Below are positions 1-64,000 of a stretch of DNA of 64,000 bases, one piece after another. The stretch is from Cenarchaeum sp. Lineage in GTDB: Archaea > Thermoproteota > Nitrososphaeria > Nitrososphaerales > Nitrosopumilaceae. Position 1 is the first letter of the stretch. Each line of letters opens with the position of its first letter. The notes below the pieces were generated by a model that was not told the DNA's origin, ran no database searches, and was given only the letters and a program-made list of their open reading frames with translations. The translations under genes were made by a program, and so were the position numbers. The stretch covers positions 608,001 to 672,000 of the forward strand of contig OY843768.1 in assembly GCA_963693095.2 (NCBI GenBank), read 5' to 3'.

Positions 1-168
1 CCCAGGGACGAGCCTGACGTGGTTCGCTCGCATGCGCCAGAAGATCGGGACGCGTACATACTCAAGCTGCAGGAGATGATAACGCGCGAGATAAACCTGG
101 CCGAGCTTGCCCTGCGCGAGATGTATCCCGAGATCGCCGATTCGCTCTCGGAGAGCGACATGCCGTAG
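1..168 (+). CDS. 3' end of a gene truncated by the window edge (hypothetical)
   Basis: Frame 1 is open from base 1 to TAG at 166-168 (PRDEPDVV...SESDMP*), with host-like GC-rich codons. Confidence 0.55.
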   Translation, partial: PRDEPDVVRSHAPEDRDAYILKLQEMITREINLAELALREMYPEIADSLSESDMP

Positions 169-203
169 GGGCAGCCTGCGCGCCATGGGCGGGTTAAGGT
201 TTA

Positions 204-2021
204 ATGCAGGTTGTTGAGATACTGCGTGTGTTGGCCTTTTGCACCAACTGTGGACGGGAATTAAAGGACGAACACAAGTTTTGTCCATCATGCGGCACGG
301 CCGCGGCAGGGTCTGAACCAACTCAAACATCAGAACCAGAACACACGCAAGAACGTGCTGCGAATCCACCTGAACCGATCGCCGCCTCCGCCCCGGAGCA
401 CATGCCCGACGTGGCGTCAGAATCCCCTGATGCGCTTCGCCAAGCTGGTTCTCCATACATGATAGATCGCAAAACGCTTTTTGAGGACGGTATGTTGGTA
501 ATGACGTCTAATGACCTCATTCTTTATTCCAGTGACGAGCAAGACGAGCTCCTCCGCCTTCCTGTATCAAAAATTGACTCGTGTGGGTATAGCATGATGC
601 GCCGTAAACTCGTTGTGAAACGACGAGTGCACAAAGACGATAATCTTCAGCAGATCATCATACAGAAAGATCGTGATATTGCAGATTTAGTCTCCAAAAA
701 AGAAGCTCTGATAAAAAGCAAAAGGGAAACTCGCGTGAAACAAGAACGTAAAAAACTAGAGAATGAAATCAATGACACAAAGAAAGAGTTGGGTGGTCTT
801 CAAAAAGAAAAAGATGCACTTGAAAAAGACCCTGCAACTATCCAGCAAGCGATGGAAGAATGTGCAGATACAGAAAATGTGTCGTTTAGATTAAGTGATG
901 GATCGCGTGATGAGTATCGTATATGGGAACACGTGATCAATCGACGCATCCAGGGTGTTGAGCGTTTAAAGGTGGAGTCGCTTCCTTATGGGGCTGTTGT
1001 GCTCATTAACGGCTCACCAGTTGGAACAACGCCTATCACAGTGGACAAGCCTATTGTGGATGATGCCATACTGTCTGGCAAGTATGATGTGTCGATCTTG
1101 ATGGAAGGCCATGAGGCAGCACTTCACCGTGTGTCAGTTGGATGTGGGGGAGAGTCAACTATCCTACATGACAACATCCGGAAAATTGATGTCCCTGATG
1201 TGGATCTTGACACACAAGTGTCCAAGCTACGTGCTAACGCACCCGTACTGAGTATAGATCTTTCTCAATGTGGTGTAATGCGAGAAGTAGAGTGCAGCAA
1301 TGAAAAGCTGGTTTTAACATCTGATGCATTACTTGTTGTTTCAAAACTTGGAGACGTTCTCTATTATGAAATACCCTATAGAGCAATCGCTGATATCAGT
1401 TACGGAGGCAGGCTTTTTGGGCGACTTGGAACTAAACATATGCGCATCACTTATCGCGAATTGCCTTACCCAAATTTGAATTTGGAGTTGGTATTGGATG
1501 ATTGCGAGGGGACAATCTCTGAAGCTGAGTTAAAGCGTCGTGGTGAGAGTGTTGTTGAGCTTGCGCGTGCTCATCGAGACGATGCTGAAACTAAGACTAG
1601 ATCACGCATACGACGTCCATCTCAACATTATGTGATTACTGAACAGGATTTAAACAATGACTTTCGACGATTCAGCCCAATAGATTTTGAAACTGTTATT
1701 ATGAAGCTATTTGAAAAAATGGGATACAATGCAACGGTGGGTCCTGGAAGGAGCGACTTTGGAGCTGATGTGATCGCACGTAGTGGTGGCGAAACACTGG
1801 TGATTCAAGTAAAGCACTGGGATGGAAAAGTTGGCGGCCCTGACGTGCATAAAACTCTGGGTTGCATGCCAACATTTTCTGCCCAACGTGCTATTGTGGT
1901 CACAACATCAGATTTTACAAATCAGGCCTATGAGATACAAAACCTTGGATCTCCAGTAGAACTCTGGAATGGTGAAAAGCTCAAAGACAAAATTCGTCAG
2001 TATATGTTGGGGCAGGAATAG
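204..2021 (+). CDS. Multidomain Mrr-family (type IV-like) restriction endonuclease: Zn-ribbon, PH-like, coiled coil, PEGA, PH-like, Mrr_cat
   Basis: N-terminal FCTNCG..FCPSCG; PEGA-like VESLPYGAVVLINGSPVGTTP; C-terminal FETVIMKLFEKMGY..SDFGADVIA..VIQVK..AIVVTTSDFT..VELWNG; start may be 228 or 231; lower GC than host genes. Confidence 0.85.
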   Translation: MQVVEILRVLAFCTNCGRELKDEHKFCPSCGTAAAGSEPTQTSEPEHTQERAANPPEPIAASAPEHMPDVASESPDALRQAGSPYMIDRKTLFEDGMLVMTSNDLILYSSDEQDELLRLPVSKIDSCGYSMMRRKLVVKRRVHKDDNLQQIIIQKDRDIADLVSKKEALIKSKRETRVKQERKKLENEINDTKKELGGLQKEKDALEKDPATIQQAMEECADTENVSFRLSDGSRDEYRIWEHVINRRIQGVERLKVESLPYGAVVLINGSPVGTTPITVDKPIVDDAILSGKYDVSILMEGHEAALHRVSVGCGGESTILHDNIRKIDVPDVDLDTQVSKLRANAPVLSIDLSQCGVMREVECSNEKLVLTSDALLVVSKLGDVLYYEIPYRAIADISYGGRLFGRLGTKHMRITYRELPYPNLNLELVLDDCEGTISEAELKRRGESVVELARAHRDDAETKTRSRIRRPSQHYVITEQDLNNDFRRFSPIDFETVIMKLFEKMGYNATVGPGRSDFGADVIARSGGETLVIQVKHWDGKVGGPDVHKTLGCMPTFSAQRAIVVTTSDFTNQAYEIQNLGSPVELWNGEKLKDKIRQYMLGQE

Positions 2022-3039
2022 CTCTACTTTGCTCGACCATGGTGCCCTAATTTGTGACGGCACTTATAGTGTGCACTGAACCCATACAACAAAATCTGAT
2101 GATGCTGGGTAGATAGGCCACTCCCTGTAACACGTAATCAGCACCAGTCGAGATTACCCAGATCCTGATGGGGCAAGAATCAGATATGGTCACGATCACA
2201 TGCAGGCTATGTTCGTCGATGGAGACCGGACTGGCCTGCGCGCCTCAATAGTCGAAATCAGGATGAGGGCGGTGTGGAATGGCGGGATGATTGTGGCTGT
2301 CTACCGTATGACAGGCTCTGATGCACAATTGTTCTAGGACGTGGGACTTGTGGCAATCTCCACATGTTGCCAAAATCACGCCTAAAAGCTGTGTGGAACG
2401 CCACAATTGATGGATCGTCTTTCCGCGCCTAGGGGAGCCTGAGACACGTACTGAGAGGGGAAAAACTCGGCGATCGGCCACCATGGTGTTCACTACGTGG
2501 GCATATCTGTCGCTACGCAAGAGTCACACCTGACATACGAAGGAAGTTATGATCACACTGTGTGCATCTGACAGATCCCAGTTGATGTCCTAACCGCAAA
2601 AGAACTGCCTTGCATCTAGTGGTGATAGTTTGACTTTGCAGTGTTGTGTGCTGCGAGCTCGTGACGCACATCCTCGAACACGTGACTGCTCTGACCAGAC
2701 GAGTCTCAAAAGCACAAGAGTTGCGCAATGTCGCAAGTGTGTGCTGGTGTCGAGTCGGAGAGTGCGCTGACCGGCGTCTCGTGGACGTGGCCACATGGGA
2801 CGGGGTGATGAGCCGCAATGGGGAGACAGACGACATGGGCGGGAGCTGACATGGCCGGCACGGCAGTGCCGTGGCGCCGAGTTCGGCGTCGAGCCCCGGC
2901 TGCCGCACCGGCGCGCCATTGTGCGGGGTGAGAGGATCCGGCATGATCCTGGATCGCAGGGTCGACACGTCCGTGGACTGCCCGTTTTTGGGCGGATCCG
3001 GCCGCTTTGTATAAATTAGAGCCAATGTGGGGGTGCGCC

Positions 3040-3420
3040 ATGAGAAAGTCGATGGAGAATCTTGCCACGAGCAAGATCACCGGGGGACGCAGGAGGCCAC
3101 TGAGGATACGGCGCAAGTACGAGATAAACCGCTATCCAAACGAGGCGCCGGCCGGCCCGCAGGCGACTGTCACGCGCAGCACGCGCGGTGGCGTGCTAAA
3201 GACTGCGCTAAAGGCAGCAGACTATGCAAACCTCACCGCTCCCGGAGCAAAGACAGTTCGCACAAAGATACTAAAGGTTCTTGACAACCCAACCAACAAC
3301 GATTACCGTCGGCGTGGAATCATCACGCGCGGCGCCGTACTCGAGACGGAGGCCGGCAAGTGCAGGGTCGTCTCGCGTCCTGGACAGGACGGCGCAGTCA
3401 ACGCAGTGCCGGTGCAATGA
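3040..3420 (+). CDS. rps8e: 30S ribosomal protein S8e
   Basis: MRKS..KITGGRR..RGG..N.DY.RRGIITRGAV.ETEAG..VSRPGQDG.VNAV; TATA-like TTTGTATAAA at ~3006-3015. Confidence 0.97.
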   Translation: MRKSMENLATSKITGGRRRPLRIRRKYEINRYPNEAPAGPQATVTRSTRGGVLKTALKAADYANLTAPGAKTVRTKILKVLDNPTNNDYRRRGIITRGAVLETEAGKCRVVSRPGQDGAVNAVPVQ

Positions 3421-3725
3421 AGGACTATGATCACATAGTCGTTTGGCTGGACTATTTCAACAAGACCATAACGAGGGCAAAGGGCCGACGCCTTGGCCGA
3501 GAGAGCTGTGTCTTTGACCCGTCGCTCGCCGAGCTCGAGGGGGCCGCCAAGGCTGCGGGCCTCGAGGTCTCGGCATCCGAGTCCTCGGTGAGGTACCCGC
3601 GGCGCCAGTATGTTCGCTCGGGCTATATCACGGTGCCAAAGTCTGCCTCAAAGTCATCACTCCTTGCGACCATCTCCTCGCGCCTGGTCGAGGCGCGAGC
3701 TAGGCGCAAAAAAGATCGCTCCTAG
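3417..3725 (+). CDS. srp19: Signal recognition particle protein SRP19
   Basis: MKDYDHIVVWLDYFN..RAKGRR..P.L.EL..AA..YPR..SG; ATGA overlap with rps8e; typical archaeal synteny. Confidence 0.92.
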   Translation: MKDYDHIVVWLDYFNKTITRAKGRRLGRESCVFDPSLAELEGAAKAAGLEVSASESSVRYPRRQYVRSGYITVPKSASKSSLLATISSRLVEARARRKKDRS

Positions 3726-3787
3726 CTCTAAGATCAAGTATTTTTGACCGGACCCTTATGATATAGGGTGTATTGACCCCCTGTCAC

Positions 3788-4921
3788 TTGCAGGAGGTAG
3801 GACATGTGACACACGTCGCAAAGAGTGGAAGGGTCATCGTTGAGCTGGCAGCCTCGGTCAGGGACGGGACGGTCCTGTGCGACAGCCTCGGAACCCGCCT
3901 CGCGCGCGTGATGGAGACGATAGGTCCGGTCTCGCGTCCATTCGCCTCGGCTAGCCCAATAACCAACAACATGTCACCGCACGTCGGCAAGGAGATATTT
4001 GCGATTGACGAGGAGCGCGCCTCAACACGGTACGAGAGCCGCACGCGGACAAATGATGATGATGACAATGGTGGCGAGCCCCAGACAGAACGCTCCGAGC
4101 GCACCTCGAGCACGTCACGCGAGGAGCGCACACCTGCACGGCGCGAAGGTGGCGGATCGCGCTCGCGTGGGCAGGGCAGGTACTCTGAGCGTCGGGGACC
4201 GGCGCGACGCGACTCTTACTCAAAGTCCGGACGCAGCGACGGCCGGCGCACTCCACGGCGCGACGGCGGGCCGGCCTCGCGTGGACAGGGCAGGTACTCT
4301 GATCGCAGGGGGCCTTCACGGCGCGACTCTTACTCAAAGTCTGGAAGCAGCGACGGCGGTCAGGGCAGGTACTCTGATCGCAGGGGGCCTTCACGGCGCG
4401 ACTCTTACTCAAAGTCCGGAAGCAGCGACGGCGGCCAGGGCAGGTACTCTGATCGCAGGGGGCCTTCACGGCGCGACTCTTACTCAAAGCCAAGTCGCGA
4501 GGGCGGTCAGGGCAGGTACTCTGATCGCAAGGGGCCTGCGCGGCGCGACTCTTACTCAAAGCCAGGACGCGACGGCGGCCAGGGCAGGTACTCTGATCGC
4601 AGGGGGCCTTCACGGCGTGACGACTATTCAAAGTCGGCGCGCAGTGACGACAGGCCATCGTCTCGCGGCCAGGGCAGGTACTCTGATCGCAGGGGACCGG
4701 CGCGGCGCGACAGCTATTCGTCATCATCTCGCAGCGGACCGCGCGGTGACGGCCGTCGCGCACCGCCAAGGCGCGGTCCGGCCCGACGTGACGCAAGCTC
4801 GGGGACGCCGCGAGAGGACGGCGGCCATGGCGCGTCGCGCAACAATGTCACATTTAGGTCGCGCGGGCCGGATCGACGTGGAACCGGCCGTCGCGACAGG
4901 ACAGGGAGGCGGCGTGAATGA
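3788..4921 (+). CDS. gar1: H/ACA RNP protein Gar1 with a long C-terminal R/G/S/D-rich repeat extension
   Basis: N-terminal ~80 aa LQEVGHVTHVAKSGRVIV..ARVMETIGPVSRPFA is a Gar1/Naf1 core; lies between srp19 and tfb; TTG start inferred. Confidence 0.85.
   Translation: MQEVGHVTHVAKSGRVIVELAASVRDGTVLCDSLGTRLARVMETIGPVSRPFASASPITNNMSPHVGKEIFAIDEERASTRYESRTRTNDDDDNGGEPQTERSERTSSTSREERTPARREGGGSRSRGQGRYSERRGPARRDSYSKSGRSDGRRTPRRDGGPASRGQGRYSDRRGPSRRDSYSKSGSSDGGQGRYSDRRGPSRRDSYSKSGSSDGGQGRYSDRRGPSRRDSYSKPSREGGQGRYSDRKGPARRDSYSKPGRDGGQGRYSDRRGPSRRDDYSKSARSDDRPSSRGQGRYSDRRGPARRDSYSSSSRSGPRGDGRRAPPRRGPARRDASSGTPREDGGHGASRNNVTFRSRGPDRRGTGRRDRTGRRRE
4169..4720 (+). repeat. Seven in-frame tandem repeats (mostly ~72-75 nt) encoding GQGRYS(D/E)R(R/K)GP(S/A)RRD(S/D)YS
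   Basis: CAGGGCAGGTACTCTGA occurs 7 times; units 2 and 3 are near-identical 75-mers. Confidence 0.95.
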
Positions 4922-5862
4922 GCAAACTCGAGGTTCCCGCGTGTGCCGAGTGCAGCAGCACGTCACTCATTGACGACCTCGAGCGCGGCGAGACGGTCTG
5001 CCAGTCATGCGGAATCGTTGCGGCCGACCAGATGGTCGACCATGGCCCGGAGACCGCACGCACGGGCTATGAGGACAAGATGAACCTTGCGCGCGCGTCA
5101 GGAACGATGACATACTCGCAGCATGACCTTGGCCTCTCCACGACCATAGCGACCACGTCGAGGGACTTTAGCGGCAAGTCGATATGCTCTGACACGGCCT
5201 CGACGATGCGGCGCCTCGACAAGTGGCAGTCGCGCGTGCGCGTGACGAGCAACGACGAGAGGCGCCTAGTCGGCATGCTCTCAAAGCTCGGAGACGTGTG
5301 CCGCAGCCTGGACCTGCCTGACAACGTCCTAGAGACGGCCTCCATGATATACCGTGACCTTGACGGCAAGGCAGTCAAGGGGCGCCACATCGACAGCATG
5401 GCCGTCGCGACAGTCTACATGGCATGCCAGCGCTGCGAGATCGTCAGGTCACTTGAGGACATCTGCCGCAGCTTTTGCGACCCGCGCGAGATCCGCTCAA
5501 AGACAAAGCTCGCAGCAAAGTACTATCGTGACATGCGCCTGAGCATGGAGACGGCACCGACAATATCAGTCACGATGGACCGGAGAATATCGCAGATAGC
5601 CAACATCACGAGGACAGACCCGCGCGTTGAGCGCCTCGCGCTCAGGCTGGCCGACAAGACGCGCAACGGCGGCTTTGCCGGAGGCAAGACGCCGCAGGGA
5701 ATAGCGGCCGCGTACCTCTATGTCGCCTCGATCCTAAGGGGCCAGAGCGTGCTGCAGCGCGACATCTCGTCTGTGGCGCAGGTCACCGAGGTGACGATTC
5801 GCAGCCGCTGCAAGGATCTCTTGGCAAGCTATCGCCTCGTCGTGACGCTCTCGCCTGCATGA
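4918..5862 (+). CDS. tfb: Transcription initiation factor IIB (TFB)
   Basis: Zn-ribbon CAEC..D.ERGETVCQSCG, DHGPE, HDLGLSTTI, two cyclin folds ending VAQVTEVTIRSR. Confidence 0.95.
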   Translation: MSKLEVPACAECSSTSLIDDLERGETVCQSCGIVAADQMVDHGPETARTGYEDKMNLARASGTMTYSQHDLGLSTTIATTSRDFSGKSICSDTASTMRRLDKWQSRVRVTSNDERRLVGMLSKLGDVCRSLDLPDNVLETASMIYRDLDGKAVKGRHIDSMAVATVYMACQRCEIVRSLEDICRSFCDPREIRSKTKLAAKYYRDMRLSMETAPTISVTMDRRISQIANITRTDPRVERLALRLADKTRNGGFAGGKTPQGIAAAYLYVASILRGQSVLQRDISSVAQVTEVTIRSRCKDLLASYRLVVTLSPA

Positions 5863-5924
5863 CGCCTTAGGGCAAGCTAAGATACGCCAATGCTATATAA
5901 CTCGGGACTGGTGCCCCATGCCAG

Positions 5925-6695
5925 TTGGCACGCCTAGAGATACGGGACCTGCACGTAAAGCGCGAGGGCAAGGAGATCCTAAAGGGGGTAAACCTCACGA
6001 CTGGTCCCGGCGAGGTCCATGCGATAATGGGGCCCAACGGCTCTGGCAAGTCCACGCTGGCATACACGCTGCTTGCGCACCCAAAGTACGAGGTCGTCTC
6101 TGGTGACATACTCCTTGACGGCGAGAGCATCATGGGCATGTCTGCTGATGAGCGCTCAAGGAAGGGGCTCTTTTTGGGGTTCCAGTACCCCGTCGAGGTC
6201 TCCGGCGTCGGCTATTCGCACTTTTTGCGCACGTCATACAACTCGCTCAGCAAGGCCATACAGGGCGATGAGCGCGAGGTCTTTATCACGGTTCGAGAGT
6301 TCCAAAAGTACCTAAAGGAGAACCTGGCGCGCGTTGGGCTAAAGGACGAGTTTTTGAGCCGCTACCTCAACGAGGGCTTTTCGGGAGGCGAGAAAAAGCG
6401 CTCCGAGGTCCTGCAGATGGCGGTCCTAAAGCCAAAGGTGTCGATACTCGACGAGCCAGACTCGGGACTAGACATTGACGCAGTTCAGTCCGTGGCCAAG
6501 GCGATAAGCGAGGTGTCAGGCAAGGACTCGACAGTCATCGTGATAACGCACTATGCGCGAATACTAAAGTTCCTCAACAAGCTAGATCATGTCCACGTCT
6601 TTGCCGAGGGTCGCGTGATCAAGAGCGGTGACGCGTCCCTGGCTGACGAGCTAGAGTCAAAGGGGTACGAGTGGGCAATAACGTCGGCGACATAG
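5925..6695 (+). CDS. sufC: Fe-S cluster assembly ATPase SufC
   Basis: GPNGSGKSTL, FLGFQYPVE, RYLNEGFSGGEKKR, LDEPDSGLDIDA, ITHY. Confidence 0.96.
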   Translation: MARLEIRDLHVKREGKEILKGVNLTTGPGEVHAIMGPNGSGKSTLAYTLLAHPKYEVVSGDILLDGESIMGMSADERSRKGLFLGFQYPVEVSGVGYSHFLRTSYNSLSKAIQGDEREVFITVREFQKYLKENLARVGLKDEFLSRYLNEGFSGGEKKRSEVLQMAVLKPKVSILDEPDSGLDIDAVQSVAKAISEVSGKDSTVIVITHYARILKFLNKLDHVHVFAEGRVIKSGDASLADELESKGYEWAITSAT

Positions 6696-7412
6696 GTGAT
6701 CCTACGATGCGCCAAAATGCATCCAATGGGAGTGTTGAGTTCCGTCATGCCTGACATGCGCACAATCCTGGAAAAGTCCATGGATGGGCTGACCTGGAAC
6801 ATCAGCGGAATTGTGCATTCGGACAACACCATCTCTAGCCTTCCTCCGGAATCTCGTGTGGTCACAGAGCTATTACAATCTGCAGTCATTAGGCGCCTTT
6901 TATTGCTCCCAAAAACGTATCCGCAGTTATCGGTTACTGATTATTCTCAATTTGGACGAAGTTACCCTGATGCTGCAATTAATTGGAATGGTGACTTGCA
7001 TGCCATTGACGTCAAGTCAGCAAGGGTTGTCCCAACGGTTCCAAATCGTATAACTCGTATGACGTTAGGGACTTACAACGGTTATTTTTTGCACCCCAAT
7101 GAAAAAAAATTACATAATAACAAATATTGCTATAATGATTATCATCAACATTGGGTAATCGCACTTATCTATCATTGGAAACCTAGAGAAACAACACAGA
7201 ACATGGTCACAATCAACTCCGTTTGCGTTGGACAAAAATGGCAATTTGCTGGAACAGTTGCTGGTTCAGGCGACACTGCAAACATTGGTGGCATTACTTC
7301 ATTGAGGCGTTTACAAACCCTCGATAGTGTTTTTGCCAATAATGAGAAATTTGAGCAATACTGGCGAGACTACGCTAAAAAGCATCCCAGAAAACGCACA
7401 CAAATTTCTTGA
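6696..7412 (+). CDS. Type II restriction endonuclease, EcoRV-like
   Basis: PD-(D/E)xK core SYPD..AIDVKS, TLGTY, and GSGDTANIGGI resembling the EcoRV recognition loop GSGNTTNIGSI; AT-rich; true start may be 6717 or 6726. Confidence 0.8.
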   Translation: MILRCAKMHPMGVLSSVMPDMRTILEKSMDGLTWNISGIVHSDNTISSLPPESRVVTELLQSAVIRRLLLLPKTYPQLSVTDYSQFGRSYPDAAINWNGDLHAIDVKSARVVPTVPNRITRMTLGTYNGYFLHPNEKKLHNNKYCYNDYHQHWVIALIYHWKPRETTQNMVTINSVCVGQKWQFAGTVAGSGDTANIGGITSLRRLQTLDSVFANNEKFEQYWRDYAKKHPRKRTQIS

Positions 7413-7414
7413 CT

Positions 7415-8293
7415 TTAATTTTTGATTATCAGAGCCTCAATCATGGGGTGTCTCAAATCCTCTGTTGAACCTAGGTGATAGAAATGCTCGAATGTTTTAA
7501 TTTCGTAATTTTTGAACAACTGAATATCGGGGTTTTTTCTATATTTGTTCTTGTACCACAACGACAATGCAAACTTGCATGGCACACTCTCCAACATCCG
7601 TGACAACTCTGTTATTGCATTTTCATCCCACACGTCATAATAGTTTGCGCTCCTTCCTGAATATGGCGGGTCTAGATAGATAAAATCATTCTTGGTTGCG
7701 TCTAGTAGTGTTTGCTTCCAATCGTTCGTTGTGAACATCCATGATCTATGTGTTTGTAGTGTTGCACATATCCACGTGGATTGATTTGTGATCTTTGTTA
7801 TGTATGACTTGCTAAATCTGCTTGTTTTTCTGCAAAAAGGCACATTGAATTTTCCTTTTGAATTAAACCTCATGAGCCCATTAAATCCAGCTCGATTTAA
7901 AAACAAAAAATCCAACGAATTAAAGTCCTTGTTGAACCTATCGCGAATTTCATAATAGTGGGATTCCCCATCCTTGTGCAATTTGGCCCCCTCAAACTCC
8001 AAATATTCGCGTATTGATTCTGGTGTTATCTTTTTCTTTTGAAGTGCTTTGTAAAAATCAATTATGTGTATATTTGTCTCTGAGCCTAGTGCGTTTTTTG
8101 GAGATGCGTTAAACAACACCACCCCAGATCCCAAAAATGGCTCGATCCACCTGCCTTTGTCGCCCCATTTGACGCTTGTTAGTATGAAATTCACAAGTTT
8201 TGTCTTTATGCCCTGTGTCTTGATTGGGGGCACCTTTACTATTGAACTTCGCTCCTGCGTCGCCATGGTTTGCTGTTGAACTGCCCGCTTCAT
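7415..8293 (-). CDS. N6-adenine DNA methyltransferase (Dam/D12 class, M.EcoRV-like)
   Basis: VPPIKTQGIKTKLV, motif I WIEPFLGSGVV, FLNR.GFNGL.RFN.KGKFNVPF, motif IV YLDPPY. Confidence 0.93.
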   Translation of the reverse strand: MKRAVQQQTMATQERSSIVKVPPIKTQGIKTKLVNFILTSVKWGDKGRWIEPFLGSGVVLFNASPKNALGSETNIHIIDFYKALQKKKITPESIREYLEFEGAKLHKDGESHYYEIRDRFNKDFNSLDFLFLNRAGFNGLMRFNSKGKFNVPFCRKTSRFSKSYITKITNQSTWICATLQTHRSWMFTTNDWKQTLLDATKNDFIYLDPPYSGRSANYYDVWDENAITELSRMLESVPCKFALSLWYKNKYRKNPDIQLFKNYEIKTFEHFYHLGSTEDLRHPMIEALIIKN

Positions 8294-8501
8294 CGAGACT
8301 GGGTGCCGGCCTTTGGTTTAAGAATTTTACGCCAATCGGGACTGGCCGCCTGGGTGAATTTGCACGGTTTCTAGTCGTGGGCGTCTGGCCGGGACCATGC
8401 CGGATCCTGCGTGTGTGGTCTCGGGGGCGCCGCAGCGTGCCCGCGCAGGCGTGGCGGATCACCGAGCTTAAAATATCCCGTTACCCGCCGCCTCGCTGTC
8501 A

Positions 8502-9206
8502 ATGGACGATTCTGGCGAGCAGGGCGGAGCAGAGGCGGCACCAACGTGGTTTTACACGCACGCGTTCTTCAAGGTGGACCCAAAATGGCGCTGGATGGCC
8601 GACCTGGCAAAATCCGAGTCAGCAAAGGAGGTCGAGGCGACGATGGCCTCATCAGGCGTGCGCTTTAGGACATACTCGACGCTTGGACTGCGCGATGACT
8701 CTGACATACTGTTCTGGTTTGTCTCCGAGTCAGTCGAGAAGATGCAGGAGGCCATATCGCGGCTGTACCTGACGGTCTTTGGAAAGTATATCGTGCCGTC
8801 GCGCTCGTACCTGTCATGCTCGCGCCCCTCGACGTACTCGGGGGGCACTGGCAAGAGCACGACGTCGTTTGCGGACAGCTCCGAGGCGCGCCGCTATGCC
8901 ATAGTCTACCCGTTCACAAAGACGCGCGAGTGGTATCTCCTGCCGATGGCGAGCCGGCGCGAGATGATGTCCGAGCACATACGCGTGAGCCAAAAGTATC
9001 CCGGCATACTCCTCAACACGACATACTCGTTTGGCATACACGACCAGGACTTTATGCTCGCCTTTGAGACTGACAGCCTCGTGGACTTTCAGAGCCTCAT
9101 CGTGGACCTGCGCGCCACGGCCGTCTCGGCGTATGTGCAGTCTGACACGCCGATGATCGTCTGCGTAAAAAAGGACATTGTCCCGCTTATAGAGAGCCTG
9201 GGATAA
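8502..9206 (+). CDS. Chlorite dismutase / coproheme decarboxylase (ChdC/HemQ) family protein
   Basis: YSTLGLR.DSD, YPFTK..EWYLLP..R..MM.EH, TTYSFGI.DQDF..AFETD. Confidence 0.9.
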   Translation: MDDSGEQGGAEAAPTWFYTHAFFKVDPKWRWMADLAKSESAKEVEATMASSGVRFRTYSTLGLRDDSDILFWFVSESVEKMQEAISRLYLTVFGKYIVPSRSYLSCSRPSTYSGGTGKSTTSFADSSEARRYAIVYPFTKTREWYLLPMASRREMMSEHIRVSQKYPGILLNTTYSFGIHDQDFMLAFETDSLVDFQSLIVDLRATAVSAYVQSDTPMIVCVKKDIVPLIESLG

Positions 9207-9748
9207 TGCGCGCGCTAAAGGAGTGGTCATCGGTGGTTCGCGCGCTAGAGGAGGGCACGCAGAGCGTCATACTTCGCAAGGGCGGAATTCACGACGATGA
9301 GGGCGGCATCACGTTTGGCAGCGGCACATTTGCGCTATTCCCGACACACGAGCACCAGGACGCCTCGGCCATAAAGCCGGACTTTCGGCACTATCTTGGG
9401 GACGGCGTGCCGCACGGCGACTCGTTCAACACGGTTCGCTCGTACGCCACAGTCATCGCGACATCCGAGGTCTGGCCTGGCCCGGCACTCGATGCGCTCT
9501 CGCCGATGCACATATGGAGCGATGACTATGTCTCAAAGCGCGCGGCGTGGAAGCCCGAGAGGCCAATATGGGCGGCCCTATTGCGCGTTCACAAGGCCGC
9601 CGAGTCGCGAGTCCAGACCGGTCCAGAGCACGCCGGATGCAAGTCGTGGATCGACGTTGGGTGCGAGCTCGGCGGGGGCGAGCCGGCACTCGGGGACAGT
9701 GAGGCGGCGTCTGCGCGTGAGGCCTTTGAGGTGGCACTCGCGAAATGA
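9206..9748 (+). CDS. DUF1802 family protein
   Basis: ALKEW..V.AL..G.Q..ILRKGGI..F.LFPT.EHQ..GCKSWI. Confidence 0.88.
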   Translation: MRALKEWSSVVRALEEGTQSVILRKGGIHDDEGGITFGSGTFALFPTHEHQDASAIKPDFRHYLGDGVPHGDSFNTVRSYATVIATSEVWPGPALDALSPMHIWSDDYVSKRAAWKPERPIWAALLRVHKAAESRVQTGPEHAGCKSWIDVGCELGGGEPALGDSEAASAREAFEVALAK

Positions 9749-10734
9749 AGTACAGGAGGCTTGGGCGCAGCGGCATTCGCGTCTCGGAGATCGGCTTTGG
9801 CGCATGGGCCATAGCCATGGACTGGTGGGGCAAAAAGATCGAGGAGGACGAGGCGATTCGCATGATAAGGCGGGCATATGACCTCGGAATCAACCTCTTT
9901 GAGACTGCTGACATGTATGGCCGCGGCAAGAGCGAGCGCCTCCTTGGCCGCGCGCTAGATGGCGTGCGCGAGGAGGTCGTCATATCGACAAAGTACGGAT
10001 ATGACTTTGCCAACGCCGAGCAGATCGGCCACTCGGAGCTCCCGCAGTCCTTCTCTGAGGACTTTACGCGCGCTGCGCTGCGCGCAAGCCTCGAGCGCCT
10101 CAGGACAGACCACGTTGACGTGTATGGCATGCACAACCCAAAGATAGGGCATATCAGGGACGACTCGATATTCGCGACGCTCTCGTCGATAATATCAGAA
10201 GGCCGTGCGCGCGCAGGCCAGGTCGCCCTCGGGCCCGCTATTGGCTGGACGCGCGAGGGCATTGAGGCGATGGACAGGCCCGAGGTCTCGGCAGTCCAGA
10301 CAGTCTACAACATACTCGAGCAGACGCCGGGCAACGAGCTTGTGGAGCGCGCCTCAGACGCTGATGTCGGCATCCTCGTCAGGGTTCCGGACGCCTCGGG
10401 CATACTGACGGGCAAGGTGGGCGCAGACACAAAGATAGACGAAAAGGACCACCGCTCCGTCAGAAAGGGCGAGTGGATACGCGCATCGCTGGCAAAGGTC
10501 GAGGAGCTTCGCCCGATAGCCGAGTCCAACGGCCTCCGAATTGACGAGCTCGCCATAAAGTTCCTCCTCTCGCGCAGCGCAGTCTCCTCTGTCCTGCCGA
10601 CCGTGGTGAGCGAGGCGGAGATCGAGTCGTTTGCCGCAATGTCTGACGGGAAGGGCCTTGGGGCATCTGACATGGACGAGATTGCGCGCCTCTACTCGTC
10701 ATGGCCGGCGTACGACCTAAAGGCCTCCGCATAG
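9745..10734 (+). CDS. Aldo/keto reductase
   Basis: YRRLGRSGIRVSEIGFG, FETADMYG.G.SE, STK.G, SLERLRTDHVD..H. Confidence 0.93.
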   Translation: MKYRRLGRSGIRVSEIGFGAWAIAMDWWGKKIEEDEAIRMIRRAYDLGINLFETADMYGRGKSERLLGRALDGVREEVVISTKYGYDFANAEQIGHSELPQSFSEDFTRAALRASLERLRTDHVDVYGMHNPKIGHIRDDSIFATLSSIISEGRARAGQVALGPAIGWTREGIEAMDRPEVSAVQTVYNILEQTPGNELVERASDADVGILVRVPDASGILTGKVGADTKIDEKDHRSVRKGEWIRASLAKVEELRPIAESNGLRIDELAIKFLLSRSAVSSVLPTVVSEAEIESFAAMSDGKGLGASDMDEIARLYSSWPAYDLKASA

Positions 10735-10782
10735 GGGTACAACTGTGGGTCAAAATCAAACGAGATGGTCTGTTGGGCTGTC

Positions 10783-11088
10783 CTACCCGAACAGTGACGA
10801 GAGGCCCTCAATGGCCTGCTCCTCGGACTTTGCGTCCTTTTTGGCCTCGGCCTTGGCATCATCGCCCTTTGCGGCCGGTGCTGCCTCGGCTGCAGGCGCT
10901 GCGGCCACCGCCACGGGGGCGGCCTTTACGGCCTCGTCGATGTTGACGTCGGCCAGGGCAGCCACTAGTGACTTTACCTGGGCCTCGTTAACCTCGGCAC
11001 CTGACGCCTTTATGACGCTAGAGACGGTCTCCTCGCTGACCTCCTTCTTTAGCTTGTGAAGGAGGAGCGCGGCATAGACGTATTCCAT
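10783..11088 (-). CDS. rpl12: 50S ribosomal stalk protein L12 (P1/P2)
   Basis: MEYVYAALLLH..Ala-rich hinge..EGLSSLFG; TATA TTTTATATAAA ~24 nt upstream on the minus strand. Confidence 0.96.
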   Translation of the reverse strand: MEYVYAALLLHKLKKEVSEETVSSVIKASGAEVNEAQVKSLVAALADVNIDEAVKAAPVAVAAAPAAEAAPAAKGDDAKAEAKKDAKSEEQAIEGLSSLFG

Positions 11089-11389
11089 TTTCAACGCGAC
11101 GCTCGAACGGCTTTATATAAAACTATGGCGTTATGGGCAGGTATGAGGCCAGCACCTCTGCCCATTCATGCCTAGACAGGCGCCGAAATGGCAAGTAGAT
11201 CGACAGGATCACGCCTATTTGGCCAAATGAGGGGTGCTAACCTCATACTATGGGCAGGCCTGCCCTATACGAAAAGTAGTGGACTGGGCGAGAACGCCTG
11301 CCTGGCGCAGATCCTGGAGCCCCGGAGGGCCGGCGGGTTCGACAGGCTGCCAAAACAAACGTTTGGGGGCCTCCGGCGCGGGCAGGCCA

Positions 11390-11607
11390 CGCCAGTCAGG
11401 AGGCCGGACGCGCGGGCGCTTCGGTACGTGGCAAGGACGCTGGCGATCCGGAGCGCCGGGAAGGTGGCGCAGGAGCTCGGGATTTTCCGGTCGTGGGCAT
11501 ACGAGCTGCGCGCGCACTGCCGGCAGACCGACGCGCCGCCGGAGCCGCTGCCGGTGGGGAGGCCGCGCAGGGAGATCACGCGGGCGCAGGGTTATGGCGT
11601 TTGCTAA
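11390..11607 (+). pseudogene. Truncated transposase N-terminal HTH (IS481/IS630-like remnant)
   Basis: ALRYVAR..SAGKVAQELGIFRSWAYEL..R.T...P.P.GRPRREIT is an HTH followed by GRP; no DDE domain follows. Confidence 0.6.
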
Positions 11608-11781
11608 ACGTCGCAAACTAGACAGGGAGATCGGGCGCTATGTCGGGGATGCCATATGATCTTGGATCGGATGAATGGCCAAAAGATCAGGGCTATGGCA
11701 TGAGAACATCAGTTTCATCAACCTCTTTATCTTGAAATGTTTGTGGCCTTTGGCCTGCCATGGGCTACGCATTCAGGGGCA

Positions 11782-12315
11782 CTACGCGCGTGGGCTTGCG
11801 ATCCCATGATCTTGCAGCACGCCGGCAATTCCTGATGCGTCATCGAGGCGCGCATAGTCTGCGAGGAGAGACTCGTTTAGCTCGTAAAACGTGTGCCCCC
11901 ACGCAAACCTGGCGAGTATGTCCTGCGCCCATGTGTCATCTCCCAGGATAAAGAGCGCTGCGGCCATGGCCTCGGCCGTGGTGAGGAATCCGATCCTGGA
12001 ATAGTTTACGGGGTTTCCGGCCATCAGCGGCGGGAGGCTCTTGCGCGATGCCATCGTGGTGGACGCAAAGACGCCGTCGGCGAGGCGCCATGAGCAGTCT
12101 ATGGCAGTTATCGATCCGGTGGAGCGCGCATCGCCGCGCAGCAGGACGCTCTCCGAGTATGGATCCAGCACAACAGCGCCACTGCTGCGCGGTGCGTGGC
12201 GCACGCCTCGCGCAATGCCGAGGCGAACCATCTTGGCGGCGGTGCACTTTTTTGGATCGTCCTGGCGCATGAGAACTACTCCGAGGTGCACTCGCCGCGG
12301 CTGGCCACGTGGCAT
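11782..12315 (-). CDS. tsr3: 16S rRNA aminocarboxypropyltransferase Tsr3 (DUF367)
   Basis: QDDPKKCTA, IDCSW, LPPLMAGNPVNY, LTTAEAMAAAL, F.WGHTF..LN. Confidence 0.93.
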   Translation of the reverse strand: MPRGQPRRVHLGVVLMRQDDPKKCTAAKMVRLGIARGVRHAPRSSGAVVLDPYSESVLLRGDARSTGSITAIDCSWRLADGVFASTTMASRKSLPPLMAGNPVNYSRIGFLTTAEAMAAALFILGDDTWAQDILARFAWGHTFYELNESLLADYARLDDASGIAGVLQDHGIASPRA

Positions 12316-12316
12316 G

Positions 12317-15300
12317 TCAGGGTGTCTGGGTCGTGTAGACGACCTTGTGCGTGAGCTCCGCGTCGCCAGCATTGCCTGCCTCGACTGTCCACTCTGAGTC
12401 TGGCAGCGAGCCTCCGCGCTCCATGGGTATGATGGTGAGCTTTACCGGCCCTGATCCGTCGCCGCTGTACCTGACGCTAAAGTCGTGCGCCCCTATGCTG
12501 ACCGTGCGATAGAGCGAACCGGCAGACCTCGTCGGGCCGTCGACTAGGCATCCGGTCGACGATCCAATGACGCATGTTCCGTCCACGTGCGTGAGGCTCA
12601 GCGAGGCGCCGGTTCCGGCCGGCGCATGCAGCGTTGCGACTATCGAGCGCGGCAGGAGGATCGTCCCGCTCACATCGCGCGCCACGACCGAGATCGACGC
12701 AGTCGTCCCGTCAGCATCACGCTCCTCGACTATGCGCCGCGGTGGCTCTGCGCCCGTGGCCGCATCAGAGGGCTCGGCGAGGCTGACACTCGTCGCCTTG
12801 ACGTCCATGGGCACCTCGCCAACGTAGAACGTGTCGCGCGCCTTGTCTCCCCTGTACGTCGCAGTCACGACGTATGCGCCGTCGGCATATATGCCGGGCG
12901 TCATCCTCTCGCTTATCTCGAACTCGCCTGACCTGTCTGGCGTGACGAACGTCTCGTTGCGCATGTTGCGCGGGTTGTTCGCATCGGCGATGACCACCCT
13001 CACCTGGTCATTGGCCGGATAGGTGTAGCTGCCCCTGGCCTCAGGCACGTCTGCCGTGCCAGTTATCATGACCACCGAGCCGCGCTCGTGTGAGTCGCCC
13101 TCGACATTGATCGTCACCGGAGGCCGGTCCCCGTCATCACCCTCGACCCCGCCGACCCTAAAGACAAGCTCGCGCGCCTCGTTTGTCGAGGCGACCGTGA
13201 GGAGATATGGCCCCATGTTGGACTCGTGCCTCTCTGTCGGCGTCTGCCATCCCCACTCGTACGTCCCGTCCTCGCCCACCGTCACTGATGAGGACGTGCT
13301 CTTGCCGTTGGGCCGGAGTACTGTCACGTCTAGTGCGCGTATGTCGACTACTGCGGACGTCAGGCCCGTGAGCCTCACGCTGTCGCCAAACGTGAACGCC
13401 TTGCGCTCAAGCTCTGCGGTAAAGTGCGCGCCCTCTAGGTCTCGCGGGTCATTTATGATGATCATCTTTGTCGCAGAGTGCTCGGGCTTGTTTGAGATCG
13501 ACTTTGTGTGGTATGTGCCCACAAAGTCGTACTCTACGCTGGACTCTATCCTCTCGCCAACCGTGTTCTCCCTGACCGAGCCGAGGACAGACTCCACTGT
13601 GCCGCGAATGTACATGGCAGTCACCTTGTACTCGCCGGGCTCAAAGACGCCGCGCTCCACGGTGTTTGTCACATAATAGTTGCCGGCAGCGTCAGGCGAG
13701 GCGGACAGGAGGAGGGCGTCTGAGGGATCCGCGCCCTCTGCGAGGAACCTGACTATGACGATCGCCGTCTGGTACAGTGGGTCAAGCTCGCCTAGCGCGC
13801 CAGAGATGATGAACTTGCTGCCAATGTCGTACGAATCGGCGTCCGTGCGTATGGAGAACTCGCTGTCGGTGTGCAGCTCGGGGTCTTCCACAACGCGAAA
13901 CGACGTCGATGCCGAGTGTGGCCCGTCTGTGGCCGAGACTGTATAGCGGCCAATCCTGTCAGGGTCATCCGGTATGGAAACCTCGTGGTCAAACCGGCCG
14001 TCCGGCATTGGCTTTAGCTGCTTGAACACGACAAACTTTGACGCCGGCGTGACTGCGGTGTTCTGTATCTGCTCAATGTTCAGCATCACCGTGTCGGCCC
14101 ACACCCTGTTGACCCTGCCGTCAATGCTCACGATGTCGCCAATCCCATAGACGGGGCTGTCTGAGGCAAGCGATATGTCAGTGTCCTCCTTTACGTCCCT
14201 GTCTAGCGCAAATGCCGTAGATGCCGCAAGCGTGCCGTAATTGCCCACTATCGAGTAGGAGCCGTACACGGGCTTGATCGTGCTCATATAGATCGTGCCG
14301 GCAAACTGTACCCCGTCTGCCCCAAAGCCGCCCTGCGCGGAGTCTCGCTGCACGCCACTGGGAAACAGCACGCCCTTGTCGATCACCGTTCCCCTGGGGT
14401 CGATGACGTCGTACTCGAGGCCCTCTAGCGCAAAGGTCTGGCTTGACACGGCAAGCACGCCGACCTTGTCACCGGGCAGGTATGACTCTGTATCGGTCCG
14501 CATGGCGAGGCCCTCGATTGCCTCCTCGGGCTCTGGCTCGGGCTCGTCACTCGCCACGGTAAACGACGTTGCCGCAGTGCTCCCAACGTACTTTGCCACG
14601 ACATCATAGACCCCAAGCCCTGTCCCGAGTGCCTCGCGCAGCTTTATGCTCGTTTCGTACCGGAGATCCTCTCCGGGGGTTATTGATGTCACGCTCGTAT
14701 AGTCTGTTCCGTTGACCGTTATCTTTACGTGCGCAGGCAAAAAGAACGCCGTTGACTCGGGGCGAATTCCGCCGACACTTCCGCTTATCGTCACCGTCTC
14801 GCCGGGCTCATACATATCCTTGTTTGTGGCCACGTGAATGGAGATCGTCTCGGGCACCTCGCGCTCAGTGGACTTTCCATTGGACGTCCCGCGTGTGTAT
14901 ATGTCAAAGTGCCAGTCATTGCGTGAGTCTGTGTCAAGGGCATCGTGCTTTCGCTGCCATGTGTCAAGGTTGTCCTCAACGTCAATGAGCTGTGGCGTTT
15001 CATCCACTATCTCCCACTGCAGGTTGCGCAGTATGGCCGACTCGGCAACGTTGACAAACCACTCGCCGGTTCTTGTGAACGTAAAGAACTGCTCTGGCCG
15101 AAGCACGACGCCAGACGGAATGGTCGTTGTCGTTTGCGTGACGCCAGAGGTCACGGTCCAGCCCCCGACGTCCACTTTGGAGGACGTTGGGTTGTATATC
15201 TCCACCCACTCAAACGTGTTAAAGCCGTCCTCGCCAAACGGGTTGATCTCAATCTCGTTGATCACAATGCGTCCCTCGTCCTCTCTTGCCATGGCCGCAG

Positions 15301-15613
15301 TACCTGCGGCATCCCGCATGGAGTCATCCTCGCCCTCGTGCGTGTGCTCCTCCTCGCCCTCGTGCGTGTGCGGCTCAGGGTCACCCTCGTGCGTGTGCTC
15401 GTCTGCGTCATGCGTGTGCGGCTCAGGGTCACCCTCGTGCGTGTGCTCTTCTTCGCCCTCGTGCGTATGCGGCCCCGCATCGCCTTGCTCCATGGCCATG
15501 GCCGGATCCGCAAGCTCGACTGCCTGCTGCCCCGCATCCTCCTGGGCGAGTGCTGAGGGAGTGGCTAGCGCAATGGCTAGGACCACCATGGACATGAGAG
15601 CTGCCGGTGTCAT
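12317..15613 (-). CDS. Large secreted/surface protein: signal peptide, His/Glu-rich repeats, lamin-tail domain, multiple Ig-like repeats
   Basis: Signal peptide ..ALAQE; IVINEIEINP..EWVEIYNPT..VDVGGW (LTD); repeated T(D/N)..Y..G..V.I.G beta modules. Confidence 0.85.
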   Translation of the reverse strand: MTPAALMSMVVLAIALATPSALAQEDAGQQAVELADPAMAMEQGDAGPHTHEGEEEHTHEGDPEPHTHDADEHTHEGDPEPHTHEGEEEHTHEGEDDSMRDAAGTAAMAREDEGRIVINEIEINPFGEDGFNTFEWVEIYNPTSSKVDVGGWTVTSGVTQTTTTIPSGVVLRPEQFFTFTRTGEWFVNVAESAILRNLQWEIVDETPQLIDVEDNLDTWQRKHDALDTDSRNDWHFDIYTRGTSNGKSTEREVPETISIHVATNKDMYEPGETVTISGSVGGIRPESTAFFLPAHVKITVNGTDYTSVTSITPGEDLRYETSIKLREALGTGLGVYDVVAKYVGSTAATSFTVASDEPEPEPEEAIEGLAMRTDTESYLPGDKVGVLAVSSQTFALEGLEYDVIDPRGTVIDKGVLFPSGVQRDSAQGGFGADGVQFAGTIYMSTIKPVYGSYSIVGNYGTLAASTAFALDRDVKEDTDISLASDSPVYGIGDIVSIDGRVNRVWADTVMLNIEQIQNTAVTPASKFVVFKQLKPMPDGRFDHEVSIPDDPDRIGRYTVSATDGPHSASTSFRVVEDPELHTDSEFSIRTDADSYDIGSKFIISGALGELDPLYQTAIVIVRFLAEGADPSDALLLSASPDAAGNYYVTNTVERGVFEPGEYKVTAMYIRGTVESVLGSVRENTVGERIESSVEYDFVGTYHTKSISNKPEHSATKMIIINDPRDLEGAHFTAELERKAFTFGDSVRLTGLTSAVVDIRALDVTVLRPNGKSTSSSVTVGEDGTYEWGWQTPTERHESNMGPYLLTVASTNEARELVFRVGGVEGDDGDRPPVTINVEGDSHERGSVVMITGTADVPEARGSYTYPANDQVRVVIADANNPRNMRNETFVTPDRSGEFEISERMTPGIYADGAYVVTATYRGDKARDTFYVGEVPMDVKATSVSLAEPSDAATGAEPPRRIVEERDADGTTASISVVARDVSGTILLPRSIVATLHAPAGTGASLSLTHVDGTCVIGSSTGCLVDGPTRSAGSLYRTVSIGAHDFSVRYSGDGSGPVKLTIIPMERGGSLPDSEWTVEAGNAGDAELTHKVVYTTQTP
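15329..15472 (-). repeat. Six HTH(E/D) units: HTHEGEEE / HTHEGDPEP / HTHDADE
   Basis: Direct repeats CCCTCGTGCGTGTG and GGCTCAGGGTCACCCTCGTGCGTGTGCTC on the + strand. Confidence 0.93.
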
Positions 15614-15838
15614 GTGTGCTCGATTTCTATGATCAGGTATATAACCCTTAGAGCGTCTCCCCGCCTAGCATTCCACTGCCGTATGGCAGGACGCTAGGAT
15701 CTTGGGCGTCTTGCGCACGGGATGTCCGGCCCAGTCGGCAACAATAATAACGCCGGGCATGCGCGCAGCACGCATGGGAGAGCGTAGCGTCACCGGCGCG
15801 TGCACGCTCGCGGCTCACGCGCGGATGGTGTGCCCCGC

Positions 15839-17431
15839 ATGACAAAGCTCATCTTTGTGACAGGCGGCGTGATGTCTGGCCTCGGCAAGGGCGTCGTCTC
15901 CTCCTCCATCGCCAAGCTCCTGCAACTCTCAGACCAGCGCGTCTCTTGCATAAAGATCGACCCATACCTAAACTATGACGCCGGCACGATGAACCCAGTG
16001 GCCCATGGGGAGGTCTTTGTGACCGAGGACGGGGGCGAGTGCGACATGGACATTGGCAACTATGAGCGCTTTCTCAACCAGAACATGACAAAGTCGCACA
16101 ACATCACGACATCGCAGGTGTACTCGTCGGTGATGGAAAAGGAGCGGCGCGGGGACTATCTTGGAGCGTGCGTCCAGATCATACCGCATGTCACAGACGA
16201 GATAAAGTCGCGCATACGAAAGACGGCCGAGGACGAGTCCCTTGACATGCTCGTTGTGGAGTGTGGCGGAACTGTCGGGGACATTGAGAGCCTGCCGTTT
16301 CTTGAGGCATTGAGGCAGATACGCGTGGAGGACGGCCCGCAGAATGTCGCATTTGTCCATGTCACGCTTGCGCCATCGCTTGAGGCCGTGGGGGAACAAA
16401 AGACAAAACCGACACAGCACAGCGTGCAGGAGCTTCGGCGTATAGGCATACAGCCAGACTATGTCGCCGTGCGGTGTGAACAGGAGCTCGAGGGTTCCAC
16501 AAGGAAAAAGATTGCGCTCTTTACAAACGTTCCAGAGGGCGATGTCCTCTCGTGCCACGACGTGAGCACGATATTTCGCGTGCCGCACGAGCTGTACGGC
16601 CAGGGCATTGTGGACTCTATGTTCAAAAAGTTCGGCAAGGTTGGCCTCGTCAACACGTCTGGCCTCTGGACCGACTGGTCGTCCATAGTCGACTCGTTGG
16701 CCCCACAGGGAGACGCCGTCCGCATAGCCATGGTCGGCAAGTATGTCACTCTAGCTGACAGCTATGTCAGCGTAAACCACGCGCTCCACCACGCCGGCGC
16801 GGCCATCGGGCGCAAGGTCGAGATTGATTGGCTTGACTCTGAGCATCTCGACGAGGGCTCGCTTGGCGGATATGGCGGGATAATCGTGCCGGGCGGGTTT
16901 GGCACACGCGGCGCCGAGGGGATAATCGCCGCCGCCGAGCACGCGCGCCTCACAAACACCCCGTACCTCGGGATATGCTTTGGGTTCCAGCTCGCCGCAG
17001 TCGCCTTTGCGCGCGGCGCGTGCGGAATCAAGGGCGCAACGTCCACGGAGCTCGACGAGTCGGCCTCCGAGCCAGTCGTGGGCCTGCTCCCCGAGCAGCG
17101 CGACGTGGACGGCATGGGCGGCTCGCTGCGCCTCGGTGCCCACGAGATCGAGCTAACAGCCGGCTCGCGCGCCGAGTCGATATACGAGACGGGCGGCATA
17201 TCGCGGCGCCATCGGCACCGCTACGAGTTCACGCTTGACTATCGCGAGCGCTTTGCGCAGGCCGGCATGGTCTTTAGCGGCCAGAGCGACTCTGGCAGGC
17301 GCATGGAGATCCTCGAGATACCAAGGCACAAGTTCTTTATCGGCGTGCAGTTCCATCCAGAGTTTAGCAGCAGGCCGGGCGCGCCAGAGGGCGCATTTGG
17401 CGCCTTTGTCGCAGCCGCAGCCGGCGCCTAG
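15839..17431 (+). CDS. pyrG: CTP synthase
   Basis: [50 protein letters not shown]. Confidence 0.98.
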
Positions 17432-18432
17432 GGCGTGTGGGCGAGCTCATAGATGCCCTGCCTAGAGTCCCTGTCCGAGACGCGCCTGTTCACGTGGCCG
17501 TTGTCGATGAGGTTCCTTAGGGCAAAGCGCATCGTGCGCGCCGGCAGCATTGTCCTCGACGATATCTCGCGCAGCGTCATCGGCGTGCCCCCGTACTCTA
17601 GGGCCTTTAGGATTAGCTTTGCGCTCGGCGACATCTTTAGCAGGTCACCGGCGAGATCAACCTTTTTTGCGAGGCCAGACATTGCGGATATGGCAGTGCC
17701 CATGCGCACAATGTTTGCCGTGTGGTCCATCCTCGTGCATTTCACCCTCTCCTTGACGGCAAGGCGATCAATGCCGTCAAGGACAACCTCACAGTGCGTC
17801 TTTGAGGATATTCCGACTATCTCTATTGAGCTGGTGTCCGGAACAATGACTGGGCGTCGCGTCACGTCAAGCGAGTTTACCGAGACGATTCCAAATGCGC
17901 GCGTGCTGGGAAATATCACCGGCCCGCCGGCTGACATTGAGTATGCCGAGGAGCCCATGGGAGTTGCCACAATTATGCCATCCCCGTTGTCGTGCCAGAC
18001 CTCCTCGCCGTCGACCCTGAGCTCGTGCTCCATGAGCATCGCGCTCTTTGAGGCAAAGACGGCCACGTCGTTGAGGGCCGGATGCACGCGCTTTCCGTCA
18101 ATGCTCACCCCTATGCGCGGCATCGCATCAACGTCATACTTGCGCGCGGCAAGCCCGTCGATGTGCGAGCGCAGGCTCTTGACGTCGAGGCTTGCTAGGA
18201 GCCCGGCGGACTCGCCCTCGCCTAGGCCGAGCACGGGAACCTCCGAGAGCGGCCTGTCATGAAAGTAGGCGCGCACTCCCCTGTCGCCCCCTAGGACGAC
18301 GACAATGTCAGCGCTGTCGGCGTCTGCCTTTCGGGCACCAATGACGAACGCGTCAATGCCGCCCCACTGCAGCTCGCCTACTATGGCCTTGGGCGTCGTG
18401 CGCGTGCCCTGGCCGTATACCCCCACCCTCAT
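17428..18432 (-). CDS. NAD kinase family protein with C-terminal winged HTH
   Basis: VVLGGD, ALNDV, GDGIIVATPMGSSAYSMSAGGP; C-terminal SPSAKLILKALEY..T.REI..T.LP.RT.R.AL..L. Confidence 0.88.
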   Translation of the reverse strand: MRVGVYGQGTRTTPKAIVGELQWGGIDAFVIGARKADADSADIVVVLGGDRGVRAYFHDRPLSEVPVLGLGEGESAGLLASLDVKSLRSHIDGLAARKYDVDAMPRIGVSIDGKRVHPALNDVAVFASKSAMLMEHELRVDGEEVWHDNGDGIIVATPMGSSAYSMSAGGPVIFPSTRAFGIVSVNSLDVTRRPVIVPDTSSIEIVGISSKTHCEVVLDGIDRLAVKERVKCTRMDHTANIVRMGTAISAMSGLAKKVDLAGDLLKMSPSAKLILKALEYGGTPMTLREISSRTMLPARTMRFALRNLIDNGHVNRRVSDRDSRQGIYELAHTP

Positions 18433-18628
18433 CTGGACGCGGCGCTGTGGCGTGGGTGGTATATTTGGATCCCGCGCCCAACGCCGGCATGGGCGTGGTT
18501 TTGGCACTCATGGCATGCCCACGCGCGCGCCGCGCCATGGGCATTCATGCGTCCGGCCCCGGCGCGGGCGCACCCTGGACCACGTGGCTCATCTACACAT
18601 AATAACTCGCGCCCTGGGCCTCGCGGCG

Positions 18629-19926
18629 TTGTCCACGGTCTCTGAGACGAGCACACCGCTACTGGAGCTGATGGCCCGAACGCGCGCCGAGACGATGTCA
18701 CTCGTCTCCACGCTTGAGCCTGATGACCATGTCGTCCAGACTGCGCCGTACACGAGTCCGCCAAAGTGGCACGTGGGGCATGTCAGCTGGGTGTTTGAGA
18801 TGGTCATTCGCAAGCTCGATACATCCTATGCGCCAACGCCGATGGCCGAGTCGCCATACCTCAACTCGTACTATCGGCAGGCCGGCAGCCCGCACCCAAA
18901 GGCCGAGCGTGGCGCAGTCTCACGACCCACGGCACGCGAGCTGCTTGACTATCATGGCGAGGTGACGCGCCGGCTGGGCGATGCCATGCGCCACTGCAAA
19001 GGCGCAGCCGAGGCGCAACGCCTCCTCGCAATGGCTATCCACCACGAGTGCCAGCACCAGGAGCTCATGGTGTACGACCTACAGCACATGCTCGCCTCGG
19101 CATACGAGCCGGCATCGCGAACCGGCCCGCCGGCGCCTGCACTGCATGAGCGCCCGCGCAGCGTGCGCATCGGCGGAGGCACGCGGCGCGTTGGCCACGA
19201 CGGGCGCGGATACTCGTATGACATTGAGATGCTGCGCACACGGTTCACCTTGATGACTATGAGATTGATGTCTTTCCGGTGACGTGCGGGGAGTATGCCG
19301 AATTTATCGATGACGGGGGCTATTCGGACTATCGCCACTGGCTCTCTGACGGATGGGACGCGGTGTGCGAGAACTCGTGGAAGGCGCCAATGTACTGGGA
19401 GCGCGACGGGGACTCGTGGACTGTCCATGACTTTGCCGGAAGGCGCGTGATCGACGCAGACGAGCCGGTCTGCTGCGTGAGCTATTACGAGGCCGACGCG
19501 TACTGCCGATGGGCCGGCAGGAGGCTCCCGACTGAGTTTGAGTGGGAGGTCGCCGCCTGCCATGATGACGATGGCCGCGCCATGGCGTTTCCGTGGGGAG
19601 ACTCGCCGCCTGATGCGACGCGCGCAAACCTCCTCGAGTCGCGCCTCTGGAGGCGCGCGAGGGTCGGCTCGTATCCGGCCGGCGCGAGCCCGTCCGGATG
19701 CGAGCAGATGATCGGCGATGTCTGGGAATGGACGAGCTCCGAGTTTGCGCCATATCCGGGATTCCAGTCTGGATTTGACGAGTACAACGACAAGTGGTTT
19801 GGGGGCCAAAAGGTCCTGCGCGGCGGCTCGTCGGCGACGCCGGCGGCCTCGATCCGCCCCACATACCGCAACTTTTTCCGGCCCCATGAGCGCTGGATGT
19901 TTGCGGGATTTCGCTGCGCGAGCTAG
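18629..19926 (+). pseudogene. egtB: Ergothioneine sulfoxide synthase EgtB split by a 1-nt deletion at ~19232 (pseudogene or sequencing error)
   Basis: DinB-like SPPKWHVGH and HHECQHQE in the first frame; FGE-sulfatase domain ([40 protein letters not shown]) in the next; adding one C restores ..[22 protein letters not shown].. Confidence 0.88.
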
Positions 19927-20936
19927 CGCGAGCAGAGAACTAGCGCATAGCGGCGCGCCGAGTCATTCCATGTGCGCCTCACGCGCAGGCCGGCTCCGGC
20001 GAGCATGCCGGTGATCCCCTCTGGCGTGTACTTGTGCGAGTATTCGGTGAGGACAAGCTCCCCACGGCGCAGGCTTACGCGCTTGCCGCACACCTCTATA
20101 TCCTGCATCTCTAGTGAGCGCAGGTACATCTCTATCCTGCGCTCATCTGCATTGTACACGACATGGTGCTCGAACTTTGAGACGTCGATGCTGCCGCCGA
20201 GCTCCGAGTTTATGCGGTGGAGGAGGTTTAGGTTGAACTCTGCGGTGACTCCAGAGGCGTCATCATATGCGGGCACGAGGGCCGACTCGGGCTTGTCGAG
20301 GTCGACTCCGATGAGCAGCATGTCATCATCGCCCATCACCGAGGCGATAGTGCCAAGAAACGAGCGCGCCTCGTCATCGGCAAGGTTGCCTATGCTCGAT
20401 CCGAGAAACGCGATCAGTGCGGGCGTGTCGCCGGAGTCGTGCGCTAGGCGCAGGCCATTCTCGTACGTGTCCTCCACGCCGACTATGCGAAGCCACGCGT
20501 ACGCGTCAAGGAGGCCGCGCGAGCTGGACTCTAGCGTGCGCGAGACGTCTATTGGCGAGTACACGACGTCGCCCTGCGCCTCGTTCATCCTCTCTAGGAT
20601 TATCCTCGTCTTTGTCGACGAGCCGCTTCCGAGCTCTATCAGGCGGCAGCGCGGCGGCAGCATTGATGCAAGCTCGCCGCCGGCGCACTCGAGTATCTCA
20701 GTCTCGGCGCGCGTGAGATAGTACTCGGGCAGCGCGCATATCCTCTCAAATATCTCCGAGCCGCGCTCATCATACAGGAACCTCGCGTCTAGCCTCTTTT
20801 CCTGCCCGCACAGGCCCCGCCTCGCGCAGTCGCCAAAGTCCGCAGCAGCGCCTCCATTCTGCGGCACATAGTACTCGAGCCGGGGGGACGGACTGCGCCT
20901 CTCGTATGCCGTGCTGTGGCCTGTCTCTGTATTCGT
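19923..20936 (-). CDS. egtD: L-histidine N-alpha-methyltransferase EgtD
   Basis: [68 protein letters not shown]; start uncertain (ACG at 20936 or GTG at 20867). Confidence 0.9.
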
Positions 20937-20988
20937 GCGCGCCGCGCGCGGAGATTTACATAAATGCCTATTGCAACGGCGCCGACCC

Positions 20989-21942
20989 ATGGTCGGCGAA
21001 CCGCTGCTGCGCATGAGCGGGGTCTCAAAGTCGTTTCTCGGCGCGCGTGGGGGCACCGTGGACGCGGTCCGCGACGTCTCCGTTGAGGTCTCGCGCGGCG
21101 AGATACTCGTGCTAGCCGGCGAGTCCGGCTCGGGCAAGTCGACGCTAGCGAGGCTGATTCTTGGGGCCGAGAGGCGCGACTCGGGAAGCATGACGTTTGC
21201 GGGCCGCGAGATCGGCCATGGTGCGGCTGACATGTCATACGTGCGAAGGCGCTGCTCGTTCGTCCAGCAGGATCCGTACGACTCGCTAAACCCGCGCATG
21301 GCACTCGACGAGATAGTCGCCGAGCCGCTTGAGGCGCACAAGATCGGCAGTGGCCGCGAGAGGCGCGCGATCGCCACATCGGCCCTAGCGTCCGTTGGAC
21401 TAGAGCCGGCCGCCGAGTTTGCCGCGCGCCTTCCGCACGAGCTCTCCGGCGGGCAGCGCCAGCGCGTGGCCATAGCGCGTGCGCTGTCCACAAAGCCTGA
21501 CCTGATAGTGGCCGACGAGCCCGTCTCCATGCTTGACGTGTCAGTGCGGGCCGAGGTTCTCGGACTGATGCGCGAGCTGCGCGACTCGCGCGGCGTGGCG
21601 TTTGTCTATATCACGCATGACCTGGCGACTGCGCGCCACCTTGGGGACACGCTGGCACTCATGTATCACGGGCGCATAGTTGAGCACGGGCCAGTAACGC
21701 GCGTTCTCCAACGCCCGCGCCATCCGTACACGCAGGCGCTCATCGATGCGCTTCCTTCCGCTGAGCGCCGCGGGCGAATGGACACGCCCGTCATGGCCTG
21801 CGGTGCTGCGTCTAGTGGGTGCGCGTTTCGCCCCCAGTGCGCACATGCCATAGACGAGTGCAAGAGCGTGCCGACTCTTCAAAGGCGCAACGGCGAGTGG
21901 GATGTCGCGTGCTTTGCGCCCCTGGATCGCGTGGACGGCTAG
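20989..21942 (+). CDS. Oligopeptide/dipeptide ABC transporter ATP-binding protein
   Basis: GESGSGKST, QDPYDSLNPR, LSGGQRQRV, ADEPVSMLD, HPYTQAL, C.F.P.C tail. Confidence 0.93.
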   Translation: MVGEPLLRMSGVSKSFLGARGGTVDAVRDVSVEVSRGEILVLAGESGSGKSTLARLILGAERRDSGSMTFAGREIGHGAADMSYVRRRCSFVQQDPYDSLNPRMALDEIVAEPLEAHKIGSGRERRAIATSALASVGLEPAAEFAARLPHELSGGQRQRVAIARALSTKPDLIVADEPVSMLDVSVRAEVLGLMRELRDSRGVAFVYITHDLATARHLGDTLALMYHGRIVEHGPVTRVLQRPRHPYTQALIDALPSAERRGRMDTPVMACGAASSGCAFRPQCAHAIDECKSVPTLQRRNGEWDVACFAPLDRVDG

Positions 21943-24900
21943 GCCGCAACACGCTGCGCGTGGCGATCCTTGTACACCACCACGTGCGAGACGCCGTTCT
22001 TGGGATAGACGCCGTATATGAGACCGGCCCTCTTTACTACAGAGTCCTTGAGCGAGACGGCGATAAACTGGCTCTCGTCTGCGCGCTCGGCAAGTATCTT
22101 TGAGAGCCTCTCGGAGTTTGGCGTGTCAAGGTGCGCATCGACCTCGTCGAACAGGTAAAACGGCGAGGGCTTTAGCTTTTGCAGCGCGAGGACGAACACT
22201 ATGGCGGCCAGTGACTTTTCCCCGCCGCTTATGGACGCCGAGTCGCGCTTTGGCTTGTTTGGGAACTGTATGATATACGATATGCCCGAATTGAATATGT
22301 CATCCTCGTTTTGCAGCTCTATCCACGCGTTGCCGCCGGTCATCTTTTCAAATGTCTTGCGTATCTCGCCTTCCACGGTGTCAAACGCGTCAAGGAATGT
22401 CTGGCGCTTTTCCTTCTCGACACCCTCGATAAAGCTCACAATGCCGTTCCTCTCGGCCTCGAGCGAGTTCTTTTTGGCCGACGTCTCGCGGTATCCGCCT
22501 GACACCTCGATGTACTTTGCGGGCGCGCCGGCATTGAGGCTGGTCATCAGGTCAAGCTCCGCCCGCAGTGCGCGCAAGAGCGGCGCGACATCAATGTCGC
22601 CGGCGTCAGCATCCACGCTGTGCGCTGCGCACACCCTGCGCAGCGATGTCTCACTTGATGCCAGGTCGTCTAGGTCACGCCGCAGCGCGTCCTCCTGCCG
22701 CTGCGCCGATCCAATGTCCCTGCCGATCGAGCGCTCGCGCTCGCGCATCTTGCCGAGCCTTGCGTCATACTCGGACAGTTGCGAGACGGATGCGCCAGTG
22801 GTTGATATGAGCTCCTGCTCGCGCTCGCGCATCCTCACCACCCTGGCCTCGCGCTCTGACGCGTGCGACTGGAGCTCGGACACCCGCGCCTCAATGTCAG
22901 ACTGCTCGGCGACCAGCTCGGAGCGTTCGGCCTCTAGGCGCTCGATCGTCATGTCTGAGCGCTCCACCGAAGACTCGGCGGCAGTCAGCCTTGATGAGAC
23001 CTCGCGCTCCTCGGCGAGCGCGAGCCTGTCCTCGTTCTCGAGCTCTGCCTTTTTCTCGCCGAGGCGCGTGACCTCGCCGGCTATTGCGTCATGGCCATCA
23101 CCGCGCTCTGACCTTATTGCCGATATCTTTGCGTCAAGCTCCTTCACTGCGGGCTCTAGGCGAGCGACTTCGCCCTCGGCATACTCGCGCCTCTGCGCAA
23201 GCCTTGCGTTCTGCTCGTCAAGCCGACTGACAACGCGCCTTGCGCCACCAATCTTTGCCACAAGGTCATCGTGCGTGCTCTTTGATGTCGCAATGCCTGA
23301 CTCGTGCGTCGCAAGCCTTGTGCGCGCGTGCTGCATGGCTCCCTCCATGCGCAACTGCATTGCCCTCTTTTTTTCAGCATAGCGCTTTATCATGCCTATT
23401 GACTGGAGCAGCCCGTCAACGGTGGCGCCCATTGATATTCGCTTTGTCAGGTCAGTTATCCTCGAGCCCGCATCCATGATAGAGGCCGAGGCGCCGGGCT
23501 CAAAGAGCTCCCCGTCAAGCGTGACTGCCCTGTGGCCCGCTGCTGCTAGCCTGCGCGCTGCCTCCCCCGAGCCCGCAATCGCGACGTCCCCAAAGAGAAA
23601 CGCCACGATCGCCGCATGGCGGCGATCGCACCTAATGTGCTCGGCGAGGAGCCCGTCTGAGCCCTCGGGGGCCACGGGTCTTGATCGCGGTATGCCCCCT
23701 AGCGCGATCACCTTTAGGCGCGGCATGCCCTGGGAGCGCGCATACTCGGTGATGCCGACCATGGTGTCAATGTCCCTTGTGACTATGGCCTTGAGCCACT
23801 CCGAGCCTGCCGCAAGCACTGCGCGCTCGTACGCAGGATCCCAGGAGACCATCTCGTATGCGACTCCCTCGATCCCAATCTCGCCGGCATTCTCCCTGAG
23901 TCGCGACACCGAATAGTCCTCGTGCATTATGCCCTTTATGATCTTCATCTTTGCCCTGTACCGCGTTGCTGCCCTCTCGGACTTTGCGACTATGGTGCCA
24001 AGCTCCTCAATGTCCTGCGCGATTTGGGACTTTTTGGACTCTAGTGCCCCAATTCGCTCGCGCATGTCTGCGTGCGACCTAGTGTGGTATGCTATCACGC
24101 GCCGAAGTCGCGAGTCTATGGACTCGAGCCTTGCAATGTCCTCGGCGATTGCCTTGCGCCTTGACGCGTTGGCCGATGATCTCGTGTCAATCTCGCCCAT
24201 CTCCCTCTTTAGGTTTGATGCAGAGAGCGCGCCGGCATCGCGCGTGCTGGCAGCCTCCTTTGCCCTGCGCTCCGAATCCGCTGCGCGCTCTGAAATCTCG
24301 GCGTGTCGCTGCAGCGCCTCGGCTAGTGCTGCGCCGCTCTCCTCTAGCCTGCCGCCGATTCCACTCCTCCTCTCGCCAACTGTGTCAAGGGTCTTGCGCA
24401 GCGCATCGGTGTTCAGGACGGCCTCGCCCCGTTCCGCAGATGCTGACTTTACCTCTGTGTCGATCGCCGGAAGCCTCGCGCGTATGTGCGCAGCGCGGCG
24501 CTCGGCCACTGCCACGGTGCCCTTTGCCTCCTCGACCATTCGGTACGCCTCGGCTAGCTCTGTGTCGACCTCTGCCCTTGCGCGGCTGTGAGCGTCGGCC
24601 TTTGCGGCAAACTCGGCCTTTTCTGCCTCGAGTGCGGCCATCTCTGCGGACAGGGCCGTGTCCTCCTCGCGTTTCACGCGTATGCGCTCGGCAATGAGCC
24701 TGGCCTCCTCGCCCTTTGCGGCCCTCTCTGCCACAACGCCCCTGAGGCGCGCTGCGGCATCTATGGCGTTGAGGCGTGATATCTCGGCCTCTAGTGCGCC
24801 ATGGCGCAAGAACGCGTTGCGCTCGGCCTCTAGGTCATCGATGTACTTTTTGACCTCGCCCATCTTTGTCAGCGCGATCTCGAGCCGGTGGTCGGCATCA

Positions 24901-25451
24901 CTGAGCTGCTTTTGCGCCTCTTGCTTTTTCTCATCAAAGTACGACAGGCCGACGAGATCCTCGATCGCCTTTCGCTTCTCCTCGGGGGTAAACTCGGATA
25001 TCTTGGTCACGGTTCCCTGCTGGAGCGCATTGAGCTGGTTGAGGCCCGCATTTGCCATGTCGAGGAGGTCGAGCACGTGGCCGCGCTGCGACTTTTTCTT
25101 GTTCACATAGTATGTGTTGTCCCCCGAGCTGTCCATCTCGCGCGTTATCTCCACAGAGTCAGAATTGATGGGTATCTTGCGATCCGAGTTGTCAAAGACG
25201 ATGCTCGACCTGGCTATCCTCGGACCCCTGCGCTGGCCGTCAATGTCATGTATGAGTGATCGCAGCTTGTCGACCCTCATCATTCTCGGCTTGTTCTCAC
25301 CCATGGCAAATATGATCGCATCTAGTATGTTGCTCTTGCCGCTTCCGTTGGGGCCGGATATTGACACGAGGCCTGGCCTAAAGTCGACTGCCGTGGTTCT
25401 AAACCCAAACGACTTGAAGCCAAAGATCTCCACCCTCTTTATGTGAACCAC
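21939..25451 (-). CDS. smc: Chromosome segregation protein SMC
   Basis: GFKSF, GPNGSGKSN, long coiled coils with hinge (VTLDGE), SGGEKS, FYLFDEVDAHLD. Confidence 0.97.
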   Translation of the reverse strand: MVHIKRVEIFGFKSFGFRTTAVDFRPGLVSISGPNGSGKSNILDAIIFAMGENKPRMMRVDKLRSLIHDIDGQRRGPRIARSSIVFDNSDRKIPINSDSVEITREMDSSGDNTYYVNKKKSQRGHVLDLLDMANAGLNQLNALQQGTVTKISEFTPEEKRKAIEDLVGLSYFDEKKQEAQKQLSDADHRLEIALTKMGEVKKYIDDLEAERNAFLRHGALEAEISRLNAIDAAARLRGVVAERAAKGEEARLIAERIRVKREEDTALSAEMAALEAEKAEFAAKADAHSRARAEVDTELAEAYRMVEEAKGTVAVAERRAAHIRARLPAIDTEVKSASAERGEAVLNTDALRKTLDTVGERRSGIGGRLEESGAALAEALQRHAEISERAADSERRAKEAASTRDAGALSASNLKREMGEIDTRSSANASRRKAIAEDIARLESIDSRLRRVIAYHTRSHADMRERIGALESKKSQIAQDIEELGTIVAKSERAATRYRAKMKIIKGIMHEDYSVSRLRENAGEIGIEGVAYEMVSWDPAYERAVLAAGSEWLKAIVTRDIDTMVGITEYARSQGMPRLKVIALGGIPRSRPVAPEGSDGLLAEHIRCDRRHAAIVAFLFGDVAIAGSGEAARRLAAAGHRAVTLDGELFEPGASASIMDAGSRITDLTKRISMGATVDGLLQSIGMIKRYAEKKRAMQLRMEGAMQHARTRLATHESGIATSKSTHDDLVAKIGGARRVVSRLDEQNARLAQRREYAEGEVARLEPAVKELDAKISAIRSERGDGHDAIAGEVTRLGEKKAELENEDRLALAEEREVSSRLTAAESSVERSDMTIERLEAERSELVAEQSDIEARVSELQSHASEREARVVRMREREQELISTTGASVSQLSEYDARLGKMRERERSIGRDIGSAQRQEDALRRDLDDLASSETSLRRVCAAHSVDADAGDIDVAPLLRALRAELDLMTSLNAGAPAKYIEVSGGYRETSAKKNSLEAERNGIVSFIEGVEKEKRQTFLDAFDTVEGEIRKTFEKMTGGNAWIELQNEDDIFNSGISYIIQFPNKPKRDSASISGGEKSLAAIVFVLALQKLKPSPFYLFDEVDAHLDTPNSERLSKILAERADESQFIAVSLKDSVVKRAGLIYGVYPKNGVSHVVVYKDRHAQRVAA

Positions 25452-25543
25452 GCCGCACCCGCGCCTAGTGCCTAGCTCAATATTGCTTTATTGACAACAT
25501 TAGCTGACAAAACCCGTAATGGCGCGCACCACACGCCGTGGCG

Positions 25544-25864
25544 CTAGCTACCCTCTTCCTCGGCGATCTTTGCGGTGATCGACGCGATCTCGCCGAGAAT
25601 CTCCTTTCTGGCCGCCGCGTCGCCCTCTGCAGAAAGGCGCCCAGTGAGCTCCACTAGCCTCGCCTCCAGCTCGCCGCGCCGCGGCGCATCAGCACCCTCG
25701 CCGGGGGCCTTTCTCGAGGCGTCTGGCTCGCTTTGGCACGATGAGCAGAACGCGTGGCCTCCCTTCATGACACGCACGCCCTTGCAGTATGGGCACGGCT
25801 CGCTGACCATCCTGGCCCCCCCGAGGAGCATCTCGGCGGCCTTTTTGACGGCGTCATCGGCCAT
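25544..25864 (-). CDS. Zn-ribbon protein of Sjogren autoantigen p27 / UPF0148 type
   Basis: AAEMLLGGARMVSEPCPYC..G..FCSSC followed by a helical tail. Confidence 0.82.
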   Translation of the reverse strand: MADDAVKKAAEMLLGGARMVSEPCPYCKGVRVMKGGHAFCSSCQSEPDASRKAPGEGADAPRRGELEARLVELTGRLSAEGDAAARKEILGEIASITAKIAEEEGS

Positions 25865-25976
25865 GTCGATCCGGCAGGCTGGCTGGCTTAAAAGCTCGAC
25901 GCCAATCTTGATCGCAGTAGGCGCGGGCATCCCAACAAGGCTTAATAGTGCGCACGTCTCCCATGTTCTCGTACGC

Positions 25977-26285
25977 ATGGCAGTGATCTGTAGCACGTGT
26001 GGACTCCCTGAGGATCTTTGTGCGTGCGGCGAGCTCGCCAAGGACAGCGCAAAGATTATCGTCAGGCTTGAGACGCGCAGGTTCAAGAAAAAGGGCACAA
26101 TGATAGAGGGTCTTGACCCAAAGATGGGAAACCTCGAGGGCGTTGCCCGTGAGCTAAAGGCAAAGTACGCGTGTGGCGGAACCGCAAAGGAGGGCTATGT
26201 GTTTCTGCAGGGCGACCACAGGGACACGATCAAGGAGGCGCTCGTGGGCCTCGGGTTTACCGAGTCGGCCATCGAGCTGCACTAG
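25977..26285 (+). CDS. sui1: Translation initiation factor aIF-1 (SUI1)
   Basis: CSTCGLPEDLC.C, ELKAKYACGGT, LQGDHR. Confidence 0.95.
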   Translation: MAVICSTCGLPEDLCACGELAKDSAKIIVRLETRRFKKKGTMIEGLDPKMGNLEGVARELKAKYACGGTAKEGYVFLQGDHRDTIKEALVGLGFTESAIELH

Positions 26286-26302
26286 GGGAAGGGTATCCTG
26301 GC

Positions 26303-27256
26303 ATGCGGCGCCCTGCGCTGCGCGCGCTTGGCCCGCCACATGCGGCGCTCTCATCGGCACTCGTTGCCCTCATGCTCGCCTCGCTGCCAATGGGCGCGTA
26401 TGTCATGTTCAGCTCTGCAGACCTTGATGGCGAGCTTGACGGCGTAGAGTTTACGCTTGGCGGCCTTCGCGTGTCCCTGCCCGTCGGCCCGACTGTCGGA
26501 TATGCCCTAGCCGCCCTGTGGTGCGTGTATGCGGCAATGCTGGGCATCGCCCTCGTCGGCCCGCGCATTGGGTTTGCCCGTGCCATCATGCGCATTGCCG
26601 CCGGCCAGGACAACGGCGCATGGCTTCACACAAGCGCAATGGCCGCAGTGGCAAGCTGGTTTGCGGTTCTCATACTGGTGTCTGCTGCCATCAACGCAGT
26701 GCAGTCTAGCCAGGGAATAGAGATAGAGCCGCCCGAGTACGGCAACGACCTCTTGCGCCTGTATGACGCCACGCGCGCGCCGATAGCCGAGGAGGTTGGG
26801 TTTCGCATGTTGCTCATCGGCGTGCCGCTTGCGGTGATCTGCATGAGGCACATGCCTGTCACGCGCGCACTGCGATCGCTCCTGCACCCATACGCGTCAC
26901 TAGACGGGCGCGGCTCTAGAATTGCAGTCGCACTTGTGATTGGAGTCGCAGTCCTCTTTGGCGTGCTTCACGTTGTTGGTGATGGCACATGGAGCGCAGG
27001 CAAGGCGACGCAGGCCGCCGCTGCCGGAGTCATATTAGGATGGGTCTATTACCGCCACGGCCTGCTCGTCGCCATACTTGTACACTGGGCAGCCAACTAT
27101 TTTGTACTTGCGTTCCTCTACTTTGTGTCATCCTCTCCGGGAGACATTGCCGCTGTCTCCTCACACCCTGCGGCAATTGCCCTTGAGGTGCTCCTCATCG
27201 CCTCAGGGGCCGTTGCCATTGCCGCGATTGCCCTTGGACGAGGCCGCCGCCTCTAG
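26303..27256 (+). CDS. CPBP (CAAX/Abi) intramembrane protease
   Basis: APIAEEVGFR, FGVLH, G..LG..Y...GL..AILVHW..N; several TM segments. Confidence 0.88.
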   Translation: MRRPALRALGPPHAALSSALVALMLASLPMGAYVMFSSADLDGELDGVEFTLGGLRVSLPVGPTVGYALAALWCVYAAMLGIALVGPRIGFARAIMRIAAGQDNGAWLHTSAMAAVASWFAVLILVSAAINAVQSSQGIEIEPPEYGNDLLRLYDATRAPIAEEVGFRMLLIGVPLAVICMRHMPVTRALRSLLHPYASLDGRGSRIAVALVIGVAVLFGVLHVVGDGTWSAGKATQAAAAGVILGWVYYRHGLLVAILVHWAANYFVLAFLYFVSSSPGDIAAVSSHPAAIALEVLLIASGAVAIAAIALGRGRRL

Positions 27257-28000
27257 CCGATCAATCTCGTGCTTTAGGCCCTTGTACCTGTTCCTGATGG
27301 TCACCTCGGTGACATAGGCTGCGCGCGCAATGTTCTTTTGCGTCTCGTGCTCGCGCAGCCTGGTGCATGCGAGGTATAGTGCGGCTGCCGCAAGTCCCAT
27401 TGGATCCTTTCCTGCCGAGATGCCGCCTGCCTTGCTCTTTTTGAGCAGCATTGCGGCCTCTTTGCGAACGGCCTTTGTGAGTCCGGCGTTGTCCGATATG
27501 CGCTCTATGCACTCTGTTGCGTCAACGACGGGCATTGTGATGTCCAGCTCGCGCAGCATGAGCCTATAGCAGCGCGATATGTCCTTTCTTGTCGTGTTGC
27601 ATGCCTGCTGTATGTCCTTTAGCGTGACCTGCGCGCCGCATGCGCGACATGCCGCATAGAACGCCGAGGCTGTCAGCGCGGCTATCGAGCGGCCGCGCAC
27701 CAGGCTCTTCTCTATTGACATGCGGTATATCTCGTGTGCCTTCTCCATGACGTCATCTTCCACCTGCAGCGTGTCCCTCAGCGCCTCTAGCTCAATCTCG
27801 GCCTGCCGGTAGTTTCGCTCAAGTGATCGCGGCGATCCGCCCGTGGTGCCATAGTTTACGCTATTGCGCGCCTTTGCCGGCCTTGCGCGCGCTGCCTTGC
27901 CGCCCCTGCCCTTGGGGCTGGCCTTGCCCTTCGAGGCAGCCTTGCTGACCCTGGCCTTGGGGGCGTCCTTGTCTGTCTTGCCCCTGCCTGCGCCTTTCAT
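27203..28000 (-). CDS. tfb: TFB paralog lacking the Zn-ribbon, with a basic N-terminal tail
   Basis: LVRGRSI..AS.FYAACR, GKDPMGLAAAALY, TQK.IA.AA.VTEVTIRNRYK; no CxxC upstream; TTTTTAAG ~25 nt before ATG 28000. Confidence 0.88.
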   Translation of the reverse strand: MKGAGRGKTDKDAPKARVSKAASKGKASPKGRGGKAARARPAKARNSVNYGTTGGSPRSLERNYRQAEIELEALRDTLQVEDDVMEKAHEIYRMSIEKSLVRGRSIAALTASAFYAACRACGAQVTLKDIQQACNTTRKDISRCYRLMLRELDITMPVVDATECIERISDNAGLTKAVRKEAAMLLKKSKAGGISAGKDPMGLAAAALYLACTRLREHETQKNIARAAYVTEVTIRNRYKGLKHEIDRLEAAASSKGNRGNGNGP

Positions 28001-28149
28001 GACGGTCAGCAGGTTCATGTCATGACTTAAAAATCTGCTCATCAATCTGGCCCATGAAATGGCGTCAAAGCGCGACCTCGTGGCCACGCCTGTGCGTGCG
28101 CAGCGATCACTCAATAGGTTTTTAAGATAAAACTAGCGCGTGCGCCCTC

Positions 28150-28314
28150 GTGAGCAAGAACAAGGGCGCACCGCTGCCGGCCTCTAGTGCCGGACTCCTG
28201 CGCTTCTTTGAGGACGAGACAAAGGGCTTCAAGGTGGACCCAAAGATCGTCGTCTCCATGCCGATAAGCCTAATCGTCGCGTCGTGGCTGATCGACATAT
28301 TCCTTACCCCGTGA
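28150..28314 (+). CDS. secG: Preprotein translocase subunit Sec61beta (below the ORF-track cutoff)
   Basis: Manual translation VSKNKGAPLPASSAGLLRFFEDETKGFKVDPKIVVSMPISLIVASWLIDIFLTP*; AGL.RFF.E..K.DP signature. Confidence 0.92.
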   Translation: MSKNKGAPLPASSAGLLRFFEDETKGFKVDPKIVVSMPISLIVASWLIDIFLTP

Positions 28315-28321
28315 TGGGACA

Positions 28322-30070
28322 ATGAGCGCCCCGACAGACAATGTCCACAGCATCCATAGATGGCACACGCTCACCCTCATAAACCCGTCCTCACACAGGC
28401 AGTCATTCGTCTTCTCCCTGGCGATCACGCTGACGCTTGCGCTCGTTGTGCACTTTTCATACGTGGAGCCCGGCGACTGGCTAGTTGTGCACGTGCTCGC
28501 CGCCATGGCGATCCTGCCCGCAACGCAGCTTGCCGACATGCTCGCGATAAGAAACCGCGAGCACTCAAAGTCAATACACCTGTCCCTCTTTGGCACCGCA
28601 ACGTGGCTTGTGGCCGCGTCAGCAGGGGTTGGGGCCGCGGCCATACTCGGAAGGGACGTGATCCCGTCGCAGTACCTCGTCGTCGGGATGTTTGTCCTGG
28701 CGGCATTTAGGATTGGGATGCTCACGTCTGTCCTGGGTGTCAGCCTGCGCAGGGCATGGATGGTGTGCGCAATACAGCCAGTCGCGCTATTTTGCGCAAT
28801 CGTGCCGCCTGGAATGTGGAGCATGCTCTACGAGCCGGCATCACTCGCATTTGGCGCGATATTTCTCACCATTGCGACTGTGTGGTCAACGCTGACTGAC
28901 AGGGCTGGCAGGCCGCCACTGCACAGCACGCATGAGGTGATCCAGGCGTACCTCACGTCCATTCGGCATGACCATTCCGAGATGGAGGCGCTACTTGAGC
29001 GCCACTCGCACCCACTTGACGTCTCGACGACACAGCTCAGGCTTCGAAGCGGGGACGACTCGACTGACATGCGGCTTGTCCTACCAGACGTGCATCCCGG
29101 CCCATACCATCCGGTGGGGGGAAGCAACATACCGTATCTCATATACGAGCGGCTCGACTCGTCGGCAATGGTGATGCACAGCGTCTCAAACCACACGCAC
29201 AACCTGCCCTCGCGCGGGGAGGTCACGAGGTATCTTGACTCCCTTGCGTCTAGCACGGTGGCCATGTCTGGCTCCTCATGCACGGAGCCAGTTACGGCCA
29301 GGGTCAACCACGCGCGCGCCATAGGGGTGATGTTTGAGGGCAGCGCGCTGCTCGTCCTGTCGCTCTCGCCCCATGGGATGGAGGACCTGCCCACACGCGT
29401 AAAGACGGCGATCGAGGGGCATGCGCGCAAGATCGGCATCGAGCGCGTCATGGTCATTGACTCGCACAACGCAATGGGCGCCGAGATATCCGGAGACGAC
29501 GAGGATGACATGCTGTCTGCGTCACGCTCGTGCCTCGACTCCCTGCGAAGCAAGCCAATGCACCCAATGGAGGTTGGATACGCCAATTCTGCGGGGATGG
29601 CCGTCGAGGCGCCAGACATTGGCATGGGCGGCCTCGGCGTGCTCTGCCTAAGGGTGAACGGCAAGGAGCACTTTTTGGCGTGGGCCGACGCAAACAACAT
29701 GGAGAACGGCATGCGCGAGCACATTGTGGACACGCTTGCCGGCGACGGGCTTGACCTGCTTGACATCTGCACGTCAGACACGCACTTTTCACGCACGACG
29801 GTGAGGACAAAGAACGGGTACTATCAGTTTGGGGCAGTGACTCCCCGGACCGTTGCCGCATCGTGGATACTGGAGATTGCAAAGCGCGCGAGGGTGTCGG
29901 CCAGCCGCGCATCATTTGAGGTCCTAGTGGCCAGCGCGCGCGTGCGAATCATGGGCGAAAAGGTCTTTGAGGACTATTCTGCTGCGCTCTATAGGGCGCT
30001 TGGACTCACAAAGGGACTATCTGCCCTCGGATTTGGCGTGTTTATTGCGAGCCTCGTGCTCGTTCCATAG
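28322..30070 (+). CDS. DUF2070 family membrane protein
   Basis: N-terminal TMs; HPGP..GGSN.P, MH...H..N, IDSHN, DANN, TSDTH. Confidence 0.88.
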   Translation: MSAPTDNVHSIHRWHTLTLINPSSHRQSFVFSLAITLTLALVVHFSYVEPGDWLVVHVLAAMAILPATQLADMLAIRNREHSKSIHLSLFGTATWLVAASAGVGAAAILGRDVIPSQYLVVGMFVLAAFRIGMLTSVLGVSLRRAWMVCAIQPVALFCAIVPPGMWSMLYEPASLAFGAIFLTIATVWSTLTDRAGRPPLHSTHEVIQAYLTSIRHDHSEMEALLERHSHPLDVSTTQLRLRSGDDSTDMRLVLPDVHPGPYHPVGGSNIPYLIYERLDSSAMVMHSVSNHTHNLPSRGEVTRYLDSLASSTVAMSGSSCTEPVTARVNHARAIGVMFEGSALLVLSLSPHGMEDLPTRVKTAIEGHARKIGIERVMVIDSHNAMGAEISGDDEDDMLSASRSCLDSLRSKPMHPMEVGYANSAGMAVEAPDIGMGGLGVLCLRVNGKEHFLAWADANNMENGMREHIVDTLAGDGLDLLDICTSDTHFSRTTVRTKNGYYQFGAVTPRTVAASWILEIAKRARVSASRASFEVLVASARVRIMGEKVFEDYSAALYRALGLTKGLSALGFGVFIASLVLVP

Positions 30071-30089
30071 TGTCGCGCGCGCAGCGGCA

Positions 30090-32552
30090 ATGTGTGCCGC
30101 TGCGCTGGCCCTAGCCGTGTGCGCCGGCAGCGCGTATGGCGCGCCGGCCACGTTCATTGACGGCGTGACGTATGTCCAGTACTCTGATGACGCCGTCGCG
30201 CTAGCCGACGTGCGCGCGGGCCGGCTTGATGCGCACTATGCGGGACTGCCGCCCGAGCTCCTCGATGCTACCCTGCGCGAGGGGGTTCGAGTCTACGAGT
30301 CAAGCAGCGGCTCGTACAGCCTGCTCGTCAATCCCGCCGTCGGCGATCGCCTAAACCCGTTCTCTGATCGCACGGCCCGGCAGGCGCTCAACCTAATCGT
30401 CGATCGCGCGCTAATCGTCAATGAGCTCCTCGGCGGCCACGGGACTCCAATGTCATCGGCATACGCCCCGCATGATCCCGACTATGCGGCACTGGCAGCC
30501 GCCGGCGCGCCCGAGTTCTCCTATGATCCCGAGCTTGCCCATGACATGCTCTACGAGTCGCTTCGCCGTGCCGGCGCCGAGAGGGTTGGAGACTATTGGA
30601 CACACGACGGCGAGCGCGTTCACACGACAGTGTTCATACGCGGGGATGACCTCGTGCGCAAGTCAATAGGCGAGCTGCTCTCCCTGGAGCTCGAGCGCGC
30701 CGGAATCGAAGTAGAGCGCGAGTACGGCGACCTCAGCAAGGCGTTCTCCGTCGTGTATGGCTCTGATCCCGCCGAGCTGCGTTGGGGTGTCTACACGGAA
30801 GGGTGGGGTGGCAAGTCGGCGTTTGTCAGGTATGACCCCGTGACCCTGGCTCAGATGTATGCGCCGTGGTTCTCCTCTATGCCGGGGTTTAACGACCCGC
30901 TTTACTGGAACTATCACAACGCGACAATAGACGGGCTGACACGCGACATTTATGCCGGAAAGTTTGCAGACTCGAACGAGCGCAATGGCATGGTTCGCCG
31001 CGCCGCGCAGATGGGCGTCGAGGAGGCCGTGCGCGTGTTTCTTGCGGCCCGTGATGACCTGTATGCCGTCGGCGATAAAGTCGGGGGAATAGTCAACGAC
31101 TTTGGCGCCGGCGTTCCGTCGAGGTTTAGCGCAATAAACGCGCAGACGCCGTCCGGACACATGCGCATAGGCGTAAAGCAGGTGTACCAGGGGGCGTGGA
31201 ATCCGGTAATGGGGTTTAGTGACACGTACAGCTCGAGGGTATGGTCAACACTGTCGGATCCCGCCGTGTTTCGCAACCCATACAGCGGCTCGCCAATGCC
31301 TGTTCGGGCCACATGGGACGTGGAGACGGGTGGCCCGGACGCAAGGATCGACGTGCCGCCGTCTGCGGTCCTCTGGGACACGGCAACGCAGTCGTGGACC
31401 GGTGCGGCCGAGGGCACGACTGCGTCTAGTGCAGTGACGTTTGAGCTAGAGATGTCGCGCTGGCACAACGGTGAGATGATGGACATGCGCGATGTCATGC
31501 ACGCCGTCTACTTTGCGCTGGAATGGGGCTCAGAGGCCACGCCGGCTGACACGACGCATGACGCCGAGTATGCCTCACGCGCAGCACAGCTGGTCTCGAC
31601 GCTTCGGGGAGTCGAGCCGCTTGACGGCGACACCGTGCGCGTGTATGTGGACTATTGGCACTTTGATGAGGCAGAGATAGCCAACTGGGCCTCTGTGTGG
31701 GCACTGGTTCCCTGGGATCTCCTTGCGGGCATGGAGCGCGCAGTCTCTGCGGGCGAGGCGTCCTTTTCGCGCTCGGGGGCCGGCGCCTCTGGCGTGCCGT
31801 GGCTCTCGCTTGCGATACCGGCTGATGCCGCCATGGTCGCCAGGCATGTCTCCGAGATGGACGCCTCTGGCCATGTCCCCGGCGCCCTCGCGCAGCTCGG
31901 CGCCGATGCCGACTATGCGCGCTCTAGGTACGGCGCCACGCTTGACTGGATTGGGGAGCGCGATCATGCGGTGATATCCAATGGGCCATACGAGCTAGTG
32001 GCGTACACGCCCGAGTCGCGCACAATTGACACAGTCGCCACGCGTGACCCCTCGTACCCGTTTGGGCGTGGCCACTGGACGTGGCTTGTCGACGTCGAGC
32101 TGCCTGCCATCTCGCACGTCGACCTTCCGCTCGCAGTCGACGCGGGACTCCCGCTAGATGTCGCCGTCGAGGTTGATGCCGCCTCCGAGGTCGCGTACCT
32201 CGTCTCGGCCCACGGCGAGGCCCCTCTGCTGTCCGGGAGGCTTGATGCAAGGGACGGCTCGGCGACAGTCTCGCTCTCGGCCGAAGAGACTGCGAGCCTT
32301 GGGCGCGGAGCGCACACGCTGCGCCTGTTTGCCGTTTCAGAAACCGTGCTGCGCCCTGACACGTACTCTACTGGATTTATGGTCGTCGAGCAGGGCTCGT
32401 CGCTTCCGGACGTGGACATCTCCACCGCAACGGGCATTGCGCAGGCCGGAGACGAGGCGCCAACGCTGGCCGTGGCGCTTGCAGTTGCGGTGGGTGTGCT
32501 CGCCGTGGCGGCATGGCGAGTTCGAGCCTCGCGCGCACAGGGACACGCGTGA
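30090..32552 (+). CDS. Peptide ABC transporter substrate-binding protein (family 5) with C-terminal anchor
   Basis: Signal peptide; LNPFS...RQALN..VDR..IV.ELL.G.G; ISNGPY; C-terminal TM. Confidence 0.87.
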   Translation: MCAAALALAVCAGSAYGAPATFIDGVTYVQYSDDAVALADVRAGRLDAHYAGLPPELLDATLREGVRVYESSSGSYSLLVNPAVGDRLNPFSDRTARQALNLIVDRALIVNELLGGHGTPMSSAYAPHDPDYAALAAAGAPEFSYDPELAHDMLYESLRRAGAERVGDYWTHDGERVHTTVFIRGDDLVRKSIGELLSLELERAGIEVEREYGDLSKAFSVVYGSDPAELRWGVYTEGWGGKSAFVRYDPVTLAQMYAPWFSSMPGFNDPLYWNYHNATIDGLTRDIYAGKFADSNERNGMVRRAAQMGVEEAVRVFLAARDDLYAVGDKVGGIVNDFGAGVPSRFSAINAQTPSGHMRIGVKQVYQGAWNPVMGFSDTYSSRVWSTLSDPAVFRNPYSGSPMPVRATWDVETGGPDARIDVPPSAVLWDTATQSWTGAAEGTTASSAVTFELEMSRWHNGEMMDMRDVMHAVYFALEWGSEATPADTTHDAEYASRAAQLVSTLRGVEPLDGDTVRVYVDYWHFDEAEIANWASVWALVPWDLLAGMERAVSAGEASFSRSGAGASGVPWLSLAIPADAAMVARHVSEMDASGHVPGALAQLGADADYARSRYGATLDWIGERDHAVISNGPYELVAYTPESRTIDTVATRDPSYPFGRGHWTWLVDVELPAISHVDLPLAVDAGLPLDVAVEVDAASEVAYLVSAHGEAPLLSGRLDARDGSATVSLSAEETASLGRGAHTLRLFAVSETVLRPDTYSTGFMVVEQGSSLPDVDISTATGIAQAGDEAPTLAVALAVAVGVLAVAAWRVRASRAQGHA

Positions 32553-32558
32553 CCTATA

Positions 32559-33248
32559 TCATGTGGGCATGACGCCTGTCACAAACAGCGTGCCGGCCTC
32601 GCGGCGCCACCTCTTTGGGCTTGATGCGTCCTTTACCGTTCGTGTTCGCGTGCTCAGGCCGGCACGCCGAAATGCCGCAGCCCACTCTGGGCGTGACAGC
32701 AGGTGCATCGTTATTCCCATCTCGCGTGCCCACCAGCGTGTTGCGTGGTTCTCGGCATAAAAGTCAGTTCCGCATATGAGCGTCGCGCCGGGCGCCATGA
32801 GGCGCACAATTGCGCCGATCGCGTCCTCTACCGAGTCCGCATAGTATAGCGACTCCATGGAGAACACAATGTCAAACCTGCCGCGATACCTCCAGGACTC
32901 GACGCCTGTGGCGACATAGCGTTCGGTGCGGCGCTCGGCGAGGCGCCTGGCCTCGCGGATCATGCCAGGGCTCTTGTCGATCCCGACTGCTGCCCTGCAG
33001 AGTGGGTTTTGGGCCATGCGCCTCACGAGCCAGCCGTTGCCGCACCCCACGTCAAGAAACCGAAACGGCCCTGTGGGGCGCAGCGTGGCAAGGCGCACCT
33101 TGACGGCCCTGCCGTGCTCGCGCTCCATCTTTTCGGCCCTGCCGTTGGTGGCCCACATGTCAAAGGTCTCCTTTACGCTGCCGGCGGCGACTGCGTGGCG
33201 TCCCCCCAGTCCCCTGCACTCCTCAGAGACGCCTCTCTCCATTGCCAT
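32559..33248 (-). CDS. Class I SAM-dependent methyltransferase
   Basis: FLDVGCGNGW, GID.S..MI, FDIVFSMESLYY. Confidence 0.9.
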   Translation of the reverse strand: MAMERGVSEECRGLGGRHAVAAGSVKETFDMWATNGRAEKMEREHGRAVKVRLATLRPTGPFRFLDVGCGNGWLVRRMAQNPLCRAAVGIDKSPGMIREARRLAERRTERYVATGVESWRYRGRFDIVFSMESLYYADSVEDAIGAIVRLMAPGATLICGTDFYAENHATRWWAREMGITMHLLSRPEWAAAFRRAGLSTRTRTVKDASSPKRWRREAGTLFVTGVMPT

Positions 33249-33298
33249 GCGCGGGTGTGGACTAGGGTTTTATACCCACTTTCTGGCACTTGTGCGCG

Positions 33299-34549
33299 TT
33301 GGCTGCACGCGGGTACAGGGTTCGCAACATTGGGCTCGCCCCGCGCGGGCGCCTCTCCTACGAGTGGGCGCGCGACCACATGGTCATACTCAACAACACC
33401 ATGGCGCGCCTGCGGCGCACAAGGCCACTGCGCGGCGTGACTGTGGGATTCTGCCTTCACATCACAAAGGAGACTGCGGTTCTCCTTCTTGCCGCCCGCG
33501 AGCTTGGCGCCACCGTTGCCGCATGCGCAGGCAACCCAATGTCCACGCAGGATGACATTGCGGCGTTCCTGGCCAAGAGCGGCATCCACATGTACGCGTG
33601 GACAAACCAGACGCAAAAAGAGTATGACTCGTGCATAGCGAGCGTGCTGTCGCACAAGCCGTCGATTCTCGTCGATGACGGGGCTGACATGAACGTCATG
33701 GCCCACTTTGATCGCCGCTTTGCGGACCTTGGAATACTTGGCGCCACCGAGGAGACAACTGCCGGAGTGTCGCGCATCCGCGCAGTTGAAAAGGCAGGCC
33801 GCCTGCGCTATCCGGTGATAATAGTGAATGATGCGCACACAAAGCACCTGTTTGACAACAGGCACGGAACTGGCCAGTCAACAGTGGACGCGCTCCTCCG
33901 GTCGGCCAACCTCCTTGTGGCATCAAAGCTAGTTGTCGTGGCCGGATATGGGTGGGTCGGCCGCGGCGTTGCGGCGCGCTGCCGCGGCCTGGGCGCGCGC
34001 GTCATTGTCACCGAGACGGATCCCGTAAGGGCACTCGAGGCCCACATGGACGGCTACGAGGTGACGAAAATGGCAGATGCAGCCCGCAGGGGCGAGATCT
34101 TTGTCACGTGCACCGGACAGACTGGAATCATAACAAAAAAGCACATGGTGACTATGCGCGACGGTGCCATTCTAGCAAACGTTGGCCACTTTGACGTCGA
34201 GATCGACACAAAGTTCCTCCTTCGCCCACAGCACAAGGTCAGGGAGGTCAGGCCAAGCCTTGACGAGTGCACGATAGGCGCCAAACGCCGCATCTACCTT
34301 GTGGGCAAGGGCCGCCTCGCAAACCTCGTTGCCGCCGAGGGCCATCCGCCTGAGGTCATGGCCCAGTCGTTCTCAAACCAGCTCCTCTCGATACTTCACA
34401 TACTCAAAAACCACGAGTCAATGGAGCGCACTCTCCACCGCGTTCCCGAGGAGATTGACGTCCAAGTCGCGCGCGACGCGCTCGCGGCAATGGGCGTAAA
34501 GATAGACAACCTGACGCGCGAGCAGTCAAATTACGCAAACTCGTGGTGA
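33299..34549 (+). CDS. ahcY: S-adenosylhomocysteine hydrolase, copy 1 (canonical)
   Basis: CLHITKET, STQDD, DDGAD, EETTAG, KHLFDN, GYGWVGRG, N.GHFD.EI, GHP.EVM, C-terminal IDNLT.EQ..Y..SW. Confidence 0.95.
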   Translation: MAARGYRVRNIGLAPRGRLSYEWARDHMVILNNTMARLRRTRPLRGVTVGFCLHITKETAVLLLAARELGATVAACAGNPMSTQDDIAAFLAKSGIHMYAWTNQTQKEYDSCIASVLSHKPSILVDDGADMNVMAHFDRRFADLGILGATEETTAGVSRIRAVEKAGRLRYPVIIVNDAHTKHLFDNRHGTGQSTVDALLRSANLLVASKLVVVAGYGWVGRGVAARCRGLGARVIVTETDPVRALEAHMDGYEVTKMADAARRGEIFVTCTGQTGIITKKHMVTMRDGAILANVGHFDVEIDTKFLLRPQHKVREVRPSLDECTIGAKRRIYLVGKGRLANLVAAEGHPPEVMAQSFSNQLLSILHILKNHESMERTLHRVPEEIDVQVARDALAAMGVKIDNLTREQSNYANSW

Positions 34550-35826
34550 CCGTGGCGCGTGCGGCCGCCTCGCACATTCGCGACGCCCGCATGGGGAAGC
34601 GTGGACGGGTTTTGCACGAGTGGGCAGCATCACGGATGGGCGCGCTGCGCTGCACGTCAGGCTCGTTTGCGCGATCCATGCCGCTTGACGGCCTGACAGT
34701 CGCATTCTGCCTGCAGCTGACCGCCGAGACGTCGGTTCTCGTGCGCGAGGCGATGCGCCTGGGCGCACACGCCGTGGCGTGCGCGGGCAACCCGCACACC
34801 ACAGATGACGCAATTGCCGCACACCTTGTCTCAGAGGGCGCGACTGTCCATGCGTGGGCGGGCCAGAGCGCGCGTGAATTTCGCGCGTGCATTGCGCGCG
34901 CCATGGCCTCGTCTCCGGACATTGTCGTCGATGACGGTGGCGAGCTCTCCGCCCTTGCGCACATGCCGGGGCGCGCCCCGCCGAAAATTCTCGGCGGGAC
35001 AGAGGAGACGACAACAGGCGTGCGAAGGATGCGCGCACTCGCGCGCAAGCGCCGTCTCCATTACCCGATAATCGCAGTCAATGACTCTCGCACAAAGTCC
35101 ACGTTTGACAACGCACATGGCACAGGACAGTCAGCCGTTGATGCGCTCATGCGCTCATGCGGCCTCCTCTTTGCGCAAAAAACTATAGTCGTTGCCGGAT
35201 ATGGCCATGTTGGCCGCGGCGTTGCGGCGCGCTGTTCCGGACTGGGCGCGCGCGTCATTGTCACGGAGACTGACGCGCTTCGCGCCCTAGAGGCGCACCT
35301 TGATGGACACGAGGTCACAAGGATGGCCGACGCGGCGCGCAGGGGGGACATGTTTGTCACGTGCACAGGACAGCGTGGGGTCATCACAGCACGGCACGCC
35401 TCGCTCATGCGAGACGGCGCAGTCCTCGCAAACGTTGGGCACTTTGACGTGGAGATTGACGTCGCGGCACTGCGTGCTGCTGCGCTGCGAGCCAGGCGAC
35501 CTAGGCCAAACGTCGAGGAGCTCACCATGCGCAACGGACGCCGCATCAACATTGTGGCAGGCGGATATGTCGCAAACCTCGTTGCCGCCGAGGGCCACCC
35601 GCCTGAGATAATGGACATCTCCTTTGCAAACCAGCTCCGCTGCATCGTGCACCTTGCCCTGCACTCGGGCTCCATGGAGCCCGGCCTGCATGTAGTCCCT
35701 GTCGAGATTGACTCTCGCGTGGCCATGGACGCACTCGTTGCCGCAGGCGTGCGCATGGACACCCGTGCGCACGGCGGGGCTGAAGCTTTTAAGCGCACTA
35801 CGCGATGGGGAGACCATGGCAGATAG
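34543..35826 (+). CDS. ahcY: S-adenosylhomocysteine hydrolase paralog, copy 2 (catalytic His->Gln, altered C-terminus)
   Basis: CLQLTAET, DDGGE, EETTTG, KSTFDN, GYGHVGRG, NVGHFDVEI, GHPPEIMD.SF.NQ. Confidence 0.9.
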   Translation: MVTVARAAASHIRDARMGKRGRVLHEWAASRMGALRCTSGSFARSMPLDGLTVAFCLQLTAETSVLVREAMRLGAHAVACAGNPHTTDDAIAAHLVSEGATVHAWAGQSAREFRACIARAMASSPDIVVDDGGELSALAHMPGRAPPKILGGTEETTTGVRRMRALARKRRLHYPIIAVNDSRTKSTFDNAHGTGQSAVDALMRSCGLLFAQKTIVVAGYGHVGRGVAARCSGLGARVIVTETDALRALEAHLDGHEVTRMADAARRGDMFVTCTGQRGVITARHASLMRDGAVLANVGHFDVEIDVAALRAAALRARRPRPNVEELTMRNGRRINIVAGGYVANLVAAEGHPPEIMDISFANQLRCIVHLALHSGSMEPGLHVVPVEIDSRVAMDALVAAGVRMDTRAHGGAEAFKRTTRWGDHGR

Positions 35827-37474
35827 GGCCATACTCACAAGCGCTCTGCCGTATGCCAACGGCGAGATACACCTTGGCCACATAGCCTCGACGTACCTGC
35901 CGGCTGACGTGACGACACGGCACCTGCGGCAGCGCGGCGTCGAGGCATACTATGTGTGCGCGACTGACGACTATGGCACCCCGATACTGATCCAGTCCGA
36001 GCGCGAGGGCAAGACGCCGGCTGACTATGTTGCCGGCTGGAACACGCGCGATGCGGCGGACTTTGCGTCCCTTGACATACGCTTTGATGCGTTCTCCTCG
36101 ACGAGCAACCCGTCATGTGCGGCGTTTGTGCGCGATGTCTACTCGAGGCTTCGCGAGGCCGGCCACATCTATGAAAAGGAGGTCGTGCAGCTCTACTGTG
36201 ACAAGGACTCGATGTTCCTGCCGGATCGCTATGTGCATGGAACGTGCCCACACTGCATGGCGCCAGACCAGTACTCTGACCTGTGCGAGTCGTGCGGCAA
36301 GGTTCCGGACAACATACTTGACCCAAAGTGCTTTATCTGCGGCGCGACTCCCCAAAAGCGCTCAACGACGCACCATTTCTTTGCGTTGGGCCACTTTTCT
36401 GACTCGCTGCGCGAATGGCTAGAGGGCGCTGACGGCCTGCAGCGCGATGTCAAAAAGTACGTCCTTGACTGGATATCGCAGGGCCTGTCTGACTGGGATA
36501 TCACGCGCGACATATCCTGGGGAGTGAGCATCCCTGGCGACGAAAAGCGCGTCTTTTACGGATGGTTTGACAACCACCTTGCGTACATATCGGCCACGCT
36601 CTCGGCCCTCGAGGAGCGCGGAATCGACGGCAAGGAGTTCTGGAACTCGGCTGACGTCTACCACTTTATCGGAAAGGACATCGTGTACCACCACTTTCTG
36701 TTCCTGCCGGCAGTCAGAATGGGCATTGGGGGCGAGTTCAAGCTTCCGGACCACATGCCCGTTCGTGGACACCTCACGCTCGGCGGAAAAAAGATATCAA
36801 AGAGCCGCGGATGGTACATATCAATTCGGGACTTTTTGTCGCACTATCCGGCAGACTATCTGCGGTTTTACCTCCTCCTTGCCGCCCCCTACTCGCAAGA
36901 CGACCTCAACTTTGACTGGGACGACTTTGCGCTACGCATAAACAAAGAGCTAGTCGGCAACATCGGCAACTTTGTCCACCGCACGCTCTCGTTCACGGGC
37001 AAGTCCTTTGACGGGCGCGTGCCGCAGCCTGGATCCGAGTCTGAGGCAGACGGGTCTGCGCGCGCCCAGATCGAGGGGTTGGCCGCCAGGGTCGGCGAGC
37101 TTGCCAGTGTCGGCCACCTTGATCGCGCGCTCAAGGAGATACTGGCATTCTCTGCGCACTTTAACCAGTACTTTCAGCACTGTGAGCCCTGGAAGGGCGG
37201 CCCCGGCGCGCCGACCTGCCTGTACCTGTCGGCAAATGCGGTTCGGAGCCTCGCCATTGCGCTGTGCGCGTTCGTGCCGTCCTCTGCGCAGCGTATGTGG
37301 GAGCAGCTTGGAGAGACGGGCAGCGTTTCAGGACAGAGATGGGAGTCGGCCTCCGAGATCTCCCTTGGTGTCGGACACGCGATAGGCACCCCTAGCGCGC
37401 TCTTTGCAAAGGTTGATGCCACCGAGATTGATGGCCTAAAGGCATCCCTTGTGGGCAACGCGCACCCTGCGTGA
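35816..37474 (+). CDS. metG: Methionine--tRNA ligase
   Basis: TSALPYANG.IHLGH, Zn knuckles, WDITRD..WG, FIGKDI, KISKS. Confidence 0.97.
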   Translation: MADRAILTSALPYANGEIHLGHIASTYLPADVTTRHLRQRGVEAYYVCATDDYGTPILIQSEREGKTPADYVAGWNTRDAADFASLDIRFDAFSSTSNPSCAAFVRDVYSRLREAGHIYEKEVVQLYCDKDSMFLPDRYVHGTCPHCMAPDQYSDLCESCGKVPDNILDPKCFICGATPQKRSTTHHFFALGHFSDSLREWLEGADGLQRDVKKYVLDWISQGLSDWDITRDISWGVSIPGDEKRVFYGWFDNHLAYISATLSALEERGIDGKEFWNSADVYHFIGKDIVYHHFLFLPAVRMGIGGEFKLPDHMPVRGHLTLGGKKISKSRGWYISIRDFLSHYPADYLRFYLLLAAPYSQDDLNFDWDDFALRINKELVGNIGNFVHRTLSFTGKSFDGRVPQPGSESEADGSARAQIEGLAARVGELASVGHLDRALKEILAFSAHFNQYFQHCEPWKGGPGAPTCLYLSANAVRSLAIALCAFVPSSAQRMWEQLGETGSVSGQRWESASEISLGVGHAIGTPSALFAKVDATEIDGLKASLVGNAHPA

Positions 37475-37628
37475 GGGGCGGCATATATGGTGGCCGTGCC
37501 TGCATACGTGCCTGAATTGCTGCTTGATCTGTACGGTGACGGAACACTATTTTACATAACCGTGCGATGATTACGTGCTGATCTCCACACTTCATTTATT
37601 ATCGGGCATCTCGCCATCATTGGACGCA

Positions 37629-38435
37629 ATGACAGCAAGGAGGAAGCGACAGAGTGCCGCACGCCAGACCAGGCGCGCCATCCCGCGTATATCCACCCGT
37701 GGAACGTATGACCTGAGGACAGGCGCTGACCTCAAGCGCGCATCACGCTACACCGTCTGGCCCAGGGCAAAATTTGGCGCAACTGCGGCCGTGTCGCCCG
37801 AGATCGCCATTGTTGTCCATGGCATGAGAAACAACCGTGCCGGAGCCGCCGAAAAGTTTGCAATCGCGCAGAGGCGCCTGCGCTCCCTGGGATACAAGTT
37901 TCCCATAGTGGGGTACACGTATGACGCTGACGTCCGTGGCGCACACTCGGCAGCCACGGAGGCCAGGGCACTTCGCACTGCCGAGGCAATAGCGGTGCGC
38001 AACGGCCGGCACCTCGCGGCGTTCATTGCCGACCACGTGGCGGCGCACCCCCATGTGCGCATCCGCCTCATTGGCCACTCGCTCGGATCGCTGGTAATAG
38101 ACAGCGCGCTGCGCCGCCTCGACTCCCTAAAGGCAGGAGCCAACGCAGTGGAGAGCGTTCACCTCTTTGGGGCATCACTCGGGGCAGCGCGCGCCGCCTC
38201 TGCACAGTCGAGACACGCAGTCAGGCGCGTCGTGCGCCGCCGTCTAGTCAACTGCTACTGCCCGACTGACGAGGTCCTGCGCCACTCTGCAGACGCCGGT
38301 GACATTGATGCGCCAGTTGGCCTTGCGGGACTGCCGACACCGCGCAGGCTGCCTGCACACTATGCGCAGCGGCGCCTACATCCGCGCAACCACAGGTTTG
38401 CAAGCTATGTGGCCGCATTGCGCTCGTTTCCATGA
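37629..38435 (+). CDS. Alpha/beta hydrolase (DUF900/DUF726-like)
   Basis: IVVHG, nucleophile elbow IGHSLG, VHLFGA, N.Y...D.VL. Confidence 0.8.
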   Translation: MTARRKRQSAARQTRRAIPRISTRGTYDLRTGADLKRASRYTVWPRAKFGATAAVSPEIAIVVHGMRNNRAGAAEKFAIAQRRLRSLGYKFPIVGYTYDADVRGAHSAATEARALRTAEAIAVRNGRHLAAFIADHVAAHPHVRIRLIGHSLGSLVIDSALRRLDSLKAGANAVESVHLFGASLGAARAASAQSRHAVRRVVRRRLVNCYCPTDEVLRHSADAGDIDAPVGLAGLPTPRRLPAHYAQRRLHPRNHRFASYVAALRSFP

Positions 38436-38441
38436 TGCGCG

Positions 38442-39464
38442 CTAGAACCACTTGTCAAGGTTGTTCGCCTGCCTCTCCTTGGCCTTTTGCAGCCTCGAGA
38501 GCGATGCGGACACCCTATCCTCTGAAAAGCTCCGCTCGCCGGCAAGGTATGCGACTATGGCCTTGACGTCAACGTCACCGGGGCTCAGGTCAGCCTCGCA
38601 CGCCTCGGGCTCATCGAGGAATATCTTTCGTATTGCGCCATGGTCAATCCCCGCAAGCTCGTCGGCGATGCTTGGGATGTCCTCGAGGCGCCCGTGCTCC
38701 TTGATGAGCTTTATTGCCGTCTTTGGCCCAATTCTTGTAAACCCGTCAGGGTTAAAGTCAGTCCCAACGAGTATTCCGACGTCCACTAGCTGCTCGCGCG
38801 TTATTCCCAGCGAGTCAAGCGTCTTTTGTGAGCTTATCGTCTCTATCTCGACGTCAACGTACGTGTTCCGGTTTGGCAGCTTGCGCCTCCCGCTCAGGCT
38901 AAAGTTCCTCACGAGGCGTGTTGCGCCAAAGAGCACAGAGTCATAGTCCTGGCTTGCCGACGCGTGCGCCTGGCCTGTTCTTGTCAGGTGCGCGGCAAAT
39001 GCCTCGCCCTCTGAAGGCGCCTCCACGCACGGTATGCCAAACATTCCGAGCAGCTTTTTTGCGTCAACGACCATCTCGTCCCGCATGGCCGTCGTCTGCT
39101 GCGCGTACTTTTTGGCCGACTCCATGTCGCCCTCACGCACGGCCTTTTCGTACTTTATGGCCGCATCCTTTTTTGCGCTGCGCCTCCTCTCTATCTCGGC
39201 GGCCTTTAGAGACGGTGGCCTGCCGTCAAAGACGTACACGGGCTTGACCCCGTGGGAGAGGAACTTTACGTTTCGATAGAACAGGCCGGCGAGGTGGCTT
39301 GTCGTGCGTCCGCGCGCGTCTGCCAGCGGCGCGCCGTCGGCTCCGCGTATGGACGCCATGAACTGGTACATTGCATTGTATGCGTCAATGGCCACGGTCT
39401 TTGACATGAACGCCTCCATGCTCGACTTTTCCCTGACTATCAGGGGCTTTAGGTCAAGGCCCAT
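38442..39464 (-). CDS. fen: Flap endonuclease 1
   Basis: AIDAYN..YQF, TSHL.G.FYR, APSEGEA, SQDYD, GTDFN..G..IGPKTA, C-terminal PIP box Q.NLDKWF. Confidence 0.97.
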
Positions 39465-39619
39465 GCGCGCGGCCCCGGCGCTGTCCTAATTTGTGTATGT
39501 CGGCGAGGCCGTGATTGGATCCCCCATGTGGGCCGCGTGCGCCCCCTGGCGCGCCCAGTCTGCACCCATGCGTAAGGCAGGCGCCTTTCTATATTAAGGA
39601 GTGCGCAGGCGTGCGGCAC

Positions 39620-39718
39620 GCCGGGTTAGCCAAGTGGTTACGGCGATCGCCTCGAGATCCAACAGGTGAGCGATTGCGCTTACGGCGCGCAAGGGTTCGA
39701 ATCCCTTACCCGGCGCCA
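39620..39718 (+). tRNA. tRNA-Ser(CGA) with a 12-nt intron at 37/38 (39657-39668) and encoded CCA
   Basis: Acceptor GCCGGGT/ACCCGGC, anticodon stem ATCGC/GCGAT, CT-CGA-G, long variable arm, GGTTCGAATCC. Confidence 0.92.
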
Positions 39719-39746
39719 ACCAATTCTGGCCTGGGATCATGTGTTT

Positions 39747-39823
39747 TGGTGCCGGGGGCGGGACTTGAACGCGCGACAGCTCGGTCTTCAGCCGAGTGCT
39801 CTCCCGGGCTGAGCTACCCCGGC
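39747..39823 (-). tRNA. tRNA-Phe(GAA) with encoded CCA
   Basis: Reverse complement GCCGGGGTAGCTCAG..CTCGG-CTGAAGA-CCGAG..GTTCAAGTC..CCCCGGCACCA. Confidence 0.93.
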
Positions 39824-39852
39824 ACGTGTCCACACACGCCAGGCAGGCGTGA

Positions 39853-40395
39853 TTAAAGTGTGTCTTTGGCGCTCCACGTGCGCTCGGCGCACCCATCGGC
39901 GGTGTTGGCCGCGCGCGCCATGACAAAGAGGAGGTCTGATGCCCTGTTGATGTATGCGAGGCACTCCTTGCGGGCGCCCCTGTGCTCTAGCCCAACGGTG
40001 AGCGTCTCGGCGCGACGCATGACCGTCCTTGCGAGGTGGAGGTGGGCGGCTGCAACACTGCCGCCGGGGAGGACAAAGTTGGAGAGCGGCTCGAGTCCCC
40101 CGTCGAGCTCGTCGATGAACTCTTCAAGCCGGCTCACCATTGCGCCACTGACGAACACCTTGCCCTCGCCCTTCTCGTCTGCCAGGTCTGCGCCGACTGT
40201 GAGCATGTCGGCCTGCATTATGGTGAGCATCTTGGCGAGCCTTTTGCCCACGCCGTGCGATATGGCCACGCCGATGGCAGCGCTGGCCTCATCTACTGCG
40301 CCATAGGCCATGACGAGCGGGTCTGACTTTGAGACGCGCGTGCCGCCTGACAGGGCCGTCTCGCCCGAGTCGCCCGTGCGTGTGTATATGCGCAT
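39853..40395 (-). CDS. Cob(I)alamin adenosyltransferase, PduO type
   Basis: MRIYTRTGD.G.T, AYG.VDE, FVLPGG, HLART..RRAE, YINR.SD.LF..AR. Confidence 0.95.
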   Translation of the reverse strand: MRIYTRTGDSGETALSGGTRVSKSDPLVMAYGAVDEASAAIGVAISHGVGKRLAKMLTIMQADMLTVGADLADEKGEGKVFVSGAMVSRLEEFIDELDGGLEPLSNFVLPGGSVAAAHLHLARTVMRRAETLTVGLEHRGARKECLAYINRASDLLFVMARAANTADGCAERTWSAKDTL

Positions 40396-40469
40396 TGTCG
40401 CGCCTGCGCGCGTGCCCTGTATTATGGATTTTGAATCCTTTAATACGGGACCGTGCGCAAGGCGGCACG

Positions 40470-40595
40470 ATGGAGCCAAAGACCAAGTGTCCCTACTGTG
40501 ACTCGGAGTTTGATGACAAGGATGAGCTCTCGCGGCATATCGACAAGATACACCACGGAAGCGGTCTGCTTGAGGGAGACACGAGAAAGTACTGA
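40470..40595 (+). CDS. Small C2H2 zinc-finger protein
   Basis: MEPKTKCPYCDSEF....ELSRHIDKIH; TTTAATA ~25 nt upstream. Confidence 0.85.
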   Translation: MEPKTKCPYCDSEFDDKDELSRHIDKIHHGSGLLEGDTRKY

Positions 40596-41115
40596 GCCCC
40601 TGCGCGAGCTCTTTGAGCGCGCCGCGGGGCTAAAGGTGACGCGCCGTAGTGGCTGGGTCGAGAGGCTCGGCCTCGAGTCAGCCGAGTCAGTCGCCGACCA
40701 CACGTACGCGACTGCGTTCATGTCCATGGTCTATGCCGATATCATGGGACTTGACACGTGCAGGGTGGTGCGCATGGCGCTACTCCATGATCTCGCCGAG
40801 TCGATAACCGGGGACATCACTCCGGGCTCGGCTCCTGCAGGCAAAAAAGAGTCTGATGAGCGCGCCGCAATGGACTCGATACTCTTGCTGGTTCCGCAGG
40901 ACGTGCGCGCCTCCTACTCTGAGGCATGGGCAGAGTACCTTGCAGGCGAGTCGCGCGAGTCGCGCCTTGTGAGGCAGGCCGACAAGCTCGAGATGGCAAT
41001 GCAGGCGCGCCGCTATGCGCATACCGGCGACATTGGCCCGTTTATGAAAACGGCGCGCGAGCACGTGAATGACCCCGGCCTCACTCGTATGCTGGACGCC
41101 TGCGAGCGCGGCTAG
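40570..41115 (+). CDS. HD-domain 5'-deoxynucleotidase (YfbR/HDDC2-like)
   Basis: LK...RSGW, ESVADH, ALLHDLAES.TGDITP, ADKLEM..QA; TTG start inferred. Confidence 0.88.
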   Translation: MRETRESTEPLRELFERAAGLKVTRRSGWVERLGLESAESVADHTYATAFMSMVYADIMGLDTCRVVRMALLHDLAESITGDITPGSAPAGKKESDERAAMDSILLLVPQDVRASYSEAWAEYLAGESRESRLVRQADKLEMAMQARRYAHTGDIGPFMKTAREHVNDPGLTRMLDACERG

Positions 41116-41181
41116 GGGCGCGCGCATGTCCGCGCCGGGATAGGTTAATTACGCTAGCGCGTCGGCGCGTCTGCCAGAGAG

Positions 41182-41460
41182 TTGCCCGAATATGCAGTCA
41201 ACGTCACGATCGAGAACCGTCCCGGCATGGCCGATCCCGAGGGCGAGACGATACTGCGGGATCTCGTCCTGAGGGCGTCCTTTGACAGCGTGCGCGAGGT
41301 TCGCACGGCCCGCGTGCTGCGCTTTAGGGTCGATGCCACAGACGCCGGCGATGCCGAGGAGCGCATTGGGCGCATGTGCTCGGAGCTGCGCATATACAAC
41401 CCGCTCGTGAGCCGCGTGACAGTCAAGGCTGACGGTGCGGCCGAGTCCAAGGTTAATTAA
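41182..41460 (+). CDS. purS: FGAM synthase subunit PurS
   Basis: DPEGETI, ..C.EL..YNP; precedes purQ and purL. Confidence 0.92.
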   Translation: MPEYAVNVTIENRPGMADPEGETILRDLVLRASFDSVREVRTARVLRFRVDATDAGDAEERIGRMCSELRIYNPLVSRVTVKADGAAESKVN

Positions 41461-41483
41461 TGCGGGCACTCACGCGCTGCGGC

Positions 41484-42164
41484 GTGCGGGTGGCAATTCT
41501 GGTTTTTCCAGGGAGCAACTGTGATCGCGACGTGCACCATGTCCTCTCTGACGTGCTCGGCTTTGAGGTCGAGCGCGTGTGGCACGAGCGCAGGGTGCCG
41601 GAGCGAACCGACGCCGTCGTGCTGCCGGGGGGCTTTTCGTACGGGGATCGCCTCAGGGCAGGCGCCATAGCGGCACACAGCCCTGCTGTCAGGGATGTCG
41701 CCGAGCTGGCAGGCAGGGGCACCCCAGTCATCGGCATATGCAACGGGTTTCAGATACTCGTAGAGGCCGGACTCCTGCCCGGCGCGCTGCTCCACAACGA
41801 GCGCCTCTCCTTCATGTGCCGCTGGACAAGAATATCCGTCGAGAGCGCCGACACGCCATTCACGAGGCTCTTTTCGGGCGGCGACGAGATTGCGATCCCC
41901 GTGGCAAACGGGGAGGGGAGGTACTATGCCGACGAGGCGACGCTGCGTGAGCTGGAGCGCAACTCACAGGTCGTGTTTCGCTATGCCGAGCACGTCAACG
42001 GCTCGACTGCGAGGATAGCCGGTGTGTGCAGCAGGGAGCGCAACGTTGTTGGCATGATGCCGCACCCCGAGAGGGCGTCTGAGCCCGAGACTGACCGGCA
42101 CACCGGCGGGGCCGCCTCGGCAATATTTCGCTCTCTGCTCGAGCTTGCAGGGGCTGCCGCATGA
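41484..42164 (+). CDS. purQ: FGAM synthase glutaminase PurQ
   Basis: FPGSNCD, PGGFSYGD.LR.G, GICNGFQIL, GMMPHPER. Confidence 0.96.
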   Translation: MRVAILVFPGSNCDRDVHHVLSDVLGFEVERVWHERRVPERTDAVVLPGGFSYGDRLRAGAIAAHSPAVRDVAELAGRGTPVIGICNGFQILVEAGLLPGALLHNERLSFMCRWTRISVESADTPFTRLFSGGDEIAIPVANGEGRYYADEATLRELERNSQVVFRYAEHVNGSTARIAGVCSRERNVVGMMPHPERASEPETDRHTGGAASAIFRSLLELAGAAA

Positions 42165-44332
42165 CCGGACTCTCGGGCCAGGAGATGGCCACGCTGCGGC
42201 AGAGGATTGGGCGCGAGCCTAGCGTGACTGAGGCGAGCATTGTGGCGGCCGAATGGTCAGAGCACTGCTCGTACAAGTCCTCAAAGAACCACCTCTCGAT
42301 GCTTCCGCGCGAGGGTCCACACGCGCTAGCTGATGCGACATACGACTCGGGCGTGCTAGATGTCGGCGACGGGTATGTCGTGACGGTTCACATAGAGAGC
42401 CACAACCACCCGTCAGCCGTGGAGCCGTACGGCGGTGCTGCCACCGGCGTCGGCGGCGTCATACGCGACATACTCTCGGCCGGAACGCGGCCAATCGCGC
42501 TGCTAGACGGGCTGCGCTTTGGCGACATTGGGTCAGACGCGCACGCAAGATGGCTCTTTCGCGGGGCAGTATCGGGCATTGCCGACTATGGCAACTGCAT
42601 CGGCGTCCCGACTGTCGGCGGCGAGGTTGGCTTTGGCGCATGCTATGCCGGATATGCGATCGTCGACGTTGCCGCCGTTGGCTTTGGAAGGCGCGATCGG
42701 CTGATCAAAAACCACGCAGTGCAGGGTGATGCCGTCATGCTAGTCGGCGGCGCGACGGGACGTGATGGAATCGGCGGCTCGCAGTTTGCCTCTGACGCAC
42801 TAGATGGGGAGGATCGCTCGGCGGTCCAGATACCTGACCCGTTCATGGAAAAGCTCGTCATAGAGGCGACGCTTGAGGCGCGTGATGCCGGAATCATCCA
42901 CGCGCTAAAGGATCTCGGTGGCGGCGGACTCTCGTGCGCCACGTCTGAGACTGCCGACTCGCTTGGGGTGGGAATCTCGATCGACGCCAGCAGTGTCCAC
43001 GTGCGCGAGGCCGGACTAGGCGCGCACGAGATAATGACATCCGAGTCGCAGGAGAGGATGATGGTCATAGTCGCGCCAGGCTCCGTGGGGAGGCTAGGCG
43101 AGATATGCGCAAAGTACGGCGTTCCGTGCTCGCAGATTGGGACGGTGAGCAGCGGCGGCGAGCTGCGCGTTGCCCACGAGGGCTCTGAGATTGCGCGCCT
43201 TCCGGCCTCCTTTGTGGCCAACGCGCCACGGCTGGACCGTGAGGCCAGCAAGCCGCCGTACATTGAAGAGCTCGCCGGCCTGCGGGCGCCAGACGCCGGC
43301 GGCGAGCGCGAGCTCTCAGCCGCACTCCTCTCGCTTTTATCCTCGCCGAATATCGCCTCGCGCGAGTGGGTCTATGGCCAGTATGACCACGAGGTCGGCA
43401 TCCGAACCGTGGTGAGGCCTGGCGGGGATGCGGCCCTCCTGCGCCTTGACAACGGCAAGTACCTCTCGATAACGATCGACGGCAACCCCGCCCACTGCTA
43501 TGCGAGCCCGCGCGACGGGGCGACGGGGTGCTTTGAGGAGGCGTGCCGCAACACTGCGTGCGTTGGGGCAAGGCCCATAGGGATGGTTGACCACCTGCAG
43601 TTTGGCAATCCGGAGGATCCCTGCGTGTTCTGGACGTTCCTCGAGTCGCTGCGCGGGATATCAGGACATGCGCGGGACATGGGAATACCGTGCGTTGGGG
43701 GCAAGGTGAGCTTTTACAACGAGACGGCATCCGGCCCAATATGGCCAACGCCGGTAATCGGCGTCGTGGGCCTCGCCGAGCGCATGCCGCCTGCGCGCGG
43801 TGCGGCGGAGGGAGACGCGCTAGTTGCGATCGGACTCACGCGCGATGAGCTTGGCGCCTCCGAGTATGGCCTGCGCGTTCACGGGACGCTTGCGGGCAGC
43901 GTTGCGCGAGTTGACGCCGGCGAGTCGCGCGCCGCAATGGATGCCGTCCTTGCGCTCCACTCTGCGGGCCTGGTCCATGCCGCACACGACTGCTCGCGCG
44001 GGGGCCTTGCGGTGTGCGTTGCCGAGATGTGCATAATGGCCGGCGCAGGCGCTGACGTCTCACTCGATCGCCTGCCTGGTGGTGACGCGATTGGCGACTG
44101 TGCGGCCCTGTACTCGGAGAGCCACTCGAGGTATGTCGTGGCAGTCGATGCAGCAGACGTGCAGCGCACACTTGATGTCGCCTCGTCTGGTGGCGCCGCA
44201 TGTGCGCACGTCGGCTCACTTGGCGGGACGGCCGTTCGCTTTTCACGCCGCGCCTCGACGGCCGCAACAGCCAGTCTCGACGAGGCGGCTAGGGCGTGGA
44301 GGACATCGCTGGAGGTGGCAGCCAATGGTTAA
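42161..44332 (+). CDS. purL: FGAM synthase subunit PurL
   Basis: WSEHCSYKSS, ESHNHPS, GAATGVGG..RD, SESQERM, QYD..V, GG.VSFYN. Confidence 0.97.
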   Translation: MTGLSGQEMATLRQRIGREPSVTEASIVAAEWSEHCSYKSSKNHLSMLPREGPHALADATYDSGVLDVGDGYVVTVHIESHNHPSAVEPYGGAATGVGGVIRDILSAGTRPIALLDGLRFGDIGSDAHARWLFRGAVSGIADYGNCIGVPTVGGEVGFGACYAGYAIVDVAAVGFGRRDRLIKNHAVQGDAVMLVGGATGRDGIGGSQFASDALDGEDRSAVQIPDPFMEKLVIEATLEARDAGIIHALKDLGGGGLSCATSETADSLGVGISIDASSVHVREAGLGAHEIMTSESQERMMVIVAPGSVGRLGEICAKYGVPCSQIGTVSSGGELRVAHEGSEIARLPASFVANAPRLDREASKPPYIEELAGLRAPDAGGERELSAALLSLLSSPNIASREWVYGQYDHEVGIRTVVRPGGDAALLRLDNGKYLSITIDGNPAHCYASPRDGATGCFEEACRNTACVGARPIGMVDHLQFGNPEDPCVFWTFLESLRGISGHARDMGIPCVGGKVSFYNETASGPIWPTPVIGVVGLAERMPPARGAAEGDALVAIGLTRDELGASEYGLRVHGTLAGSVARVDAGESRAAMDAVLALHSAGLVHAAHDCSRGGLAVCVAEMCIMAGAGADVSLDRLPGGDAIGDCAALYSESHSRYVVAVDAADVQRTLDVASSGGAACAHVGSLGGTAVRFSRRASTAATASLDEAARAWRTSLEVAANG

Positions 44333-45761
44333 GGAGAACTGTGGCGTTGTGGGGATATTCGCGCGCGGCGAGGACGACAATGTCGTGCCCATGGCCATAG
44401 ACGCGCTGCGTGCCCTGCAGCACAGGGGACAAGAGGCCTGGGGGATCGCAGTCCCCGGCAAGGCGCCCGTGAAGCGCCTTGGGCTAGTCTCTGCTGCGGC
44501 CGGCGAGTTCGCCGAGATATCCGAGCAGTTCGCCTCGCGCGCAGCCATTGGGCACGTGCGCTACTCGACAGTCGGGCGCAGCAGCCTGGAGAACGCGCAG
44601 CCGCTAAAGGTCGCCGACCTGTGCGTCGCGCACAATGGGACCATATCAAACGCCTCCGAGATGTCCGGCATGGTTGGGGGCTGCACGTTCACGCCGCAGA
44701 CGTCAAGTGACACGCTCGTCGTCGCACAGCGACTCGTCTCGCTAATGTCCGAAAAGTCAGGCCTTGGGCGAGCCCTCTCTGTCCTAAAGGACGAGATGGT
44801 CGGCTCGTACTGCTTTACGTTCCTTGCCGGCGATGACTCGGTGTACGCGGCGCGTGACCCGCGAGGATTTAGGCCGATGGTCATGGGGTCAAAGGATGAC
44901 GGCAGGGTGCGCATGGTCGCCTCCGAGTCAGCAGCGCTTGCGGCGATCGGCGCGTCCCTCGAGCGCGACGTGAGGCCCGGTGAGCTCGTGCACCTGGGTC
45001 CGCAGGGCCTAGAGTCCGAGATGTTCTCCACAGAGATAAAGAGCGCGCACTGCTCATTTGAGTTCACCTACTTTGCGCACCCGTCTAGCACCATGGAGGG
45101 CAAGAGCGTCTATCTTGCGCGCAAGAGCATCGGGGCACACCTCGCAAAAAAGTTCCCGCTCCGAGACGCGGACCTCGTCATACCGGTGCCCGACTCGGCT
45201 AGGCCCGCGGCGCTCGGGTACGCCCAAGAGCTCGGCATCTCCTTTGACGAGGGCCTCATAAAGGACCGCTATAGCAAAAAGGGCCCACTGCGCAGCTTTA
45301 TCGAGCCGCACCAGGACGACAGGATTGAGATAAACCGCTGGATAATCCCGATAAGGCAGATAGTCGAGGGCCGGCACGTCATAGTGATCGATGACAGCCT
45401 TGTTCGCGGGACGAGCTCGCGCGCCATCGTCGGTGCGCTTCGTGACGCCGGTGCGCGCAAAATCAGCATGCTCATCACATATCCGCCGATCATGCACCCG
45501 TGCTATGCGGGAATAGACTTTCCCTCAAGTGCCGAGCTTGCCGCGCACTCGGACGGCCCTGACCAGTCACTAGAGGCCGTGACCGAGAGGGTCAGGCGTG
45601 ACATTGGGGCCGACTTTTTGGGGTACAATGACGCAGAAAACCTCGCGCGCGCCGTGGGGATCGACACGTCATCAATGTGCTTTACGTGCCACACGGGCGA
45701 CTATGGGCCGCTTGGCGTCACGCCCGAGTTCAAGTCGCGCGAGGACCTAAAGGGCGAATAG
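44325..45761 (+). CDS. purF: Amidophosphoribosyltransferase
   Basis: ENCGVVG, LQHRGQE, GHVRYST, HNG, FE..YFA.P, DDSLVRGT, C..C. Confidence 0.97.
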   Translation: MVKENCGVVGIFARGEDDNVVPMAIDALRALQHRGQEAWGIAVPGKAPVKRLGLVSAAAGEFAEISEQFASRAAIGHVRYSTVGRSSLENAQPLKVADLCVAHNGTISNASEMSGMVGGCTFTPQTSSDTLVVAQRLVSLMSEKSGLGRALSVLKDEMVGSYCFTFLAGDDSVYAARDPRGFRPMVMGSKDDGRVRMVASESAALAAIGASLERDVRPGELVHLGPQGLESEMFSTEIKSAHCSFEFTYFAHPSSTMEGKSVYLARKSIGAHLAKKFPLRDADLVIPVPDSARPAALGYAQELGISFDEGLIKDRYSKKGPLRSFIEPHQDDRIEINRWIIPIRQIVEGRHVIVIDDSLVRGTSSRAIVGALRDAGARKISMLITYPPIMHPCYAGIDFPSSAELAAHSDGPDQSLEAVTERVRRDIGADFLGYNDAENLARAVGIDTSSMCFTCHTGDYGPLGVTPEFKSREDLKGE

Positions 45762-45769
45762 CGCGCGCC

Positions 45770-46798
45770 TTAGGTCGTCACGTCATTTAGGCGTGATGAC
45801 GAGTCCGCAAGTCTGATCTCGCGCGCTATGCGCCTCCCCATGCTCATCGGCTCGTCATACAGGAGCGCCGTGTACGGCGAGCCGTTCATGTAGATGTTGG
45901 TCCCGGCCACAATCCTCGCCGAGAACTCAAACGCGGTGAACTTTGCCTCCGCATCATACACGCCCTCGATGCAGAACGGCCCGTTCATGCCGGGCTCGAC
46001 TAGGCGCGCTGACGCCTCCACAAACGACTCGCCCATCTCGTACACTCGCGGGAGGAGCGATTCGCGCAGGACCATTGCACTGTTGGCAATTACGTTAAAC
46101 GAGGGCGTCATCGTCGATGACATCTGTGCGCTGGCCGGAATGCGCGCAAGCCCGTCAATGTCTGACTCGTGCCTCGAGTCCACGCCAAAGAACTCGAGCT
46201 TTTTAGTTAGTGGAGAGTAAAAGTATTGCAGGTATGCGAGGACGCCGGGAATGTACTCTTGAATGTATAGCTCCTCGTCCTTCCCGATCACTCCGGCCTT
46301 TACGAGCTGGCTGCGTTTTTGCTCATAGTCCTGCGGACTCGACGAGATAAAGTATCCCTTGCCGCCTGCCGCACCATGCCTCTTTGCTATGGTCATGCGG
46401 TCAATGTCGCGCGCGTCATCCACTGCGTGCGGTGTCGGCAGCTTTGCCTCGCGCATCAGCTCCTCCTTGAGGCTGCGGTCTGACTCCCACTTTAGGATGT
46501 GGCGGTTGCCGAATATGGGCGCGCGTATGGACTCGATCTCATCCTGTGCCATCTGCGCGACGAGCGTGCCGTGGGGAACCAGGACCGCTTCGCTGGACTT
46601 TAGTGCCGAGGCCGCCGGGCCGTCGCCCAGTATGTCAGAGAACGAGTCGACTGCGATGATCTCGTCAATGAACGAAAAGCGCCGGTAGAGTGACTCGCGT
46701 GACCTCTCGCAGACGAGCACTGAGCGCAGCCCCTCGTCTCGCGCCCCCTTTAGAACCTGGAGCGCACAGTGGGATCCGAGCGTCGCAACTGCGGCCAA
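45770..46798 (-). CDS. purP: FAICAR synthetase PurP (ATP-grasp)
   Basis: TLGSH.ALQ..GA..EG, PHG, GA.GGKGYF, GPFC.E, FE.SARIVAGTN, MSMGRRIAREI. Confidence 0.94.
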   Translation of the reverse strand: MAAVATLGSHCALQVLKGARDEGLRSVLVCERSRESLYRRFSFIDEIIAVDSFSDILGDGPAASALKSSEAVLVPHGTLVAQMAQDEIESIRAPIFGNRHILKWESDRSLKEELMREAKLPTPHAVDDARDIDRMTIAKRHGAAGGKGYFISSSPQDYEQKRSQLVKAGVIGKDEELYIQEYIPGVLAYLQYFYSPLTKKLEFFGVDSRHESDIDGLARIPASAQMSSTMTPSFNVIANSAMVLRESLLPRVYEMGESFVEASARLVEPGMNGPFCIEGVYDAEAKFTAFEFSARIVAGTNIYMNGSPYTALLYDEPMSMGRRIAREIRLADSSSRLNDVTT

Positions 46799-47018
46799 CG
46801 CGCGTTGCGCGCCCCATGTTCATTTATGAACCATGGGCTGTGCGGCTCGCCTGCTGCCGTTCCCGAGACGCGTGGGCGGGGGGCACGCGCTGGACATGGG
46901 GACAGGTGCCCACATGCCTGCCCTGGCGCCCAGGGCGCCTGCGCCATGAGGCTCCCATGGAGCCTCCTGCCGTGCGTGGGCATGAAAAATTAATTACGGT
47001 CGCCCTGCGGGGCTCGCC

Positions 47019-48320
47019 ATGCCAGCTGACACCCTCGGCAAGGAGAGGCGCACGCACTATTCGTCGGATCTCCGGCCCGATATGGCCGGCACGCAGGTGA
47101 CGCTCATGGGGTGGGTCCTGGCCGTGAGGGCACATGGCGCGATATCGTTCCTGACGGTTCGCGACAAGCACGGCAGCGCCCAGGTGGTCGCAAAGTCCGG
47201 AGAGTGCGCAGACGATGTGCGCGAGACCATCTCGTCGCTAAAGCCGCACTCTGTGGTCGGCATAACGGGCACGCTAAAGGAGTCGCCAAAGGCGCCTTCC
47301 GGAGTCGAGCTTGTCCCCGGCGAGATTCGCGTGTATTCGCGGGTTGAAAAGACCGCACCATTTGACCCGATGGCCAAGACGGTAAAGAACATTGACACGC
47401 GCCTGGAGATTCGTGCCGTCGACCTTCGCCGTGGCGTGCTCCAGGATATTTTTAACGCGCGGAGCGCCGCGCTGGGCGCAGTCCGCAAGTATCTCACGGG
47501 AGAGGACTTTGTGGAGGTGAGCACACCAAAGCTCATCAGCACGGCAACGGAAGGCGGCGCGTCGCTGTTCTCGATATTCTACTATCACACGCGCGCGTTT
47601 CTTGCCCAGAGCCCGCAGCTTTACAAGGAACAGCTCACCATGGCGTTTGAAAAGGTGTTTGAGATTGCGCCGATATTCCGCGCAGAGGCATCGCGCACCC
47701 CGCGCCACCTGTCTGAGGCCATATCGATGGATATCGAGGAGGCGTTTGCAGACCAGGACGACATCATGGACAGAGTCGAGCAAATTGTGCGCAGTGCGGC
47801 CACTGCAGTCTCGTCGTATCGCGGAATCGAGGGCGCGATCAGCGTGCCTGACATTCCAGGCACGATTCCGCGCTACACGTACACGGAGATGGTCGAAAAG
47901 CTGCAGGCCGCCGGTGCGCGCACAAAGTGGGGCGAGGACCTCTATCCGGTCGAGCTTCGCAAGGCGGGCATGGAGGGGTTTTACTTTGTGCGTGACTGGC
48001 CACTGGGTCCCAAGCCGTTCTATGTCAAGGCGAGCAGCGACGGCAAGACATCAGAGTCATTTGACCTCATGTTCGGGGATCTCGAGGTCTCCTCGGGCAG
48101 CACGAGGATATCCGAGAGGGCAGAGCTTGAGGCGCGCATGTCGGCCAAGGGCATGGACACGCGCGCATTCGAGTATCACCTGCGCGTCTTTGACTATGGC
48201 ATGCCCCCTCATGCGGGGTGCGGAATTGGCCTCGAGAGGCTAATCATGGCGCTCACCGGAACTCCTGACATAAAGGACGCGACGTTCTACCCGCGCGACG
48301 TGGACAGGCTAACGCCATAG
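47019..48320 (+). CDS. aspS: Aspartate--tRNA(Asp/Asn) ligase, non-discriminating
   Basis: OB-fold with KAP.G.E, TEGGA, LAQSPQLYK, FRAE, PPHAG.GIG.ER; clustered with gatCAB. Confidence 0.96.
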   Translation: MPADTLGKERRTHYSSDLRPDMAGTQVTLMGWVLAVRAHGAISFLTVRDKHGSAQVVAKSGECADDVRETISSLKPHSVVGITGTLKESPKAPSGVELVPGEIRVYSRVEKTAPFDPMAKTVKNIDTRLEIRAVDLRRGVLQDIFNARSAALGAVRKYLTGEDFVEVSTPKLISTATEGGASLFSIFYYHTRAFLAQSPQLYKEQLTMAFEKVFEIAPIFRAEASRTPRHLSEAISMDIEEAFADQDDIMDRVEQIVRSAATAVSSYRGIEGAISVPDIPGTIPRYTYTEMVEKLQAAGARTKWGEDLYPVELRKAGMEGFYFVRDWPLGPKPFYVKASSDGKTSESFDLMFGDLEVSSGSTRISERAELEARMSAKGMDTRAFEYHLRVFDYGMPPHAGCGIGLERLIMALTGTPDIKDATFYPRDVDRLTP

Positions 48321-48329
48321 GTGTGGGAG

Positions 48330-48602
48330 ATGGCCGAGATCACCGAGTCTGAAATTGTGCGCGTGGCGGCCCTCATGAAGATAGATGCCGGCGATGCGGC
48401 CTCGCACGTCCCAAAGATCCAAAAGATGATCGGGTACTTTGAGAGCCTTGACTCGGCCGACATGGGCGATGACGCGCCCAGGGCGCACGTCATCCCGCTT
48501 GACGCCCTTCGTGAGGACAGGCGCGTCGAGTGCCCCGAGGGGCTCATGGGACACCTAAAGGGGGAGGCCGGCGAGCACATTCGTTCGCCAGACCTGAAAT
48601 GA
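48330..48602 (+). CDS. gatC: Amidotransferase subunit C
   Basis: EI.RVA.L..I..YF..LD..LRED..P; lies between aspS and gatA. Confidence 0.82.
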   Translation: MAEITESEIVRVAALMKIDAGDAASHVPKIQKMIGYFESLDSADMGDDAPRAHVIPLDALREDRRVECPEGLMGHLKGEAGEHIRSPDLK

Positions 48603-50056
48603 CTGCGAGGCTGGCCATTGGACTGGCCGAGTATGCCCAGGGCGTGCGGGCCGGCGAGATATCGTGCGAGGAGCACATGGCCGCGACGCTTGAGCGCATT
48701 GAGTCACACGATGCGCTGCTCCACGCGTATGTGTCACTCGATCCGTCTGCCCTTGAGGCGGCCTCGCGCGTGGACAGGGACGTGCGCGCCGGAAGGGACG
48801 TCGGGGCGCTCGCCGGCGCACCCGTTGCCATAAAGGACAACATATGCACGGCCAGTGGGCGCACGACATGCTGCTCATGGATGCTCGAGGGATACAGCTC
48901 GCCGTACGAGGCCACAGTCGTCTCGCGCCTTCGCGGGGCCGGCGGCATCGTCGTGGGCAAGACAAACATGGACGAGTTTGCCATGGGAATCACCACAGAG
49001 TTTGGGGCCTTTGGGCCGAGCCGAAACCCGTGGGACACGGATCGCGTTCCGGGCGGCTCATCGGGGGGAAGCGCCGTGGCCGTGAGCGCACTGGAGTGCA
49101 TGGTTGCGCTCGGCTCTGACACCGGCGGCTCTGTAAGGAATCCCGCAAGCTTTTGCTCCATCGTGGGCTTCAAGCCGACGTACGGGCGCATAAGCCGCCA
49201 TGGGCTAGTCTCGTACGCCAACAGCATAGAGCAGGTCGGCCCCATGGCCCGAAGCGTGCGCGATGTCGCCATGGTGATGAACGCGATATCCGGCATTGAC
49301 GCAATGGATGACACGACACGCAAGACAGGGGACCCCGGAGACCACCTTGCGCACCTTGATGCCGGCGTCGAGGGCATGGCAGTCGGAATTGACACGAGGG
49401 CCGTGGACGAGTCGACTGACGTGGGCCGTGCGGCGCGCCGTGCAGCCGACGAGCTCGAGTCCCTTGGCGCAAGAATGGTCGACGTTCGCCTAGAGCACGA
49501 GAGCCTGTCAGTTGCGGCGTACTATGTGATCACTGCAGCCGAGGCGGGCAGCAACCTTGCGCGTTATGACAACATTCGCTACGGGTACGACATGCCAGTG
49601 GAGGGCTATGAGCATGGCGCGTATGTCACGCGCGCCCGCTCGCGCCTCGGGCCGGAAGTCGAGAGGCGCATGATACTGGGCGGGTTTGTCCCGTCAGCAG
49701 GCCACGCCGGCAAGTACTACCTAAAGGCGATGCGCGCGCGCGACACGCTAGTCGCAGAGGCCGACTCGTCATTCTCCTCGCTTGGAATCTCGTGCATGCT
49801 CTCGCCCACTGTCCCGGTTCCGCCGTTTCGACTGGGTGAAAAGATCGACGACCCCGTCGAGCTCTTTAGGATGGACTCAAACACGGTCATGGCAAACCTG
49901 ACTGGCAGGCCGGCGATATCGGTTCCCTTTGCCATGTGTGACGGGCTTCCGGTGGGGATGCAGCTGGTCGGCAGCATGGGCAATGACGCCGAGCTCTTGG
50001 GGATCGCCAACGCGCTGCACGGGCGCTCTGAGGTCGTGGGGGCGCCAATCCCATGA
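48599..50056 (+). CDS. gatA: Amidotransferase subunit A
   Basis: KDN, GKTNMDEFAMG, PGGSSGGSA, GSDTGGSVR, SNLARYD. Confidence 0.96.
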   Translation: MTARLAIGLAEYAQGVRAGEISCEEHMAATLERIESHDALLHAYVSLDPSALEAASRVDRDVRAGRDVGALAGAPVAIKDNICTASGRTTCCSWMLEGYSSPYEATVVSRLRGAGGIVVGKTNMDEFAMGITTEFGAFGPSRNPWDTDRVPGGSSGGSAVAVSALECMVALGSDTGGSVRNPASFCSIVGFKPTYGRISRHGLVSYANSIEQVGPMARSVRDVAMVMNAISGIDAMDDTTRKTGDPGDHLAHLDAGVEGMAVGIDTRAVDESTDVGRAARRAADELESLGARMVDVRLEHESLSVAAYYVITAAEAGSNLARYDNIRYGYDMPVEGYEHGAYVTRARSRLGPEVERRMILGGFVPSAGHAGKYYLKAMRARDTLVAEADSSFSSLGISCMLSPTVPVPPFRLGEKIDDPVELFRMDSNTVMANLTGRPAISVPFAMCDGLPVGMQLVGSMGNDAELLGIANALHGRSEVVGAPIP

Positions 50057-51462
50057 TTGCCAAGATCGGCCTCGAGATACACTGCCAGCTGACCACGCTG
50101 GAGAGCAAGCTCTTTTGCGGCTGCAGGGCAGACTATCGCAAGATGGCCCCGAACACAAACGTGTGCGCGACGTGCATGGGCCTGCCCGGCACGCTGCCGC
50201 GCCTGAACGGCGAGGCCGTGAGGAGGGCCATGGCCATAGCCGTCTCGCTTGGATGCCGCGTGCCTGACACGCTGTCGTTCTTTCGCAAGAACTACTTTTA
50301 CCCCGACCTGCCAAAGAACTACCAGATAACGCAGCTCGACATACATGGGCCGGCAAGCGTGGGTCACGGCGGCTCGGTGGGCGTCGGATCGCGCACGGTC
50401 ACGATAACTCGCGTGCAGCTAGAGGAGGATCCCGGCAGGATCGTCTACAGTGGGGCCTCAGAGAGGACACAGTCCACGCTAGTCGACTATAACAGGGCCG
50501 GCACTCCACTAGTGGAGATTGTGACAGGTCCAGACCTGCAGAGTGCCCGCGAGGTTCGCGCATTTGTGAACCTGCTCCATGACATGCTCGAAAACCTTGG
50601 GGTGTCTGATGTCTCCCTTGATGGCGCAATGCGCGCGGACGCAAACGTGTCAATAGAGGGGGGCAACAAGGTGGAGATAAAGAATGTCAGCTCGTTCCAT
50701 GACCTCGAGCGCGCCGTCGAGTACGAGATAGCGCGCCAGACCGGAAATGTCGAGCACGGCCTTGAGACACGGCAAGAGACGCGCCAATGGGACGAGCGAA
50801 GGCGCACAACGGTGGCCGCGCGCTCAAAGGAGGCAGACCAGGACTATCGGTATCTCGCCGAGCATGACATACCGTCCATAGACGTCAGTGGCGCAGTTGA
50901 GGAGGTTCGCTCGTCACTGCCTGAGAGCATTGCGTCTAGGAGGCGCAGGTACGCCACAGAGTACGGAATGCAGGCGCAGGTGGCCGAGGTTCTCGCCTCA
51001 CAGCCATACTTTGCGCGCCTGTTCGATGACGCAAGGACGCCGGAGAACTTGCGCGAGCTGGCAAACATCGTGACGACAGACCTCATGGGCCTCCTCGAGA
51101 CGCGCGAAAAGCAGGCCGCCTCGAGGCTCACGCCTGCCGGCCTTGGGGCGCTGGCGCTTGCCATATCGCGCAAGGAGATAACGCGAACCTCGGCAAAGAC
51201 TGCGCTCCAGTCCATGGTTAGCACCGGCGCCACGCTAGGGGAGACTGTCGGCGCCCTTGGCCTTGGCGCAGTCGATGATGCAGGCGAGATTGAGCGTGCG
51301 GTCATCGAGGTGATGGACTCAGAACCCGGTGCCGTGGCCGATGCGCGCAAGTCGCCCAATGCCATCAACTATGTCATGGGCCTCGTCATGAAGAGGTGCG
51401 GCGGCAGGGCGGATCCGGCCGCCGTCAGGGCGCTCATAGAGGCGCGCCTGCGCGACGCCTGA
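50053..51462 (+). CDS. gatB: Amidotransferase subunit B
   Basis: IGLEIH.QL, RKNYFYPDLPK.YQI, DYNRAG.PLVEIVT, R.KE...DYRY. Confidence 0.97.
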   Translation: MIAKIGLEIHCQLTTLESKLFCGCRADYRKMAPNTNVCATCMGLPGTLPRLNGEAVRRAMAIAVSLGCRVPDTLSFFRKNYFYPDLPKNYQITQLDIHGPASVGHGGSVGVGSRTVTITRVQLEEDPGRIVYSGASERTQSTLVDYNRAGTPLVEIVTGPDLQSAREVRAFVNLLHDMLENLGVSDVSLDGAMRADANVSIEGGNKVEIKNVSSFHDLERAVEYEIARQTGNVEHGLETRQETRQWDERRRTTVAARSKEADQDYRYLAEHDIPSIDVSGAVEEVRSSLPESIASRRRRYATEYGMQAQVAEVLASQPYFARLFDDARTPENLRELANIVTTDLMGLLETREKQAASRLTPAGLGALALAISRKEITRTSAKTALQSMVSTGATLGETVGALGLGAVDDAGEIERAVIEVMDSEPGAVADARKSPNAINYVMGLVMKRCGGRADPAAVRALIEARLRDA

Positions 51463-51530
51463 GCGCACGCGAATGGCCATGCCGCGCCGCTTGATGTGGG
51501 TTAATTAAAGAGGGGCACGGCGAATGCGCA

Positions 51531-52820
51531 TTGAGCGCCGTGATGCCCGCAATCGCCGGAGCAGTCTGCCTTGCGGCCGGACTCGCCATAGGGCTTTGGG
51601 CCGCGGGTCTCTCTTTTGTTGACACGGCGGCCCCCGCAGACGGCATGGGTGCCGCCGACGAGGGCCTCTCGGGCACAGTCGAGATTGGCTTTCTCCTCCC
51701 GCTGACGGGCGGGCAGTCCACGCACGGCGAGGAGAATGCGGCCGGTGCCATGCTTGCGATCGAAGACCTCAACGACTACCTCACCGAGGTGGGCGCTAAC
51801 TGGCAGGCACGTGGCGTTGTAGAGGACACTGCGACTAGCCCCGTCGTTGCCACCGAAAAGCTGACCACGCTCAACGCGCGCGGGATAGAGATCATAGTCG
51901 GCCCGCAGACAAGCGGCGAGGTTCGCGCGGCAAAGGGATATGCCGACTCTAATGGAATGCTGCTCTTTAGCCACGCGTCGACTGCGCCGTCACTTGCAAT
52001 CCCAAATGACAGCGTGTACCGCATGATCGTCGATGACACAAAGCAGGGACCGGCCATCGCAGCCCTCGCAAAGCGCTCTGGGGCAGATGTCCTGATACCG
52101 GTCTGGAGAGGCGACACATGGGGTGATGGCCTCGTCGAGTCCGCGTCTGCATCGTTTGTGTCGCGAGGCGGCACAGTCGATGAGGGCATACGCTACAACC
52201 CGGAATCAGTAGAGTTCTCGGCCACGGTGTCGATTCTCGCCGAAAGGGTTGCGGCCCATGTGGAAAGCTCTGGCACCGATAACGTGATCGTCCTCCTGGT
52301 GGCGTTTGCCGAGGCTCTCCCAATAATGCAGACTGCAGCCATTCATGACATGCTTGATGACGTGCGCTGGATTGGCAGTGACGGAAGCGCACTCGAGCAC
52401 AAGATCACGACAGACCCAGTGGCCTCGGCGTTCTCTGACTCTGTCGAGTTTACGACTGTCCAGATATCGGCATCGCACAACGAGATATACGAGAGTGTGC
52501 GCACGCGGCTTGCCGAGCAGTTTGCCGGACGCGACGTGAACGGGTATGCGTACACGGCATATGATGCGACATGGGTCATGGGCCTCTCGGTCCTGCATGC
52601 CGGCTCGTCTGATGCGCAGCTCGTCGAGCGCGCCATCCCGACTGTCGCCGCAAGCCACTTTGGCGCCATAGGCAACACACGGCTCAATGACGCCGGTGAC
52701 CTGGCCGGCGCCAACTATGACCTCTGGGCCACCGTTGGGGGCGAGTGGGTGAACACTGGAATGTACATGCTGTCAACGGACACCATCATGCCTGTCACCG
52801 GCATGGCGGAGGGATCATGA
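51531..52820 (+). CDS. Branched-chain amino acid ABC substrate-binding protein (LivK-like), copy 1
   Basis: N-terminal TM; IG..LPLTG, EDT..SP, STAP.L, D..QG.A.A, GD.WG.G, AYDA. Confidence 0.9.
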   Translation: MSAVMPAIAGAVCLAAGLAIGLWAAGLSFVDTAAPADGMGAADEGLSGTVEIGFLLPLTGGQSTHGEENAAGAMLAIEDLNDYLTEVGANWQARGVVEDTATSPVVATEKLTTLNARGIEIIVGPQTSGEVRAAKGYADSNGMLLFSHASTAPSLAIPNDSVYRMIVDDTKQGPAIAALAKRSGADVLIPVWRGDTWGDGLVESASASFVSRGGTVDEGIRYNPESVEFSATVSILAERVAAHVESSGTDNVIVLLVAFAEALPIMQTAAIHDMLDDVRWIGSDGSALEHKITTDPVASAFSDSVEFTTVQISASHNEIYESVRTRLAEQFAGRDVNGYAYTAYDATWVMGLSVLHAGSSDAQLVERAIPTVAASHFGAIGNTRLNDAGDLAGANYDLWATVGGEWVNTGMYMLSTDTIMPVTGMAEGS

Positions 52821-54085
52821 TGGCAGTAGGGGGCAAGACGGCAGCAGTGGGCATAGTGGCCCTCATCGTCGGCATCACGATCGGCTTTTTTGCTACCGGC
52901 GGCAACACGATCGCCGACACGCCTGCTGCGCTCCCGCCCGGAGAGATGGGCATGGGGACCCAGGACACATACACGCTGGGCCACATTGCGCCACTGACAG
53001 GCGATCTCTCCCAGTATGGGCAGGACGGCATTGCCGCAGCGCGCCTGGCCGAGGCTGACTTTAACGAGTATCTCGAAAAGGTGGGCGCGACATGGCGGCT
53101 TGCGCTAGCGCACGAGGACAGCCAGACAAACCCCGTGCTCGCGCTAGAAAAGATCACTGCGCTCAAGGCCAGGGGCATTGACACGTCGATCATATACTCA
53201 AGCGCGGCGGTCAACTCGGTAAAGGGATATGTCGACGCAAACGGCATGGTCGTCATTAGCGCAACGTCGACTGCACCGCAGCTTGCGGTGTCCGGCGATG
53301 GCGTCTTTCGCCTTGTCCCGGATGACACAAGGCAGGGGCCGGCCCTCGCAGAGCTTGTGAGTGGCTCGGGAGTCGAGATCATGGTGCCGATCTGGCGTGG
53401 CGACACGTGGGGAGATGGCCTGCACAGGACAGCAGTGGACGCATTTGTGGCCATGGGAGGAACCGCTGATGAGGGAATTCGCTACAACCCCGAGTCACCC
53501 GCGCTCTCCGTGTCAGCATCGGTTCTTGCCGAGAGGGTCGGCGCACTAGTCGACGAGCATGGCGCGGATCGCGTTGGTGTCCTCACGATAGGGTTTGCCG
53601 AGACGCTCGAGCTCATGCAGGAGGCCTCTGTCCATGACATACTCGATGATGTCTTGTGGTTTTGCACGGACGGCATAACCAACAACAGCGCACTCATTGA
53701 TGACCCGATAGGGCTGGCGTTCGTCGAGTCAACGCGCCTGCGCGGCACACAGCCTGCGGCAGCCGAGACTCCACAGCGCACCGACGTTGAGGCGCGACTT
53801 GTGGACGAGCTTGGCCGTGTGCCAAACACGTACTCTTTTGGCGTGTATGACGCAGTCTGGCTCTTTGGCAAGTCTGTGCTAGAGTCAGGCAGCACGGACG
53901 CCGAGGCCATTCGCGCTGCGCTCCCGGCTGTTGCCGGCGCGCACAGCGGGGCCATAGGGCACACTGCGCTCAATGACGCTGGCGATCTCGACTCGGGAGA
54001 CTTTGCCATATGGGGAGTCATTGATGGCGAGTGGGAGGTCGTGGGGACATACATGTCACAGGCCGGCACGATAGCGCCCGCCTAG
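52817..54085 (+). CDS. Branched-chain amino acid ABC substrate-binding protein (LivK-like), copy 2
   Basis: Paralog of the upstream gene; shares WRGDTWGDGL, EGIRYNPES and LNDAGDL. Confidence 0.9.
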   Translation: MMAVGGKTAAVGIVALIVGITIGFFATGGNTIADTPAALPPGEMGMGTQDTYTLGHIAPLTGDLSQYGQDGIAAARLAEADFNEYLEKVGATWRLALAHEDSQTNPVLALEKITALKARGIDTSIIYSSAAVNSVKGYVDANGMVVISATSTAPQLAVSGDGVFRLVPDDTRQGPALAELVSGSGVEIMVPIWRGDTWGDGLHRTAVDAFVAMGGTADEGIRYNPESPALSVSASVLAERVGALVDEHGADRVGVLTIGFAETLELMQEASVHDILDDVLWFCTDGITNNSALIDDPIGLAFVESTRLRGTQPAAAETPQRTDVEARLVDELGRVPNTYSFGVYDAVWLFGKSVLESGSTDAEAIRAALPAVAGAHSGAIGHTALNDAGDLDSGDFAIWGVIDGEWEVVGTYMSQAGTIAPA

Positions 54086-54834
54086 CCAATTCCAAGGTAT
54101 AGCTTGCTCAGGTCGTCCCTGGCGAGGAGCTCGTCAGGGCTGCCGGCAAAGACCGCACCCCCGTTTGCGAGAACCGTCACCGCATCGCCAACCTCAAGGG
54201 CGCGCCTGACGTTCTGCTCCACGAGGACGATCGTGATGCCAAACTCCTCGCGCATCTTGCGGATCTCGTCGAGAACCTCGCCGGCAAGCTTGGGCGAGAG
54301 GTTTGCGGTGGGCTCGTCAAAGAGCATGACATCAGGCTTTCTGACAAGGGCCATGCCCATGGCGAGCATCTGGCGCTCACCGCCGCTGAGGGCCTCTGCG
54401 CGCTCGTCAGCATGCCTGACTAGCGCGGGAAATGTCTCCATGACTCCCTCGGCGCGAGAGCGCGCCTCCTCGTCGCCTAGCGTGTATCCGGCCATGACGA
54501 GGTTTTCGCGCACGCTGAGGTTGGTGAACACGTTCTTTACCTGCGGGAGGTACGCAATGCCCTCGCGCGCAATGCTGTGGGGCGCCATGCCAGTTATGTC
54601 GCGCTCTGCGTATGACACGCTGCCAGAGTGGACCGAGCACAGGCCAAACATGCTCTTTAGGAGCGTCGACTTGCCGCTGCCGTTGGGCCCGACAATCACG
54701 GTGATCTCGTTCTTTTTGGCATCAAAGTTCACGTCAGATATGACCGTGCTGCTGCCATATCCGGCCACGAGGCTGCGCGTCCTGATGAGTGGGGTATCAG
54801 CGGCCAAGGTATGACTCTGCGACTCGCTCGTCAT
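54082..54834 (-). CDS. livF: Branched-chain amino acid ABC ATPase LivF
   Basis: AGYG, GPNGSGKST, LSGGERQMLA, DEPT..LSP, LVEQN. Confidence 0.93.
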   Translation of the reverse strand: MTSESQSHTLAADTPLIRTRSLVAGYGSSTVISDVNFDAKKNEITVIVGPNGSGKSTLLKSMFGLCSVHSGSVSYAERDITGMAPHSIAREGIAYLPQVKNVFTNLSVRENLVMAGYTLGDEEARSRAEGVMETFPALVRHADERAEALSGGERQMLAMGMALVRKPDVMLFDEPTANLSPKLAGEVLDEIRKMREEFGITIVLVEQNVRRALEVGDAVTVLANGGAVFAGSPDELLARDDLSKLYLGIG

Positions 54835-55552
54835 TGACGATCTCGTCTGCGCTCCCACTTGCTATTATGCGACCGTGATCCATGGCAAAGACGTGGTCTG
54901 CGTACTTTAGCGATATGTCAAGGCGATGCTCTATGATGAGAAACGTGATTCCCGACTCTGAGGCCATGTCCTGTATGCCCTTGAATATGTCGTGGGCAAG
55001 CGTGGGGTTTACGCCCGCTATGGGCTCGTCCATGAGCAAGACGCGGGCATTGCCGACCTTTGCCTTTGCGAGCTCGAGGAGCTTGCGCTGGCCACCGCTA
55101 AGGCTGTCACTCCTTGTCACGAGCTTTTCATGCAGGCCTGATGATGAAAGCGCGCCTATGGCCATGCCCATCGCGCGCTTTTCGTCCTCCTTCCACACGT
55201 GGTGCAGCGGCGCGTTGCGGTACGACTCGCCCACATTGTCGCCTGTGGCGACGAGGACGTTCTCGAGCGCAGTCAGCATCGAGAATGACTGGGGTATCTG
55301 GAATGTGCGCACGAGGCCAAGGCGGTGCGTCTGGAGCATTGGGCTGTTTGTGATGTCCTCCTCGCCAAGCCTTACGCTTCCGGCATCGGCACGAAGCGCA
55401 CCAGAGATGACGTTTATGAGCGTCGTCTTGCCGCTGCCGTTGGGCCCGATAAGCTGGTGAATCCTGCCCTCCTCTAGGTCCATGTCCACGCCGTCGAGGA
55501 CGACTAGGCCGCCGAAGAGCTTGCGCACGCCCCTGACCTGCAGTATTGCCAT
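54797..55552 (-). CDS. livG: Branched-chain amino acid ABC ATPase LivG
   Basis: K.FGGL, GPNGSGKTT, RTFQ, LSGGQ.KLLE, DEP.AG.NP, IEH, V.ESYLG. Confidence 0.93.
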   Translation of the reverse strand: MAILQVRGVRKLFGGLVVLDGVDMDLEEGRIHQLIGPNGSGKTTLINVISGALRADAGSVRLGEEDITNSPMLQTHRLGLVRTFQIPQSFSMLTALENVLVATGDNVGESYRNAPLHHVWKEDEKRAMGMAIGALSSSGLHEKLVTRSDSLSGGQRKLLELAKAKVGNARVLLMDEPIAGVNPTLAHDIFKGIQDMASESGITFLIIEHRLDISLKYADHVFAMDHGRIIASGSADEIVNDERVAESYLGR

Positions 55553-55820
55553 TGCAGCAAGCGCCTCGACTGGGCAGAATTAAGGGTTTTGAGGCGCCTG
55601 CGCCAACTGGCAGCTCGTGCCCCCTGCCCGCCTCCACACCGCAGAAGCATTGCCGCGACGCGAGACCGGCAGATGCCCACGGCACTCTTAAATCCGCGCG
55701 TCAGGGCACATCGCGCATGACGCGAGGTGCAAGAGCCCATGCGCAGCCGTGCGCTGAACCCACACCCTGGCCAGCCGACCAGTCGCGCCGCGCACACCCG
55801 TTGGGGCGGAAACGGGCACC

Positions 55821-56834
55821 ATGATCAGGCTCAGGCTCTGGCATGTGCCGGTGATCGGCACTGTCGTGGCAGCAGCGGCAGTCCTTCTCGTCTCGCCGGA
55901 TCTGTCGCCAGACCCGATATTCTCTGCGGCCATCATATACTCTAGCCTTCTTGTGCTCCTTGCGCTGGGACTCACGATGACATACATGACAACACGCGTG
56001 CCAAACTTTGCGCACGCGTCGGCTGCGACGATCGGCGTGTATGCCGCCCTCGTGGTGTCGCGCGTGTGGGAGCTCTCGCCATACCTGTCAATACCCATAG
56101 CCTTTGGAATTGCGGGAGCCTCGTCAATTGCGCTATACACGTTCATACTAAAGCCGCTCATACGCAAGAACGCCTCGCAGGCAATACAGATGATATCGAC
56201 GCTGGCATTTGACCTTGTGCTCATTGCGGCCCTGAACATAACGGCAGACTATATTGTGCGCACGTACCATGTCACGGCCCGCGAGTTTACGCTTCGCAGC
56301 TATGATGCGCAGGTTGGCGATCTTCCGGCGGTTCTCTTTGTGGCACCTGTGGTCATTGCCGGAATCGTGATTGCCCTGCACATTATGCTAAAGCACACGC
56401 GCTTTGGAATTGCAATGCGCGCGACGATTGAAAACCCCGACCTGTCTAGCGTTGTGGGCATTAATGTTCGAAACGTGTATGCCGTGTCGTGGTTTATTGG
56501 CGGTGGTCTAGCAGGCGTGGCCGGAGCGCTAATGTCATTGTGGTTTCAGGGCGATCCCGGACTCGGCGCACTCTTGATACCGAGCATATTTGCGGCTAGC
56601 ATAGTCGGGGGATTTATGAGCATATATGGCGCGATCGCAGGCGGGATTCTCGTTGGGCTCACGGAGATACTTGGCACGCGCTGGCTTGCCGGCGAGCTGG
56701 GCCCATGGGTCATTGCGTACAGGCCGCTAGTCCCGCTCATATTCATCGTAATCACGCTGATGATCGTGCCGCGCGGTCTGGCAAGCGTCGACTGGCGCGC
56801 ACTGGGGAGGAGGTTGCATGTCATTAGGGCCTGA
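55821..56834 (+). CDS. livH: Branched-chain amino acid ABC permease LivH
   Basis: ALGLT...NFAH, T.FG.AMRA..N..L...GIN, GG..S..GA..GG. Confidence 0.92.
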   Translation: MIRLRLWHVPVIGTVVAAAAVLLVSPDLSPDPIFSAAIIYSSLLVLLALGLTMTYMTTRVPNFAHASAATIGVYAALVVSRVWELSPYLSIPIAFGIAGASSIALYTFILKPLIRKNASQAIQMISTLAFDLVLIAALNITADYIVRTYHVTAREFTLRSYDAQVGDLPAVLFVAPVVIAGIVIALHIMLKHTRFGIAMRATIENPDLSSVVGINVRNVYAVSWFIGGGLAGVAGALMSLWFQGDPGLGALLIPSIFAASIVGGFMSIYGAIAGGILVGLTEILGTRWLAGELGPWVIAYRPLVPLIFIVITLMIVPRGLASVDWRALGRRLHVIRA

Positions 56835-57900
56835 GGTGACGTTCTTTGTCGACCTCCTTGCGATATACTCGATATACCTGATAATCAACACGAGCCTAAA
56901 CCTCGAGTTTGGCTACGCGGGAATCCCGAACTTTGGAAAGGTTCTCGCAGTGGGCGCCGGCGCGTTTGTCGCAGCGGCCATACCGGGGCGCATACTGGCA
57001 AACATGGCGGGCATCGAGGGCGACTATATCACCGAGAACATATCCATAATGTCGCAGGTCAACACATGGCTCGTTGACAATACGGGAGTCGGGTTTATCG
57101 TCTTCTTTGTCACGCTGGCGATCGCCGGAGTCGTGGGAGCTGTCCTTGGCCTCCTCACGGCATATCCGGCCATACGGCTGCGCGGGGACTATCTCGCGAT
57201 AACGCTTCTTGCGTTTGGCGAGGGAATGCGCGTAATCGGGATCAACTATACAGAGATCGCCGGAGGCACACTCGGCGTGCAGCTTCCGGATCCGCTCGTG
57301 TGGCTGCCGCAGGACTTGAGGTTTCCAATAGCCACCGTTGGCCTCGTAGCGATGGCAGCCGTGGCCATGATCTACAGCGACAGGCTCGTGCGCTCCCCGC
57401 TAGGGCGCCTCTTGCGCGCCGTGCGGGACAACGAGGTCGCCGCCGAGTCTGTCGGCAAGGACGTCATGCGCGCACGCGTAAAGACGATAATGATAGCAGC
57501 CGCGATGGCCGGAATCGCCGGCGCAATGTACGCGTTTTATGTCGGCGGCGCAATATCGTTTGCGTATGACCGCCTCAACTGGACGTTCTGGCCGTTCATG
57601 ATGATACTCATCGGCGGACTTGCCAATAGCCGCGGGGTCCTGCTCGGCACGCTTCTCTTTGTGCTTGTGCGCAAGCTCATCACGTTCTACAAGGACTCGC
57701 TGCAGGGCTTTGTCCCCTTTGACGTCGTCTGGCTCGACTATCTCCTTCTTGGGGCAGTCCTCCTTGCGGTCCTCCTCTACAGGCCACAGGGCCTGCTCTC
57801 AGAAAAGGCGACTCCGACAATTCGCGTGCCCGGCCTGCCGCGCGAGGAGTCAATCCTCTCGCGCCTTGGCGGCATTGCGCGCCGGCTTGCCGGCGCCTAG
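56818..57900 (+). CDS. livM: Branched-chain amino acid ABC permease LivM
   Basis: LNL..GYAG..NFG, RLRGDYLAI.LL.F.E, SP.GR..RAVRDNE.AA, RPQGL. Confidence 0.93.
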   Translation: MSLGPEVTFFVDLLAIYSIYLIINTSLNLEFGYAGIPNFGKVLAVGAGAFVAAAIPGRILANMAGIEGDYITENISIMSQVNTWLVDNTGVGFIVFFVTLAIAGVVGAVLGLLTAYPAIRLRGDYLAITLLAFGEGMRVIGINYTEIAGGTLGVQLPDPLVWLPQDLRFPIATVGLVAMAAVAMIYSDRLVRSPLGRLLRAVRDNEVAAESVGKDVMRARVKTIMIAAAMAGIAGAMYAFYVGGAISFAYDRLNWTFWPFMMILIGGLANSRGVLLGTLLFVLVRKLITFYKDSLQGFVPFDVVWLDYLLLGAVLLAVLLYRPQGLLSEKATPTIRVPGLPREESILSRLGGIARRLAGA

Positions 57901-59129
57901 CGCGACTTTTTCAGCCGTGATATCTCGGCGGCCACTAGGGGCAGGAATGCCCCAACGTCAGTCACCACGCCTAGTGCTTGCCACGTGCCGCGATCCATCA
58001 GCTTTGTGACTGTCGGCTGGCTAATGTCCACGACGACGACCTTTACGTCTGCAGGGAGCATATTTCCAGTCGCTATCGAGTGGAGCATCGTTGAGACCAT
58101 CATGACCATGTCGGCGTCCTTTAGGACCTTGCGGTACTCGCGCTGGGCCTCGACCATGTCGGTGATGACGCCAGGCAGCGGCCCGTCATCGCGTATAGAG
58201 GCGGCGAGAACCAGGGGCACATGCCCCTTTATGCACTCGTACACTATGCCGCGCCGGAGCTTGCGCGTGGAGACCATTCTCGAAAACGTGCCGGCCTTGA
58301 AGACAGAGTTTATCGCGTCCATGTGGTTGCGATGGCCGCGCACGGCAAGTGTCCCGTCGCGCACGTTCATTCCAAGGGACGTGCCCATCGTGGCGTACTC
58401 TATGTCGTGGACGGCTAGCGCGTTTCCGGCCAGGACGGCATCAATGAGCCCCGCTCGTATCATTCCGGCCACGGCGTCAGCTGCGCCCGTGTGCACTATT
58501 GCCGGACCGCCGACTAGGACTATGCGCCCGCCGCGCGCCTTTGTGCGAACAATGTCCTCGGCGACGCGCCTTGCTATGTGCTGCGTTGGCCTCTCACTAG
58601 AGCTGCTGCTTCCCATGAACTCAAAGACGTTGACGCCCTCGCGTGGCCTCTGCGGCGGCGTGACGCGGACTCCGGACTCCCCAGTGACGATCTTGTCACC
58701 GCGCTTTACGTGGCGTACGGGCATGCACGAGGCGCGCCCTCCCTTGATCACGATGCACTTGTCCATCATCATGTTGTCCACCTCGACCCACTTGCCATCG
58801 ACGCGCACGTGCGTGCGGTTGTTCGTCGTGCTGTAAAAGTTCGCAGGCATCACCATGTCTCGCTGTGCGACGCGCACCACCGCATTCTTTGGCTCACTCG
58901 AGGTTGCGCCGTGGCGATACACGTGCTCTAGTATGCTCTCAAGGCCACCTTCCGTGTCTGCGCGAACGAGGAGACGGGCGCTGCTCTTGTCCTTTTTGCG
59001 CTTTCCGATCTCCATGTTTAGGACCTCAAACTCGCCGTCCATGTCCATGATGGAGTCAAAGACCCTTGACAGGGTCATAGAGTCGACAATGTGCCCCTTT
59101 ACCTCGATCTCTTGCTCGTGCCGCGCCAT
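57897..59129 (-). CDS. TIGR00300 / LOR-SDH (ArgZ C-terminal-like) putative ornithine cyclodeaminase
   Basis: GHIVDS, P.NFYSTTN, MD..I, FEFM...SSE, GPAIVHTG, GNALAVHDIE, SIRDDGPLP, MLHSIATGN, TKL.DRG. Confidence 0.92.
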   Translation of the reverse strand: MARHEQEIEVKGHIVDSMTLSRVFDSIMDMDGEFEVLNMEIGKRKKDKSSARLLVRADTEGGLESILEHVYRHGATSSEPKNAVVRVAQRDMVMPANFYSTTNNRTHVRVDGKWVEVDNMMMDKCIVIKGGRASCMPVRHVKRGDKIVTGESGVRVTPPQRPREGVNVFEFMGSSSSSERPTQHIARRVAEDIVRTKARGGRIVLVGGPAIVHTGAADAVAGMIRAGLIDAVLAGNALAVHDIEYATMGTSLGMNVRDGTLAVRGHRNHMDAINSVFKAGTFSRMVSTRKLRRGIVYECIKGHVPLVLAASIRDDGPLPGVITDMVEAQREYRKVLKDADMVMMVSTMLHSIATGNMLPADVKVVVVDISQPTVTKLMDRGTWQALGVVTDVGAFLPLVAAEISRLKKSR

Positions 59130-59219
59130 CGCGCAGCACAATTGTGTGCGATAACTAAAACCTTGCCTTGCGCTGGGCGTGGGGGCTGCCCGCATGAAGG
59201 GGCAGGTCCGCGCGCAGGC

Positions 59220-59570
59220 CTAGACTGGCAGGGTCACCTCTCCCTTGAACTCGTGCAGGCCGTCAATGTCCAGGTCGCCGAGGAGGCGCTTTTTTTGCTC
59301 CTCGGTGACGTTTTGCACAATTGCCTTTGCCATGCCTTCAGAGTCAACTAGTGCGAGAAGGTACCCGCTTCCGTCAGCGAGGACAAACCCCGGCGCGTTT
59401 GACACAAAGGCGTACATCGTCTCCTCGCCGACAGGCTCCCATGACGCGCTGCTAGTCGTGTTGCGCAGCGCGAGTGCCGGAAGCGCGCCATCGCCGGCGA
59501 TTGCGCCAAGATACTCGCGTGCCTTGGCCACCCTCTTCTGTCCCACCTTTAGGGCCGCAAAATAGCGCAT
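59220..59570 (-). CDS. Hypothetical protein
   Basis: 116-aa ORF with host codon usage; AT-rich TATA-like stretch ~25 nt upstream. Confidence 0.7.
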   Translation of the reverse strand: MRYFAALKVGQKRVAKAREYLGAIAGDGALPALALRNTTSSASWEPVGEETMYAFVSNAPGFVLADGSGYLLALVDSEGMAKAIVQNVTEEQKKRLLGDLDIDGLHEFKGEVTLPV

Positions 59571-59621
59571 TCTGGCACGCTCACGCGCCGTCGCCGATAT
59601 AATTGTGTGGGAGAACCGCAC

Positions 59622-59936
59622 TCACTTGTCGCCGCGGGGCGCGCCGACCATGTCGCCCTCGGGGACGTCCTGGTCCCATGTCCCCCTTGCGCCCTTTACC
59701 AGGGCAAATCCGGCAGCGCCGACTAGCGCAATCGGCAGCGCGATGGCCCATGTGCTCTCTGCGAGAACCTCGTCGCAGTCACGCGCCATACTGCCCGAGT
59801 CATCAAAGTTGCGGCACTTTTCAAACGTCTCGGCCTGCATGGCCGCATTGACATACACGGATCCAAACACGCCAAAGGTGACTAGTGCGGCAAACGCAAG
59901 CGCAACGCCGGCAACAACAAATCTCATGTCACTCAT
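59622..59936 (-). CDS. Small two-TM membrane protein
   Basis: Two hydrophobic segments flanking a Cys pair; overlaps the upstream gene's stop. Confidence 0.7.
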   Translation of the reverse strand: MSDMRFVVAGVALAFAALVTFGVFGSVYVNAAMQAETFEKCRNFDDSGSMARDCDEVLAESTWAIALPIALVGAAGFALVKGARGTWDQDVPEGDMVGAPRGDK

Positions 59937-60400
59937 CGCGCCGCGCCCTCGACAAGCCTCTTTAGGCTCCCTAGTGATGCCGTGTAGAGCGTGCCTAGCG
60001 ACGCGGCGACACGGCCAAACTCGCCGCTAGTGGCCTCTGCGTCAAAATAGGATCTCCACGTGACACGCGCGGCCCCGCGCCCCACCGGCACTATCCCGAT
60101 TGTCGCGTGGTACGAGTCCAGTGGAAGCCCGTCTAGCATGATGTACGATATGTACTTGCCCTCGACCCATCCGACGATCCTCTCGCTTACGACTGCCCCG
60201 TCATCAAACTTTATTGTCCGCCCCGCGCCGATCCCGCTGCGCACAGAAGAGTGCGCCTTGACGCCCTTTACCCCGCTGACCCACCGGCCCATATCCATCA
60301 CCTTGCTGACCCTTGCCCACACCGCCCGTGACTCTGCCCTGATGAGCACGCTGCGGCTAACGGTGCCGCTCCGGTGGGCCTTTGCCGAGCTTTTGGCCAT
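59933..60400 (-). CDS. SRPBCC / polyketide-cyclase-like protein
   Basis: V.I.A....VW, G.G.GR, E.I..W..G..Y, VTW, C-terminal helix L..LK..VE. Confidence 0.85.
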   Translation of the reverse strand: MAKSSAKAHRSGTVSRSVLIRAESRAVWARVSKVMDMGRWVSGVKGVKAHSSVRSGIGAGRTIKFDDGAVVSERIVGWVEGKYISYIMLDGLPLDSYHATIGIVPVGRGAARVTWRSYFDAEATSGEFGRVAASLGTLYTASLGSLKRLVEGAAR

Positions 60401-60476
60401 GTGCCCCCTTTGCAGGCGCGCCGCGTATTAAATCTTGAAAAAACGCATAAAACTCCCCACTGCACGAGGCGCGCCA

Positions 60477-61763
60477 ATGGTGTTTGGATGGAAAAAAAAG
60501 GCCCCGCCTGCCGAGCCGCAGCGCATGGAGGCCCCGCGCGAGATAGAGATCTCTAGCATCGGCGCCGAGCTCGACCGCCTGTCCTCGGCTCGGCGCGAGC
60601 GCCTCGTCAGTGACGCAAAGTCGATCGTCGGGAGCATCGGCGGCGGCCTCGGCGAGATGCTCGGGATGGTCGAGCAGCTCGAGCGCGAGGAGCTCATAGA
60701 GGAGGAGACTGACAGGCACATCCGCGCGATCGTGAATCGCGGCAAGAAGCAGGTTATCGCGATAATAAGGAGGGAGGCAAAGGCCGGAATCCCGGACGTG
60801 CGCGAGTACCAGGACGTCATCGAGGCCAACCGCGAGGCCCATCGCATACTAAAGATCATAGGGGATGTCCTTGGACGGCAGACGCGCGTCATCCACATAT
60901 TTGCCAAAAAATACGCAACGCGACTAAAGTCCACACTGTCAACACTCAACACAAAAAAGGACGAGCTCGCGCGCGCTGTGCGTGACCACGAGTCATTCGA
61001 GTCATCTGTCAAGGACATACGTGAACGCATAGTTGCATTCGACGCGCTGCGTGAACGCGCGCGCAGCTCGTCAGGACGAGTGGCGGCCATCGTCGAGGAG
61101 CTGGGCAAACAACGCGAGGTACAGCAGGCAGCATCAGAAAAAATATCGACGATCATGTCGACGCCCGAGTTCGCCGAACGCTCTAAACATCTTGAGGCGC
61201 TTGAAAAGTTAGGTGCCGAGCGAACCGCACTTGATCGGGAGATAGGCGGATCATTTGCAAGGATAAGCCGTCCACTCTCAAAGTACGTCTATGTCACCTC
61301 GCTTGACAAGGAGAAAAAAACCGTAATGGCCAGGATGCTTGCCGAGCCGGCAGCCGCCCTGCGCGAGTCCGGCCCTGACATTGTGCTTGACATACTTGTT
61401 CACGTCAGAAAGGCAGTCTCATCGGCATCTGTCTCCGTAAAGGACATATCGAAATCCGAGGAGCAGATTGACGCAGTGTCTGAGGGTCTTGGGGAGTTTG
61501 TCTCGCGCATGGCCTCACTGGAGGAGCGCAAGGGTGAGATTGCCGAGCGCGTTCGCTCCTTTGACTCCTCGCAGCTTGACTCTGCGCGCGCAACGCTCGA
61601 GCGGGCCACGTCTGACATTGCGGCACTGGAGTCGCGCGAGCGCGAGATTCGGGCCGATGCCGTGGCCGCCGAGGCCGAGATTCCCTCGGCCCTCAGTGCC
61701 CTCGAGTCGCGCATGCGCGCCGTGACGTCAGTCGCGTATACGGTCCGGATGCCAGACGCCTAG
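60477..61763 (+). CDS. Long coiled-coil hypothetical protein
   Basis: MVFGWKKK start; heptad-rich; no NTPase motifs. Confidence 0.78.
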   Translation: MVFGWKKKAPPAEPQRMEAPREIEISSIGAELDRLSSARRERLVSDAKSIVGSIGGGLGEMLGMVEQLEREELIEEETDRHIRAIVNRGKKQVIAIIRREAKAGIPDVREYQDVIEANREAHRILKIIGDVLGRQTRVIHIFAKKYATRLKSTLSTLNTKKDELARAVRDHESFESSVKDIRERIVAFDALRERARSSSGRVAAIVEELGKQREVQQAASEKISTIMSTPEFAERSKHLEALEKLGAERTALDREIGGSFARISRPLSKYVYVTSLDKEKKTVMARMLAEPAAALRESGPDIVLDILVHVRKAVSSASVSVKDISKSEEQIDAVSEGLGEFVSRMASLEERKGEIAERVRSFDSSQLDSARATLERATSDIAALESREREIRADAVAAEAEIPSALSALESRMRAVTSVAYTVRMPDA

Positions 61764-62022
61764 CAATCGGGTTCTGCAGGCTGGTCAGATCTAGTAGTGT
61801 CACACTTTGCCGTGCGGGCGCTGCCGTGACGGCATTGGCAGGCGTCATGGCGGTAGCCGACAACACCAGATCTAAATATCTCATACCATGATCATGTTTT
61901 GTCATTATACCCCCTAACTTTTTGTGATTTTGGGCATTTTTCACACTTTTTCAAGGGGTATTTGATCACTGTTCAAAAACCAAATGATTTTTACTTTTCT
62001 TTATATACTCATTTGGCATTTC

Positions 62023-62030
62023 TTTATAAA
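62023..62030 (+). promoter_or_regulatory. TATA box for the GHKL ATPase gene
   Basis: TTTATAAA 24 nt before TTG 62055, the same spacing seen at other genes in the window. Confidence 0.65.
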
Positions 62031-62054
62031 GAGATAGTGGCCTGACTGGCACGG

Positions 62055-63908
62055 TTGACCCAGCACAAGATTGACGTAACACCGGACAAGAGCCTCATCA
62101 AGAAGCTGGGGAGTGTAGGGTACCGAACCGAGCAGGCCATAGCAGAACTGATTGACAACTCTATCGACGCCCGCCTAGACGGTGCGTTAGAGACGATCGG
62201 GATAGTCTTGGACTTTGCGAAACGAACGATTTCTGTCCGTGACGACGGCGCCGGAATGGATCTGGATGCGCTTAGGAACTCGTGGGTGCTTGGAGCACAC
62301 TCAAAGTCATCAAACTCGAGCCTTGGCATGTTTGGAATTGGCATGAAGAGCGCATGCTCGGCCCTGGGCAAGTCGTTTTCGGTCAGGACAACAACTGCGG
62401 GTTCCAAGGCTGAACTTTACGCAAAATATGATGAAGATGAGTGGCTTGGAAGTTCAGGAGGGTGGGATGACTTTGAGGTTACTGAAACCCCAACTGATGC
62501 AGACACGCACGGAACAGAAGTCGTCGTGTCAAAGATCAATGTTGCGCTTTATCGTGCACAGGCTGCACAATTTCGAAAGCGCTTTGGAATACGCTATGCC
62601 CAGCATATGTTGGATCAACAAATAAAGATCACTGTCAACAGCAAGCCATGCAAACCAATTGAGCCAAATATTGACTATAAAACTCAAGAAAACCTTAACA
62701 TTTCCCTACCTGATGGTAATCGTATCCATGGGTGGATTGCGCTTTTACGTCAATATTCAGTCAAGGGAGATTATGGGTTTAACCTGTATCAAAACAATAG
62801 ACTAATCAGCTCTCACGCCAAATTCGGAATTCGTTACCATCCGGCAGTATCTCGTGTGGTGGGAAATCTGCATTTGGATCATGTTCCAGTAAATGTTCTT
62901 AAAACAGGGTTTTTGCCGGACACAGACGAATATGCGCAATCTCTTAAGGCAATTGAGAACGATCCGACTGTCAAAAAACTCATCAATGAGTCCGAACCTC
63001 ATGAAAAATTTAGTAGTGACTATGCCTCTGTTTTCAGAAATGATGTGCCACCAACAAAAATTCCGCGTATTGGAGATGTGAACGCCTCTCGTTTGCTTCG
63101 CAATATGATCTCTGTGGATGTGCTTGACACTGCGTCTCCTCGTATGGCGCTGGAGGATTGCGACTCTGGAGTGTACCGCATTGAAGGTAGTGGCGACGAA
63201 ACAAAAGTCATTGTTAATCGACAAAGTGCCGTGTTTCGAGCCTTTAAAAATCCGCTGTTTTTGCTGGGAATGCTGCGTCTTGAAGCTCAAACTCTATCCG
63301 GTCATTCTGAAGCACAGCGTCTAATCGCAAAAAGAAACAAAACATGGGAACAGTTTGTGGATTCACACTCTATTAATCGTGATATCAAACGTATAGGATC
63401 CAATGACACATTGCCCAATAATCTTGTGATGCTACGTAGTTCAATTATGAGAGAGCTTTCAAAACGGTTCCAGTTTACGGCTCTCTCGATCTTGTCGCCA
63501 CATCTCATTAACGCATATCGTATATTGCCCTACACAGTATATGTTGCGCGAGGTTACGGCCAACTGTTAAAACATGTTATATCGCAACAGAGTGGTTATC
63601 ACGCAATTTTAAATCCTGGCCCTGGACAGGCACATCCAATACTGGAAGCACTAGATGGCGGGGCACTCATGATAATACGTGAGCGATCTGATGTGCCCAA
63701 GTCAACTGCTGCATCGTATGCCAAAGCTTGGGTTGATCTATTTGTCGAGATACGACACGAGCGTATTGGAGTTTATGAAGAAGAGCTTGAGATGCTGTGG
63801 GATCTTGAAGACCAAAGCTTGCTTACTATGAACCAAGTGCAGTCATATGCGAAACGCCGCAGTGTTGCACAAGAGGTGGCTAAATATACTGGGGATGGCA
63901 CCACGTGA
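62055..63908 (+). CDS. GHKL (HATPase_c_3/MORC-like) ATPase fused to an unassigned C-terminal region, possibly AbiEi-like
   Basis: GY...QAIAELIDNSIDA, DDG.GM, LGMFGIGMKSA, HGT.V, S5-like GFNLYQNNRLI; AT-rich; the C-terminal assignment is tentative. Confidence 0.85.
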   Translation: MTQHKIDVTPDKSLIKKLGSVGYRTEQAIAELIDNSIDARLDGALETIGIVLDFAKRTISVRDDGAGMDLDALRNSWVLGAHSKSSNSSLGMFGIGMKSACSALGKSFSVRTTTAGSKAELYAKYDEDEWLGSSGGWDDFEVTETPTDADTHGTEVVVSKINVALYRAQAAQFRKRFGIRYAQHMLDQQIKITVNSKPCKPIEPNIDYKTQENLNISLPDGNRIHGWIALLRQYSVKGDYGFNLYQNNRLISSHAKFGIRYHPAVSRVVGNLHLDHVPVNVLKTGFLPDTDEYAQSLKAIENDPTVKKLINESEPHEKFSSDYASVFRNDVPPTKIPRIGDVNASRLLRNMISVDVLDTASPRMALEDCDSGVYRIEGSGDETKVIVNRQSAVFRAFKNPLFLLGMLRLEAQTLSGHSEAQRLIAKRNKTWEQFVDSHSINRDIKRIGSNDTLPNNLVMLRSSIMRELSKRFQFTALSILSPHLINAYRILPYTVYVARGYGQLLKHVISQQSGYHAILNPGPGQAHPILEALDGGALMIIRERSDVPKSTAASYAKAWVDLFVEIRHERIGVYEEELEMLWDLEDQSLLTMNQVQSYAKRRSVAQEVAKYTGDGTT

Positions 63909-64000
63909 TTGTTGATGGTCTGACTAGACGTGATCTCAAGTCAAGAGCTAGTAAATTTGGTTTTTCTAATTCAGGCTATCTTGAAAAGTTTATGATGGAT
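63905..64000 (+). CDS. 5' end of a translationally coupled gene, possibly an AbiEii-type nucleotidyltransferase toxin (truncated by the window)
   Basis: GTGA overlap; VIVDGLTRRDLKSRASKFGFSNSGYLEKFMMD is open to the window end. Confidence 0.5.
   Translation, partial: MIVDGLTRRDLKSRASKFGFSNSGYLEKFMMD

Follow-up and report, generated by a model that had tools for sequence, protein, structure and literature searches.

The window, a stretch of 64,000 nucleotides from the marine ammonia-oxidising archaeon Cenarchaeum sp., ends within a small islet that holds exactly two genes and nothing else. Gene 1 (62055..63908, + strand, called as an ORF) has a TTG start and encodes a 617-aa protein in which a MORC-type GHKL ATPase is joined to an AbiEi-like C-terminal domain. 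Gene 2 (63905..64000, + strand, taken from the sequence) is a putative toxin gene that has a GTG start and encodes 362 aa; its first 32 codons lie inside the window and its end 993 nt past it (G000:C1:671905-672993, or 1905..2993 of locus L004). It begins MIVDGLTRRDLKSRASKFGFSNSGYLEKFMMD, and its start overlaps the stop of gene 1 as GTGA, the overlap and the visible codons both being as the preliminary description gave them.

Base composition sets the islet apart, with a GC content by script of 0.436 versus 0.576-0.606 for the surroundings. Values of 0.55-0.64 upstream give way to 0.42-0.51 from about 61750 on, and by script the GC content is 0.606 over positions 1-61800 of the window and 0.446 over 61880-64000. 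The island opens with a low-GC, AT-rich upstream region (61880..62054, + strand), delimited by sequence reading and the GC shift, in which a TATA-like TTTATAAA at 62024-62031, 24 nt 5′ of the TTG start, forms a putative promoter. The GC drop and the TATA-like element are thus both present in what had been described as an AT-rich island with its own TATA box. A repeat search of the locus found two copies of a 17-nt direct repeat, each of which ends in CTTTATA (61989-62005 and 62012-62028), and no direct or inverted repeats flanking the island as marks of an insertion site. Among four other genomes of the same genus, the island lies at the identical site in one, and in two no such genes occur within 1.5 kb upstream of the 294-aa ORF that flanks it. 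The islet is most likely a horizontally acquired, foreign-looking accessory element.

The N-terminal half of the gene 1 protein consists of a GHKL (Bergerat) ATP-binding domain followed by an S5-fold domain (residues 1-300; 62055..62954, + strand), as assigned by Pfam, alignment and Foldseek. This agrees with the earlier reading of a 617-aa protein with GHKL and S5-like folds at residues ~1-300, and the motifs quoted in that reading (KVIVNRQSAVF, FQFTALSIL, YTVYV, IIRE, ASYAKAWVDL and YAKRR) all occur in the translation. Pfam HATPase_c_3 matches residues 23-121 with E 1.4e-17. The Morc6_S5 model is weak in gene 1 (E 0.0047, 17.4 bits against a cut-off of 26.2, residues 222-286), and it passes the cut-off in family member P0091 (26.6) and in bacterial relatives (31-32.6 bits). 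Residues E31, N35, D38, D63, G67, G94, G96, G153 and T154, which we take to represent the four GHKL motifs, are identical in all 37 aligned members, as is the S5 basic residue K283. The motif GhXhhpXXRhl, reported as specific to the S5 domain of MORC proteins (Iyer 2008, PMC2292703, in the part available), corresponds here to GFNLYQNNRLI (residues 241-251), in which G241 and R249 do not vary. In Foldseek, the best folds for the ATPase are MORC4/3/2, and human MORC4 (7k7t_B) is the best solved structure (E 1.5e-15, target TM 0.59); Hsp90/TRAP1 chains score on a par with the MORCs (E about 1e-15 to 1e-14). The AF2 model of gene 1 has a mean pLDDT of 79.8, at least 448 full-length homologues of the protein were found, and the mean column identity of the whole ATPase in the alignment is 52%. 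Judged by its motif residues, the MORC-type ATPase is apparently catalytically competent.

Between the ATPase and the C-terminal domain lies a conserved middle domain (residues ~361-440; 63135..63374, + strand), predicted from secondary structure to comprise beta-hairpins and two helices around the sequence NRxSxxFxAFKNPLFLL...E, with F394, P400 and E410 invariant. One weak collinear match joins it to the C-terminal end of bacterial relatives of ~500-550 aa (L080, E 3.9e-4). VIA matches to known folds reached Z ≤4.1, and none was assigned.

The remainder of the protein, residues ~455-614 (63417..63896, + strand), forms an AbiEi-like (DUF6577-type) domain and putative antitoxin module, as delimited by structure match and profiles. 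The structure query was a predicted model of residues 372-617 (pLDDT 87.2). Among 48,161 PDB chains, its top VIA-align match was the C-domain of Streptococcus agalactiae AbiEi (6y8q_A; Z 9.7, rmsd 2.9 Å over 120 residues, model 84-243 versus AbiEi 57-193, 13% identity), the sole chain with Z ≥8. The next VIA rows stand at Z 6.7 and below, and MenT1, MenT4, TglT/MenT3 and the AbiEi homologue Rv2827c are structural neighbours at Z 5.6-6.7 (Rv2827c, 1zel_B, Z 5.7). Foldseek of the same model against the PDB returned no match at E ≤0.001 (AbiEi 6y8q_A at rank 29, E 0.84; MenAT1 8an5_B at rank 41). In sequence-profile searches of the PDB, the family alignment (A2) gave 0 matches, and an alignment of the standalone DUF6577 family (A4) gave wHTH proteins only, AbiEi not being among them. 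Profile comparison with hhalign matched the C-domain to 55 standalone wHTH-DUF6577 proteins at 99.9% (E 4.3e-35, 166 columns) and to a single standalone member at 97.6%, and matches to standalone relatives in the representative library reached E 1e-30.

Family models were more reserved. Gene 1 matched none of the Pfam AbiEi models at E ≤1 and none of the AbiEi models of PADLOC, and a Pfam scan of 50 members at E ≤0.1 brought up no AbiEi family. Pfam DUF6577 (PF20217) has no match at E ≤0.1 in the window protein and at that threshold matches 25 of 50 family members (best 1.6e-9). P0013 scores 30.4 and the paralogue at C1:510078-510488 29 bits against the 27.8-bit cut-off. The match spans positions ~35-200 of the 204 in the profile and leaves out the wHTH end. 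On profile evidence, the C-domain shares ancestry with its counterpart in the standalone archaeal wHTH-DUF6577 proteins; its relation to AbiEi proper is structural and drawn from the predicted model. The AbiEi-like C-terminus proposed in the preliminary description accordingly stands on the VIA-align and hhalign results, and finds no counterpart in Foldseek at E ≤0.001 or in Pfam AbiEi models. Its further claim, that an ATPase takes the place of the usual antitoxin wHTH, is supported: residues 1-300 are GHKL and S5, and Pfam recognised no HTH family anywhere in gene 1, nor in the 50 members for which residues 372-617 were scanned.

Only the start of gene 2 had been visible when an AbiEii-like gene with a nucleotidyltransferase motif was anticipated there, and reading past the window revealed both. 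Pfam PF08843 (AbiEii) scores 38.6 bits over residues 44-228 (E 1.5e-9), above its cut-off of 22.5, and three PADLOC AbiEii models match as well (best E 7.4e-6). Across the family, E27, G49, G50, R63, S65, D67, D69, K180, K211, D215 and F286 are invariant in 31 of 31 members, D179 is conserved at ≥90%, and the GG...RxSxDxD core is likewise invariant in 31/31. We take the core hGG...R-x-S/T-x-D-x-D, together with the downstream D-K and K...D, to be the nucleotidyltransferase motifs. By family profile and motif, gene 2 is an AbiEii/DUF1814 nucleotidyltransferase. Its S65 stands two residues past R63, as T65 does past R63 in S. agalactiae AbiEii, a likeness by residue spacing. A predicted complex of the gene 2 protein with the C-domain (residues 450-617), run without controls, reached a best score of 0.14 against a mark of 0.32.

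Conservation of the gene pair, named earlier as a check, was followed in this genome and beyond. Here the pair is present in 3 of 3 copies. A further survey covered 78 loci drawn from the best 80 of 392 matches, a sample that is not random; 53 loci were full-length, and 51 of these could be assessed for the downstream gene. An intact AbiEii-like gene lies directly downstream in 33/51, broken remnants of one in 10/51 and none in 8/51 (all among the best 80 of 392 matches). In each of the 33 loci with an intact toxin gene, the ATPase ORF that precedes it has 617 aa or more. The recurrence of the pair, together with the number of full-length homologues, is more than chance would give. Two of the 10 broken toxin genes are split by insertion, with a DDE transposase in L054. 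Of the 10 loci whose toxin gene is broken, 9 retain an entire ATPase gene, and a toxin-antitoxin pair would be expected to decay in just this way. An upstream pair in locus L056 is a possible counter-example: its C-domain is split by about 1.4 kb and its AbiEii frame is open, though a second ATPase-C-domain gene adjoins it. The eight loci without an AbiEii gene indicate that the ATPase protein can persist alone.

The family occurs in 21 of 151 sampled Nitrosopumilaceae genomes and 8 of 27 genera, at 1-6 copies per genome, and tandem arrays are seen among related loci. It is almost confined to Nitrosopumilaceae. Bacterial and DPANN relatives of ~500-557 aa resemble gene 1 in residues 1-~300 only. 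The AbiEi-like C-domain is absent from these proteins and from the six frames of their loci, where no AbiEii gene was found either; the genes downstream of them encode a trypsin-like peptidase, a metallo-beta-lactamase fold or a product with no Pfam family.

Few toxin-antitoxin modules are as widespread as the AbiE and MenAT pairs. The locus and its relatives display domain homologies to such pairs, conserved pairing, intact catalytic motifs and a patchy, accessory distribution, and we consider it probable that the islet carries a two-gene toxin-antitoxin or abortive-infection-type module of the AbiE/MenAT kind, with a MORC ATPase in place of the antitoxin wHTH, on acquired low-GC DNA. We infer the toxicity, neutralisation, phosphorylation, ATPase sensing and any antiviral role that such a module would involve. 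Gene 2 would be the toxin, adding nucleotides to tRNA 3′ ends and stopping translation by analogy with MenT and AbiEii; DUF1814 enzymes are reported to act on tRNA 3′ ends (PMC10435456, in the part available). Gene 1 would be its cognate antitoxin, having kept the AbiEi-type C-domain and exchanged the wHTH for a GHKL-S5 ATPase and middle domain, and the GTGA overlap would couple the translation of the two genes. The C-domain is proposed to dock on the toxin and keep it off. In S. agalactiae, AbiEi binding is reported to induce auto-phosphorylation of AbiEii, abolishing its nucleotidyltransferase activity; the phosphate goes to T65, alongside R63 and S64, and an AbiEi loop (D85/E86/I87) enters the toxin active site (bioRxiv 10.64898/2026.01.19.700257, in the part available). 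Antitoxin-induced auto-phosphorylation of an active-site Ser/Thr is reported for MenT1 and MenT3 too (PMC11375011, in the part available); the phosphoacceptors are T39 in MenT1 and S78 in MenT3. By analogy, the toxin here would probably be silenced by being induced to phosphorylate its own Ser65, the invariant serine of the RxSxDxD core, and the ATPase module may act as an ATP-dependent layer of control or sensing that replaces simple promoter autoregulation. The type IV toxin-antitoxin or abortive-infection module of the preliminary description holds up as a probable AbiE-type pair, with AbiEii recognised by Pfam and an AbiEi-like fold; the label 'type IV' is dated, AbiE having been reclassified as type VII, defined by antitoxin-induced toxin auto-phosphorylation (bioRxiv 10.64898/2026.01.19.700257, in the part available).

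How far such a module might reach into antiviral defence is a matter of more tentative proposals. In MORC modules generally, ATP drives dimerisation and the clamping of DNA. The MORC module could be what senses infection in an archaeal abortive-infection switch, its ATP-driven clamp gating the nucleotidyltransferase toxin, a proposal we hold to be possible and rather doubtful. At rest, the ATP-bound ATPase would hold the AbiEi-like domain on the toxin and Ser65 would stay phosphorylated. The dimer state would change when the module clamps onto invading DNA, meets a viral inhibitor or runs short of ATP, and the nucleotidyltransferase, freed or no longer re-silenced, would block translation.

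The pair might instead be a selfish addiction module that plays no part in antiviral defence and serves just to maintain itself or the islet, and in which the ATPase is a regulatory elaboration that affects, for example, antitoxin turnover or expression; we judge this unlikely. Its molecular mechanism is shared with the explanation we prefer, and only the biological role differs. A selfish element would fit the presence in one genome of several diverged copies, 3 in this case and as many as 6 elsewhere, and the tandem arrays, as well as toxin genes that are often lost or struck by insertions (10/51 loci among the best 80 of 392 matches, with the transposase in L054). The S. agalactiae AbiE pair gave E. 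coli no protection from the phages tested, so that being AbiE-like is no guarantee of defence; but it was through abortive infection that AbiE was originally discovered, and the related RlegTA and SanaTA affect T7 (bioRxiv 10.64898/2026.01.19.700257, in the part available). MORC and paraMORC ATPases, moreover, are elsewhere associated with restriction and defence (PMC2292703, in the part available), which also speaks against a purely selfish element.

A second alternative reverses the roles, making the MORC ATPase the principal actor on DNA, the AbiEii-like nucleotidyltransferase an accessory or an effector that it activates, and the C-domain an activating adaptor. Prokaryotic MORCs are described as components of restriction-modification systems (PMC2292703, in the part available), the whole ATPase is strongly conserved at the column identity given above with its motifs intact, and the ATPase gene is kept without an AbiEii gene in 8/51 loci (among the best 80 of 392 matches). 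However, no helicase, endonuclease or methylase gene stands beside the pair within the islet, the standalone relatives of the C-domain share the architecture and position of AbiEi antitoxins, and decay that strikes the toxin first and spares the ATPase gene (9/10) fits an antitoxin better than an activator, all of which makes this arrangement quite improbable. Least credible of all, and very improbable in our estimate, is a housekeeping pair that modifies RNA or protein, such as a regulated tRNA nucleotidyltransferase partnered by a chaperone-ATPase of Hsp90/MORC-like type, for although Hsp90/TRAP1 equals the MORCs in Foldseek and DUF1814 enzymes act on tRNA, the patchy presence (21/151 genomes), foreign GC composition, variable location and copy number and frequent pseudogenes argue against a core function.

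If the preferred toxin-antitoxin reading is right, the neutralising domain of an AbiEi-type antitoxin has been kept and its DNA-binding head swapped for a complete ATPase, which would point to a different, energy-dependent control of the toxin and offer a natural variant with which to test which part of the antitoxin does what. DUF6577 would gain a role as an archaeal AbiEi-type antitoxin family, and prokaryotic MORC ATPases would extend from restriction systems to toxin-antitoxin control. Nitrosopumilaceae are abundant marine ammonia oxidisers, and a lineage-restricted, multi-copy accessory module would add to the scant knowledge of their conflict systems. Were the MORC module also an infection sensor, it would provide the first example of a type VII toxin-antitoxin pair gated directly by an ATP-driven clamp, in a defence system largely private to ammonia-oxidising archaea.

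Pairs of the AbiE/MenAT kind are already known; the fusion of a MORC ATPase to an antitoxin domain appears, in the literature searched, to be undescribed. The preliminary description had claimed neither a named system nor a precedent for the fusion, and the searches agree on both counts. PADLOC 2.0.0 yields a partial, N-terminal match to MzaB of the MZA anti-phage system, whose GHKL part is the sole PADLOC match and the best NCBIfam match of gene 1. In NCBIfam the match is confined to residues 15-157 and reaches 45.1 bits where the cut-off is 850, which denotes superfamily kinship and not membership; as a full-length equivalog, MzaB was rejected. The literature search found neither a fusion of a MORC/GHKL ATPase with AbiEi nor a link between MORC and AbiEii, though the supplementary tables of Iyer 2008 and Makarova 2013 may hold the pair. 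In the available part of Iyer 2008 (PMC2292703), supplementary neighbourhood lists aside, the terms 'nucleotidyltransferase', 'DUF1814' and 'toxin' are absent. With the prokaryotic MORCs of restriction-modification systems, gene 1 shares the four GHKL motifs, the S5 basic residue, the GhXhhpXXRhl signature and the MORC4/3/2 fold; their neighbours are helicase, endonuclease and methylase genes, whereas gene 1 is accompanied by an AbiEii toxin gene. MenAT of Mycobacterium tuberculosis belongs to the same nucleotidyltransferase superfamily, with a remote sequence relation, and none of the MenA antitoxins has an ATPase in the partial descriptions consulted.

Close relatives of the module are standalone archaeal wHTH-DUF6577 and AbiEii pairs (such as L087 and L093 in genome G032), in which the C-domain is homologous and the partner gene is of the same kind. 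DUF6577 is labelled 'unknown function' in Pfam, and the literature search found no mention of it. Both standalone loci examined (L087 and L093) have the DUF6577 gene directly upstream of an AbiEii gene, with a 4-nt overlap in L087. All 10 standalone DUF6577 proteins tested score above the cut-off, and 5 of the 10 show an AbiEi_4 wHTH at E ≤0.01. These proteins have 230-310 aa and an N-terminal wHTH (AbiEi_4, TrmB or other), whereas the head of gene 1 is an ATPase. With AbiE of S. agalactiae and Lactococcus (COG5340-DUF1814), the module shares a bicistronic layout with the antitoxin gene first and an overlapping DUF1814/AbiEii nucleotidyltransferase gene, the fold of the antitoxin C-domain (6y8q_A, Z 9.7), and the GG...R-x-S/T-x-D-x-D core of the toxin with a hydroxyl residue at position 65 (T65 in AbiEii). 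A wHTH has been called the hallmark of COG5340 antitoxins (bioRxiv 10.64898/2026.01.19.700257, in the part available). The AbiE antitoxin has this wHTH, and gene 1 carries instead ~450 aa of MORC ATPase and middle domain; the module further differs from AbiE in its archaeal host and in a toxin that is longer (362-380 aa) and distant in sequence (Pfam E 1.5e-9).

The 617-aa reading frame and TATA box of the preliminary description are both present: gene 1 (62055..63908, + strand, TTG start) has a TATA-like sequence, TTTATAAA, 24 nt ahead of its start (62024-62031, by sequence reading). The AT-rich island is likewise evident, with GC content in a sliding window dropping at ~61750 from 0.55-0.64 to 0.42-0.51, and a scripted value of 0.606 for positions 1-61800 versus 0.446 for 61880-64000. 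Gene 2 (1905..2993 of locus L004, 362 aa), read on into the 20 kb that follow the window (itself G000:C1:608001-672000), has its GTG start within the GTGA overlap already described. Islet GC is 0.436 versus 0.576 in the next 5 kb, and since normal-GC DNA lies directly beyond gene 2, the islet is made up of exactly two genes. A repeat search around the islet found no flanking repeats. Just 5′ of gene 1 are two 17-nt direct repeats (61989-62005 and 62012-62028, 23 nt apart), both ending in CTTTATA; they may represent a binding site or a pair of TATA-like boxes. The gene directly upstream of the islet (60435-61763, +) encodes a 442-aa protein with many charged, helical-looking repeats, and was not found beside the flanking 294-aa ORF in the four other genomes of the genus. 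The islet occupies the same site in one other genome (G036); in three more, neither islet gene is present in the 1.5 kb upstream of the 294-aa ORF, which is GC-rich in G195 and G211 and low-GC in G176.

The N-terminal part of gene 1 matches Pfam HATPase_c_3 (E 1.4e-17) and, weakly, Morc6_S5. All 37 aligned homologues share the GHKL residues E31, N35, D38, D63, G67, G94, G96, G153 and T154, as well as lysine K283 of the S5 domain. Residues 241-251 (GFNLYQNNRLI), with G241 and R249 invariant, fit GhXhhpXXRhl, a motif given as MORC-specific by Iyer et al. 2008 (PMC2292703). An AF2 model of the full-length protein (pLDDT 79.8) had the human MORC4 ATPase as its top fold match (7k7t_B, E 1.5e-15), with MORC3, MORC2, SMCHD1 and Hsp90/TRAP1 close behind. 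The middle domain (residues ~361-440) is strongly conserved, and VIA-align against 48,161 PDB representatives gave no convincing fold match for it. Its one weak collinear match, to the C-terminal end of bacterial MORC-like relatives of ~500-550 aa (L080, E 3.9e-4), thinly suggests that an entire ATPase of this type was joined to the AbiEi C-domain.

The proposed AbiEi-like character of the gene 1 C-terminus is supported by structural alignment and DUF6577 homology, but no Pfam AbiEi model matches this part of gene 1 or residues 372-617 of 50 family members, and Foldseek of the gene 1 372-617 model against the PDB returned nothing significant. DUF6577 itself is matched by 25 of the 50 members (best E 1.6e-9), over positions ~35-200 of its 204. 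Standalone DUF6577 proteins are present in another genome of the same phylum. At L087, a 272-aa protein combines DUF6577 (E 6.7e-33) with an AbiEi_4 winged helix-turn-helix (wHTH; E 1.9e-6), its gene overlapping an AbiEii gene (E 3.4e-12) by 4 nt; at L093, a 277-aa DUF6577 protein precedes a 345-aa AbiEii. Searched against 1.84 billion representatives, a profile of gene 1 residues 372-617 matched 272 proteins; among the 150 matches listed, the longest protein has 676 aa, 26 proteins of 619-676 aa span the entire profile, and most others (200-340 aa) cover only its last ~170 positions. Ten short proteins were tested, all matching DUF6577 above cut-off and five matching AbiEi_4 at E ≤ 0.01, and a profile of 55 short proteins matched that of the C-domain at 99.9% (E 4.3e-35, 166 columns). 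VIA-align of the predicted 372-617 model (AF2, pLDDT 87.2) against the 48,161 representatives ranked first the C-domain (residues 57-193) of S. agalactiae AbiEi (6y8q_A, Z 9.7, rmsd 2.9 Å, 120 residues), the sole match at Z ≥ 8; MenT1, MenT4, Rv2827c and TglT come below it, with Z of 5.6-6.7. The convergence of DUF6577 members, standalone pairs, profile comparison and structural alignment leads us to conclude that DUF6577 is probably an archaeal AbiEi-type antitoxin family, and that gene 1 has a predicted DUF6577 C-domain without the wHTH.

In gene 2, residues 44-228 match Pfam AbiEii (PF08843; E 1.5e-9, 38.6 bits, cut-off 22.5), and the protein is also matched by three PADLOC AbiEii models (best E 7.4e-6). 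A 31-member alignment contains the GG...RxSxDxD core of the nucleotidyltransferase predicted downstream, with E27, G49, G50, R63, S65, D67, D69, K180, K211, D215 and F286 invariant. Beyond the end of the window, gene 2 contains three 18-nt repeats in tandem (L001 3913-3966 = G000:C1:672467-672520) that encode VEYPKP/VGRSKP/VGYSNL; this in-frame insertion lies after the D179-K180 motif and before K211, and was seen elsewhere only in L009, a relative with 85% identity.

The gene pair is conserved. Three full-length gene 1 copies in this genome (40-41% identical) each have an AbiEii-like gene after them, encoding 362-377 aa. The other two copies, G000:C1:510081-511925 (-) and 891180-892994 (+), differ in GC (0.569 versus 0.422), which suggests acquisition at different ages or from different sources. 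A fourth, weak match (G000:C1:1051998-1052339, -; E 2.9e-6, residues 8-116 only, 555-aa open frame) is a GHKL protein of another kind. From the best 80 of 392 matches we kept 78 loci, 53 of them matching gene 1 over its full length and nearly all labelled Cenarchaeum, Nitrosopumilus or other Nitrosopumilaceae MAGs, with one labelled Dehalococcoidia. The 25 loci matching residues 1-~300 only lack both the C-domain and AbiEii and come mostly from DPANN archaea and bacteria of candidate phyla. Leaving out two full-length loci that reach a contig edge (L028, L045), an intact AbiEii-like gene lies directly downstream in 33 of 51, fragments or broken copies in 10, and no AbiEii gene in 8. Gaps in intact pairs where the ORF caller detected AbiEii run from -61 to +24 nt, often -4 or -1. 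The ATPase ORF is at least 617 aa ahead of all 33 intact genes and still at least 619 aa in nine of the ten broken-toxin loci, being interrupted near its start in L015. In L011 and L054 the AbiEii-like gene is split by a 1.3-1.5-kb insertion with an ORF of ~415 aa, matching the DDE_Tnp_1 transposase in L054 (7513-8757, E 7.8e-7) and nothing in Pfam in L011 (7242-8483). A possible exception to this pattern of broken toxin and whole ATPase is the upstream pair of L056, where ~1.4 kb splits the C-domain, the AbiEii frame is open and a second ATPase-C-domain gene adjoins.

Some larger genomes carry tandem or clustered arrays of pairs (L056, 2-4179 and 5001-6920; L050; G204:C2:805801-882801), with some ATPase genes having no toxin gene of their own. 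In L033, which lacks AbiEii, an ORF downstream of the ATPase-AbiEi-domain gene (the ORF at 7500-9842) encodes a 781-aa protein matching AAA_13 and SMC_N, which may be an alternative partner. The full-length pair in the MAG labelled Dehalococcoidia bacterium (L021; 40% identity; E 5.3e-135 for its AbiEii against the family HMM) is explained either by transfer of the genes or by misbinning. The fusion-specific part was detected in 8 of the 27 genera and 21 of the 151 genomes sampled from the host family, at 1-6 matches per genome; all five genomes of the genus, this one included, carry it.

The preliminary description knew of no described system with this fusion, and our searches agree. Literature searches of main texts turned up no paper connecting GHKL/MORC ATPases with AbiEii/DUF1814 and no mention of DUF6577; the main text of Iyer 2008 (PMC2292703) contains none of 'nucleotidyltransferase', 'DUF1814' or 'toxin'; and that of Makarova 2013 mentions MORC and DUF1814 separately. 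No PADLOC 2.0.0 model corresponds to gene 1, whose sole PADLOC match and best NCBIfam match, MzaB, involves only the N-terminal GHKL region and scores 45 bits, with the cut-off at 850.

A 2024 Nature Communications paper (PMC11375011) and a 2026 preprint (bioRxiv 10.64898/2026.01.19.700257) report that DUF1814 toxins attach nucleotides to the 3′ end of tRNA, and that MenA and AbiEi neutralise them via induced auto-phosphorylation of an active-site Ser/Thr, which in AbiEii is T65, beside R63. The latter also describes an AbiEi-AbiEii heterodimer formed through an acidic loop and proposes reclassifying AbiE as type VII. We infer the toxicity of gene 2 and every later step of the mechanism. With R63 and S65 invariant in gene 2, the C-domain is taken to dock on the gene 2 protein and would hold it in a phosphorylated or sequestered state. 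The MORC ATPase, which is intact, would take the place of the autoregulatory wHTH, adding ATP-dependent control.
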